In this document: positions 1-64,000 of the stretch, in pieces | Layout: the number at the start of each line of letters is the position of its first letter | Numbering within the stretch: position 1 is the stretch's first letter | Assembly (NCBI RefSeq): GCF_964204645.1 | Contig: NC_134032.1 | Span: 15,860,275-15,924,274 of the forward strand | Origin: Tubulanus polymorphus | Lineage: Eukaryota > Animalia > Nemertea | Length of the DNA: 64,000 bases | Reading direction: 5' to 3' | Notes under the pieces: generated by a model | What the model was told of the DNA's origin: nothing | What the model saw: only the letters and a program-made list of their open reading frames with translations | The model's database searches: none | Program-made: the position numbers and the translations under genes

Positions 1-356
1 TACCCCCAGTGAGACACTGTCTGGTGAACTCAACATCCAAGTGCTGCAGAATCTACTCCCAGTGAGACACTGTCTGGTGAACTCAACATCCAAGTGCTGC
101 AGAATCTACCCCCAGTGAGACACTGTCTGGTGAACTCAACATCCAAGTGCTGCAGAATCTACCCCCAGTGAGACACTGTCTGGTGAACTCAACATCCTCC
201 AAGCTCTGCAGAATCTACCCCCAGTGAGACACTGTCTGGTGAACTCAACATCCAAGTGCTGCAGAATCTACCCCCAGTGAGACACTGTCTGGTGAACTCA
301 ACATCCTCCAAGCTCTGCAGAATCTACCCCCTGTGAGAAGCTGTCTGGTGAACTCA
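1..356. repeat. 53-57 bp minisatellite, about 6.5 copies, truncated by window edge
   Basis: Unit tacccccagtgagacactgtctggtgaactcaacatccaagtgctgcagaatc, with a 57-bp variant (catcctccaagctctgc). Confidence 0.95.
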
Positions 357-2605
357 TCGGTATCACACTGCAAATGACATTGAAATGAGAATATTCTATT
401 AAACTGCCATTGTGTCAATTTGTTTATGTGATGACTCAACCATCTTGCATTTATCCCCTCTCCCTCTCCCTACCTCAACTGATCCCCCTCCCCACCTCAA
501 CTGATCCCCCTCCCCACCTCAACTCATCCCCCTCCCCACCTCAACCTCATCCCCCTCCCCACCTCAACTCATCCCCTCAACCAAAACTTCTCATGTATTC
601 TTGTCTTTAATCATCCGCCACATGTCTTCAATCCTATCAATTACAGCCACCTTTTGATTTCTTCTAAACCTAACATAAATAAGTACTAATTATCCTTTAA
701 CCTAACTAAACCTTTACAGTTAAAAGGTGGTTGTTATAGATAGTTATTTTGGACAATAGGCTCAATCAACCAAATTTCACGGGCCCAGAAAATCTGTTAG
801 TTATAACCGATATAAGTGTGGAATTAATCAAATTGTTTTACTTGGGACAAAATTCTATATATTTGTTGAAATCCGACGAATCGTTGTATCTGAGTTTGTA
901 TTTATTTGTATAAATGTTATATATGTATTATTTGTAGTAATCTGTGATGCTGCTAAACCTGTTGGAATAATTCCACCAGATGATGAAATTCTTGTATCAA
1001 TTTGATGTACATCAATAAATATATGTATTATCGTGTTGTTTGTTTATCGCGGGATCCGTGGTGAGTTTCAATCACTGCGACTCCCAGCCGCAGACTCTGA
1101 TTTCAATTAAACACTTTCAAACCACTCTTCCATCGCAAACAAAACCCGTTTCAAGTTTTAGCTTTGGACAGGTTTTAGAACACGATGAAAAGGGTTTGCA
1201 CGTGTTTTCTGTAAGTCCCAACCCTAGGTTATTGCCATCGTTTGTTCCGGTTCCGTGTCCAAACTATCCAATGTCAGATGGACTGGTTCCGGTGTATTGG
1301 TGGCGAACTGCGGGTTCGGACTACGTAGACAACAGATTCCGTTTCCACTTCACGGGTCATCCTCGCTTTCGCAAACCCTTAAGCGAGCGCTGATTGGTCG
1401 GACACCACGTGTCATTTGTTACAAGTGCTGTGATTGGTACTACCGGATTCAGGTCGGTAACGACTCGCGGTGTCATGGGCAACGCCGGCGCTTGCAAAGT
1501 GAGTTCGAATCCTTTGACCGGTGAATGAAAATGCTTCACGGTTTCGGGCCAGGTGGAAACAGGTGTCCGTTGGTTGGTCCTATACGTGAAAACTCCTACT
1601 ATCCAGAATAAAACAGTTAACTATTTTCATCTTAATGTTCTATCATGGGAATAAAACAATGTTACGACACAATGAAAGATTTAGAAATATCGAACACGCA
1701 CTAAAAAACTTCAAACGGTAATTACCGTGTTTATAACAACTGACTGAATGGTATTTAGGAGAAAACTGAATTATTGTCTTTACGTGTCATAGAAATAAAA
1801 CCAACATATATGTTAAACCCTTAATGTAAAACTGAATGTTCGGAGTAATTTAGACTTTTGTTTCCTTGTTTTATTTCGGGTTTTTTATTGTGAGATTGAC
1901 ACGCGACGTTTGATAGTGAAGTCATCGAAATATTGGTTTTTATTTAAAAGTTTTATTCATAGTTTGATTTATCAGTTTATATCAATATCCCGGAACAGAA
2001 ATCAGAGAGATAATTAAGGAAAATTAAACTATCATAAAAAATGCAGTTTTGTTTAGTTCAAAGTTTTGATTATTCATCGTCTTTTAGTTTTATCAGTTTA
2101 TAAATAAATATCCCGCAGCACCAGTGTCAGTGTTTCCCGATGAGCAGATAATTACCCCTATTATACTATAAATCAGAGAGATAATTAAGGAAATTAAACT
2201 ATCATCAAAAATGCAGTTCTTTGATTCAAAGTTTTTATTATTTATCGTCTACTAATTTTATCAAATGTACATAAGGAAGATCCTGTTTATGTGGTTTTTT
2301 GGCTTTATCTATTTGTGTTACACTGAGTGTGATGATGGAGAGACAATTTAATCCTCAATAATTCTCTAAATAGTGATATTTACATGAACAAAGAATGATG
2401 ATAAATGATGATGATGCTGGCGGAGTGACAACAGCGATTCTTATCGTTTCTAGATTGAAACAAGGAAATGAAATTACTATTTAAAGACCAGCTCAGTTTT
2501 TTGATTCATAAAGCTGTTCATATCGGTCTGTGTGAAAAGGCGCAGTTTTTTGGTAGTAGTTCACAGTTCAGTTGTTTAGTATTTATCGCGAGTATCTGTT
2601 TGAAT

Positions 2606-5600
2606 ATGGAGTTGATGATGAAGAGTTTGTTTGTGGTCGCTGTAATTTTATTCGTCGAGAATTCTCAAGGTAAGCGAACAAATAATATTAATATCACTTA
2701 ATACTGATTAAATTTGTTGATTAAGAATTTTAGAGTTAAATTATTGAGATCAGTGCCGTCACATAGGTTAGAACTGTTTGATCAGTGCTGCTGTGCAGGT
2801 GCCGATCTGGGGAACTCTCTAAACTAATGGTCTCAAAAGGTCACTTTATTACCTCACTAAACGGCCAGTATGACGCGTTGTTCCGGGACTCGTTTCAAGG
2901 ACAGTTGTTTATTTAAAAAAAAGGAATAAATTTTCTCAAAACAGCAACTACCTATTGGTAGTATAGCACCGGTCAAACTAGACAGTAGGTTTTAAAACCA
3001 CAATATATAGAATTTAAAAGATTAATTACATATTTAATTAATCAAAATCAAATGATATTTCTATCGCGGGAACTTATCATCAGCACCTAGCGGGAGGAGT
3101 TTATCCTCAGCCTCGAACCCGGGACCTCCATTGTGCCAGGCGATCACGCTAACCACTAGACCATAAAGTTTGATGTAGTTTTTCCGGTCAGTGTCTGAGC
3201 ATTTAGCTGTGGTGCCGACTGATGACTAGTCAGCTGTGGTGACCTGGTGACAAGTCCAGTGACTGGTGACTAGTCCTGGTGATCAATGTGGTGTGGTAAC
3301 TGATGACCAATCCTTTTTTATAGACTGGTATTAACTTCGACCCGAAGGCTAACTAAATTCATAATCAGTTGAGTTAGCCCTCGGGTCTATACTACCGCTT
3401 TATAAGTTCATAGATACGGGTATTTTTCTATACAGTATTGACAGATGACACCGACTCAGGTTGTAGCGGCGAGTGGCCAGGTAGAAAACAGAGCGGAACT
3501 TCTGGCGTCATAACCAGTCCTAACTACCCGGGTAACTATGGCGACAATCTGCGCTGTGAATGGCGGATTGATACACCTCAAAACATGGTAAATATAAAAC
3601 ACAGGAAATTGTGAAATATATTCGCGGTTAGAAAAACTAGAAATATAATCAAAAATGTTTTTGTCAGTAATATTTGGACAAGTGTAGAACGGAACTTGGA
3701 TCCAGCACCAAATCGGCTGCTGAACTGATTAACTATTACATCACGTTATGCATTATCAATAGGGGTAACCCTTAATCATTACTACCAGTTAGAATGTAGT
3801 GAAAATATTTAAGAAATAATAAAACAATCAAATTAATTTTATTTCAGAGTTGCATAGTTCAAAGTTGAATCTGATTTGATCCTAAATTCTACGGGAAACC
3901 CTTAGATAACCACGTGACTGATTCTATTTTTAGCTGTCAAGAATATCGTTTGATCCTATTTTCGAATTGGACCGCAATACGACAAGTGGTTATTGCCACG
4001 ACGATGTATCCATATATAATTACCAAATATCCTGTAAGAATCGAACAATTTAATTTAAAACTCGATGTTAAATGAATAAATGAAGAAATATCAGCGATTT
4101 TCAAATCCAGCTAAAAATCTATCATTGATTTGTGTGTTTATTTTCACAGTATATAATGATGTATATTGCGACAAAACAGCGCCACCTACACGTTACTATT
4201 CCGGTTTTGTATACATCCAGTTTAGATCAGACATGTCTCTTAGCTACAAAGGCTTTAAACTGTTTTGGCGGTATTTCAAAGGTAGCTCATAATGAGAAGT
4301 TTATCATGGATTCAGTAAATTACATATAAAACAATTCAATTCAATATTTATTTGTAGTTGATTCGACATGTAGTAAAACACCTATAATACAGAATGGTAC
4401 ATCAGGCGTCATATCCAGCCCTAACTACCCGAACAACTACTACCACGGACTGGACTGTAGATGGTTAATTCTAGCTCCTGAAAATACGGTAAATATTTGG
4501 TGGTCTATGATGAAAATAATTTTGTCGGGTTTACTGCACAAGTTGGAGCTAAAATCAGTTTTAAGTTAAACCTTGAAATGAACAATTCAATTTCACCGTA
4601 CCACCAAAACATCTTAAGAGATTTAGCGACAGAGGAACTTTATGAATGATACTTTGTTTATGTTATGGAACTAATGCATCATGGGAAACTAATTCGAAAT
4701 TTACTTAAAATCGAATAATCGAACATAAATCGCATAAATCGAACTAGTTAATTTTTCGCTAATTCGCGTTTGTGAAACCGATTTAATCATCGAATTAACT
4801 ATCTCGAATTAACCAAATTTTAAAACGAATTATCAACTAATTCGAGTCCGAAAAAAAATGAAAATTGATCCATATAACGGGTATCACACTCTGTAGACAA
4901 TGCGATTGTTGACATTTGGATAATATTCAATTCTTAATTCATGTATTTTTGCAGATTGTTGAAATATCATTTGACTCGAATTTTCATATAGAGCCCATAC
5001 ATGTCGATTATTGTCTGGACTCCTTGTGGATAATAAGTGCAACCGGTAATCTAAATCTAAACACTCTTCACAACGTGAATGATTTTTATGATTCATTAAG
5101 TTGTATCAGATTTATTTGGCTGTTCCTGATATTAGTGTTCTATTAATCGTGAACAATCAAATTAATTTTATTTCAGAGTTGCAGAGTTCAAAGTTGAATC
5201 TGATTTGATCCAAAATTCTACGTGGAACCCTTAGATAACCACGTGACTAATTCCATTTTTAGGTGTTAAGAATATCGTTTGATCCTATTTTCGAATTGGA
5301 ACGCAAAACGATAAGTGGTCATTGCCGTGACAAAGTATCCATATATACTGACCCAAACTGTAAGAATCGAATAATTTAATTTAAAATGAATAAATGAAGA
5401 AATATCAAATCCAAATTTCAAATCCAGCTAAAAATATGTCATTGATTTGTTTTTGTATTTTTACGGCAGATGTTAATCATGATTGCGGCAATACAGCGCC
5501 ACCTACACGTAACTATTCCGGTGGTGTAACCATCAAGTTTGTAACCATCAAGTCAGACAACTCTGGTATCTACAAAGGGTTTAGACTTTATTGGCAGTTA

Positions 5601-8600
5601 TTGAAAGGTAGGTCATAATGAGAAGTTTATCATAGAATCAGTAAATTACATATAAAACAATTCAATTCAATATTTATTTGTAGTTGATTCATGTAGTAAA
5701 ACACCTATAATACAGAATGGTACATCAGGCGTCATAACCAGCCCTAACTACCCGGGCAAATACTACAACAACCTGGACTGCAGATGGTTGATTGATACTC
5801 CTGAAAACAGGGTAAATATATAACGAATTGTGAAATGTTGGTCTTAGCAAAAAATGTGGGGTTCAATGGGATTAGAATCAGTTTTAACTTTATTCCGGGG
5901 TTTAGTTCAACTGATTACTCTGGGTTAAAGTTAAATTGTTCACTTTTGATTAATATCTAACTCTGAATTCATATATTTTTTGCAGATGGTTGAAATATCA
6001 TTTAACTCGAATTTTCATATACAACCCAGAACTAGCGGTGGTTGCCATGACGCGTTGACGATAAAAAGTGAAACCGGTAAAAATCTAAACACTCTTCATA
6101 ACGTGAATGATTTTTATGGTTCGTAAAGTTTCATCAGATTTATTTCTACATCGGGGAGTATTGAATATTGCGGGTGGCTGCTTCTGATAGATTTGTGTTT
6201 TCAAATCCAGCCAAAAATATATCATTGTTTTGTTTTATTTTTACAGTAGAAAATGGTGATGTATATTGCGGCAGTACAGCGCCACCTACACGTAACTATT
6301 CCGGTGGTGTAACCATCAAGTTTACATCAGACAACTCTGGTATCTACAAAGGGTTTAAACTGTTCTGGCGGTATTTGAAAGGTAGCTGAGCATAATGAGA
6401 AGTTGATCATGGAATCAGTAAATCACATATAAAACAATTCAATTCAATATTTATTTGTAGTTGATTCATGTAGTAAAACACCTATAATACAGAATGGTAC
6501 ATCAGGTGTCATATCCAGCCCTAACCATCCGGGCAACTACTACCGCAGGCTGGACTGTAGATGGTTAATCCAAACACCTGAAAACAGGGTAAATATTTGG
6601 TCTATGAGAAAAATGATGTCGGGTTTACTGAACTTGTAGGAGCTCAACGGGGGTTTCAGTTTTAACTTTAACCCGAGGTTTAGTTTCGAACTGATAACTA
6701 AACTGATTAAAGTTAAAACTGATCCATACAAACGGGTCCTGCACTCTGCAAACAATACGACGGTTCACTTTGAATTATAATCAACAATTATTAATCTTAA
6801 TTCTTATATTTTTACAGATTGTTGAAATATCATTTGACTCGAATTTCAGTATGGGGGCCAAAACTGGCGATAATTGCCATGACGCGTTGACGATAAAAAG
6901 TGGAACCGGTAAAAATCTAAACACTATTCACAACGTGAATGATTTTATGATTCATAAAATTTTATCAGATTTCTTTGTCTGCTCCTGATGTTTATTTTCA
7001 AATCCAGCTAGAAAATATATCATTGATTTGTGTGTTTATTCTTACAGTGAATGTATATTGTGGCAATACAGCGCCACCTACACGTAACTATACCGGTCGT
7101 GTAATCATCCGGTTTACATCAGGCAGCTATGATAGCTACAAAGGGTTTAGACTTTTTTGGCGGTTTTTGAAAGGTAGGTCATTAGTGAGAAGTTGATCAT
7201 GGAATCAGTAAATCACATATAAAACAATTCAATTCAATATTTATTTGTAGTTGATTCATGTAGTAAAACACCTATAATACAGAATGGTAGATCAGGCGTC
7301 ATATCCAGCCCTAACTACCCGAACAAGTACTACCGCGGACTGGACTGTAGATGGTTAATCCAAACACCTGAAAACACGGTAAATATTTGGTCTATGAGAA
7401 AAATGATGTCGGATTTTCTGCACTACTAGGAAATCAATGGGACTAAATTCAGTTTAACTTAAACATTATTCATATATTAACTTTAACCCGAGGTTTAGTT
7501 TTGAACTGATAACTCTGGATTAAAGTTAAAACTAATCTATATAAACGGGTCCTACATTCTGCAAACAATACGACGGTTCACTTTGAATTATAATCAACAA
7601 TTATTAATCTTAATTCTTATATTTTTACAGATTGTTGAAATATCATTTGACTCGAACTTCAGTATGGGGGCCAAAACTGGTGATAGTTGCTATGACGCGT
7701 TGACGATAAAAAGTGGAACCGGTAAAAATCTAAACACTCTTCAAAACGTGAATGATTTTATGATTCATAAAGTTTTATTAGATTTATTTGTCTGCTCCTG
7801 ATGTTTATTTTCAAATCCAGCTAGAAAATATATCATTGATTTGTGTGTTTATTTTTATAGCAGAAAATGGTGATGTATATTGCGGCAATACAGCGCCACC
7901 TACACGTGTATATTCCGGTGAGGTAGTCATCCGGTTTACATCAGACATGTCTGGTAGCTACAAAGGGTTTAAACTCTGTTGGAAATTTGTGAAAGGTAGC
8001 TGAGCATAACGAGAAGTTTATCATGGAATCAGTAAATCACATATAAAACAATTCAATTCAATATTTATTTGTAGTTGATTCATGTAGTAAAACACCTATA
8101 ACACAGAATGGTAGATCAGGCGTCATAACCAGCCCTAACTACCCGAACAGCTATAATGACAATATCGACTGTAGCTGGTTAATCCAAGCACCTGAAAACA
8201 GGGTAAATATATAAATAATTGTTAGGAAAAAATGAATTCGTCAGATTTTGAGCACGAGGTTCATTGGGGTTATAATCAGTTTTAACTTTATTCCGGGGTT
8301 TAGTTCAACTGATAACTCCGGGTTAAAGTTAAAACTGATCTACTGAAACGGGTCCTACATTCTGCTGACAATACAATTGCTCACTTTTAAATTACATTTG
8401 ATTTGGGAAGTAAAGTGGTTGTGCTGTATATCCGCAATTCACTTTCTTTTCTCTGGTTGAATCAAGTTATTACTGAAATAGCATTCGAATAGCCATTTTA
8501 TTTTTAAAAATTGTGTCGTTCAGCTATCCTGTTGCAAGTTTCGCAGTTGAAGTTTACTGGTGCCATCTGATTTCTCAGTATCTCAAATCTATTTTTGCAG

Positions 8601-11027
8601 ATGGTTGAAATATCGTTTGACTCGAAGTTTCATATACAGACAAGTAAAGGTCGTTGCTGGGACGCGTTGACGATAAAAAGTGAAACCGGTAAAAATCTTA
8701 ACACTCTTCATAACGTGAATTATTTTTATGGTTCGTAAAGTTTTATCATTATTCATTTCTTCACCAGGGAGTAATCAATATTGCGGGTCGACTGCTCCAG
8801 ATAATCGATCCCACACTGGAAATATTACAATACAGTTTACATCAGACAACTCGGGAAGCGATGCTGGGTTTAAACTTCTATGGCGGATTAAAGGTAGCTA
8901 TACGATGAAAATAGTAAAATTTAAATATGTAAACTTAAGTCTATAATTTGAACCTGTTTGATATAGATGAGTTTCATATTCTGTATTTCAGACAAAGATA
9001 CAGATAGAATCAGTTATTTGACAGTTGTTTTCGGGATTGGTTTTCTGATTATAGTAATAGTGGCTGCTATAGCTATCGCCGTGTTGATCAGACAGCGGAG
9101 GAACGTGAGAAACAGAAATACAGGTTTGTTATTTATCATTTTACTTTAAACGGGGTTGAGTGGAAGCGTGTTTGGGGTATTTACGTCAAATTAGAAATGA
9201 TAACAATGAAACTGAGTCCTCCAGAATATAATCTGACTTGATTTCGGGAACAGGAAGTTCTTTGAATAAAAATAAATACATGTAATATTTCATCTAACAT
9301 TCTATTATTGTTTATAGGTAACAACACGACCGATCCAGGGGCAATGTACTATCAGGTTCGTTAATATAGATACATTAACATTGGTTTTTAAATTTTATTT
9401 TATTTGTGAATATTTTGTAAATTGTTTAACCGATTTATTTTTAGCCTTCGTCTTCTGGAGTTGGTGGTAGGATCTACACAACACAGGACGGTATCTACGA
9501 AGACATAGATGACGGTGAAATCTACGATGATGTAGATATTGTAGATGTCGTTGTCGCAGGTGTCAGGAACGCTACAGAGAATGACGTAGATGTCAGGAAC
9601 GCTACAGATGATGACGTAGATGTAAGGAACGCTACAGATGATGACGTAGATGTAAGGAACGCTACAGATGATGACGTTGATGTAAGGAACGCTACAGATG
9701 ATGACGTAGATGCATGGAACTCTACAGATGATGACGTAGATGCATGGAACTCTACAGATGATGACGTAGATGTATGGAACTCTACAGATGATGACGTAGA
9801 TGACAACCTTGTCGCAGATGTCAGAAACCCTCCAGAAGATGACTACGTTGGCCCAGATGTCATGAACCCTCCAGAAGATACCTACATTGTCGCAGGTGTC
9901 CGGAACCCTCCAGAAGATGACTACGTTGGCCCAGATGTCATGAACCCTCCAGAAGATACCTACATTGTCACAGGTGTCAGGAATCCTCCAGAAGATGATT
10001 ATGTCGTTGTCGCGGGTGTCAGGAACACTCCTGAAGATACCTACATTGTTCCAGATGCAAGAAACTCTTCAGAAGATGACTACGTCGTTGTCCCAAATAT
10101 CAGGAACACTCCAGAAGATACCTACATTGTCGCAGGTGTCCGGAACCCTCCAGAAGATACCTACATTGTTGCACTTAAGGTTTGTCAATATAAATAATAC
10201 ATTTCTATTGTTTTCAATTTTTTTATTTGCGAATATATTATTAGGCCTAATTGTTTACCGATTTATTTTCAGCCAACAGCTACTTCAGCTGACGACAGGA
10301 TCTCTCCAGAAGATGACTACGTTGGCCCAGATGTTAGGTACTCTACAGAAGATACCTACGTTGTCGCAGGTGTCAGGAATCCCCCTGAAGATACCTACAT
10401 TGTTCCAGATGCAAGAAACTGTACAGAAGATGACTACGTCGTTGTCGCAGGTGTCAGGAATCCTCCAGAAGATGACTACTTCGTTGTCGCAGGTGTCAGG
10501 AACACTCCTGAAGATACCTACATTGTTCCAGATGCAAGAAACTCTTCAGAAGATGATTACGTCGTTGTCGCAGGTGTCAGAAACCCCCCAGAAGATACCT
10601 ATGTTGTCCCAGATATCAGAAACACTCCAGAAGATACCTACATTGTTCCAGATGTCAGGAACCCTCCAGAAGATACCTACGTTGTTGCAGATGGCATAAG
10701 ACCACAATTAGGTTAGTAGATGCGTAGGGCACGACACAAAAATAATGTAGTACCAAAAGAGAAAGTGAGGTCCCCCATAAACATTGCCGGTTACATGTAT
10801 GTAAGCCATGGGTTCAGAGAGACAGGTTGATGGTGTGGGTCGGACCCAACCTTTCAAAAGTTTTCAGTATAGGGAAAAGTAAGGTTGGGTTTCAGGGGCG
10901 GATACTAACCTAGGTTGTCATAAGCAACCTTTCCTGGATTTACGCGCTTATATTATGAACTCAACGCTCGAATTTATTTCTTATCTTTTCTTTATGATAT
11001 ATAGATGATAATGGAACAATGGACTAA
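2606..11027 (+). CDS. Type I membrane receptor: signal peptide, 6 CUB domains, TM, Tyr-repeat cytoplasmic tail (~1189 aa, 24 exons)
   Basis: GT-AG exons, all phase-compatible: 2606-2669 (MELMMKSLFVVAVILFVENSQ signal). CUB1 3436-3587, 3934-4033, 4150-4281. CUB2 4358-4488, 4955-5045 (or 5263-5359), 5470-5607. CUB3 5684-5811, 5986-6076, 6247-6381. CUB4 6461-6588, 6818-6908, 7048-7173. CUB5 7251-7378, 7631-7721, 7861-7995. CUB6 8075-8202, 8601-8688, 8768-8893. TM 8992-9123, then 9318-9355, 9445-10179, 10273-10711, 11005-11027 (TAA). CUB signatures SGVITSPNYP..Y..N..C.W.I, YCG, F.SD.S..YKGF. Alternative end: read-through to TAG at 10714-10716. Confidence 0.9.
3061..3165 (-). mobile_element. tRNA-derived SINE head in intron 1 of the CUB gene
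   Basis: Minus strand has TGGTCTAGTGG (A box) and GGTTCGAG (B box) at tRNA spacing, with no complete cloverleaf. Confidence 0.6.
5263..5359 (+). CDS. Alternative middle exon of CUB2 (VLRISFDPIFELERKTISGHCRDKVSIYTDPN)
   Basis: tttttag acceptor, gtaaga donor, open frame, phase 0 to 1 like 4955-5045; paralogous to CUB1 exon 3934-4033. Confidence 0.65.
8992..9123 (+). CDS. Transmembrane exon of the CUB receptor
   Basis: YLTVVFGIGFLIIVIVAAIAIAVLI followed by basic stop-transfer RQRRNVRNR; phase 1-1. Confidence 0.9.
9445..10711 (+). CDS. Cytoplasmic tail exons: YEDI/YDDV motifs, 8 acidic 10-aa repeats, 19 ED[D/T]Y repeats (9445-10179, 10273-10711)
   Basis: Frame open from 9445 (contains ORF 9862-10197); aag|gtttgt donor at 10179; ttttcag acceptor at 10272. 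Confidence 0.85.
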
Positions 11028-11592
11028 GCTCAGATGTCAGGAATGCTAAAGAAGATGACTACACTGTTACAGAAACTCTCTATAAGATGACGACTTTGTC
11101 ACAGATATCAGAAACTCTTCAGAAGATAACTACATTGTAGTAGAGGTCAGGAATCTACAGTGGCTGTTGTGTTGTATAAATGTAACTTTATGAAATGTAA
11201 TGAATTTCAAGAACTCTGATATAAACGAAAATATAGTTTGAATTTTGAAATTCCTCGACTGCCAGAGCACCATATAGTGTGTATATATCTATTTTCACAG
11301 TATTTTCAAGTATTTGTATATTGTTATATTGTATAAGCAAAGACTAACAAAATGAAAAAGAATCATATTTACTTGACCTCAGAATTTGAATATAACAATA
11401 ACAGTCGTTTTGTTCGATATATATTTGTGTCGTTTAGGAGCCAGTTGTTCAAACATTGTTTTAGAATTAACGGGTCGACAATAATAGTAACAATTCAATT
11501 TCAATTGTCACTTAATGAACTGTCCACCGCTAAACTTTGACCATGGACTCCAGAATCCATTGTTTAATCAATGTTTGGGCAATGGGTCACTG

Positions 11593-11791
11593 GGGCCAGT
11601 TTCACAGTCGTGACTTAAGTCCGTGGTTTTAAATCTTTAAGACTGATCTTAAGTTGTTTGATTTTCTATAGAACTAACTTTTGGTTTTTGTCTAAGACTT
11701 ATATGACCAGTCTAAGACCAACTTAGTTCTATAGCCAATCTAACAACTTAAGACCAGTTTTAAGATTTAAGGGTACGTTTGGAACTGGCCT
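11593..11791. mobile_element. PIF/Harbinger-type MITE
   Basis: GGGCCAGTT...AACTGGCCT termini, CTG TSD (11590-11592, 11792-11794), internal palindromy; second copy at 60191-60333. Confidence 0.75.
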
Positions 11792-11915
11792 CTGGTGTTT
11801 GATGTACTGGGCACTGGCTAAGGATTTTTCTTAATCCCTTCTTACTGGATACTGGTCAAGTCAATCAATGACAATCCCCATCCCAAGCCCTGGTAAGTGA
11901 GTTATCTCTGAAATC

Positions 11916-12943
11916 TTAAGACTTCAACTTACGTCTTTCGTAGGAGGTCCACGTTAAGGAATAGCCGTCGGATTCATCCCAAATCGAGGAACACATTTCA
12001 CATTTACAATTCTCTTGATCTTCGCTCGTTTCTGAATCTGTTTCAATGATTCTCATCAATGTACGGCACACGTAGTTCTTCAAATCACATTCACTCAACT
12101 GAGACTGAAACAAGAACGGATACACAGATCACTCATCGACTAGTTCGCCATCTATCGGATCGATAGTTCAGACAGCTGTCGTGGTTGTTATTGCAACAAA
12201 AGAGGAAAATGAAATATTTACAAATAATTAGTTCGTATTCAAATAATTAATTAGTTATTACACACTTGTCTTTTCTTGAAATGTAGCACTTGTAATCTGA
12301 CTGAGTAGCGTCTTGTACGTAGTTAAAATATTCCTTTGATTTAAGATAAAATCCCACTATTTACAGATTAAAAGAATTTAAAAACCAGAATTTATTTATT
12401 CAATCAAAAATATATAAAAGATACGACGTTTCGATCTCACCCTAGAGATCATCGTCAGGTCCTGAAATTAAATTCTTTTAATCTGTAAATAGTGGGATTT
12501 TATCTTATTATCCGTTCACCACGTTTGAGTGTGGTTATAGTTCTATTCCTTTGATTTGCTACCTGCAGAGGGCGATATGATCCGAAAACGTCGAGTTCAC
12601 CGTTTTTGCTAATTAGAAAATTCGGAACCTACTAATTAACCAATTCTAATCATTAGAAAATGTTGTTTGATATCACAAGGGCTCGTATCAGAGGTGCTGT
12701 TACTGCAAGCATGGTAATCTGTTAAATCCAGGCTGTACCCAGACACGAGCCCCTGTGGTTTATGGATTTTCGGTTACCATGGCAGAGTTCGAATTAACAA
12801 ATTCAACAATGGTTCTTTTCACTTACATCTTCGTCGGCAATCGGATTCTCGTAGTCACCGGCAACAACGGTCGCCCAACAGACGAGCAAGTACGCCGCAG
12901 ACGACGTCAACAATAACAACTTCCGGTACATGACGTAGCTCAT
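11916..12943 (-). CDS. Secreted Cys-rich protein resembling Argos/scoloptoxin-11-like family; 3' exons not found
   Basis: TATAAA at 12980-12975. Exon 12943 (or 12931)-12827 has signal peptide MYRKLLLLTSSAAYLLVCWATVVAG and a gtaagt donor. Exon 12628-12563 encodes VPNFLISKNGELDVFGSYRPLQ. Exon 12104-11933 encodes LSECDLKNYVC...NCKCEMCSSIWDESDGYSLTW, with a gtaagt donor or stop at 11916. Family call is from the remembered CxC..C...WD..DG.S pattern. Confidence 0.6.
12343..12543. mobile_element. Penelope-like retroelement fragment with inverted pLTR piece and 14-bp TSD
   Basis: TSD tattcctttgattt at 12329-12342 and 12544-12557; 40-bp perfect inverted repeat 12342-12381/12468-12507; hammerhead core inside. 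Confidence 0.75.
12423..12460 (-). ncRNA. Minimal type I hammerhead ribozyme motif
   Basis: Minus strand: ac-CTGACGA-t-GATCTC-tagggt-GAGATC-GAAAC-GTC-gt. Conserved core, 6-bp stem II, palindromic ACGU stem III, GUC triplet; stem I only 2 bp. Confidence 0.7.
12674..12757. mobile_element. Small MITE-like inverted-repeat element
   Basis: cacaagggctcgtatc ... gacacgagcccctgtg imperfect TIR. Confidence 0.5.
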
Positions 12944-13305
12944 TAGTTTATCGATTATTCGTGAATGTTTGAAATTTATAAAACTGAAAAATGGACTCAT
13001 TACAGTAAAACACGTGAGATCTTTGACGGTTCTTGGCGACTGCAGCAAAATCGACTTATTCAAATGTAAAGAGTAAAACGGTTCTTTGAGTGAAAGTCGT
13101 AGGAATCTGTTTTTACAAATGACGATTTACATTTAGTATTAGAAATATAAATTGGGACTCAAAAATAGAAATGACTTCAGTCATGTGACGACTTTATCCA
13201 AATGATGATTTACACTTTAAAATGATATGAATTAGAAATACCGAATACCGAAGACGAAAGAGTTATCTGTTATTTGAAACAGTTTTATATAGATGAGTTT
13301 CAAAA

Positions 13306-13326
13306 CAGAAAGAAAGAAAGAAGCAA

Positions 13327-13396
<70 letters not shown>

Positions 13397-13397
13397 A
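13306..13397. repeat. (AAAG)n microsatellite
   Basis: About 22 tetramers. Confidence 0.95.
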
Positions 13398-13624
13398 GAG
13401 GTGTCAGTCGTCTTCATAAACAACTAGGGGCGAGTTTAGTTTAGACGAGGAATTTGGTATCTTAAAAATATATTCGAAATTCCTAGGTTTTTATGGACAA
13501 ATCAGGTCTATTCTAATTCAATTACTGGGTTCGTACCCGGGACACCCCTGTACATCCTCTATTCAGCATCAGGACCACTCTGAATCAGTGTCAGTAATAA
13601 CTTTATTAAGATATCAACATTTCC

Positions 13625-13800
13625 CCGTACGGTTCTGCCGCTATGCTCATTGTTAGCGGGATTTTCATACACTAACGTTAGTCAACTCTGGCAAGCAATG
13701 GTTACGGAGTATTACTGGAGAGCACGTCGATTGCCAGAGTTGACTTTAGTTAGTGTACGAAAAACCCGCTAACGATGAGCAAAGCGGCAGTACCGTACGG
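13625..13800. mobile_element. Foldback MITE (~175 bp, ~70-bp arms); second copy 16858-17032
   Basis: ccgtacggttctgccgctatgctcattgttagcggg ... cccgctaacgatgagcaaagcggcagtaccgtacgg. Confidence 0.8.
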
Positions 13801-15096
13801 TCAAGACACCCGTGTACATCCTTTAATCAGCATCATAACCGCTCGGAAACAGTGTCAATAGACCGGGTTCGAACCCCTGTACATGTTCTATTCAGCATCA
13901 GCATCGTTTTCAAGCTTTTTTTTCACGCGAGAAATTTAGAATCGAAAATCGGAATTTATTATAAATTTCAGTGTCGTAACTTATTCACGGAAACAACGCG
14001 AGAATTAAAACTGTAGATGAATGATAAACGAGTCCCGAGGTTGTAATTTTCTATTCATCCCACCCTCCCTCCTACCCTCAACGGGCAACTTGAAATAAAA
14101 CATGATCATTATTCGTATAATTATTAATATATTGTACAGTAAACAGTTGTTGTACTTGATGCGATAAGATTTTTAGGCAAAATAGAAAATATAAAGGTAC
14201 AAATTGAAAATTGATATTATTTTGTGTGCTTATTTTCTATTTCTTCCATTCTTTGTGACGAGTCGGTCAGAATTTCGGATGCGGCATTATCTCGAATCTT
14301 CTATTGAATAGACGATAAGCGGGTTCGAACCTGAACAGATAAACCAAGGGCCCAGTTTCCACTGGGGCTCCCGTTCGGTGCTGCCCCTATATATAACATT
14401 AGCGGTAATTTTAGGAACTAACTCGATGGCACAATGTTCCTACTGCGGCATGCGAGTAATGAATTAGTTCACGTATTCGCCGTCTACGATGTATAGAGGC
14501 AGCACTTGACGGTTAAGTTTCAAACGGGTTGCGCTGCTTGGCCTTACAAACTATGGCATCCTCCCCCGGCAGGGGTTCGAACCTGATGGATATGCATGCT
14601 TACTCGTCCGTTCTTGGACTACTGGAAAATGATAAGTAATCCATTCTGTAAAAAGAGAATATTGCGTTTCACAGCGTTCGTTCGTTCGTAGTTCCATTAA
14701 AACCTCGCATTCAGGAAGCTGGATATATAGGGTCATTTATATTATGTAACGACTGCGCTGAGAGAAAGTCTTTAAAACGGTCATTTATTAGAATCAATTA
14801 TTAAAATACGAACGGGCATAAATCAAATTTCTCGAGAATTTCGAATCGTGTCAGTTTCGATCGTACGACGACACGCGGCAAGAGATTAATGATCGGGTGA
14901 TCGGCAGCAGGCGATACCGAGCTGGAATCTCAGATCAAAAAAGAAAATGATGCCGATTTTATCTGCTTCACCAAGAAAGTTAGTTAACTCATCTAGGTTG
15001 TCGAACGATACAACCATTTCAAACCATCACACGGCAAATAATATCTAAGATAACCCAAAATGATTTGAATCTTAACTACCATGTCACATATGCAAA

Positions 15097-15275
15097 TAGT
15101 GAAACCTCGTTATAACGAACTCGAATACAACGATTCATCGGATATTACAAATACAGAATTTCGTCCCAAGTAACAGAATTTCACTATAATTTCATACTGA
15201 ATATAACGAACTATCGGTTATAACAAACATACTTTCTCTGGCTCAGTGAAGTTCCGTTGTAATGAGGTTTCACTG
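15097..15275. mobile_element. Tc1/mariner-type MITE
   Basis: AGTGAAACCTCGTTATAACG ... CGTTGTAATGAGGTTTCACTG TIR; relatives at 43132-43345 and 60050-60367. Confidence 0.7.
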
Positions 15276-16093
15276 TGTTCAACAATACACGATGAATTAT
15301 TAGCACACGGATGGAGTCTAGACATTCACATGAATAAATAATGAATTTTGCCGCTATACGTTTCGTGTTACATTGAAATCAAATACATATATTTGAATTA
15401 TTTAGTATAGATAGATATATATATTTTAAAAGTAGACCTACAAGCACTCGACTACACAAAAACAAAACCCTCGTCCTAGAGAGAGAGGAGTCATGGGGAG
15501 AGAGGAAGAGCGTGAGGGAAGGAGAGAGATGAGGAGAAGAGGGGAAGAAAGACAGTGAGGTGAAGAGAGCCAACTCTCTTCACTATCAACCTAGCCAACT
15601 AGAAAAAACGTTCGTTCACTATTTGAGTCCGCGTTTAGCCGTAGAAAATACCAAATTCAGACAGAAAAAAGAAAAGATTCCTTTAGTTTTGGATTTTGTG
15701 ATTCCTGAAGATGAATGCGATTGTAGTGGAGATGTTGAAAATGAATCATTAAAAATGAAGGAAATCATTTCTGGTTTTTTTCTTTCAGAATGCGCGGTTT
15801 TTTTTACTACTCACAATGATCTCAATCCTGTTCGTAACTCCAATGCGAACTTTTCATTAAAAACATTAACTCAGATGATCTTTAGGTTCATATATAGGGT
15901 GAATTTTACGAATAACAATTCAAAGAATTGATTCTGAGAAGAAATTCGGGTTGTTATCTGAATGCACACTAGCGAACCTGGTGGATCCTCGCTTGCCACG
16001 AGTGGAATCATCGATTCCCAGAGTCGAACGTAGAGTCCTCATTCCTGCAACATTCAAAAATCGAGTACTCTTATTTGATAGACGATCGTGCAA

Positions 16094-17840
16094 TCAAGCA
16101 TCAGGACCACTGAACAGTAATAACTGGGTTCCAACCCGGGACACCCCTGTACATCCTCTATTCAGTATCAGGACCCACTCTGAATCGGTATCAGTAATAA
16201 CTGGGTTCGAACTTGAGACACCCCCTGTACATCGTCTATTGCAAGATGTAGACTGAACAGATGCCATATCAGTCACGCAGTTACTTTAACCAGTGTCAAT
16301 TCTGGGGGGTTGGCATGTTAAGTCAGACTAGACAATGCAGGATTTTCAGTCTTCTCAACTCCAAGATAAGATTATAGATTATATATATATAAGATAACCA
16401 ATTATCAACCAAAATGGAATATATTTATTGATCAATAACAAAAAAACAAAACAAGTCAAGAGCAAACAGAATCTTAAGTAAATCTATGAGTAAAGCAACA
16501 CAAAACATTCATAACGTATTTACAAATACAAACAAGGTTAATTGCATAGTGGAAATACAAAGAAGGCAATTTGGAAAAGACCTCAAAACTCAAAATCACT
16601 TTCGGTTTTATTTTTTTCTGATACTAGCCCCTGTACATCGTCTATTCAGCATCATTGTCAGTAATAACTGGGTTCAGTGTCAGTAATAACCGTGTACATC
16701 GTCTATTCAGCATCATTGTCAGTAATTACTGGGTTCAGTGTCAGTAATAACCGTGTACATCGTCTATTCAGCATCATTGTCAGTAATTACTGGGTTCAGT
16801 GTCAGTAATAACCGTGTACATCGTCTATTCAGCATCATTGTCAGTAATTACTGGGTTCGTATGGTGCTGCCGCTATGGTTATTGTAAGCGAGATTTTCAT
16901 AAACTAACGTAAGTCTACTCTGGCATGCTAGGATCACGGAGTATAACTGGACAGCACTTCGATTGCCAGGGTTGACAAACATTAGTGTATGAAAATCCCG
17001 CTAACGATGAGCATAGTGGCAGCACCGTACGGCCGGATTGTACACGGATTCGCATTAACTGGATCCTCTATCCTCATAGTGATCCCACTCTGGATCGGTG
17101 TCAGTAATTACTAGATTCGAAACCGGGACACCCCTGTACATCCTCTATTCAGCATCAGGACCCACTCTGAATCAGTGTCAGTAATAACTGGATTCAGTGT
17201 CAGTAACTGTGTACACCCCTTGTACACCCTCCATTCAGCATCAGGACCACTCTGAATCAGTGTCAGTAATTACTGGATTCAGTGTCAGTAACTGTGTACA
17301 CCCCCTGTACACTCTCCATTCAGCATCAGGACCACTCTGAATCAGTATCAGTAATTACTGGATTCAGTGTCAGTAACTGTGTACACCCCCTGTACATCCT
17401 CTATTCAGCATCAGGACCACTCTGAATCAGTATCAGTAATTACTGGATTCAGTGTCAGTAACTGTGTACACCCCCTGTACATCCTCTATTCAGCATCAGG
17501 ACCCACTCTGAATTGGTATCAGTAATAACTGGGTTCGAATTTGAGACACCCCCTGTACATCGTCTATTGCAAGATGTAGACTGAAAAGATGCCATATCAG
17601 TCACGCAGTTACTTTAACCAGTGTCAATTCTGGGGGGTTGGTATGTTAAGTCAGACTAGACAATGCAGGATTTTCAGTCTTCTCAACTCCAAGATAAGAT
17701 TAAAGATTATATATATATAAGATAACCAATTATCAACCAAAATGGAATATATTTATTGATCAATAACAAAAAAAAACAAAACAAGTCAAGAGCAAACAGA
17801 ATCTTAAGTAAATCTATGAGTAAAGCAACACAAAACATTG
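16094..17840. repeat. Complex repeat: 60-89 bp units plus ~350-bp direct duplication (16150-16510 / 17475-17840)
   Basis: Repeated ccctgtacatcctctattcagcatcaggaccactctgaatcagtgtcagtaataactggg, also at 13524-13600; the blocks ending aaagcaacacaaaacatt are near-identical. Confidence 0.85.
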
Positions 17841-18059
17841 AATGAATCAAGGGGAAGACGCAAAGTCTTAACAACATGTTACAATACACATGGAACCGAG
17901 TGCTGCACATTATCAGTTCCATCACAAAACAACATCATCAACACTTATAAATCAATCTAAGATATTTAAACAGTTTTATTTTCATTAGAACAAAAATAAG
18001 AATATAATTGAACATTATCGGATACAAGTTGTTCAAGTCACAGAAAAAAGAATTCCCCA

Positions 18060-20800
18060 GAAGTCGTGACACTGATTACAGATAGAGTGAGTCTCTGCAG
18101 CAGTGAACAGTACTCAGTCTATGAATATCCTCGATGCATGAAGTCAAAATCTGAGTTTACATCCTCAACAGTGAAATACAACATCTCAACATTTATTTAC
18201 AAAAGATAAAACGCAAAGTCGAAATAAACAAACACAGACATAAGTCAAGAACAGGACACAACCAAAACAAGATGTCCAAAAATTCCAAATATGCGGTAAT
18301 GAATTCTCAAGTAGTGCAAACATGCAGGAATTTATTTACAAAATTATTTACAAACGATAAAACGCAAAGTCGTAATAAACAAACACAGACATAGGACACA
18401 CCCAAAACAAGATGTCCGTATGTGAGAAAGAATTCTCTAGAAGTGCGGACACGCGGGAATGAATTCTCCAGTAGTCCGAACACGCGAATGTATTCCCCAG
18501 AAGTCCGAACACGCGAATGTATTCTCCAGAAGTCCGAACACACAAATGTATTCTCCTGAAGACAGAACACGCGAATGAATTCTCCAGTAGTCTGAACACG
18601 CGGATGTATTCTACTGGAGACGGAACACGCGGATGTATTCTTCAGTAGTCTGAACACTTGAATAGATTCTCCAAGTTCCAGCCTCCTAATGTAGCCATCT
18701 GAATCTTACTATTTCAACATGACTTCAAACATTTTCACCTAGAAGACAAATTAAACATCAAATAAATTAAGGATATTTTCAACAGCAGAAAAATCATTAA
18801 CATGTCATTTATCGATTACAATTTATACCTGATTCATATTCCGGGACTTTATTTTCTGGTAACAACAGAAAACCTTTCTACAACAACAAAACATGAAATA
18901 TGAATGACCATCTTCATTTTTGAGACCCTTCCTACTTAGAAATTCATTTCAATTATACCTGATTTATAGTCAAATTCAGATGTATGACTGATCCTTGTTG
19001 GCAGGACTTATAGTAAACTGTGCTCTTGAATTGGAAGCATCTCTGTAAACTGTGAACTTCCTTTTCTCTGGACTTTCGACAATGATATCTTTAAATTGAT
19101 ATCTCCGTTAAGGCGTTTCCACTTTCTGCGGTAAGGCATGTCTAATGACAGAAATCATTTCGCCTTCCTACAACAACAATACATGAAATATAGATTACCT
19201 TCTTCATTTTTAGACCCTTCCTACTTAGAAATTGTGTTTAAATTATACCTGATTTATAGTCAAATTCAGATGTATGACTGATGCTTGTTGTGGTGGAACT
19301 TATAGTAAACTGTGCCCTTGAATTGCATATAATATACAAAGAACTCTGAACACGCAAACATATTATCCAGAAGACAGAACACGCGGATGTATTCTTCAGT
19401 AGGCCGAACACACGACTGGATTCTCCAAGTTCCAGCCTCCAAATGTAGCCATCTGAATCATACAATTTCAACATGACTTCACAAATCTTCAGTCTAAACA
19501 CGCGAATGTATTCCCCAGAAGTCTGAACACGAGAATGAATTCTCCTGAAGTCTGAACACGAGAATGTATTCTCCTGAAGTCCGAACACGAGAATGTATTC
19601 TCCTGAAGTCTGAACACGCGGATGTATTCTTCAGTAGTCTGAACACGCGAATAGATTCTCCAAGTTCCAGCCTCCTAATGTAGCCATCTGAATCTTACTA
19701 TTTCAACATGACTTCAAACATTTTCACCTAGAAGACAAATTAAACATCAAATATTAAGGATAGTTTCAACAGTCAATAAATCGTTAACATGTTATTTAAC
19801 GATTACAATTTATACCTGATTCAAAGTCAGTTCAGACTAATGTTCATGTTAAATATGAATAAATCATCATTTTTTAAGCTTGAAAACATTATGAATACAA
19901 TTCTAATATTTACCTGATTTAGAGTCATTTCAGACGAATGACTTGTTTTGTCCTCTGTAACTTTGTTCTGGTAACGACAGAAACCTTTCTACAATGATAA
20001 AACATGAAATATAAATTACCGTCTTCATTTTTGAGATCCTTCCTACTTAGAAATTGTGTTTCAATTATACCTGATTTATAGTCAAATTCAGATGTATGAC
20101 TGATCCTTGTTGGCAGGACGTATAGTAAACTGTGCTCTTGGATTGAAAGCATCTCTGTAAACTGCCAACTTCCTTTACTCTGGAGTTTCGACAATGATAT
20201 CTTTAAATTGATATCTCCGTTAAGGCGTTTCCACTTTCTGCGGTAAGGCATGTCTAATGACAGAAATCCCTTCGCCTTCCTACAACAACAATACATGAAA
20301 TATAGATTACCTTCTTCATTTTTAGACCCTTCCTCATCAGAAATTGTGTTTAAATTATACCTGATTTATAGTCAAATTCAGATGTATGACTGATCCTTGT
20401 TGTGGTGGAACTTATAGTAAACTCTTGAATTGGAAGCATCTCTGTAAACTGCCAACTTCCTTTTCTCTGGACTTTCTTGTATTCAACAATGATATCTTTA
20501 CATGTCATTGTTTTCTCTGAGCTCTTGTTTACATTGTTTATATTTTCATTTGCAATTAATTGTTTTTTTCCATGACAAACAATAATAACACGAATGTCAC
20601 AAACAGCTGACATTTTACCTCAATGAACCCGCGGGTGTCTTCATGTTTTTAGTGCCATTTCATGCAAGTGCTTTAGTGTATGGACGCATGCTAAGTGCAA
20701 GTGCTTTAGTGAGAGACATCAGGTGTAAAGTGAGATGTCAATTGTTTTCGCCGGCGTTCACGATGATCGCGATCATCTCTTTTACAGCGATACAACCTGG
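18060..20800 (-). pseudogene. Decayed, internally duplicated exon-like modules of an unidentified gene, interrupted by a ~29-bp minisatellite
   Basis: Four copies of a module ending gactataaatcag|gtataat (~18960, 19250, 20070, 20360); three copies of EVMLKLYDSDGYIWRLELGES-like segments, some with stops; gaacacgcgaatgtattctccagaagtcc arrays at 18430-18660 and 19340-19650. Confidence 0.35.
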
Positions 20801-20989
20801 AAAGAATCAACTTCGATAGTTTTAAGCTTTGTAACCTCAGGTTCAGCATGGTCAGACCTGATAGAACCTATTTTACTCCACAAGCAGTGAAGTAATATGC
20901 ACAAAAACACCACAGAAATCAGCATCAGAGATTTTCCTCAATGAAAATGCTTGACATTTTAAGAAGGCACAAAAAGGAAAGGAAATTCA

Positions 20990-23960
20990 AAGACTCAATA
21001 TCACCGGAGTCAATCAATAAACATAGAGCAGTAACCAGCAGCAATGAAACAAGTGTCTTCACTTAAAAAATCAGTTTATGTAATATTTATACTGGACATT
21101 TCAAGAAGGCATGAAAAGGAAAGCACTCAAAGACTCAATATCCACGTAGTCAATCAATAAACATAGAGCAGTAACCAGCAGCAATGAAACAAGTGTCATC
21201 ACTTACAATAAATCAGTTTATGTAATATTCATACTCGACATTTCAAGAAGGCATGAAAAGGAAAGCACGCAAAGACTCAATATCACCGTAGTCAATCAAT
21301 AAACATAGAGCAGTAACCAGCAGCAATGAAACAAGTGTCTTCACTTAAGAAATCAGTTTATGCAATATTCATACTCGACATTTCAAGAAGGCATGAAAAG
21401 GAAAGCACTCAGACTCAATATCACCTTGAGGTCAATCAATAAACATAGAGCAGTAACCAGCAGCAATGAAACAAGTGTCATCACTTACAATAGATCAGTT
21501 TATGTAATATTTATACTCGTCATTTCAAGAAGGCATGAAAAGGAAAGCACTCAAAGACTCAATATCACCGGAGTCAATCGATAAACATAGAGCAGTAACC
21601 AGCAGCAATGAAACAAGTGTCTTACTTAGAATAAATCAGTTGATGCAATATTCATACTCGTCATTTCAAGAAGGCATGAAAAGGAAAGCACTCAAAGACT
21701 CAATATCACTGGAGTCAATCAGTAAACATAGAGCAGTAACCAGCAGCAATGAAACAAGTGTCATCACTTACAATAAATCAGTTTATGTAATATTTATACT
21801 CAACATTTCAAGAAGGCATGAAAAGAAAAGGACTCAAAAGACTCAATATCACCGTAGTCAATCAATAAACATAGAGCAGTAACCAGCAGCAATGAAACAA
21901 GTGTCATCACTTAGAATAAATCAGTATATGTAATATTCATACTCGTCATTTCAAGAAGGCATGAAAAGGAAAGCACTCAAAGACTCAATATCACCGTAGT
22001 CAATCGATAAACATAGAGCAGTAACCAGCAGCAATGAAACAAGTGTCATCACTTAGAATAAATCAGTTTATGCAATATTCATACTCGTCATTTCAAGAAG
22101 GCATGAAAAGGAAAGCACTCAAAGACTCAATATCACCGGAGTCAATCGATAAACATAGAGCAGTAACCAGCAGCAATGAAACAAGTGTCTTACTTAGAAT
22201 AAATCAGTTTATGCAATATTCATACTCGTCATTCCAAGAAGGCATGAAAAGGAAAGCACTCAAAGACTCAATATCACCGGAGTCAATCAATAAACATCGA
22301 GCAGTAACCAGCAGCAATGAAACAAGTGTCATCACTTACAATAAATCAGTTTATGTAATATTTATACTCGACATTTCAAGAAGGCATGAAAAGAAAAGGA
22401 CTCAAAAGACTCAATATCACCGGAGTCAATCAATAAACATAGAGCAGTAACCAGCAGCAATGAAACAAGTGTCTTCACTAATAATAAATCAGTTTATGTA
22501 ATATTTATACTCGTCATTTCAAGAAGGCATGAAAAGGAAAGCACTCAAAGATTCAATATCACCGGAGTCAATCGATAAACATAGAGCAGTAACCAGCAGC
22601 AATGAAACAAGTGTCTTCACTAATAATAAATCAGTTTATGTAATATTTATACTCGTCATTTCAAGAAGGCATGAAAAGGAAAGCACTCAAAGACTCAATA
22701 TCACCGGAGTCAATCGATAAACATAGAGCAGTAACCAGCAGCAATGAAACAAGTGTCATCACTTACAATAAATCAGTTTATGTAATATTTATACTCGTCA
22801 TTTCAAGAAGGCATGAAAAGAAAAGGACTCAAAGACTCAATATCACCGTAGTCAATCAATAAACATAGAGCAGTAACCAGCAGCAATGAAACAAGTGTCT
22901 TCACTAATAATAAATCAGTTTATGTAATATTTATACTCGTCATTTCAAGAAGGCATGAAAAGGAAAGCACTCAAAGACTCAATATCCCCGTAGTCAATCA
23001 ATAAACATAGAGCAGTAACCAGCAGCAATGAAACAAGTGTCTTCACTAATAATAAATCAGTTTATGTAATATTTATACTCGTCATTTCAAGAAGGCATGA
23101 AAAGGAAAGCACTCAAAGACTCAATATCACCTTGTAGTCAATCAATAAACATAGAGCAGTAACCAGCAGCAATGAAACAAGTGTCTTCACTAATAATAAA
23201 TCAGTTTATGTAATATTTATACTCGTCATTTCAAGAAGGCATGAAAAGGAAAGCACTCAAAGACTCAATATCACCGGAGTCAATCGATAAACATAGAGCA
23301 GTAACCAGCAGCAATGAAACAAGTGTCTTCACTAATAATAAATCAGTTTATGTAATATTTATACTCGTCATTTCAAGAAGGCATGAAAAGGAAAGCACTC
23401 AAAGACTCAATATCACCTTGTAGTCAATCAATAAACATAGAGCAGTAACCAGCAGCAATGAAACAAGTGTCATCACTTACAATAAATCAGTATATGTAAT
23501 ATTTATACTCGTCATTTCAAGAAGGCATGAAAAGGAAAGCACTCAAAGACTCAATATCACCGGAGTCAATCGATAAACATAGAGCAGTAACCAGCAGCAA
23601 TGAAACAAGTGTCATCACTTACAATAAATCAGTTTATGTAATATTTATACTCGTCATTTCAAGAAGGCATGAAAAGAAAAGGACTCAAAGACTCAATATC
23701 CGCGTAGTCAATCAATAAACATAGAGCAGTAACCAGCAGCAATGAAACAAGTGTCTTCACTAATAATAAATCAGTTTATGTAATATTTATACTCGTCATT
23801 TCAAGAAGGCATGAAAAGGAAAGCACTCAAAGACTCAAAGACTCAACATCACCGGAGTCAATCAATAAACATAGAGCAGTAACCAGCAGCAATGAAACAA
23901 GTGTCATCACTTAGAATAAATCAGTTTATGTAATATTTATACTCGTCATTTCAAGATGGT
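20990..23960. repeat. ~142-bp satellite, about 21 copies
   Basis: Unit aaagactcaatatcaccggagtcaatcaataaacatagagcagtaaccagcagcaatgaaacaagtgtc...gaaggcatgaaaaggaaagcactc. Confidence 0.97.
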
Positions 23961-24240
23961 AAGCAAAGGGGGAAACACTAAGACTCAATTAGCAACTGTT
24001 ATGGATACGGAGGCCAGCGATGGTTTTGGTCTTCGAAAAAACACTGGTTGAATCCGATAAAATTGCCTGGTTTTGATAAACTTTGAAGGCAATCAAACTA
24101 TCCTCGAACTAACGACCATCCTGAACAAAAGGTTTGGCAAGGGACTCTCTAACGAGCCATTTAAAAGGTAGGATTACCTGATGCTGGGGAATTGCAAGAA
24201 GATGGTAAATCTGCATGAACTTGGACACATATTCGGCCAA

Positions 24241-25795
24241 GTGAGTAACCTAGTTTTCAACACTCAGGAGTTACCCAGTTTTCAACACGCAGGAGTAACC
24301 TAGTTTTCAACACTCAGGAGTAACCTAGTTTTCAACACGCAGGAGTAACCCAGTTGTCAACACGCAAGTGTCAGTCAGTTTTCAACACCCAGGAGTAACC
24401 CAGTTTTCAACACCCAGGAGTAACCCAGTTTTCAACAGGCAGGAGTAACCCAGTTTTCAACACACAAGTGTCAGTCTGTTGTCAACACGCCGGAGTAACC
24501 CAGTTTTCAACACTCAAGTGTCAGTCAGTTTTCAACACCCAGGAGTAACCCAGTTTTCAACACACAAGTGTCAGTTAGACGTCAACACGCAGGAGTAACC
24601 CATTTTTCAACAGGCAGGAGTAACCCAGTTTTCAACACGCAGGAGTAACCCAGTTTTCAACACGCAGGAGTAACCCAGTTGTCAACACGCAAGTGTCAGT
24701 CAGTTTTCAACACCCAGGAGTAACCCAGTTTTCAACACCCAGGAGTAACCCAGTTTTCAACAGGCAGGAGTAACCCAGTTTTCAACACACAAGTGTCCGT
24801 CTGTTGTCAACACGCCGGAGTAACCCAGTTTTCAACACTCAAGTGTCAGTCAGTTTTCAACACCCAGGAGTAACCCAGTTTTCAACACACAAGTGTCAGT
24901 TAGACGTCAACACGCAGGAGTAACCCAGTTTTCAACAGGCAGGAGTAACCCAGTTTTCAACACGCAGGAGTAACCCAGTTTTCAACAGGCAGGAGTAACC
25001 CAGTTTTCAACACACAAGTGTCAGTAAGTTTTCAACACCCAGGAGTAACCCAGTTTTCAACACCCAGGAGTAACCCAGTTTTCAACACGCAGGAGTAACC
25101 CAGTTTTCAACACACAAGTGTCAGTCAGTTTTCAACACCCAGGAGTAACCCAGTTTTCAACACTCAAGTGTCAGTTAGAAGTCAACACCCAGGAGTCACC
25201 CAGTTGTCAACAGGCAGGAGTGACCCAGTTTTCAACAAGCAGGAGTAACCCAGTTTTCAACACCCAGGAGTGACCCAGTTGTCAACACGCAGGAGTGACC
25301 CAGTTTTCAACACCCAGGAGTAACCCAGTTGTCAACACGCAGGAGTAACCCAGTTTTCAACACCCAGGAGTAACCCAGTTGTCAACATACAGGAGTAACC
25401 CAGTTGTCAACACGCAAGTGTCAGTCAGTTTTCAACACCCAGGAGTAACCCAGTTTTCAACACGCAGGAGTGACCCAGTTGTCAACACCCAGGAGTAACC
25501 CAGTTGTCAACACGCAGGAGTGACCCAGTTTTCAACACCCAGGAGTAACCCAGTTGTCAACACGCAGGAGTGACCCAGTTTTCAACACGCAGGAGTAACC
25601 CAGTTTTCAACACGCAGGAGTAACCCAGTTTTCAACACTCAGGAGTAACCCAGTTTTCAAAACACAAGTGTCAGTCAGTTTTCAACACGCAGGAGTAACC
25701 CAGTTTTTAACACGCAGGAGTAACCCAGTTTTCAACACTCAGGAGTAACCCAGTTTTCAACACACAATTGTCAGTCAGTTGTCAACACACAAGTA
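24241..25795. repeat. 25-bp minisatellite, about 62 copies, two unit types
   Basis: aggagtaacc-cagttttcaacacgc interspersed with aagtgtcagt-cagttttcaacaccc. Confidence 0.97.
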
Positions 25796-25995
25796 TAAAC
25801 AACAGAGTAACTGCTCATCAGGGGCAGTATTTGAATATTTAAACAAATCAAACCCACTACTCTGGTATTTTCTAGTTTTCTAGTTTTTGCTATATGATAA
25901 GTATTGATGCGAAGCAGTTTTATTGAAGGAATGTATTCTTAGCTTTGAACATATTTTACAAGTAGTCTTCAACTTTGAGAGAGTGATGTGATAGG

Positions 25996-27064
25996 ATGCT
26001 TTTATATAACTCGACTAAATCCCCTTTAAAAGAAATGTTACTGTTAGTATCTCTAAAAATGTTCTTTCATGATTTAAAAAGTTTCAATAAAATCATTTTC
26101 ATCAGAAATCTAAAAAGTTGCAATAAAATCATCATCTTAAAAAATCTAAAAAGTTGCAATAAAATCATTCTCTTAAAAAATCTAAAAAGTTGCAATAAAA
26201 TCATCTTAAAAAATCTAAAAAGTTGCAATAAAATCATCTTAAAAAATCTAAAAAGTTGCAATAAAATCATCTTAAAAAATCTAAAAAGTTGCAATAAAAT
26301 CATTTTCTTTAAAAGCAAAGTAAAAATCGATAGATGAAATGAAATGAGAGATGAAATGAAATGGGAGATGGATGAGATAGTAGTGAAAAAGGGAAGGAAG
26401 AGGAAAAAAAGAGAAGGAAGAGGAAAAGAGAGAGTAAGTGGGTTAGAGAAAGAGGCAGAGAGAGTTAGTGGGTTAGAGAAAGAGGCAGAGAGAGTTAGTG
26501 GGTTAGAGAAAGAGGCAGAGAGAGAAAGAGGCAGAGAAGGGGAAAGAATAAAAGAGGAGAGAAAAAGGAGAGAATGAATGACGAGGTGAGAAAAAAAAGG
26601 ATGAATTAAAAAAAAATCTAAAAACAATTTATTTGATAAAATGAATAAAAACATATAAAATAGATAAAATCCATTGATAAAAATGGTTAAAATCGAGGCA
26701 GTTTAACGTCATACCACAGGACAATTAGAATATGAAATATGGCTGTGGGGGCCATCTTGAATAATCTGCATACATTAAAAACAATAGGTCGGATCCACTT
26801 TCGACCTATAATTGTCGAGATCCGACGACCGGACACACAAGAAACAACCAGACAATAATCATTAAGTCGACGTTAATGCTTCAAACTTACTGGTAAAAAT
26901 GTGATTAAATCAATGAAATACTAGTGAAAAGTGATATCGGGCATCAAACCAACATTCAATGCATTCATTATGTTGTATTGAAATAAGTATGTTCTGGTTG
27001 AACACAGATCTATGGAAAAATGGAAACCTTCATCGACTGCTGTTCGGTACAAATTCTATACCAG

Positions 27065-27110
<46 letters not shown>

Positions 27111-27143
27111 TACTGCTGTTCAGTATAAATTCTGTATTACCAG

Positions 27144-27198
<55 letters not shown>

Positions 27199-28240
27199 TA
27201 TCAAAAACTAGTCAGGGTTAAGTAAACTGCAAACTAATAGACTTAACACATCGCATCACTCTCAATCAAAACTATTATGCTTTTTATATAACTCTACTTA
27301 ATCTCCTTTAAAAGAAATGTTACTGTTAGTCTCTCTAAAAATGTTCTTTCATGATTTAAAAAGTTTCAATAAAATCATGTTCATCAGAAATCTAAAAAGT
27401 TGCAATAAAATCATCATCTTAAAAAATCTAAAAAGTTGCAATAAAATCATTCTCTTAAAAAATCTAAAAAGTTGCAATAAATGTATATCGGATAAAATCA
27501 AAGTAAAAATTGATAGATGAAATGAAATGGGAGATGGATGAAATGGGAGATGAAATGAAGGAGGAAATGGATGAAATGAAGGAGGAAATGGATGAAATGA
27601 AGGAGGGAATGGATGAAATGAAGGAGATGGATGAGAGTGGTGAAAAAGAAGGAAGAGGAAAAAAAGAGAAGGAAGAGGAAAAGAGAGAGTTAGTGGGTTA
27701 GAGAAAGAGGCAGAGAGAGTTAGTGGGTTAGAGAAAGAGGCAGAGAGAGTTAGTGGGTTAGAGAAAGAGGGAGAGAGTTAGTGGGTTAGAGAAAGAGGGA
27801 GAGAGAGTTAGTTGGTTAGAGAAAGAGGAAAGGAGAGAGTTAGTGGGTTAGAGAAAGAGGGAGAGAGAGAAAGAGGCAGAGAAGGGGAAAGAATAAAAGA
27901 GGAGAAAAAGGAGAGAATGAATGACGAGGTGAGAAAAAAAAGGATGAATTAAAAAAAAAATCTAAAAACAATTTATTTGATAAAACGATAAAATGAATAA
28001 AAACATATAAAATAGATAAAATCCATTGATAAAAATGGTTAAAATCGAGGCAGTTTAACGTCATACCACAGGACAATTAGAATATGAAATATGGCTGTGG
28101 GGGCCATCTTGAATAATCTGCATACATTAAAAACAATAGGTCGGATCCACTTTCGAATAAAACCAAAAAAATCAATGAAATACTAGTGAAAAGTAATATC
28201 GGGCATCAAACCAACATTGCATTCATTATGTCGTATTGAA
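25996..28240. repeat. ~0.9-kb direct duplication with internal 33-36 bp and 30-bp arrays, separated by two (CAT)n tracts
   Basis: 25996-26980 matches 27277-28240; (CAT)n at 27064-27110 and 27144-27198. Confidence 0.9.
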
Positions 28241-28249
28241 TTAATCAGT

Positions 28250-28312
28250 TAAGCGCTCTGAGCAGCTTCACTGGTTTGAACGCTATATCAGAGACATATT
28301 ATTATCATTATT
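28250..28312 (+). mobile_element. Probable LINE (L2-like) 3' tail remnant
   Basis: taagcgctctgagca...aacgctatat...tattattatcattatt pattern typical of L2-type tails. Confidence 0.35.
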
Positions 28313-29764
28313 TAGCATGTTCTGATGGAAATATGAACACAGCTTTATATTAAAATTGGACTAAAACAGTTTAAATCAACGTTACATATGTAGTTTAAAA
28401 ATTTTAAAGGTTTTAAGATAACATCAAAAAATATACATGTAAAAAAAATATTTACAATTAGAAATTAAAATACTTAAAAATCTTAAGAAACATAATATAT
28501 ACAAATAAAAGTCTACTATTCACAAATCTAAAATATGTACAAGTAGTGTTAGTACCGAAAAATGTGTCAATCAATTTGATGAAATATCAAATTTATGTCA
28601 ATCATAATTTTAACCCAAGTGATTTCGGAATGGAATAACTGGGCCAGGCCAATCACTCACTCGATGATCATCAATTACTGGTACTACACAACCACAGAAA
28701 GAGTGGTTTTTACCGCGCGGTATATTAGGTCAGGTTCACGATAACGCCGCCTATTATGTTTGGCTTTTTTATGTGATGCGTTTATTATTGATATTTATTG
28801 AATGAAAAAGCTGCAGTTCGAAGACAAGACAAGATACGAGAAAAAAGTGATAGAACCACAGCCACGAATATACATTGTGCGACTATAAGTGAAATATAAG
28901 ATTATGGGGGAAATATGAAACTGAAACGAGGTCAGAAATAGAGTTTCATTCAGTAAATATCGATAATATATAGCTGTAGATATGAAATGTGTTTGAGAAC
29001 CTTGAAAGCGGTGAAACTAGGGATGCATGGACGCCATACCAACTCGTTGAAATGCTCGACAATCCGATATTACCCCCAGTAAACATATACAGAAGCCAAT
29101 GACCTTTAAACTCACCACAAACATAAAACATGTCGTTAGAAACAATTTGTAATCGCCGGAGACCAATAAACTGGCTAAACCCAATTCCTCGTAAGAAGAT
29201 ATGTCCAATAACAGTGCTACTAATTACCAAATATCAAGACTCTGTTAAAACCTGTTAAAAACAGGCGCCCCAGGGGCATACATATACCTATGAAACATCG
29301 AGATAATCGGCAGAAGCCTCTTTCAAAATGTCTCTTGTAAACTTAAAAAGATGTGAACGAAATGCTGAACAAAGATAGCAACCAGTCAGCCACGTCGATT
29401 CTGATCACGACGGTTTATGGACTGAAGATGTGTCTAGGGTAGTTACATACATAAACCAAATATCAATATATCGAGGTATTTTTAACACTTCCCAAAATAA
29501 CTGGATTCCATCTACGGACGGACAACGGACGAAAAGTGAATGCATTAACTCCCAATAAACTAACAAGTGCAAGAAGACTAATAAAAATACAAAGAAAAGC
29601 TTAGAAAACTTAAATAGAACTTGGGAAAAAACGCAGAAATACTAAGCCTAAAATCTAGAGAAAAAGTATTTCCTGACAATAAACCTGAATAAGTTTTAGA
29701 AAAAATTTATTGAAAAATCTATCCTTTTATTAAGTTAAAATCTAATTGATAAAATGCCTGGAAT

Positions 29765-31137
29765 GGATGATCCTGAGAGTAATTCTATCAATGACAAATT
29801 TACCCTCAGTTCATCAAAAATTTGAAAAAAATAATTTTCATTAAAATCTCTTTCAATATTTCAATTGTTGAAATTAAAAAAAAAACAATCCTTATGAATT
29901 ATTCTAAAACTGTATTTTATTGATGATCCTGATAGCAATTTCATCAACGATGAATTTACCCTCAGTTCATCAAAAATCTAAGAAAATAATCTACCCTTAA
30001 AATCTGTTTCAATAAAACCAATTGTTAAAAAAAACAAACCTAATGAATTATACTAAAAATGTATTTTATTGATGATCCCGATAGCAATTTCATCAATGAT
30101 GAATTTACCTTCAGTTCATCAATAACTCAAAAAAAATAATCTACCTTAAAATCTGTTTCAATAAAACAATTGTTGAAAATCTAAAATAAAACAAACCTGA
30201 TGAATTGTTTTAAGAATGTACTATTTCACTGATTATTTCAAAGTGATTCTATCAATGACAAGTTCATGAAAAAAAAAAAAATATTTCTAACAAAATCTGT
30301 TTCAATAAAACCAATTGTTGAAAATTTAAAAAAAAACCTAATTAATTATTCTAAAACTGTATTTTACTGATGATCCCGATAGCAATTTCATCAATGATGA
30401 ATTTACCCTCCGTTCATCAAAAATCTAAGAAAATAATCTACCCTTAAAATCTGTTTCAATAAAACCAATTGTTGAAAATATTAAAAAACAAACCTAATTA
30501 ATTATACTAAAAATGTATTTTATTGATGATCCCGATAGCAATTTCATCAATGATGAATTTACCCTCCGTTCATCAAAAATCTAAGAAAATAATCTACCCT
30601 TAAAATCTGTTTCAATAAAACCAATTGTTGAAAATATTAAAAAAACAAACCTAATTAATTATACTAAAAATGTATTTTATTGATGATCCCGATAGCAATT
30701 TCATCAATGATGAATTTACCCTCAGTTCATCAAAAATTTGAAAAAAAAAATTTCATTAAAATCTGATTCAATTAAATGAAAATCTAAAAACCTGATGATT
30801 GTTTTAAGAATGTTTTTAACTGATGACACCGAGGGTAATTTCATCAATGACAAATTTACCCCCAGTTCATCAAACAATAAGAAATAGTAATTTCTATTAA
30901 TTTCTACTTAATTCAATAAAACAAATGGTTGAAAATTAAGAAGAAAATATCTGATAAATTGATATCAAAATGTATTTTACTGATGATCCCGAGAGTAATT
31001 CTATCAATGATAAATTTACCTCCGGTTCATCAAACAATAGAAAACCTAATAGTATTCTATCATGATTAAAAAAATCTGATCAATTTTCATCATTAAATGT
31101 ATTTCACTGATGACCCATGAGTAATTCTATCAATGAG
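29765..31137. repeat. ~155-bp repeat array with conserved ~52-nt palindromic core, about 10 copies
   Basis: Core tgatgatcccgatagcaatttcatcaatgatgaatttaccctcagttcatca at ~29766, 29921, 30070, 30230 (degenerate), 30368, 30524, 30681, 30821, 30981, 31108 (partial). Confidence 0.9.
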
Positions 31138-31164
31138 TTATTTTGTTTATCCTGAATCCTAGAA

Positions 31165-31925
31165 ACAACAACTAGACCTAAACAAACTTAAATAATTAGA
31201 TTTAAATAGACTAAAATAACTAGACATAAAAAACTCAAATATTTAGATAAACCTAAATAACTAGACCTAAACAAACTTGAATAATTAGATTTAAATAGAC
31301 TAAAATAACTAGACATAAAAAACTCAAATATTTAGATAAACCTAAATAACTAGACCTAAACAAACTTAAATAATTAGATTTAAATAGACTTAAATAACTA
31401 GACATAAAAAACTCAAATATTTAGATAAACCTAAATAACTAGACCTAAACAAACTTAAATATTTAGATTTAAATAGACTTAAATAACTAGACATAAAAAA
31501 CTCAAATATTTAGATAAACTTAAATAACTAGACCTAAACAAACTTAAATAATTAGATTTAAATAAACTAAACAAACTTAAATGATTAGATTTAAATAGAC
31601 TAAAATAACTAGACCTAAAAAACTCAAATATTTAGATAAACCTAAATAACTAGACCTAAACAAACTTAAATGATTAGATTTAAATAGACTAAAATAACTA
31701 GACCTAAAAAACTCAAATATTTAGATAAACCTAAATAACTAGACCTAAACAAACTCAAATAATTACATTTAAATAGACTAAAATAACTAGACCTGAAAAA
31801 CTCAAATATTTAGATAAACCTAAAATAACTAGACCTAAACAAACTTAAATAATCAGATTTAAATAAACTAAACAAACTTGAATATTTAGATATATATATG
31901 ACTAAAATAACTAGACCTGAAAAAG
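31165..31925. repeat. AT-rich ~89-bp satellite
   Basis: aaataactagacctaaacaaacttaaataattagatttaaatagactaaaataactagacataaaaaactcaaatatttagataaacct tandem. Confidence 0.92.
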
Positions 31926-31967
31926 TAAATAAACAAGAAAACTTAAGCAACTAGAACTAACACAACA

Positions 31968-32140
31968 GATATGAGTAGTACTTTATAGGTGTGACTAGTT
32001 TATTAGACTAGTGAATAGTAGTTTCATCGGGTGAATGAATGATTCACATTATGAAGCTACTCTTCAATAGAAGTGGTCAAATCAAATGATTACTCCAAGG
32101 TCAAATAGACTAGTTACACCTATAAAGTATTATTCATCTT
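31968..32140. mobile_element. MITE-like element with ~40-bp TIR
   Basis: atgagtagtactttataggtgtgactagtttatt ... aatagactagttacacctataaagtattattcat. Confidence 0.6.
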
Positions 32141-33654
32141 GTATTTATTCTATGTTAACACGGTTAAAGTGAATACATTCAACTCATTAAAAAAACCAAG
32201 TTAAACCAAGAAAAGAAGATAGAGAGAAAGTATTAGAAAAGGTTCTCAATCACATTTTATATTTACAAAGCCAACTATATCAACTAAAGTTACTACTAAG
32301 CCCATTATGCGTGTATTATATGAATATGGCCTTTTTGTGTAACCACTATTTATATCTGTGTTGTGGACCACGTAATTGTGTCAAAGAGTATTCGGTGATA
32401 AAACCTGGACCTTCAGTTACCATCTTTTTCAAAATCACTGCGGTTTTGAATATTTGATAGTCAAATATAAGATTGATATTTCATCAAATTGATCTGTAGT
32501 CTGTAGGTTAGTATCAAACACAAATAAAATGTAGTTCTAAAAATATGTACAAATAAAATTATTTAAGATATTTGCAAATAAAAAAGTTTAAAATATGTTT
32601 AAAAAAATCATTTGAAATATGTACAAATAAAACAGTTTGAAATATATACACATAGAAAAGTTTATCATGTACTAATTAAAAGATTTAAGATAAATATAGA
32701 TAAAATGGTTCTTCGTGTTTTAAGATTTCAGATTTTTTAGCTATTCAGTTGTTTTAAAATATTGATAAAATAGTTTGAAATATATACAAATAAAATAGTT
32801 TAGCATGTATTAATAAAATCGATTTAAAATACTTATATCAAAATAGTTTTAAAATATAGATAAAATGGTTGAAGTTATCTTAAGATTTAACATTTTTTAG
32901 CTATTCAGTTGTTTTAAAGTATCGATGAAATAGTTTTTAGATATGCAATAATTGTTTTAAGATTTAGATAAAATAGTTTTTAAAATAGAGATGAGACAAT
33001 AGTATAACGTTGTTGAATGCAATAGGTTTGACCCGGGTATGATTTCCTTACAAATATGGATCGCTTGAAAATAATATTGAACATTAATCTTAAACACCTA
33101 TAATCAATCTTGACCTAGATTTACTTTGACCTAGTTTCGGTTCTCAGCTGTGAGAATTATTCCAAAAATATTTGAATTTGAATATTTGATTTGATTCAAT
33201 TGAACATAAATTATCAACTAGGAAAATGACAGTAAATTGTTACGACTCATAAACTGCTGAACACAACCATCTTATCATTAATTCTGAAACTACAAGACAC
33301 AGGAATGAAATTGCAATCCTGATAATCTTCAAAAGGAAATTGGAAAAGTTCAAAGTTTTGGAAAATTAGTTCGAAGACTCAAAATTTGGAGTAAATTGGA
33401 ATTTTTAGCAATAAATGAAAGTTTCGAAAAATATGGAATGAATTCGCATCAATCAGTAGAAAAACTGTAACGGTAATAATTATAAAACTAACTGTTCAAT
33501 ATTTGGAATATAACTAAAATGTTTGCTGGCTATTGGTGATGATGATGATGCTGGTTTTTTAAAATATTTCTAACCTATTTATAAAAATTATTATGATGAT
33601 GACTGAACATTACTCTCATACATCCTCTAAACTCTTCAACTTTTGATTATACTC

Positions 33655-35412
33655 CATACAAGGTATCAACTCCCCAACTCCTATCCTCAGTACAGGGAAT
33701 CAACTCCTCAACCCCTATCCTCGGTACAAGGAATCAACTCCCCAACTCCTATCCTCGGTACAGGGAATCAACTCCCCAACTCCTATCCTCGGTACAGGGA
33801 ATCAACTCCTCAACTCCTATCCTCGGTACAGGGAATCAACTCCCCAACTCCTATCCTCTATACAAGGAATCAACTCCCCAACTCCTATCCTCGGTACAGG
33901 GAATCAACTCCCCAACTCCTATCCTCGGTACAGGGAATCAACTCCTCAACTCCTATCCTCAGTACAGGGAATCAACTCCTCAACCCCTATCCTCAGTACA
34001 GGGAATCAACTCCTCAACCCCTATCCTCGGTACGGGGAATCAACTCCCCAACTCCTATCCTCTATACAAGGAATCAACTCCTCAACTCCTATCCTCGGTA
34101 CAGGGAATCAACTCCTCAACCCCTATCCTCGGTACAGGGAATCAACTCCCCAACTCCTATCCTCTATACAAGGAATCAACTCCCCAACTCCTATCCTCGG
34201 TACAGGGAATCAACTCCCCAACTCCTATCCTCTATACAAGGAATCAACTCCCCAACTCCTATCCTCGGTACAGGGAATCAACTCCCCAACTCCTATCCTC
34301 TATGCAGGGAATCAATTCCTCAACCCCTATCCTCGGTACAGGGAATCAACTCCCCAACTCCTATCCTCTATGCTGGGAATCAACTCCCCAACCCCTATCC
34401 TCGGTACAGGGAATCAACTCCCCAACTCCTATCCTCTATGCTAAGAATCAACTCCCCAACTCCTATCCTCTATGCTGGGAATCAACTCCCCAACTCCTAT
34501 CCTCAGTACAGGGAATCAACTCCACAACTCCTATCCTCGGTACAGGGAATCAACTCCCCAACTCCTATCCTCGGTACAGGGAATCAACTCCCCAACTCCT
34601 ATCCTCGGTACAGGGAATCAACTCCCCAACTCCTATCCTCGGTACAGGGAATCAACTCCCCAACTCCTATCCTCGGTACAGGGAATCAACTCCTCAACTC
34701 CTATCCTCGGTACAGGGAATCAACTCCCTAACTCCTATCCTCTATGCTGGGAATCAACTCCCTAACTCCTATCCTCGCTACAGGGAATCAACTCCTCATC
34801 CCCTATCCTCTATGCTGGGAATCAACTCCCCAACTCCTATCCTCGGTACAGGGAATCAACTCCTCATCCCCTATCCTCTATGCTGGGAATCAACTCCCCA
34901 ACCCCTATCCTCGGTACAGGGAATCAACTCCCCAACTCCTATCCTCTATGCTAAGAATCAACTCTCCAACTCCTATCCTCTATGCTGGGAATCAACTCCC
35001 CAACTCCTATCGTCAGTACAGGGAATCAACTCCACAACTCCTATCCTCGGTACAGGGAATCAACTCCCCAACTCCTATCCTCTATGCTGGGAATCAACTC
35101 CTCAACCCCTATCCTCGGTACAGGGAATCAACTCCCCAACTCCTATCCTCTATGCTAAGAATCAACTCCCCAACTCCTATCCTCTATGCTGGGAATCAAC
35201 TCCCCAACTCCTATCCTCAGTACAGGGAATCAACTCCACAACTCCTATCCTCGGTACAGGGAATCAACTCCCCAACTCCTATCCTCGGTACAGGGAATCA
35301 ACTCCCCAACTCCTATCCTCGGTACAAGGAATCAACTCCCCAACTCCTATCCTCTATGCTGGGAATCAACTCCCCAACTCCTATCCTCTATGCAGGGAAT
35401 CAGCTCCCTAAC
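33655..35412. repeat. 34-bp minisatellite, about 51 copies
   Basis: agggaatcaactccccaactcctatcctcggtac; explains ORFs 33643-35458. Confidence 0.97.
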
Positions 35413-36547
35413 TTACAGTACAGCCTTTAGGCTTGGAGGAGTCCTATCTATTATGTAGGACCAGTTAACAAATTAACAATCACATTAATTTTTATTGCCT
35501 ACATCGATGAATAAATGATTATTCATGAACTTTGCCTTTCAATCTAAAGCTTTTGTCATAACTCGTAAATGATATGTAATTTCAAATGATTGAAGTGTGT
35601 TGGTACTATAACCCTGCTGTGGGTTATAGTGTATGTAATACGTCCCCAGCTCGGTTGTCTATTCAACTATGACACAGATAACCATTGAATATTCAATTCC
35701 AAATCTTCCTTTCAATTTATTGTCAATTATATTTCAATTCTCAACGATTAGGTCAAATTCTGACCATTATAAGCCAGTACAACGTCACTGACTTGACAAC
35801 AACAAACTCTCCTATCAGAGATCATTATCTTCCATTGTGCAAGATCCTTATTTACTGAATGTTTACAGAATTTTATATATGATTCCATTTATCCTACGCT
35901 CAATTTATGAACACTGCTTAAATTCGTGTATTGATCAAGTGAAACATTCCATTTCACACGTTAGAAGTATAATTAAATTGATTACCGTGGTCTTTGCTGT
36001 GGATTCCATTCTCGAGCAACATTTTATCCAAATCTCACGTGGATATTTGCATGAATACTAATTACGTATAAACATTTGAAATCCCTCGCGTCACATTTTG
36101 AAGGATTTCCGTTCCTTGCTGAACATTAGACATTTTAACATTTCAAATTTTCTGGTGAAATCAAATTAATCTTTGATTAATTCTGTAATTAGAAAAACAA
36201 ATATGTTAATAACGATATAATGGTTTTAAATTTGACGTATGAACGTCGTAGTGGGGGGAGGGACAACGTGGAATACATTGAAAAATCTATTTCAATGTTG
36301 TTTAATAAGGAATCGCATTATGCGTAAATCATAGCTGTTCCTTATGATTTGAAAAATCCATTATTTGAAGAGACACCGAACGGAAAGACTTTTTCCGAAG
36401 TACATAGAAGGAATGTACCAGAGATGGCTTTCCTTCGTGTTGAAAATAATTTTGAAAATGTCATAATGATGACGGCAATTGGATAATGCTACAACCGCAG
36501 AGAAATGACAAGCATGATTACTGCCAGCCAAGTGGAAATGATGGATA

Positions 36548-37939
36548 GAGGACACTGCTGCATACAAGGCTTCAAATACAAGGTTGACACTGCTGCATAC
36601 AAGGTTTCAAATACAAGGTTGACACTGCTGCATATAAGGTTTCAAATGCAAGGTTGACACTGCTGCATACAAGGTTTCAAATGCAAGGTTGACACTGCTG
36701 CATATAAGGATTCAAATACAAGGTTGACACTGCTGCATACAAGGTTTCAAATACAAGGTTGACATTGCTGTATATAAAGTTTCTAAAGTAATGGTGTGGG
36801 CGGGTTTGGTAGGAACACAGCGGGACGTACAGTCAGAAAATAACTGAAAATAATTCAAACAGATGAATATATATGAATATTTATATAGATGGATGACATG
36901 ATGGAACAAAATTGAATTCGTCCAAGAAAATTAATCAAGTCGATGAAATGATGATGAATTTTTTTTTTTTTTTTTTTTTTAATTTTTTTGCGAGATACCG
37001 TAAAACTCCCGTTAAAAACTCTGGACTTTCAGAGTAGATCTGGTTTTTGTTTTTTTAATTTTTTTGAAAATAAAAAAGTATTTATGCTGCAGGACTGCAC
37101 GCCCACTGGTTCCTATTGAAAGGTTGACACTGCTGCATATAAGGTTTCAAAAGTAATGGTGTGGGCGGGTTTGGTAGGAACACAGCGGGACGTACAGTCA
37201 AAAAAAAACTGAAAATAATTCAAACAGATGAATATATATGAATATTTATATAGATGGATGACATGATGGAACAAAATTGAATTCGTCCAAGAAAATTAAT
37301 CAAGTTGATGAAATGATGAATTTTTTTGTTTTTGTTTTTTTTAAATTTTTTTGCGAGATACCGTAAAACTCCCGTTAAAAACTCTGGACTTTCAGAGTAG
37401 ATCTGGTTTTTGTTTTTTTTTAATTTTTTTGCGAGATACCGTAAAACTCCCGTTAAAAACTCTGGACTTTCAGAGTAGATCTGGTTTTTGTTTTTTTTAA
37501 TTTTTTTTAAATAAAAAAGTATTTATAACGCAGGACTGCACGTCCACTGGTTCCTATTGCAAGGTTGACATTGCTGCATACAAGGTTTCAAATACAAGGT
37601 TGACATTGCTGCATACAAGGTTGACACTGCTGCATACAAGGTTTCAAATACAAGGTTTCAAATACAAGGTTGACACTGCTGTATATAAGGATTCAAATGC
37701 AAGGTTGACATTGCTGCATACAAGGTTTCAAATGCAAGTTTGAAGTTGTTGCATATAAAGTTTCTAAAGTAATGGTGTGGGCAGGTTTGGTAGGAACACA
37801 GCGGGACGTACAGTCAAAAAATAACTGAAAATAATTCAAATAGATGAATATATATGAATATTTATATAGATGGATGACATGATGGAACAAAATTGAATTC
37901 GTCCAAGAAAATTAATCAAGTCGATGAAATGATGATGAA

Positions 37940-37972
<33 letters not shown>

Positions 37973-38105
37973 TGCGAGATACCGTAAAACTCCCGTTAAA
38001 AACTCTGGACTTTCAGAGTAGATCTGGTTTTTGTTTTTTTTAATTTTTTTTTAAATAAAAAAGTATTTATAATGCAGGACTGCACGCCCACTGGTTCCTA
38101 TTGCA
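36548..38105. repeat. Three tandem copies of a ~0.35-0.55 kb block with 35-bp subrepeats and poly-T tracts
   Basis: gtaatggtgtgggcgggtttggtaggaacacagcggg at ~36788, 37153, 37769; aaggttgacactgctgcatacaaggtttcaaatac arrays. Confidence 0.9.
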
Positions 38106-38224
38106 AGGGGATGTGGACAGAAATTTTTTGTGGACCCGCGCGAACTGCAGACCGACGAAAGAGCATAGAAAAAGTTGATTATCATAAAAATCAACTGTTG
38201 TTTGAATGAATTGAAGGAGAATGT

Positions 38225-38561
38225 TTTAACTATTTGAAATAGTAAGTGTAAATGATACCATATCCTAAATATCAAACGTTAATTGAAGGCGAATCTTAAC
38301 TATTCGAAATAGTAAGTGTAAATGATACCATATTCTAAATATCAAACTTTAATTGAAGGCGAATCTTAACTATTTGAAATAGCAAGTGTAAATGATACCA
38401 TATTCTAAATATCAAACGTTAATTGAAGGCGAATCTTAACTATTTGAAATAGTAAGTGTAAATGATACCATATTCTAAATATCAAACGTTAATTGAAGGC
38501 GAATCTTAACTATTTGAAATAGTAAGTGTAAATGATACCATATTCTAAATATCAAACGTTT
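38225..38561. repeat. 70-bp tandem repeat, about 5 copies
   Basis: aaacgttaattgaaggcgaatcttaactatttgaaatagtaagtgtaaatgataccatattctaaatatc. Confidence 0.93.
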
Positions 38562-38689
38562 AAAGAGAATGTTACAAATTGGAAAATTGTAAATAAAAAA
38601 AAAAGGAGAAGGAGTGTCGGTCTGCAGACGTGCTGTGTGGGCTGATCTTGATGCCCACGGAGTGACGGCGAGTGAAGGGGTGAGGAGAA

Positions 38690-39384
38690 TCAACGTGTTC
38701 TCCTCCGCTTGGTAAATTTGTATTCCCCGTGGAATGCCGCTTCGACGTCGCAGAGCAAGGTAATTGGGTCGTCAAACTCAATTATCCTTGACCAGCCAGG
38801 GCCACGCGCGACGAGCTCTACGTCGGGGGAGGGTTCTACCCCCGCCGGAGCGGTTGTTTTTGGTGGTGTTGGTCGTCGCGCTGGTGGTGAGGACCCTGGC
38901 GGTGAGGCTCTAGGAGCTGTAGGCAACTCCTCATCACTCGACTCCTCCGATGTATCTGGCTGTTGGGGAGGAGCCGCACGTTTTCTTTTTTTAGGGGTAG
39001 ATCGCCCCGAACCTCCGGTATAATCAACCTCCTTCCGATTTTTCCGGGGCGATCTGCGCGGGCCAGGAGCCTGAACCTGTGGCGCCTCTGTCGGGGCTAC
39101 CACGGCAGGGGCGACCTCCTGCTCCGGGGCAACAGGTGGAGCGACCTCCGTATCCGAAGATACGGTGGGCGCAACCACCTGCACCGGCGAAACAGGGTCC
39201 ACCACCTGCGGAGGAGCCAACTCAGGGGTTCGTGGAGCTGGCTCCTCAGGCTGTTGAGACAGCTTTGGGGTGGGATTTATTTTCTTGGCGCACCTGATTA
39301 CTGATTCCCATAGTTGGGTAGCTGCCTCGTAGCCTTGTTCAGACTCTCCTTGTTGCTTCGCAAATTCGATTGCTATACTTTCAG
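38690..39384 (-). CDS. Terminal exon of an orphan Pro-rich, basic, probably nuclear protein
   Basis: tttcttttcatttcag acceptor (phase 1); ~230 codons open, ESIAIEFAKQQG...RRSPRKNRKEVDYT...TPKKRKR...EYKFTKRRRTR-stop; GC-rich relative to flanks. Confidence 0.6.
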
Positions 39385-39729
39385 CTGAAATGAAAAGAAA
39401 AAGTATTAAGGATCACGAATATGAGACATTTATTCGGAATAAACATCATTGTCATACACAATAATCACATATCGGATTATCCATTCCTTAATCATCAATG
39501 TTTTCAAAATCTACAGTATTCTTCTGAACACAATTTAGAGGGCATTCTGTCATTGTCGTGGCTCGTTGAGACAATGACAGAAAATGGGGGTAGAAAACAG
39601 TTTTAGGAACGCAGGGTTAGAATTTATTTGTACTATTACCTGCAACTTTGGTACAGGTTTAGATCCAAAACATAGTTTAAATTAATAAACAGAAAACATT
39701 ATGTGAATATCGCAATCGACAGTATTTCT

Positions 39730-41760
39730 ACCCGGACGCAGCCTGGAGTGGTAGCGAGGACGCAGCCCGGAGTGGTAGCGAGGACGCAGCCCGGAGTGGT
39801 ATCGAGGACGCAGCCCGGAGTGGTAGCGAGGACGCAGCCCGGAGCGGTAGCGAGGACGCAGCCCGGAGCGGTAGCGAGGACGCAGCCCGGAGCGGTAGCG
39901 AGGACGCAGCCCGGAGTGGTAGCGATGACGCAGCCCGGAGTGGTAGCGAGGACGCAGCCCGGAGTGGTTGCGAGGACGCAGCCCGGAGCGGTAGCGAGGA
40001 CGCAGCCCGGAGCGGTAGCGAGGACGCAGCCCGGAGCGGTAGCGAGGACGCAGCCCGGAGCGGTAGCGAGGACGCAGCCCGGAGCGGTAGCGAGGACGCA
40101 GCCCGGAGTGGTTGCGAGGACGCAGCCCGGAGCGGTAGCGAGGACGCAGCCCGGAGCGGTAGCGATGACGCAGCCCGGAGCGGTAGCGAGGACGCAGCCC
40201 GGAGTGGTAGCGAGGACGCAGCCCGGAGTGGTAGCGAGGACGCAGCCCGGAGTGGTAGCGAGGACGCAGCCCGGAGTGGTAGCGAGGACGCAGCCCGGAG
40301 TGGTAGCGAGGACGCAGCCCGGAGTGGTTGCGAGGACGCAGCCCGGAGCGGTAGCGATGACGCAGCCCGGAGTGGTAGGGAGGGCGCAGCCCGGAGTGGT
40401 TGCGAGGACGCAGCCCGGAGCGGTAGCGATGACGCAGCCCGGAGTGGTAGCGATGACGCAGCCCGGAGTGGTAGCGAGGACGCAGCCCGGAGTGGTAGCG
40501 AGGACGCAGCCCGGACTGGTAGCGAGGACGCTGCCCGGAGTGGTAGCGAGGGCGCAGCCCGGACTGGTAGCGAGGACGCTGCCCGGAGTGGTAGCGAGGG
40601 CGCAGCCCGGAGTGGTAGCGAGGACGCAGCCCGGAGTGGTTTAGAGGACGCAGCCCGGAGTGGTAGCGAGGACGCAGCCCGGAGTGGTATCGAGGACGCA
40701 ACCCGGAGTGGTAGCGAGGACGCAGCCCGGAGTGGTAGCGAGGACGCAGCCCGGACTGGTAGCGAGGACGCAGCCCGGACTGGTAGCGAGGACGCTGCCC
40801 GGAGTGGTAGCGAGGGCGCAGCCCGGAGTGGTAGCGAGGACGCAGCCCGGAGTGGTAGCGAGGACGCAGCCCGGAGTGGTTGCGAGGACGCAGCCCGGAG
40901 TGGTTGCGAGGACGCAGCCCGGAGTGGTAGCGAGGACGCAGCCCGGACTGGTAGCGAGGACGCTGCCCGGAGTGGTAGCGAGGGCGCAGCCCGGAGTGGT
41001 AGCGAGGACGCAGCCCGGAGCGGTAGCGACGGCGCAGCCCGGAGCGGTAGCGAGGACGCAGCCCGGAGCGGTAGCGAGGACGCAGCCCGGAGTGGTAGCG
41101 ATGACGCAGCCCGGAGTGGTAGCGATGACGCAGCCCGGAGTGGTAGCGAGGGCGCAGCCCGGAGTGGTAGCGAGGGCGCAGCCCGGAGTGGTAGCGAGGA
41201 CGCAGCCCGGAGTGGTAGCGAGGACGCAGCCCGGAGCGGTAGGGAGGGCGCAGCCCGGAGCGGTAGCGAGGGTGCAGCCCGGAGTGGTAGCGAGGACGCA
41301 GCCCGGAGTGGTAGCGAGGACGCAGCCCGGAGTAGTAGCGAGGACGCAGCCCGGAGTGGTAGGAAGGGTGCAGCCCGGAGTGGTTTAGAGGACGCAGCCC
41401 GGAGTGGTAGCGAGGACGCAGCCCGGATTGGTAGCGAGGGCGCAGCCCGGAGTCGTAGCGAGGACGCAGCCCGGAGTGGTAGCGAGGACGCAGCCCGGAG
41501 TGGTAGGGAGGGCGCAGCCCGGAGCGGTAGCGAGGACGCAGCCCGGAGTGGTAGCGAGGACGCAGCCCGGAGTGGTAGCGAGGGTGCAGCCTGGAGTGGT
41601 AGCGAGGGCGCAGCCCGGAGTGGTAGCGAGGACACAGCCCGGAGTGGTAGCAAGGGCGCAGCCCGGAGTGGTAGCGAGGACACAGCCCGGAGTGGTAGCA
41701 AGGGCGCAGCCCGGAGTGGTAGGGAGGGTGCAGCCCGGAGTGGTAGCGAGGGCGCAGCAA
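39730..41760 (-). repeat. 24-bp GC-rich tandem repeat, about 84 copies, possibly a coding exon
   Basis: Minus unit ggctgcgtcctcgctaccactccg; two minus frames open for >650 aa (RPRYHSGL, LPLRAASS); flanked by ttttgaatag acceptor and gg|gtagaa donor. Confidence 0.9.
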
Positions 41761-43380
41761 AATCATCTATTCAAAATACACTTTATAAAAACAATTTCAT
41801 GTAAACTAAAACAATAGATTATCACAAATATTTTATGGAAAAATAGAGATGACTTTAGTTATGTGATTGTAGCGTTTGTCATATAGATGGCGTCTTAGGT
41901 ATTGACAATGATAGAAGTACAGCTCATAATGTAATGTATAGAGGGCGCCACCATTGTAATGGAAGATGGAATAAATCCAAATGACGACTAAGTAAATTGA
42001 ATTGGGTACCCGCAAAACCAGCTATCCCGCCAGATGGCGTGACGAGCAGTAGGTTGTTCGTTGTCAAAATTATTTTCAATGAACTTGAACTGGATTTTTA
42101 GACTCCCGAATCCATATATTATAAACATCATCACGAAATACAAATCTAAAAACCTTTCATCATGTGATGCTGAATGTTGATTTACAGTAAAGAATTGAAT
42201 ACCATTGTTACGCTGTAATTACATTGGATAAGTATGTGCTGTGCACCTCGTTTATGGAGCGCAATTAACTTTCCTGTGGATATCTCATCTTTCAATCATC
42301 GACCAATTTAGAAAACGATACTCAAAACTTTGCTTTTCCGAAGAAACCCAACCGATCTATTTCTCTACCCGAGGAGCGCATTTCAACCGGACTCCATCGA
42401 TATATTCTATTCTAAATTGACGATTTTCACCATTCTAATTTTTTCAAGCCGCTAATAAAAAATTCAAGATGACCGAGACTTTACTAAATCAAAATGTCTC
42501 GACGTTAGACTTTATTGCAGAAATTCAATTTACAAGGCAAAAATATACGAGATACAAGCATAAAACTATGACTTGCTTGCAGGGTCTGAATCTGAACTTC
42601 ACATATTCTGCTCGTGTCAAAATTCATCAATTTCATTAATATTTTCACTTTCAAAAGTGGCAGCTCGAAGTATTGAGACTACTGGAAATCGGTATTGACG
42701 GGTTCGAACCCGGGACACCCTATCCAGTATTTACTGGTCTTTAGAGATAATAATAAATGAAAAAACAACAAAACATATAAAAATACAGAGTTTTTGGTTG
42801 TATTGATAATAAATCTATTCATGTACAGAAAAACAACTTAAATTTTACACAATACAAAAGTATAACAGACACCCTGGGCCTCAGTTCCACACCTATCCAC
42901 AACACGAGTTCCACATCTAACTTAAAGGTGCACGCGTCCCTGGGCTCAATCACGCAGCCAGAGTTCCACATCTAACTTGCAGGTGCTTGGTTAATACGGT
43001 CCCTGAGCTCGATTCCATAGCTATCCCTCAACTACACACTATCTCGACCCCAGTTCACTGCTGGATTCATCCAATCTAATTCATTCTACAAATAATAACA
43101 GAATTGTATTGTACAGGCAAAAAATAATCACACAGTGGACCCTCATTATTACGAATACAGTGGATAAAGTGGAACCTCATTAATACGAATCCAGTGGATA
43201 AAGTGGAACCTGGTTAATACTCGAATCTTGAGGGCAAAATAGGAAATGTTGTATTAAACTGGTATTTGATTATGTTAACTGGGACTGACACTGCTGGAAA
43301 TCATCGTGATGGAACGGAATCACAGTATCAACGAGGTTCAATACTGTTACTGGGTAGAGGCCTATTCTTTATCATTAAAC

Positions 43381-43620
43381 AGTGGAGTCCTCTATTCTTG
43401 AGTTGACCGTGGGAAAGTGGAGTCCTCTATTCTCGAGTTGACCTCGGGAAAGTGGAGTCCTCTATTCTTGAGTTGACCTCGGGAAAGTGGACTCCTCTAT
43501 TCTTGAGTTGACCGTGGGAAAGTGGAGTCCCCTATTCTTGAGTTGACCTTGGGAAAGTGGACTCCTCTATTCTTGAGTTGACCGTGGGAAAGCGGAGTCC
43601 TCTATTCTTGAGTCGACCTC
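43381..43620. repeat. 35-bp minisatellite, about 7 copies
   Basis: aagtggagtcctctattcttgagttgaccgtggga. Confidence 0.93.
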
Positions 43621-44692
43621 GCTGAATGTATTGAGTGACAACAGACCAGGAATAACAGAAATATCATCTCATTTATTTATTCTTGGATATAAAGCGGAAC
43701 CACAGACATATTGCATTATATTCCGCGATAAAGTGTTATAGGGGCCAAAGAGAAAAACCAGGATTCTAAACCGGACGTTGACGAGGGACCAGTGACCGGA
43801 CCAGTGACCGGACCACTGCACCTCACTGAAGGCCTATTTCACGTATACATTATAACGAGTCTCTACTTACCCCTTAAATCCATCGGTGAAATAATTCACT
43901 ATAAATACAGCTGCAGCCACTTGTAGGGAATGTGAAAAAGTCCCCGGCGTTTTTATTTCAGTCGTCGCGGAGTTGTGTTCAAAAATGTCCAGCGATGACA
44001 CGTGTTACATCTAAGACAATTCTCTGATAAAATGCGTTGTTTTAATGCGTATTTTTCGGTGCATTTTTCATCTGAAATGGATTTCGTCCATTTTACGAAA
44101 AGCGATGGAGTACCGGCAGCGCTACTGTGGCAACGGAGGATTCCACATATGGCAGGTGAGGATCCACCAGGTGTCGCTAGTGGTTACTCGGTAACCGCGC
44201 TTCAAATTCTTCAACGATTCGATTAAATTTAAATCAACTTTTTTCAAATCAATTTACAGGTAAAACTATACCATACACTCAATGGGAATGTCAATCTTGT
44301 GATGACTTATTTAACAACATTTCCATTTGGGAGCCTTAAAATCCAGTTCAACGTTCATTGAAAAGTAACTCATTCTCAGTACGCATAACTAAGTGTAATG
44401 TTACGCCATCTGGTGGGTGCCGGTACCAAATTTTATTGAGAAATTAAACATGAAAATTGACTATCGTCAAACTCATTTTAGAACCGATGTTAACCTTTAT
44501 TATGATATTCACTTACAAAATATTAAGGAATTCTGAGACAATTTAATTGATTTATCAAAAGGTTTTATTGTTTTATTTGAAATATTCCCGAAGCAAATTG
44601 CAAACAATATAAACATTTTTCAAAATTAATTTCGTGACAAAACAAAAATGGTAAATGAATTTCATTCAAATTTATTCTACATTTAGATAATT

Positions 44693-46268
44693 GATCCACT
44701 GGTATGCAGGTACTGGGTGGATGTGGGTGGATGGGACTGCTATCCACTGGTACTGGGTGGATGTAGGTGGATGGTGCTGCGATCCACTGGTAGTGGGTTG
44801 ATGTGGGTGGATGGTACTGCTATCCACTGGTACTGGGTTGATGTGAGTTGATGGTACTGCGATCCACTGGTACTGGGTTGATGTGAGTTGATGTTGCTGC
44901 GATCCACTGGTACTGGGTGGATGTGGGTTGATGGTACTGCGATCCACTGGTACTGGGTGGATGTGGGTTGATGGTACTGCGATCCACTGGTACTGGGTGG
45001 ATGTGGGTTGATGGTGCTGCCATCCACTGGTACTGGGTGGATGTAGGTGGATGGTACTGCTATCCACTGGTACTGGGTTGATGTGAGTTGATGGTACTGC
45101 GATCCACTGGTACTGGGTGGATGTGGGTTGATGGTACTGCGATCCACTGGTACTGGGTGGTTGTTGGTGGATGGTACTGTGATTACCTGGTACTGGGTTG
45201 ATGTAGGTGGATGGTACTGCGATCCACTGGTATTGGGTGGATGTGGGTTGAAGGTACTGCGATCCACTGGTACTGGGTTGTTGTGGGTGGATGGTACTGC
45301 GATTACCTGGTACTGGGTTGATGTAGGTGGATGGTACTGTGATCCACTGGTACTGGGTGGATGTTGGTGGATGGTACTGTGATTACCTGGTACTGGGTTG
45401 ATGTAGGTGGATGGTACTGCGATCCACTGGTACTGGGTTGATGTGGGTTGATGGTACTGCGATCCACTGGTACTGGGTGGATGTGAGTTGATGGTACTGC
45501 GATCCACTGGTACTGGGTGGATGTGAGTTGATGGTACTGCGATCCACTGGTACTGGGTTGATGTGGGTTGATGGTACTGCGATCCACTGGTACTGGGTGG
45601 ATGTGAGTTGATGGTACTGCCATTACCTGGTCCTGGTTGATGCAGGTTGAAGGTGCTGCAATTCACTGGTACTGGGTGGTTGTGGGTGGATGGAACTGCG
45701 ATCCACTGGTACTGGGTGGATGTTGGTGGATGGTACTGTGATTACCTGGTACTGGGTTGATGTAGGTGGATGGTACTGTGATCCACTGGTACTGGGTGGA
45801 TGTTGGTGGATGGTACTGTGATTACCTGGTACTGGGTTGATGTGGGTTGATGGTACTGCGATCCACTGGTACTGGGTTGATGTAGGTGGATGGTACTGTG
45901 ATTACCTGGTACTGGGTTGATGTGGGTTGATGGTACTGCGATCCACTGGTACTGGGTTGATGTGGGTGGATGGTACTGCGATCCACTGGTACTGGGTTGA
46001 TGTGGGTTGATGGTACTGCGATCCACTGGTACTGGGTGGATGTGAGTTGATGGTACTGCGATCCAGTGGTACTGGGTTGATGTGGGTTGATGGTACTGCG
46101 ATCCACTGGTACTGGGTGGATGTGGGTTGATGGTACTGCGATCCACTGGTACTGGGTTGATGTGGGTTGATGGTACTGCGATCCACTGGTACTGGGTGAA
46201 TGTAGGTTGATGGTACTGTGATCCACTGGTACTGGGTGGATGCGGTTGATGGTACTGCGATCCTGGTA
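44693..46268. repeat. 40-bp minisatellite, about 39 copies
   Basis: gatccactggtactgggtggatgtgggttgatggtactgc. Confidence 0.97.
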
Positions 46269-49032
46269 CAATTCTCATCACTCTACTGGGTATCAGCCTC
46301 TAGTATCTGAACTGAGAAGTGAAGCTGTCACACATTGTTAAACCAATTCAAGTCTGGCTTCAATCAAATTCATTCTAAAATATAATTAACACATATTCAA
46401 AAATCATCATCAGTAAAAAGTTAACAATATTTAGAATCTAAGCCTAAAAGTACGTCACTTACCCCTTGCATCCTGTTGGATATTTCACACTGCAGCCACT
46501 GCTCCAGAATAACTCTACAATCACATTGTTTCTATAGAAACTAGCCTTGGAGCTGGATAAACGCCAGTCCTGGAGCTGGATAAACGCCAGTCCTGGAGTT
46601 GGATAAATGCTAGCCCTGGAGTTGGATAAACGCTAGTCCTGGAGCTGGATAAACGCTAGTCCTGGAGTTGGATAATTGCTAGGCCTGGGGTAAAATCTAT
46701 GCTAGGCCTTTAATGGATAAACGGTTATGCATACCATGACTTAATTATTACGATAGGCCTAGGCCTATCTCTGACTATCTATTGCGATTAACTCTGGGTC
46801 TATATACAGGGTGTCTCAGAAAATTTGTTACCCAAGCTTTAACGATCGAGTGTAGCCTATTAATCAAAATTCTCATTACGGTCTCATTCAATAGTTAACT
46901 AACTCATAAAACCAGAACGAAATGTTATTTTCTCGATAAACGCTGAACTTGAGTAAGTATATCGGTTTGGAAATGAATTTTCTGAATTCGCTCCGACTAC
47001 TTGCTATCTGCTATATGTGTGACGTCACAAGGGCTACAGTGTGTGCTGTACCTACTCAATACCAACTGCAGATTTCATGATTAAACTTATTTATTAAATG
47101 TATTATCATTATTTTCATCATGTAATCATTTAAATATATTCGAGATATGACACCGTGTTTTACCTTTATTCGGTGCAGTAGTGCAGACGTAACCGGCGAG
47201 GTAAACACGACTACTAAGACTAGATTTTAACCTTATTGAAAGATGGCAGCACTTGTCAAACATAGTGAAATATTAGTAACTAACGATACACGGCGCCGCG
47301 GTGTAGACGCACTATAGTGGTATTCCCGTTATTCAACACACTACGGTGGAAATTTTCAAAATGTTCAAATTATCTCCAGCACTATCGAGGGTATTAATTA
47401 GTCAGCACTGAAAGGGTTAACAGTTATCAGTAGAGTTTCTCTAAGAGACATATACCTAATACTAATGTACGCGTACAATGTATAAAAAGCACGTCTTATA
47501 AGATAAACTAATTTGAATACCACGAATATCAACATAAAACTAGAGGTTCGCGTCTGCTTCAATAATTCTAGCACGTAGCCCCTATTATGTCATCATTAGC
47601 GCCATCTACACAGGTATCAGATGAACTACGCAAGGTGAAAATTGCTTCAAATTTACACTTTTCAATCATTTATATTTCAGTAATCCATCACTCATTACAG
47701 CTGAAATCTCTCAAGAATGATTATTATGTATTAATGTAACACATTATTATCTATTGAAAACAAAAGCTATTTTAGGCTACACTCGATCTTTAAAATTGAG
47801 TCAAACCTAAAACTACAGATTGTTCCATTGTGTACGTTTATTGTTAAATGACCAGCTGCTGCCTGTTGAGATATTGATCACTAAATCACTGGATTTCACT
47901 TCTTTTGTATTTACCTGTGTCAAAACCGAGGTATTCAAAACATATCTAGCAGGAATCGAAAACTTTAGTCTTCGGAAAGTAACAGATTTTGAGAAATACT
48001 GAATCTGATGAGTCAAAATTCTACGATAAAACGTCGATCTCAAGTGTGAAAACAGTTACCATATTAAACAATTCTGGAGCAGCTTAATTTGTAAAGAGGA
48101 CCAACAATTTTATTCAGGAGAAATTTGTCTTTGTTAATTTATGTCATGTCTCAAATCATCATGTCATATGACAACAGATCATTTAACAATACACGCACAC
48201 AATGCATGCATTAATCCTTATTTCTTATATTGGTTCAACTCCAACCATTTTAATGATCATTCATAAACACATTTAGTGTTCGGCCATGCATGGCGGCTTT
48301 TCAACAAATTGAGACACGCTCCCTAACCCTGTACTTCCTAACTGGACGGTGAATCAACAATTCAAATTTGTATTTGCAAACACGTGAAAATCAAATCAAA
48401 TTCATCAAAAGATGTTTTAGGAGTGTTTAAAATGTAGGCCTATATCAATCTACCAAACAGCTGTGGGCTACCTTATAAAAATACGGCAGCAATGATGAAT
48501 CGATTATTCAATCGAAACTTCCACATGTTTAAGGTTTCGTTTTGAAAGTAACCCTCGTCTAAATCCTATCCGTCACAGCCACATTCAATTCAATTCAATT
48601 CAATTTTTATTCCGTAAAATTTGGTGTTCGAATCTTTGTTCGATCGACACTTATAAATACGAATAAAACCCAAATCTGTATCATTAACGTAGGTCTTAGT
48701 CATTACTGCAACAAAATTCTAGTTCAAAATGATATCCGAATATTTCAGTAGTACATGGTGACCTTGTTGATATAAATTAGATAAAACAAAAACGCCCCCA
48801 AGAGACCAAGAAACCAATTGATATAACTTCAGCTGACGTCTCTATTGGATCTGGTTTAATCATATGAAATCTATTGTTTTCAAATCTCAAAGAGTTAATT
48901 TTCAGAATTAAACGAAATTTTTACATTTCAATTAAGAATAATCGAGTAATTGATATATTAATTGATTCTAAATAGTTAATACGATGAATGAGGAGTAATC
49001 AAACAGACATACGACCGAGAATAATCGAATAT

Positions 49033-49161
<129 letters not shown>

Positions 49162-50072
49162 AGATTTGAAATATCAGTTATTGAGATCAGTTGAAATATA
49201 GTTAGACCCGGATTCAGTTTCACAAAAAAAGGTTAAACTTAATCACTTAAGATTAACATAGCTCGAAAAATTTGAAATATTCAAACTTAAGATATTTAAT
49301 GAATAAAAAGATTATGATTTTGTAAGATTTATGATTCAATGTGGTGATATTTTGATATGGAATTTCAGCGAGATTTGCTAGATGTACTGACTGTTTGAAA
49401 TGAATTGAATCGATATATTTCAAGGTTTATTAATTGAGATAAAAACTAGTGTAAAAACTTACTTAATTTACAGAAAAGGTCGAGGGAGCGGCCCTTGTTC
49501 GTCACTACCTCGACCTTTACCGCCTTCAATGTAGCATAAAAAAAGTCCATGTTGATTGCTGATGTTTTGGCTGCTGGTTACTGCTACAATATAAAAGAAA
49601 AAATGATAAAAATAAGATTAAAATCAATCAAGAAATCACTTCTTCGAGCGAATGTTCTAGAAAAATAATCAGCAAGTTTGAAGACCATTCGTGATAATCA
49701 AAATGATTTCAATCGAAATTTATCATCAGATCTTCTACTGTCTACTTCTTACATATGCAAAGTAGCTACGTTGACCTGGATATAAAATCAGTTCACTGCG
49801 ATTCGAATGAAAAGGTTTCAATGGTTATTCAAGTCATGGTTGAATAGACAACTGAGCTGTGAACGTATTATATGTTACATACACTTAGATATATCTCTGC
49901 ACAGTTGCTTTTAGTACGAACATTCTCAAATCAGAAACGTTATTAACTTCAATAATTCAAAACATGAAAATTGCACGCGCGTTCTTAAAAAGACCTAGAA
50001 TATTCAAAATCGACATACTTCTAGTTATGAGAAACACGGACAAAATTTTTACAATATCAACTGTTAGCTTAC

Positions 50073-50180
50073 CTGTTTAACGGCCGTCTGGGAAGAGGAT
50101 CAGGTGACCTGGGCTTATATACTGACCGTGTGACGTCATCGCGCTGACCAATGAACAGTCCCGCCAAGATTTTCAAAAAT
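50073..50180 (-). promoter_or_regulatory. Pol II core promoter and short first exon
   Basis: On the minus strand: TTTGAA (50177-50172), TTGGCGGGA E2F-like (50167-50159), inverted CCAAT (50148-50152), TGACGTCA (50131-50138), TATATAA (50121-50115), pyrimidine start CCTCTTCCC (50098-50090), donor CAG|GTAAGC at 50073. Confidence 0.7.
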
Positions 50181-50449
50181 GAGATTCGGCCTACTGCCAT
50201 GAAATGCCACTGGGCTCGGATCCTACACGTGAATGTGTTAGATAGTGGTCGGTTGCATAAAATCGAGTGGATTTTTTGATAAACTGATTTTGCTAATTCT
50301 TTTCTCTGCCTTTTGGGAAATGATTAGAAAGTTGTCCTTAAAAGTCCATTCATTATAATGCAAGACAAAGAGGGACTAGTTTTATTCTGGATACATGATA
50401 AATGTAATACTGGCATATCATCATCACAGACTACAAACTGTGAAATAGT

Positions 50450-52782
50450 CCTGTCCGGGTCAGACTCCCTCGGCATATCTATATGAAATAGCGGCCCCTG
50501 TCCCGGGTCAGACTCCCTCGGTATATCTATATGAAATAGCAGCCCCTGTCCCGGGTCAGACTCCCTCGGCATATCTATACTGAAATAGTGGCCCCTGTCC
50601 CGGGTCAGACTCCCTCGGCATATCTATACTGAAATAGCAGCCCCTGTCCCGGGTCAGACTCCCTCGGCATATCTATACTGAAATAGTGGCCCCTGTCCCG
50701 GGTCAGACTCCCCTCGGCATATCTATACTGAAATAGCAGCCCCTGTCCCGGGTCAGAATCCCTCGGCATATGTATATGAAATAGCAGCCCCTGTCCCGGG
50801 TCAGAATCCCTCGGTATATCTATACTGAAATAGCAGCCCCTGTCCCGGGTCAGACTCCCTCGGCATATCTATACTGAAATAGCAGCCCCTGTCCCGGGTC
50901 AGACTCCCTCGGCATATCTATATGAAATAGCAGCCCCTGTCCCGGGTCAGAATCCCTCGGTATATCTATACTGAAATAGCAGCCCCTGTCCCGGGTCAGA
51001 CTCCCTCGGCATATCTATATGAAATAGCAGCCCCTGTCCCGGGTCAGAATCCCTCGGTATATCTATACTGAAATAGCAGCCCCTGTCCCGGGTCAGACTC
51101 CCTCGGCATATCTATATGAAATAGCAGCCCCTGTCCCGGGTCAGAATCCCTCGGTATATCTATACTGAAATAGCAGCCCCTGTCCCGGGTCAGACTCCCT
51201 CGGCATATCTATATGAAATAGCAGCCCCTGTCCCGGGTCAGAATCCCTCGGTATATCTATATGAAATAGCAGCCCCTGTCCCGGGTCAGAATCCCTCGGC
51301 ATATGTATATGAAATAGCAGCCCCTGTCTCGGGTCAGACTCCATCGGTATATCTATATGAAATAGCGGCCCTGTCCCGGGTCAGACTCCCTCGGCATATC
51401 TATACTGAAATAGCAGCCCCTGTCCCGGGTCAGACTCCCTCGGCATATCTATATGAAATAGCGGCCCCTGTCCCGGGTCAGACTCCCCTCGGCATATCTA
51501 TATGAAATAGCGGCCCCTGTCCCGGGTCAGAATCCCTCGGCATATGTATATGAAATAGCAGCCCCTGTCTCGGGTCAGACTCCATCGGTATATCTATATG
51601 AAATAGCGGCCCTGTCCCGGGTCAGACTCCCTCGGCATATCTATACTGAAATAGCGGCCCCTGTCCCGGGTCAGACTCCCTCGGCATATCTATATGAAAT
51701 AGCGGCCCCTGTCCCGGGTCAGACTCCCCTCGGCATATCTATATGAAATAGCGGCCCCTGTCCCGGGTCAGACACCCTCGGCATATCTATATGAAATAGC
51801 TGTCCCTGTCCCGGGTCAGACTCCCCTCGGCATATCTATATGAAATAGCGGCCCCTGTCCCGGGTCAGACACCCTCGGCATATCTATATGAAATAGCGGC
51901 CCCTGTCCCGGGTCAGACTCCCTCGGCATATCTATATGAAATAGCGGCCCCTGTCCCGGGTCAGACACCCTCGGCATATCTATATGAAATAGCGGCCCCT
52001 GTCCCGGGTCAGACTCCCCTCGGCATATCTATACTGAAATAGCGGCCCCTGTCCCGGGTCAGACTCCCTCGGCATATCTATACTGAAATAGCAGCCCCTG
52101 TCCCGGGTCAGAATCCCTCGGCATATCTATACTGAAATAGCAGCCCCTGTCCCGGGTCAGACTCCCTCGGCATATCTATACTGAAATAGCAGCCCCTGTC
52201 CCGGGTCAGAATCCCTCGGCATATCTATACTGAAATAGCAGCCCCTGTCCCGGGTCAGACTCCCTCGGCATATCTATACTGAAATAGTGGCCCCTGTCCC
52301 GGGTCAGACTCCCTCGGCATATCTATATAAAATAGCAGCCCCTGTCCGGGTCAGAATCCCTCGGCATATCTATATGAAATAGCGGCCCCTGTCCCGGGTC
52401 AGACTCCCTCGGCATATCTATACTGAAATAGCGGCCCCGGCCTGTCCCGGGTCAGAATCCCTCGGCATATCTATACTGAAATAGCAGCCCCTGTCCCGGG
52501 TCAGACTCCCTCGGCATATCTATACTGAAATAGTGGCCCCTGTCCCGGGTCAGACTCCCTCGGCATATCTATACTGAAATAGCAGCCCCTGTCCCGGGTC
52601 AGACTCCCTCGGCATATCTATATGAAATAGCGGCCCCTGTCCCGGGTCAGACTCCCTCGGCATATCTATACTGAAATAGCGGCCCCTGTCCCGGGTCAGA
52701 ATCCCTCGGCATATCTATATAAAATAGCGGCCCTGTCCCGGGTCAGACTCCCTCCTGAAATAGCGGCCCCTGTCCCGGGTCA
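50450..52782. repeat. 48-49 bp minisatellite, about 48 copies
   Basis: cctgtcccgggtcagactccctcggcatatctatactgaaatagcagcc. Confidence 0.97.
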
Positions 52783-53837
52783 CTTCCTCAACGTGCCATT
52801 AACATGTGTTTTTTGCTAGATGAGCTGATCCGTATAAAATAGATAAATAGATAAATAAATGGATTGACAGCAGTGGACAGGCAGAGTGACAGACACCACC
52901 AGTACGATCCGAGTGCCGCGAGTCCGTGCCGCGGTTCATACATTCATTCACTCATTCATATTCGCCCGCGAATCGCTAATAACCGGCACCGGACAATAGT
53001 CCGGTCCAGGTGTCCATAATGACGTCAGAGCTGTCAAAATAGAAATGTGGTGGTTTCCCAAGAAAATCACGTATAAATAAATAAATGAATGAATGGATTG
53101 ACAGCATTTGGACAGACAGACAGAAAACATACACACAACCTTAATAGTGGTGAGTATCATCAGTCCTACCTAATCATCTACTCCTTATATATTTTATTTA
53201 ATTAAAAATTAAAATTATAGTTGATTGATTGGAATGTGAGTGATGATGGTAGGTAGCTGGTGTCGGTAATGATAGATCGAATTGATTCCTCAATCCAATG
53301 ATTATATGATTATTCAGTCTGTTGAAATAGGATTCAACTCTGCTGGGCCCAGATCTGTTTTAGGTCCAACAGGGCGGGCAGGGGGAGCCGCGGGGATAGC
53401 ACTCAGAATTCTACAGATTTTGTGACCAGAATAAAACTGATCTTTAAATCTTTAAGAGTTATTGCACAATCACTGATTCACCGGTACTGATATTAATTCA
53501 GTTGAATTCCGTTTAGTGGAGGGAGAGGGTTCTACTCCTACTAGAGATGTACAGCTGACCTCAAAATAAAACTGATCTAATGTTTAAAAAAGGGTTATTG
53601 CATGATTCTGTTATCTGTAAGGAGTTGAATAAGTGAGGAGTATGACTCATTCCTAGTTAGTCACCTAATCGTTGGTGGTGTAAGCTTTTACAAACTGATC
53701 GGCTTGAAACATATCTGATCGTGAAACCACCTTGTGACCGATACTGAGACTAGACTCCATCAGTCACAGGGAATTCTGGGCCCGGTTGCGTAGTAGGCCG
53801 TGTATCAAAGATATCTCTAGGGATTAATCCTCAACCA

Positions 53838-54063
53838 GGACCCAGTTCCAGTTCCGAGTTAATATTAAACTCTGATTTAACTCACTCTAACTCACAACTG
53901 TGGAACTGGATCCTGAGTTCAGAGTTAACTCAAACTCACAACTGTGGAACTGGATCCAGTTCCACAGTTCTGTGTTAAGATTTGACTCCGAGTTAACTCA
54001 TTGAAAATGAACTAACTTTAACTCAGAGTTAACTCTAACTCACAACTGTGGATCTGGATCCTG
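53838..54063. mobile_element. Tandem MITE copies with GGATCCAGTTCCACAGTT termini
   Basis: ggatccagttccacagtt ... aactgtggatctggatcc inverted termini; partial repeats upstream. Confidence 0.65.
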
Positions 54064-54250
54064 GGAAACAACCACCATAGTAACAATGAGGAACCAGTGA
54101 TTATTTTTCTTCCACATCTATGAAAACCGTCTTTAAATTTTCTCTTGTAAACAGGAAGTGGTAGGGAGTAACAGGAAACGGTACGGAGTAACAGGAAGTG
54201 GTATGGAGTAACAGGAAGCGGTACGGAGTAACAGGAAGTGGTATGGAGTA

Positions 54251-56576
54251 ATGGCTGTCTCTGATTGGTCGTTCACATTAGATGAATTGCGTAATACTCG
54301 AATGAATGATAATGAATTCAATAAAGAAACAGACGTGATCTCAAATCTGGAGACAACAATGTCTTCGTCGTCGCGGCAACTCGTACAGATACTCAACGAA
54401 CACGTCATGTGGTTAATTAACGATAATGGTAACGACCACGAGAGGGCGCCACCGGTAACCGACGACGACGACGAGTCATCGGTCTCTAGCGGAGGAATCA
54501 GTTTCGATCACGAAATCGGTTTAGTTTACGCCGAGGAACGTCCCCCGGAGCTGTCCTCGTCGGAGCCATCCTCGTCGGCGTCGAGCGTCGTGTGTAAAAT
54601 CTGTTTCGACGTGCAACAATGCGTGTATCGATCGTGTTGCCTAGCGCCGTATTGCGAGGATTGTTTAATGAGATACGTTAACGGACAGGTGGATGATAAA
54701 CTCGTACCGGTCGTCTGCCCTTCGACTCACTGTCAGTCGATAATCTCAGATAAATACGTTTATCGATATCTCAAATCTCCCGCTACGCGAGATAAATACA
54801 AACGATTTATCATCGATTTGAATCGAGATCCGAATAAGAAAACGTGTCCTCATTGTAATCACATCACCGAGGTGGATATAGATACAGTGCGTAAAAAGGT
54901 TCCGGGGACTCGACGGACTGGATTTGTAGTGGAATGTACGGCTTGTCAGTTGAGATGGTGTTTTCAGTGTCAGTCGCCGAGTCACGCCGGTTTATCGTGT
55001 CGTCAATATCAACGCGGAGATCGTCTGCTGAAATCATGGGCTAAACATCGCCGTGGTTACGATCAGGCCCCTAACGCCCAAAAATGTCCGAAATGTAAGG
55101 TACGTAATTTGAGTTATACAGTAGTTAATTTGATGATGTCATAGGGGGATTTATGGAGGCAGACATCTTTTCTAGAAGGGGTTTACACATTAAATCACTA
55201 GACAATTTGATGATGTCATAGGGGGATTTATGGAGGCATACATCTTTTCTAGAAGGGGTTTACACATTAAATCACTAGACAATTTGATGATGTCATAGGG
55301 GGATTTATGGAGGCAGACATCTTTTCTAGAAGGGGTTTACACATTAAATCACTAGACAATTTGATGATGTCATAGGGGGATTTATGGAGGCAGACATAGT
55401 TGAAATAGACATAGTAGACAACTGTGATGTCATAGGGTGAATAAAAGAGGCGGCCATCTTAAATTCCTGATTTCTATTGACAGTTTTACATCGAGAGATC
55501 CGAAGGATGTGATCACATGACCTGCTCGAAGTGCCACACCGATTTCTGTTACCGTTGCGGCGAGCGTTACCGTTCAGTTCAGTTGCTAGGCAACCATCAC
55601 AGTCGATGGAGTATCCTCGGCTGTAAGTACGTACATCGACCGAATCAACCAATCAGACGCAAGCTAGAAAGAGGTTCCATATTTGGTAAGTTATTTATAG
55701 TTCGTTCAGAGAAAGCCGACGAATTTAAAATTCAAAAATGTATTTACATATTTTTCAGTAAGCGCACTGTTCGCAGCGCCCCCTGCGATCGTATTCGGGG
55801 CAGCAGCTGCCACCGTGTTACTCGGAACGGGAGTTCTACTCGGACCCGCGTACGGTTTCTATCGGTTACATAAATACCGTAAGAAGAAACGTCGGGAGCG
55901 TGAACTGGCCGAGTGGGATCGACAATGTCGCCAGGAACTCGTGAGATATCGCTGGCTCGAGGAATCTATCATCAGACGTCGATACCTAGAACAGATCGCT
56001 GCTGCTTCTACTGACCATCACCAGGTGGCAGCAACGACAGCTTCTACTGATCACCACCAGGTGGCTGCAACAGCTACTACTGATCACCATCAGGTGGCAG
56101 CAGCGGCAGCATCAGATCACCATCAGGTGGCAGCAGCAGCTTCTAATCATTACCAGGTGGCAGCAGCAGCAGCTTCAGATCACTACCAGGTGGCAGCAGC
56201 AGCTTCTACTGATCATCACCAGGTGGCAGCAGGGTCAGTGGTGTATGATAATGATGATGATGATGATGAGTTTATCTCTGATGAAGATGATGTCTGCTAC
56301 GATATTCTTCCTTTCGATGATGATGATGATGAAAATGATTTAGCGTCGCGTACCGCTGATCACAGTTGCCATGGTGACGATGTAGTTTGTAATTGTAGTG
56401 ATGATTTAGTCGGAGACAGTTTAGATTTTCTGAGAGAGTTTTACGAAGGTCTCTCAGACGCCCCCTGGTGTCAGGATTGTGATACTAATTGTAATTATAA
56501 CAATGACGATGATGGACCCTGTTGCCATGGTAATAATGAACTGGTTTCCGATGGTGATTACGATACATATTTATAA
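54251..56576 (+). CDS. RNF217: RBR E3 ubiquitin ligase, RNF217-like
   Basis: Exons 54251-55099, 55484-55685, 55759-56576, phase-compatible. RING1 CKIC..SCC...YCEDC..CPSTHC; IBR KTCPHC...CTAC...WCFQCQSPSHAGLSC; RING2 [41 protein letters not shown].RGS then hydrophobic TM and basic patch as in RNF217. Confidence 0.88.
55127..55440. repeat. 77-bp intronic tandem repeat; same family at 61530-61950
   Basis: gacaatttgatgatgtcatagggggatttatggaggcagacatcttttctagaag. Confidence 0.9.
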
Positions 56577-56944
56577 CACACCCAGTGTTTGACAGACAGA
56601 CAGACAGACGTTACAGTGTTTGACAGACGGACAGAGACACTGTGCAGTGTGTCTGTCAGTTATCTAGAGTTTGTGATGATTCAGTTTATTGTGAAATAAT
56701 TGTTGTTGTTTGAATAATGAACAAACTTGTAAATCCTTGTAAAAAAACTCAGGCGCCTGGCGGGCAGGGAGCAGTTTGTAACTGCCAGTCAGGTGGTCAG
56801 TCAGGGAGCAGTTTGTAACTGCCAGCCAGTCAGTCAGGCGGTGAGTGGGGGTGGTAGTCTGTCTGTCAGTGATGTTTTGGCACTGAATGAGTTAATTGTT
56901 TATAGACACTCAAATGTGGCTTCATGTGCAATACATTTATACAC

Positions 56945-57200
56945 GTACCGGGTGGTACACCCTGTACCCAGTGGTATACCCTGTACCCAGTGGTATACCC
57001 AGTACCCAGTGGTATACCCTGTACCCAGTGGTATACCCTGTACCCAGTGGTATACCCAGTACCCAGTGGTATACCCAGTACCCAGTGGTACACCCTGTAC
57101 CCAGTGGTATACCACTGGGTACTGGGGGTATACCCAGTACCCAGTGGTATACCCTGTACCCAGTGGTATACCCAGTACCCAGTGGTATACCCAGTACTGG
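56945..57200. repeat. 20-bp minisatellite
   Basis: gtacccagtggtataccc(a/t). Confidence 0.9.
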
Positions 57201-57536
57201 GGATATCCCCGGTATTGGGTTAACCCCCGGGTACTGGGGGTTAGGTATTGGGTATTCTCTTGGTACCAAATATACCCGGAATCGGTATACTCTTAGTACC
57301 AAATTTACCCACTAGGTTTTATCTCACTTTGCTGCTGCGTAGATGTGATGATCGTGTAACTATTATTCAGCAACTCCTCGGATTATTACCTGACAAGGTA
57401 ACGACCTCTATTGTTAAATATCGGAATTAAATCAAAGTGAAAATATATATATACAACGTTATTGATTAAATAAAGGTTGAGTTAAAACTTATTTGGGATA
57501 AATTTGCCACAAGTTGAGGAGATAAAAACTGAACAT

Positions 57537-58168
57537 CTGTCTCTAATCTACAGTAGACTCTCCACTCTTGTCTCTGATCTACAGTAGGCTGTCCACTCTT
57601 GTCTCTGATCTACAGTAGGCTGTCCACTCTTGTCTCTGATCTACAGTAGGCTGTCCACTCTTGTCTCTGATCTACAGTAGGCTGTCCACTCTTGTCTCTG
57701 ATCTACAGTAGGCTCTCCACTCTTGTCTCTGATCTACAGTAGGCTGTCCACTCTTGTCTCTAATCTACAGTAGGCTCTCCACTCTTGTCTCTGATCTACA
57801 GTAGACTGTCCACTCTTGTCTCTAATCTACAGTAGACTGTCCACTCTTGTCTCTGATCTACAGTAGGCTGTCCACTCTTGTCTCTGATCTACAGTAGACT
57901 GTCCACTCTCGTCTCTAATCTACAGGTAGACTGTCCACTCTTGTCTCTGATCTACAGTAGGCTGTCCACTCTTGTCTCTAATCTACAGTAGACTGTCCAC
58001 TCTTGTCTCTGATCTACAGTAGGCTGTCCACTCTTGTCTCTGATCTACAGTAGGCTCTCCACTCTTGTCTCTGATCTACAGTAGGCTGTCCACTCTTGTA
58101 TCTAATCTACAGTAGGCTCTCCACTCTTGTCTCTGATCTACAGGTAGACTGTCCACTCTTGTCTCTGA
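57537..58168. repeat. 31-bp minisatellite, about 20 copies
   Basis: tctgatctacagtaggctgtccactcttgtc. Confidence 0.95.
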
Positions 58169-58482
58169 CTGTCTACAACTGTACATACAGTATGACACTG
58201 ACCAATCACAGAAAAACTGCCAAGAATAATTTTTTCGAATTATGCATTGTTTTTTTTTTAATTCTACATAATTCCTAGAATTTCATAAAAATCTGAAATG
58301 ATTCTCCGTTTTGTGCCAGACATGTTACATTGTACCGGTAATAAATAAGACTTCATTGTGTTATAGTATAATTAATGAACATATATGATTTTACAGTTTG
58401 AGGACAAGTTATACAGTCAGTTATTAACCAAGCCCCCCACCCCCGCTCCCTGAGGTAAGCAGAGTAAAGCCTACTGTTATAC

Positions 58483-59152
58483 TGTACAGTAGATTCTACA
58501 CAGTAGGCTCTACTGTGCTGTACAGTAGGCTCTACTGTGCTGTACAGTAGGCTCTACCGTGCTGTACAGTAGGCTCTACCGTGCTGTACAGTAGGCTCTA
58601 CCGCGCTGTACAGTAGGCTCTACTGCGCTGTACAGTAGGCTCTACTGTGATGTACAGTAGGCTCTACTGCGCTGTACAGTAAGCTCTACTGTGCTGTACA
58701 GTAGGCTCTACTGTGCTGTACAGTAGGCTCTACTGCGATGTACAGTAGGCTCTACTGCGATGTACAGTAGGCTCTACTGCGATGTACAGTAGGCTCTACT
58801 GCGATGTACAGTAGATTATACTGTGATGTACAGTAGGCTCTACTGCGATGTACAGTAGGCTCTACTGCGCTGTACAGTAGGCTCTACTGCGCTGTACAGT
58901 AGGCTCTACTGCGCTGTACAGTAGGCTCTACTGCGCTGTACAGTAGGCTCTACTGCGCTGTACAGTAGGCTCTACTGTGATGTACAGTAGGCTCTACTGT
59001 GATGTACAGTAGGCTCTACTGTGATGTACAGTAGATTATACTGCGCTGTACAGTAGGCTCTACTGCGCTGTACAGTAGGCTCTACTGTGATGTACAGTAG
59101 GCTCTACTGTGATGTACAGTAGGCTCTACTGTGATGTACAGTAGATTATACA
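58483..59152. repeat. 22-bp hairpin-unit minisatellite, about 30 copies
   Basis: gtacagtaggctctactgcgct (cagtag-gct-ctactg stem). Confidence 0.95.
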
Positions 59153-59578
59153 GTGCTTACTTCTACTGGGTCTCACTACTGTACTCTGAGCACTATGCCT
59201 ATATGCTTACTCCATTCTGAACGTATTGTTTCGATACATAGGCTTTTGATAAAACTGGCCACTAAGGCTAAAAAAAATTGATACCTTGTTTCTCCGCTCT
59301 GCTGAGCTTAAATGATGACCCGGCCAGCCGCCTATCTACCCTATACATTACTTTTTTTAAAATCGTGATCAATTTTACCATAACAGACCCGGCCGCTATA
59401 GAAATGAACTGTTTATAAATTTTATCATATTTTACAAAAATGACCCGGCCGCTGCGGAGAAACAAGGTATCATTTTTGTTTAGCCTAATCAGGAGCTGAT
59501 TCATGATGATATATGGGGAAGCGTACAGATTTATCAAATTTGTTTTAATACCCTCTTTCATATTGTCAACAAACATAC

Positions 59579-59826
59579 CAGGGTCTGATCTAAACACTTG
59601 TCCGATTGCCCGGGACAAGTTTATTCTCATCGGGGCAAGTAGGTAATCATTATCATTTGTCCCCCGGGCTAGTGCAATTTTATGTCACAAAGCTTTTTTC
59701 CCACTCGATACAACGGATGATAGTGCCACCAATCCGACTGCCTGTGTAGTAGTAGGGCAAGTAGCTTTTGGAGGGGGCAAGCGAAATTTCAGGGCAAATG
59801 GCTTTCATTTCTTAGATCGGACCCTG
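59579..59826. mobile_element. MITE with 15-bp TIR (hAT-like ends)
   Basis: cagggtctgatctaa ... ttagatcggaccctg; repeated gggcaag subterminal motifs; no clean TSD. Confidence 0.55.
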
Positions 59827-60049
59827 AGATACCGGTAATAAATGTATCCACTCCTGTTAATAACCAGATTACACAGTTTTAAATCCTAATTTTGCGACCC
59901 TTTTTCCCCATCCTCTGAACTACAAATATTTGTTCATACATCGCGTGCGTCTAAAATAAATTCTGTCGATCGATAAAAGAAGCTACTCTGACTATGTATC
60001 ATTAATCTATACAGTGATTATAAACATCAAAGAGACAAGTGTCTATATA

Positions 60050-60367
60050 CAGTGCAACCTCATCTGAATGACCTCAGAATGATATAATTAATGATTTATC
60101 GATTTTAACAAACCTAGAATTTCATGTCAGATACGACAATACCATCAACATGTACTTACATACTTGATATAACGATTTTATAGCCCCCTGGGGCCAGTTG
60201 CACAGTCGGGACTTTAAGTCTAAAACTGCCGGTCTTAAATCTTAAGACTGGTCTTAAGTTGTGTTAGATTGGCCATAGAACTAAGTTGGTCTAGAATGGT
60301 CTTAAGTCTAAGCCCTGACTTTGGAACCAACCCCTGAAGTTCGTTTCGTTGCGATGAGGTCCCACTG
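60050..60367. mobile_element. Tc1/mariner MITE (TA TSD) with nested Harbinger-type MITE 60191-60333 (CTG TSD)
   Basis: ta-cagtgcaacctcatc ... gatgaggtcccactg-ta; inner ctg-gggccagttg ... aaccaaccc-ctg. Confidence 0.75.
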
Positions 60368-60449
60368 TAGTCATTTATATCACATTGAGACAATTAAAAA
60401 AGAACTGATTGAAAACCCATCTACGGAATATATATTATCATCGTCGAGG

Positions 60450-63142
60450 TCAAGGTCGAGTAGCGTCTGCCGTTATTGATTTATTATTAATCGTATGTTC
60501 GGCTTTAGCGACCGCTTGCGAAACTTCACCGTTTGTTTTTGTCGCGAATTTACCGAGTAATTTCGGGCAGACGAGTCGACCTTCGGTGACCTTCGCGCAG
60601 CAGGTCAGTAGGTCATACTGTACGCGGTCGCTGACGGTTGAGTCGTGTTTATATTCGGGGTGATTCCCGATAAAATCTCGTATCCAACCAGCTGTCGTCA
60701 TCAGTTCACCTGAAATAATTATTCAAATATTTATAAGTTTCCATGAAATTGTATTCGATCTTGCAGAAATATTAATCACGAATATTAGAATCATTTCCAC
60801 AGTTCTGGACCCAGTTCCACAGTTCTGGACCCAGTTCCACAGTACAGGACCCAGTTCCACAGTTCTGGACCCAGTTCCACAGTTCTGGACCCAGTTCCAC
60901 AGTTCTGGACCCAGTTCCACAGTACAGGACCCAGTTCTACAGTCCTGGACCCAGTTCTACAGTCCTGGACCCAGTTCTACAGTTCTGGACCCAGTTCCAC
61001 AGTTCTGAATCCAGTTCCACAGTTCTGGATCGAGTCTCGAGCCTCTATGCGAGTGAGTCTCGAGCCTCTATGCGAGTGAGTCTCGAGCCTCAATGCGAGT
61101 GAGTCTCGAGCCTCTATGCGAATGAGTCTCGAGCCTCTATGCGAGTGAGTCTCGAGCCTCTATGCGAGTGAGTCTCGAGCCTCTATGCGAGTGAGTCTCG
61201 AGCCTCTATGCGAGTGAGTCTCGAGCCTCTATGCGAGTGAGTCTCGAGCCTCTATGCGAGTGAGTCTCGAGCCTCTATGCGAGTGAGTCTCGAGCCTCTA
61301 TGCGAGTGAGTCTCGAGCCTCTATGCGAGTGAGTCTCGAGCCTCTATGCGAGTGAGTCTCGAGCCTCTATGCGAGTGAGTCTCTTACCGGACGCTCGCTG
61401 TGAAATCAGTTTCAAATACTGTAGAATCGTACACAGAGTGTCCACATCTACTTCAAGGTCGTTTAAATATCGTCGAATTAACGGTATCAATCCGGGAAAA
61501 CCATTCTCCTGTTAAAATATACAGCAACATGTCATAGGGGGAATCATAGGGGTAGACATCTTATCTAGTAGTGTCAGTATCAAATCACTAGTAGGAGACA
61601 ATTTGATGATGTCATAGGGGGATTTGCGGAGGCAGACATCTTTTCTAGAAGTGTCTTTAGATCAAATTATTAGTAGACAATTTGATGATGTCATAGGGGG
61701 ATTCATAGGGGTAGCCATCTTATCTAGAAGTGTCTATAGATAAAATCACTAGTAGGAGACAATTTGATGATGTCATAGGGGGATTTATGGAGGCAGACAT
61801 CTTTGTCTACAAGTGTCCATAGATCGAATCACTAGTAGGAGACAATTTGATGATGTCATAGGGGGATTTATGGAGGCAGACATTGTTATTATGGATTAAG
61901 CGAACATTTATATATAACTATCGGTAGGTATTTCGATGATGTCATAGGGTGAATATAATTCTGACCTGTCCGTTGATAATTTCGTTGATACTCATCTCCC
62001 GATACGTTGAATGGATACATTTGATTTTCTCCTCGTTCGACAATAAATCACAGTTTCTCATCGATTTGAATTGAACGTCTTTACGAAAGTAAAATCGCTC
62101 CTGTTTAACGGCGTCTCGTCTCTGAGCTTTCTGCATGTTCTCTTCTACCTATCAATATAAACACAAATATCAGTCAGAGGGGTAGAGAGTGGGAGGGGGA
62201 GAGTGGGAGAGAGAGAGTGGGAGGGGTAGAGTGGGAGGGGTAGAGAGTGGGAGGGGGAGAGAGTGGGAGGGGGAGAGAGTGGGAGGGAAGGGAGAGAGTA
62301 GGAGGCAGAAGAGTGGGAGGGGGAGAGTAGGAGTGAGTGGAAGGGAGAGAGTAGGAGGCAGAAGGAGAGTGGGAGTAAGTGGAAGAGAGAGAGTAGGAGG
62401 CAGAAGAGTGGGAGTGAGTGGAAGAAAGAGAGTAGGAGGGAGGAGAGTGGGAGTGAGTGGAAGGGAGAGAGTGGGAGGGAGGAGAATGGGAGTGAGTGGA
62501 AGAGGGAGGGAGGAGAGTGGGAGTGAGTGGAAGGGAGAGAGTGGGAGGGAGGAGAGTGGGAGTGAGTGGAAGAGAGAGAGTAAGAGGGAGAAGGAGAGTG
62601 GTAGTGAGTGGGAGTGAGTGGAAGAGAGTAGGAGGGAGAAGGAGATCGGGAGTGAGTGGAAGGGAGAGAGTAGGAGGGAGAAGGAGAATGGGAGTGAGTG
62701 GAAGGGAGAGAGTAGGAGGGAGGAGAGTGGGAGTGAGTGGAAGAGAGTAGGAGGGAGGAGAGTGGGAGTGAGTGGAAGGGAGAGAGTGGGAGAGAGTAGG
62801 AGGGAGGAGAGTGACAAACAGAGGGAAAACATGGAAATAAAGAGGTCAAACGTACCTTCGATATCGGAATCAGAAAATTCAAATTAAACGATAAAATGAC
62901 GCGCGTCAATAAAACGATGAAAGTCGCGTAAGCTGCGTTTTCAAAATCAGTCAGTTGAACCTATAAAATAAACCACACTACTAGAGCCCTCTATTGGAGA
63001 CAAGGTTTAATAACCGTTATTACTCTCGGGATGATGATGATAAGCGAACCTCAGTAGGACGGAACTCGACCCTCCAGCCGATCGGTGAATCTGGAGGTGG
63101 CGGTTTAAACCTCATCGTCTGCCAGTTTGTAGACTGAATATT
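60450..63142 (-). CDS. GCLC: Glutamate-cysteine ligase catalytic subunit, last five exons (5' part lies beyond the window)
   Basis: Exons 63142-63050 ([31 protein letters not shown]), 62960-62856 ([11 protein letters not shown]...FLIPISK), 62148-61966, 61508-61388 ([10 protein letters not shown]...VDVDT), 60709-60450 ([23 protein letters not shown]); all GT-AG and in phase. Confidence 0.97.
60796..61032. repeat. 20-bp minisatellite in GCLC intron
   Basis: ccacagttctggacccagtt, about 12 copies. Confidence 0.95.
61032..61383. repeat. 23-bp minisatellite abutting a GCLC splice donor
   Basis: gagtgagtctcgagcctctatgc, about 15 copies. Confidence 0.95.
62176..62815. repeat. GA-rich polypurine low-complexity tract in GCLC intron
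   Basis: gagagtgggagtgagtggaagg variants; explains ORFs 62145-62909. Confidence 0.9.
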
Positions 63143-63299
63143 CTACAAATAATAAACATACGTATTGTGGTCAGTTAACTCATTTTCTCATCGATTCTTA
63201 CTAACGACTAACGACATAATTCAAAATTCTCTGATTATTTCCTGACCCTGTGGGGCCTATTGTCATTAACTGTCATTAGCAAGTACAACAAAAACAACC

Positions 63300-64000
63300 A
63301 AAAATTCAAATTCACTGATTAAATTATAAGATATCCTCAGTGAGGGCTGTTTCTTATCAAGAGGTTCCTTGTGTCACTCGTCACCAGCAAGAACAACAAG
63401 ACACCAAAAATTCAAATTCCCTGATTAAATTATAAGATATCCTCAGTGAGGGCTGTTTCTTATCAAGAGGTTCCTTGTGTTACTCGTCACCAGCAAGAAC
63501 AACAAGACATCAAAAATTCAAATTCACTGATTAAATTATAAGATATCCTCAGTGAGGGCTGTTTCTTATCAAGAGGTTCCTTGTGTCACTCATCACCAGC
63601 AGGAACAACAACACACCAAAAATTCAAATTCCCTGATTAAATTATAAGATATCCTCAGTGAGGGCTGTTTCTTATCAAGAGGTTCCTTGTGTCACTCGTC
63701 ACCAGCAAGAACAACAAGACACCAAAAATTCAAATTCCCTGATTAAATTATAAGATATCCTCAGTGAGGGCTGTTTCTTATCAAGAGGTTCCTTGTGTTA
63801 CTCGTCACCAGCAAGAACAACAAGACATCAAAAATTCAAATTCACTGATTAAATTATAAGATATCCTCAGTGAGGGCTGTTTCTTATCAAGAGGTTCCTT
63901 GTGTCACTCATCACCAGCAGGAACAACAACACACCAAAAATTCAAATTCCCTGATTAAATTATAAGATATCCTCAGTGAGGGCTGTTTCTTATCAAGAGG
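63300..64000. repeat. 106-bp tandem repeat in GCLC intron, runs off window
   Basis: aaaattcaaatt unit starts at 63301, 63407, 63513 and onward. Confidence 0.95.

Follow-up and report, generated by a model that had tools for sequence, protein, structure and literature searches.

Locus and gene structure

The window, a stretch of 64,000 nucleotides from Tubulanus polymorphus, harbors on its forward strand, at 2606-11027, an intact gene of 24 exons. The exon chain rebuilt from the sequence shows AG/GT at all borders, consistent phases and a single stop in the gene frame, at 11025-11027. The product is 1189 residues long, as in the original prediction, when CUB2 includes the middle exon B2a (4955-5045), and 1191 residues long with B2b (5263-5359). 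Its parts are a signal peptide, six CUB domains of three exons each, a single transmembrane (TM) helix and an acidic tail. In the list below, joints are those found in spliced contigs of one public run, X2.

2606-2669, + strand: exon 1, start codon and signal peptide (21 aa + 1 nt); hydrophobic N-terminus, donor GTAAGC; N-terminus of RefSeq isoforms X1-X4
3436-3587, 3934-4033, 4150-4281, + strand: CUB1; Pfam CUB E-value 8e-7 on the first exon; phases 1>0>1>1
4358-4488, 5263-5359 (B2b, used), 5470-5607, + strand: CUB2, a chimeric domain; joint 5359>5470 in run X2; five RefSeq isoforms
4955-5045, + strand: B2a, spare middle exon of CUB2; phase as B2b, splice sites intact; in none of five RefSeq isoforms
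5684-5811, 5986-6076, 6247-6381, + strand: CUB3; joints 5811>5986 and 6076>6247 in run X2; Pfam CUB on exons A and C
6461-6588, 6818-6908, 7048-7173, + strand: CUB4; joint 6908>7048 in run X2; model identical to P0063
7251-7378, 7631-7721, 7861-7995, + strand: CUB5; joints 7378>7631 and 7721>7861 in run X2
8075-8202, 8601-8688, 8768-8893, + strand: CUB6, membrane-proximal; joint 8688>8768 in run X2; clade with the last CUBs of paralogues
8992-9123, + strand: stalk, TM helix and basic stop-transfer run; Kyte-Doolittle peak of 3.23 at residues 749-769; joint 9123>9318 in run X2
9318-9355, + strand: tail exon T1; 13 codons, YYQ tyrosines; joints on both sides in run X2; 92-100% identity to paralogues
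9445-10179, + strand: tail exon T2; tyrosine core (RIYTTQ, IYEDI, IYDDV), eight 10-aa D-rich repeats and first nine ED[DT]Y units; joint 10179>10273 in run X2
10273-10711, + strand: tail exon T3; ten further ED[DT]Y units; 88-95% identity to the closest paralogues
11005-11027, + strand: terminal exon T4; 23 nt, last 7 aa and stop; in all RefSeq isoforms; peptide conserved in paralogues

The gene is already present in RefSeq as "cubilin-like" (XP_074656264-268, five isoforms). RefSeq isoform X3 is identical to the rebuilt model at every residue, as is the database protein P0063, which served as query for the full-length Pfam scan and the full-length search; individual exons were used for the exon-level searches. 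Beyond the stop codon lie decayed repeats that are out of frame.

Run X2 is taken as RNA because it carries spliced contigs, its only ground. These confirm 11 of the predicted junctions as exact GT..AG joints, at depths well above the intron background. The gene is real and expressed. The predicted splicing holds from the TM exon through T1 and T2 to T3, and departs from the contigs at the middle exon of CUB2; nor is there any joint into 11005-11027 (T4) among the X2 contigs, which are colinear past 10711. A form unspliced past this position would terminate at 10714-10716. Two other joints were rejected. The first, 6381>8075, would skip CUB4-5, but was not accepted as isoform evidence because its shorter side measures only 24 nt, and exons A4, A5, and A6 all begin with the same 24 nt. 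The second, 6071>6150 (AA..AC), was dismissed as an artefact.

B2a and B2b both run from phase 0 to phase 1, and inclusion of both breaks the frame. The middle exon of CUB2 is B2b in the X2 contigs and in all five RefSeq isoforms, instead of the B2a chosen in the original prediction, B2a itself being outside the stretch compared with the reads. From its sequence, B2a may be either a relic or a mutually exclusive exon of rare use.

The CUB ectodomain

In the Pfam scan, P0063 matches the CUB family (PF00431) over six stretches, with an E-value of 1.2e-96 and 318.9 bits for a cut-off of 21.4, while single exons reach E-values of about 1e-6. Four Cys never vary across 28 domains of the family, and neither do the CUB-fold Gly, Trp, and Phe. 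The AlphaFold model of CUB2 (pLDDT 86) finds its top matches in C1r, neuropilin, and MASP, with a TM-score of 0.83 and an rmsd of 1.5 to C1r CUB2. The extracellular array is made of six canonical CUB β-sandwiches, a domain type that measures about 110 residues and has four conserved Cys. The dS values among CUB2a, 3, 4, and 5 amount to 0.16-0.22, and the term "recently duplicated" first applied to these domains is a fair one. In the domain tree, CUB1 clusters with the first CUBs of the paralogues, and CUB6 falls into one clade with the last CUB of every paralogue (support 99/99).

CUB6 also exhibits a partial match to the Pfam family CDCP1_CUB_6 (PF23665, 45.7 bits), covering only positions 11-60 of the 115 of the profile and lying beneath a far stronger generic CUB match. 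PF23668, likewise beneath the generic match, stays below its cut-off in the P0063 scan. Outside T. polymorphus, the full-length search with P0063 returns only generic CUB arrays, the best being cubilins, with 22-33% identity over the ectodomain alone. As first suspected, this architecture corresponds to no named family; nor does any one-to-one orthologue of known function share it.

The tyrosine-rich cytoplasmic tail

A single hydrophobic segment (residues 749-769) is followed by a basic run and by a tail of 422-423 residues with 25 Tyr, 19 of them in tandem repeats, 104 Asp and Glu, and 30 Lys and Arg, which brings its net charge to about -74. No domain is detected in this tail by the Pfam scan of P0063; kinase, phosphatase, TIR, and death domains are absent. 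The architecture as first read stands: an array of CUBs, a single TM helix, and a long tail that is rich in tyrosine and devoid of catalytic domain.

At the membrane the tail opens with a conserved core (YYQP, RIYTTQ, IYEDI, IYDDV). Eight D-rich repeats devoid of Tyr come next, and after them 19 units of 13-14 residues with the consensus R-N-P-P-E-D-[D/T]-Y-[I/V]-V. TRF finds arrays of period 30 (8.1 copies) and period 39 in T2. Tyr is present in 114 of the 115 repeat units from eight family proteins; since the search pattern itself required the ED pair, the information lies in the Tyr count alone. The V/I at +1/+2 and the R-N at -4/-3 are almost as conserved as the Tyr.

Nine YxxP sites (Crk/Abl/Nck type), twelve Y[IVL]x[VILP] sites (SHP2/PLC-gamma type), and seven YxxPhi matches (YEDI, YDDV, four YVVV, and YFVV) are found in the tail. 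The motif scan of the tail finds no canonical ITIM, ITSM, ITAM, NPxY, YxN, or YxxM, no PxxP, and no Grb2 or p85 motif; the immunoreceptor pattern ([SIVL]xYxx[IVL] or Yxx[LI]x6-8Yxx[LI]) does not occur. The core has a single ITAM-like pair, YEDI-x5-YDDV, with a short spacing and one Val, and a second loose match falls within the repeat array.

The tail is acidic, and it is probably disordered: in the charge-hydropathy plot every segment falls into the disordered region. With one sequence as its sole input, AlphaFold predicts weak β-strands in nearly every repeat (mean pLDDT 52, repeats 50-62, pTM 0.44). Strands of such regularity could belong to a folded repeat, and the tail would then be a structural or ion-binding element (a β-rich solenoid, a low-affinity cation buffer or a cytoskeletal spacer) in which packing, and not signalling, keeps Tyr and Val/Ile in place. 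The near-Tyr conservation of the V/I and R-N positions, and the acidic content (104 of 423 residues, including the eight-unit Tyr-free array), would fit such a role. We find it quite improbable, however, since the AlphaFold confidence is low and strand patterns of this kind are a frequent artefact on tandem repeats, whereas the charge-hydropathy plot and the net charge speak against autonomous folding.

A search with T2 against 1.84 billion cluster representatives returns five T. polymorphus clusters and no tail homologue outside this species. The other matches inspected are unrelated low-complexity tandem repeats, and no relationship could be demonstrated for P0033, a 476-residue unnamed protein with EEDDY-type repeats. 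ESM Atlas features of the tail score at chance level (0.77-0.82); the tails of the adaptor SCIMP and of A36R (both 0.78-0.79), and that of MUC1, are leads only.

The paralogue family

The gene was at first wrongly described as an orphan. It has a RefSeq entry and, on the same chromosome, six or more CUB-type paralogues; another chromosome (C2) carries no fewer than three discoidin/FN3 receptor loci with the same tail. Judged by sequence, it belongs to an unnamed Tubulanus CUB/tyrosine-repeat receptor family, and displays all its hallmarks: the common signal peptide, a CUB array, a TM helix, the juxtamembrane tyrosine core, and the ED[DT]Y repeat tail. This family appears restricted to T. polymorphus.

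The paralogues are colinear exon by exon. Between P0063 and P0070, P0071, P0072, and P0062, identity reaches 100% in the signal peptide (all 21 residues in four paralogues), 92-100% in the core and 81-97% in the repeats, against 68-78% in the ectodomain. Compared with the two closest paralogues, dN/dS is 0.93-1.00 for the CUB exons and 0.27-0.32 for the TM helix and tail. The CUB array is the part that varies between members, in sequence as in domain number (2, 3, 5, 6, 7, and 8 CUBs in the family); its domains are duplicated and lost, which bears out the variable array of the original prediction. Positive selection is not demonstrated by these mean values, which are about 1 and not above 1. 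The conservation of the tail is in part a mere matter of youth or gene conversion: its dS is only 0.06-0.07 and the introns around it are 94-99% identical between paralogues.

Very young duplicates, with introns up to 99% identical, CUB exons at a dN/dS of about 1, the possible relic B2a, and the out-of-frame repeats past the stop could also be signs of a decaying, non-functional copy that was duplicated recently and has an open frame by chance. We give this reading next to no credence: the 24-exon frame is intact with all splice sites kept, spliced contigs rise well above the intron background, the fold keeps its Cys, Gly, Trp, and Phe without exception across 28 domains, and the tail has a dN/dS of about 0.3.

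Comparison with known receptors

The nearest known analogues are the vertebrate scaffolding receptors DCBLD1 and DCBLD2 (ESDN), which the original prediction missed. They possess 7-8 intracellular YxxP motifs that are phosphorylated by Fyn and Abl and bind the SH2 domains of CRK/CRKL (PMC6029619). The Tubulanus protein shares with them a type I topology, a CUB-containing ectodomain, the absence of an enzyme domain, and a many-tyrosine tail, in which nine YxxP stand against 7-8, a likeness at the motif level only; a discoidin-like domain occurs in the same-tail relatives on chromosome C2. In contrast, it harbors six CUBs instead of one, and neither LCCL nor discoidin domain (only CUB families in the Pfam scan of P0063), and its tyrosines are lined up in tandem, in an array of recent origin with 19 near-identical units, where the sites of DCBLD1/2 are dispersed and conserved. 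No sequence homology between the tails is detected by the T2 search or Pfam.

CDCP1 (Trask/gp140) also has a non-catalytic tail, a substrate and docking site of Src-family kinases (PMC4395315). The likeness extends to an ectodomain made only of CUBs and a single TM helix, but the CDCP1-specific match spans just 50 residues, on CUB6 of the Tubulanus protein. A homologous tail with the Src- and PKC-delta-binding tyrosines was not found with Pfam or among the 1.84 billion representatives. The CDCP1 tail has about 150 residues and five tyrosines, without repeats.

With cubilins, the best outside matches at 22-33% identity, the protein has in common a tandem array of canonical CUBs. Cubilin possesses 8 EGF repeats and 27 CUBs, with neither TM helix nor cytoplasmic tail; it is a peripheral protein anchored via amnionless. 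The Tubulanus protein, in contrast, has no EGF repeat (Pfam, P0063), a TM helix, and a 423-residue tail. The "cubilin-like" label is a best-hit artefact. The cubilin-type matches are nonetheless in keeping with an endocytic or scavenger receptor, in which the CUBs would capture cargo as in cubilin and the tyrosines and acidic clusters would act as sorting signals (YxxPhi/AP-2, PACS-type) and not as phosphosites. The seven YxxPhi matches and the strongly acidic tail suit it, but one or two sorting signals suffice, and this reading hardly accounts for a conserved set of 19 ED[DT]Y units, 12 of which do not fit YxxPhi; moreover, NPxY and the EGF repeats of cubilin are missing and the protein has its own TM helix. 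Such a role is rather unlikely.

Many close tyrosine motifs in a disordered stretch, phosphorylated processively into a multivalent SH2 platform, are found in the substrate domain of p130Cas and in bacterial or viral effectors with tyrosine repeats (CagA EPIYA, vaccinia A36R), and the Tubulanus tail would resemble them in this. These are, however, cytosolic or injected proteins or short TM adaptors, without a large CUB ectodomain, and in sequence they are unrelated to this tail.

Proposed function and significance

The receptor probably signals by tyrosine phosphorylation. We hold with about even confidence that it is a type I scaffolding receptor without an enzyme domain, similar in action to DCBLD1/2, CDCP1, and the substrate domain of p130Cas, and a member of neither the DCBLD nor the CDCP1 group. 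Ligand binding or clustering by the CUB array would bring non-receptor tyrosine kinases to the tail, with the Src, Syk or Abl types as candidates since all favour acidic residues N-terminal to the tyrosine. From a core site, for instance pYEDI, a docked kinase could go on to phosphorylate the repeats processively, and the phosphorylated array would become a multivalent platform for SH2 proteins, for which at least 30 coding loci are present in the genome. The Tyr kept in nearly all repeat units and the low dN/dS of the TM helix and tail favour this reading; the lack of canonical motifs and of PxxP, and the share of tail conservation owed to youth or gene conversion, count against it.

The same core and repeat tail borne by an unrelated discoidin-like and FN3 ectodomain is as expected of a portable signalling cassette. 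In a wider proposal, which we regard as speculative and rather doubtful, a portable phosphotyrosine cassette (tyrosine core and expandable ED[DT]Y array) evolved in Tubulanus and was joined to ectodomains of two or more unrelated types (CUB and discoidin/FN3); the subterminal cluster of CUB genes, with ectodomains changing in domain number and diverging no more slowly than their introns, would be an undescribed nemertean system of non-self/self-recognition, of the immune or allorecognition type. A literature search gave no paper connecting nemerteans, CUB domains, and immunity.

To our knowledge, almost nothing has been described of nemertean receptor biology. Three public labels are corrected: the "cubilin-like" proteins are not cubilins, and Pfam finds no phosphatase domain in those named "Receptor-type tyrosine-protein phosphatase delta-like" and "Lar-like". 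Should the tail be a real phosphotyrosine platform, the family would illustrate how a lineage can make a new signalling cassette out of a short tandem repeat and move it among ectodomains. It would also offer an invertebrate counterpart to the poorly understood kinase-less scaffolding receptors of the DCBLD/CDCP1 kind, and its tail, with 19 near-identical sites in a natural array, would be of use in studies of multivalent SH2 recruitment. With its fast-changing CUB exons set against a constant tail, the family is a candidate recognition system.

Gene structure and transcripts

In a three-frame translation of 2400-11200, 24 exons can be chained on the + strand, with AG and GT at every border and consistent phases. 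Its features are listed here, the single exons being defined by translation and borders.

2606-2669, + strand: signal-peptide exon
Six CUB domains, + strand: three exons each (A, B, C), with phases A 1 to 0, B 0 to 1 and C 1 to 1
8992-9123, + strand: stalk/TM exon
9318-9355, + strand: T1, 38-nt exon
9445-10179, + strand: T2, large tail exon
10273-10711, + strand: T3, large tail exon
11005-11027, + strand: T4, 23-nt terminal exon

The middle exon of CUB2 has two candidates, B2a (4955-5045) and B2b (5263-5359). Both have phase 0 to 1, so that one is usable at a time, and the product is 1189 aa long with B2a or 1191 aa with B2b. The 1189-aa length of the original prediction is reproduced with B2a, but all five RefSeq isoforms of the gene use B2b, and they end with the 23-nt exon. 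These isoforms (X1-X5, XP_074656264-268) are named "cubilin-like" and were reached by a search with T2 among 1.84 billion representatives. The B2b model is completely identical to isoform X3 (P0063, XP_074656266) across 1191 residues.

The gene is expressed. Contigs of run X2, a public run whose kind is not on record, were compared over 6000 bases, with B2a lying outside. They display exact GT..AG joints at 11 predicted borders, among them B2b-C2, A3-B3, B3-C3, B4-C4, A5-B5, B5-C5 and B6-C6 in the CUB region, and TM-T1, T1-T2 and T2-T3 in the TM/tail region. In run X1, another sample of the same study, exons and introns are equally covered and none of these predicted-border joints is found. 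The spliced forms are therefore RNA; a retrocopy as their source is ruled out by the coverage of introns in run X1 without those joints. The C6-TM and T3-T4 joints are absent among the listed contig joints, and two contigs are colinear beyond 10711; in the unspliced T3 read-through form, the stop would fall at 10714-10716. T4 is retained in the model as the probable terminal exon because its terminal peptide is conserved in paralogues.

Some variants accompany this structure. The first 42 intronic nt following B3 (6077-6118) are open in frame and end with a second GT donor, used by RefSeq isoforms X1, X2, and X5 to add 14 aa to a CUB3 loop; no joint of this long form occurs among the listed contig joints. 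After B6 there is a comparable open in-frame stretch, also with a GT donor (8689-8730), and the matching stretch is conserved in CUB4 and CUB5, with no GT donor seen at the corresponding place. Isoform X5 has a 3-aa start in place of the signal-peptide exon and, if real, would be devoid of a signal peptide. A joint going back 773 positions (6191 to 5419, six letters between), present in the DNA-like run X1 and in run X2, could represent a haplotype carrying one extra CUB unit, or else a k-mer artefact linking one repeat unit to another, its shorter side spanning only ~30 nt. Within the A6-B6 intron, 8430-8629 reaches a summed contig depth of 5345 in run X1, versus about 50-650 elsewhere, and is probably a high-copy repeat or a transposon fragment.

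Domains and topology

Single CUB exons match Pfam CUB with E about 1e-6, and P0063 displays six CUB stretches (E 1.2e-96). The Pfam scan of P0063 found no EGF, LCCL, kinase, phosphatase, TIR, or death domain, and the tail exons gave no credible Pfam match. The predicted structure of the chimeric CUB2 (pLDDT 86) superposes on C1r CUB2, neuropilin a1/a2, and MASP CUB2, with a TM of about 0.8. Basic residues come directly after the single TM segment (749-769), an arrangement that puts the tail in the cytoplasm. The cubilin identity suggested by the RefSeq name is ruled out, since the protein lacks EGF repeats and, unlike cubilin, possesses a tail and a TM helix of its own.

The tyrosine-rich tail

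The tail is 422-423 residues long and harbors 104 D+E, 30 K+R, and 25 Tyr. Its first part is a juxtamembrane core containing YYQP, RIYTTQ, IYEDI, and IYDDV, followed by eight D-rich 10-aa units without Tyr, and then by 19 units of 13-14 aa with the consensus R-N-P-P-E-D-[D/T]-Y-[I/V]-V. All tail segments fall on the disordered side in charge-hydropathy analysis, and the single-sequence AlphaFold model (mean pLDDT 52) displays a disordered core and repeats with weak strands. The tail might act as a structural acidic repeat, a quite doubtful reading. Tyr is conserved in 114 of 115 repeat units from eight proteins, the units having been picked by a pattern fixing the preceding ED. Motif counts amount to nine YxxP, twelve Y[IVL]x[VILP], and two Y[ED][ED][IVL], with zero ITIM, ITSM, ITAM, NPxY, YxN, YxxM, or PxxP in the tail. 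That the protein is an endocytic cargo receptor appears unlikely.

Just past the stop (11012-11190), two other frames read decayed tail units, such as EDDY and EDNY; the tail was therefore formerly longer, and what now serves as the last exon resembles the residue of a repeat exon that underwent a frameshift.

A family of paralogues

The gene had been described as an orphan; it belongs instead to a family, with CUB-type paralogues on the same chromosome and related tails on chromosome C2. Searches were run with single exons or with P0063. The window corresponds to G000:C8:15860275-15924274 of the 268-Mb assembly, in which T2 has 26 matching places, and CUB exons match many more. Paralogues were defined by exon mapping of fetched loci and by RefSeq proteins.

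CUB-type paralogues (protein, number of CUB domains, location)
P0070, 8 CUB, C8 15.10 Mb
P0071, 7 CUB, C8 16.28 Mb
Gene under study, 6 CUB, C8 15.86 Mb
P0072, 5 CUB, C8 15.57 Mb
P0062 (L015, G000:C8:14873000-14882000), 3 CUB, C8 14.87 Mb
P0003, 2 CUB, C8 11.92 Mb

The P0062 tail (609 aa, 39 Tyr) possesses the juxtamembrane core in three copies, and the entire core-plus-repeat module is therefore able to duplicate. The tail is also portable: three tandem loci (L011-L013, G000:C2:4372240-4392607) harbor ED[DT]Y repeats and a core whose relationship is recognisable, below ectodomains that combine a discoidin-like domain with FN3 repeats. Some of their proteins carry the RefSeq labels "receptor-type tyrosine-protein phosphatase delta-like" or "Lar-like"; in the Pfam scan, none of them showed a phosphatase domain. 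Outside T. polymorphus, the P0063 search returned only generic CUB arrays matching the ectodomain, and all inspected hits of the T2 search (1.84 billion representatives) were unrelated low-complexity repeats.

On chromosome C9 (about 2.27-5.04 Mb), and also on C22, C12, and C6, the first CUB exon finds the same weak match (E about 2e-3, 42% identity) in >80 open frames, each about 410-430 aa long. These frames seem to form a tandem gene family of very large size.

Evolution of ectodomain and tail

Relative to the four closest paralogues, identity is 100% in the signal peptide, 92-100% in the juxtamembrane core, 81-97% in the repeat tail, and 68-78% in the ectodomain. Against the two closest (Nei-Gojobori), dN/dS is 0.93-1.00 over about 700 codons of CUB exons and 0.27-0.32 in TM plus tail. 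Between CUB pairs within the gene, the ratio ranges from 0.34 to 1.16. That the gene is a decaying duplicate is highly improbable. The mean omega of 1 points to a CUB surface that is in large part unconstrained, and not to positive selection. As the fold-defining CUB residues are invariant at this mean, omega probably exceeds 1 at some CUB sites. The overall pattern is in line with a diversifying family, short of demonstrating positive selection. The introns flanking the tail are 94-99% identical among paralogues, and the constancy of the tail is owed in part to youth or gene conversion.

In a 31-domain tree, the first CUBs of the different genes are positional orthologues, as are the last ones; the middle ones are a mixture of between-gene and within-gene duplicates. 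CUB2 falls among "type 1" domains, the position predicted if two adjacent CUBs had been fused by a deletion leaving B2a over. Within the gene, the CUB3-6 inter-domain introns are 95% identical to each other, and the exons 87% (A), 84% (B), and 75% (C).

Proposed mode of action

The best-supported reading, on which our confidence is evenly balanced, is that of a kinase-less scaffolding receptor. The variable CUB array would sense a ligand, and clustering would lead to phosphorylation of the acidic tyrosine units by Src, Syk, or Abl-type kinases; the phosphorylated array would then recruit SH2 proteins in a multivalent manner. The architecture, topology and expression of the gene are established, as are the conserved tyrosines, the portable tail and the existence of SH2 genes. 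Phosphorylation, as well as the identity of kinases and readers, is suggested by known motif preferences and by two precedents. These are DCBLD (PMC6029619) and CDCP1 (PMC4395315).

A mode of action similar to that of DCBLD1/2 and CDCP1 is thus proposed by analogy. The Tubulanus protein, however, does not belong with DCBLD1/2, as it lacks the LCCL and discoidin domains and tail homology, nor with CDCP1, to which tail homology is also absent. What is new is the tyrosine array in tandem repeats, together with the fact that it has been reused on ectodomains of two types.
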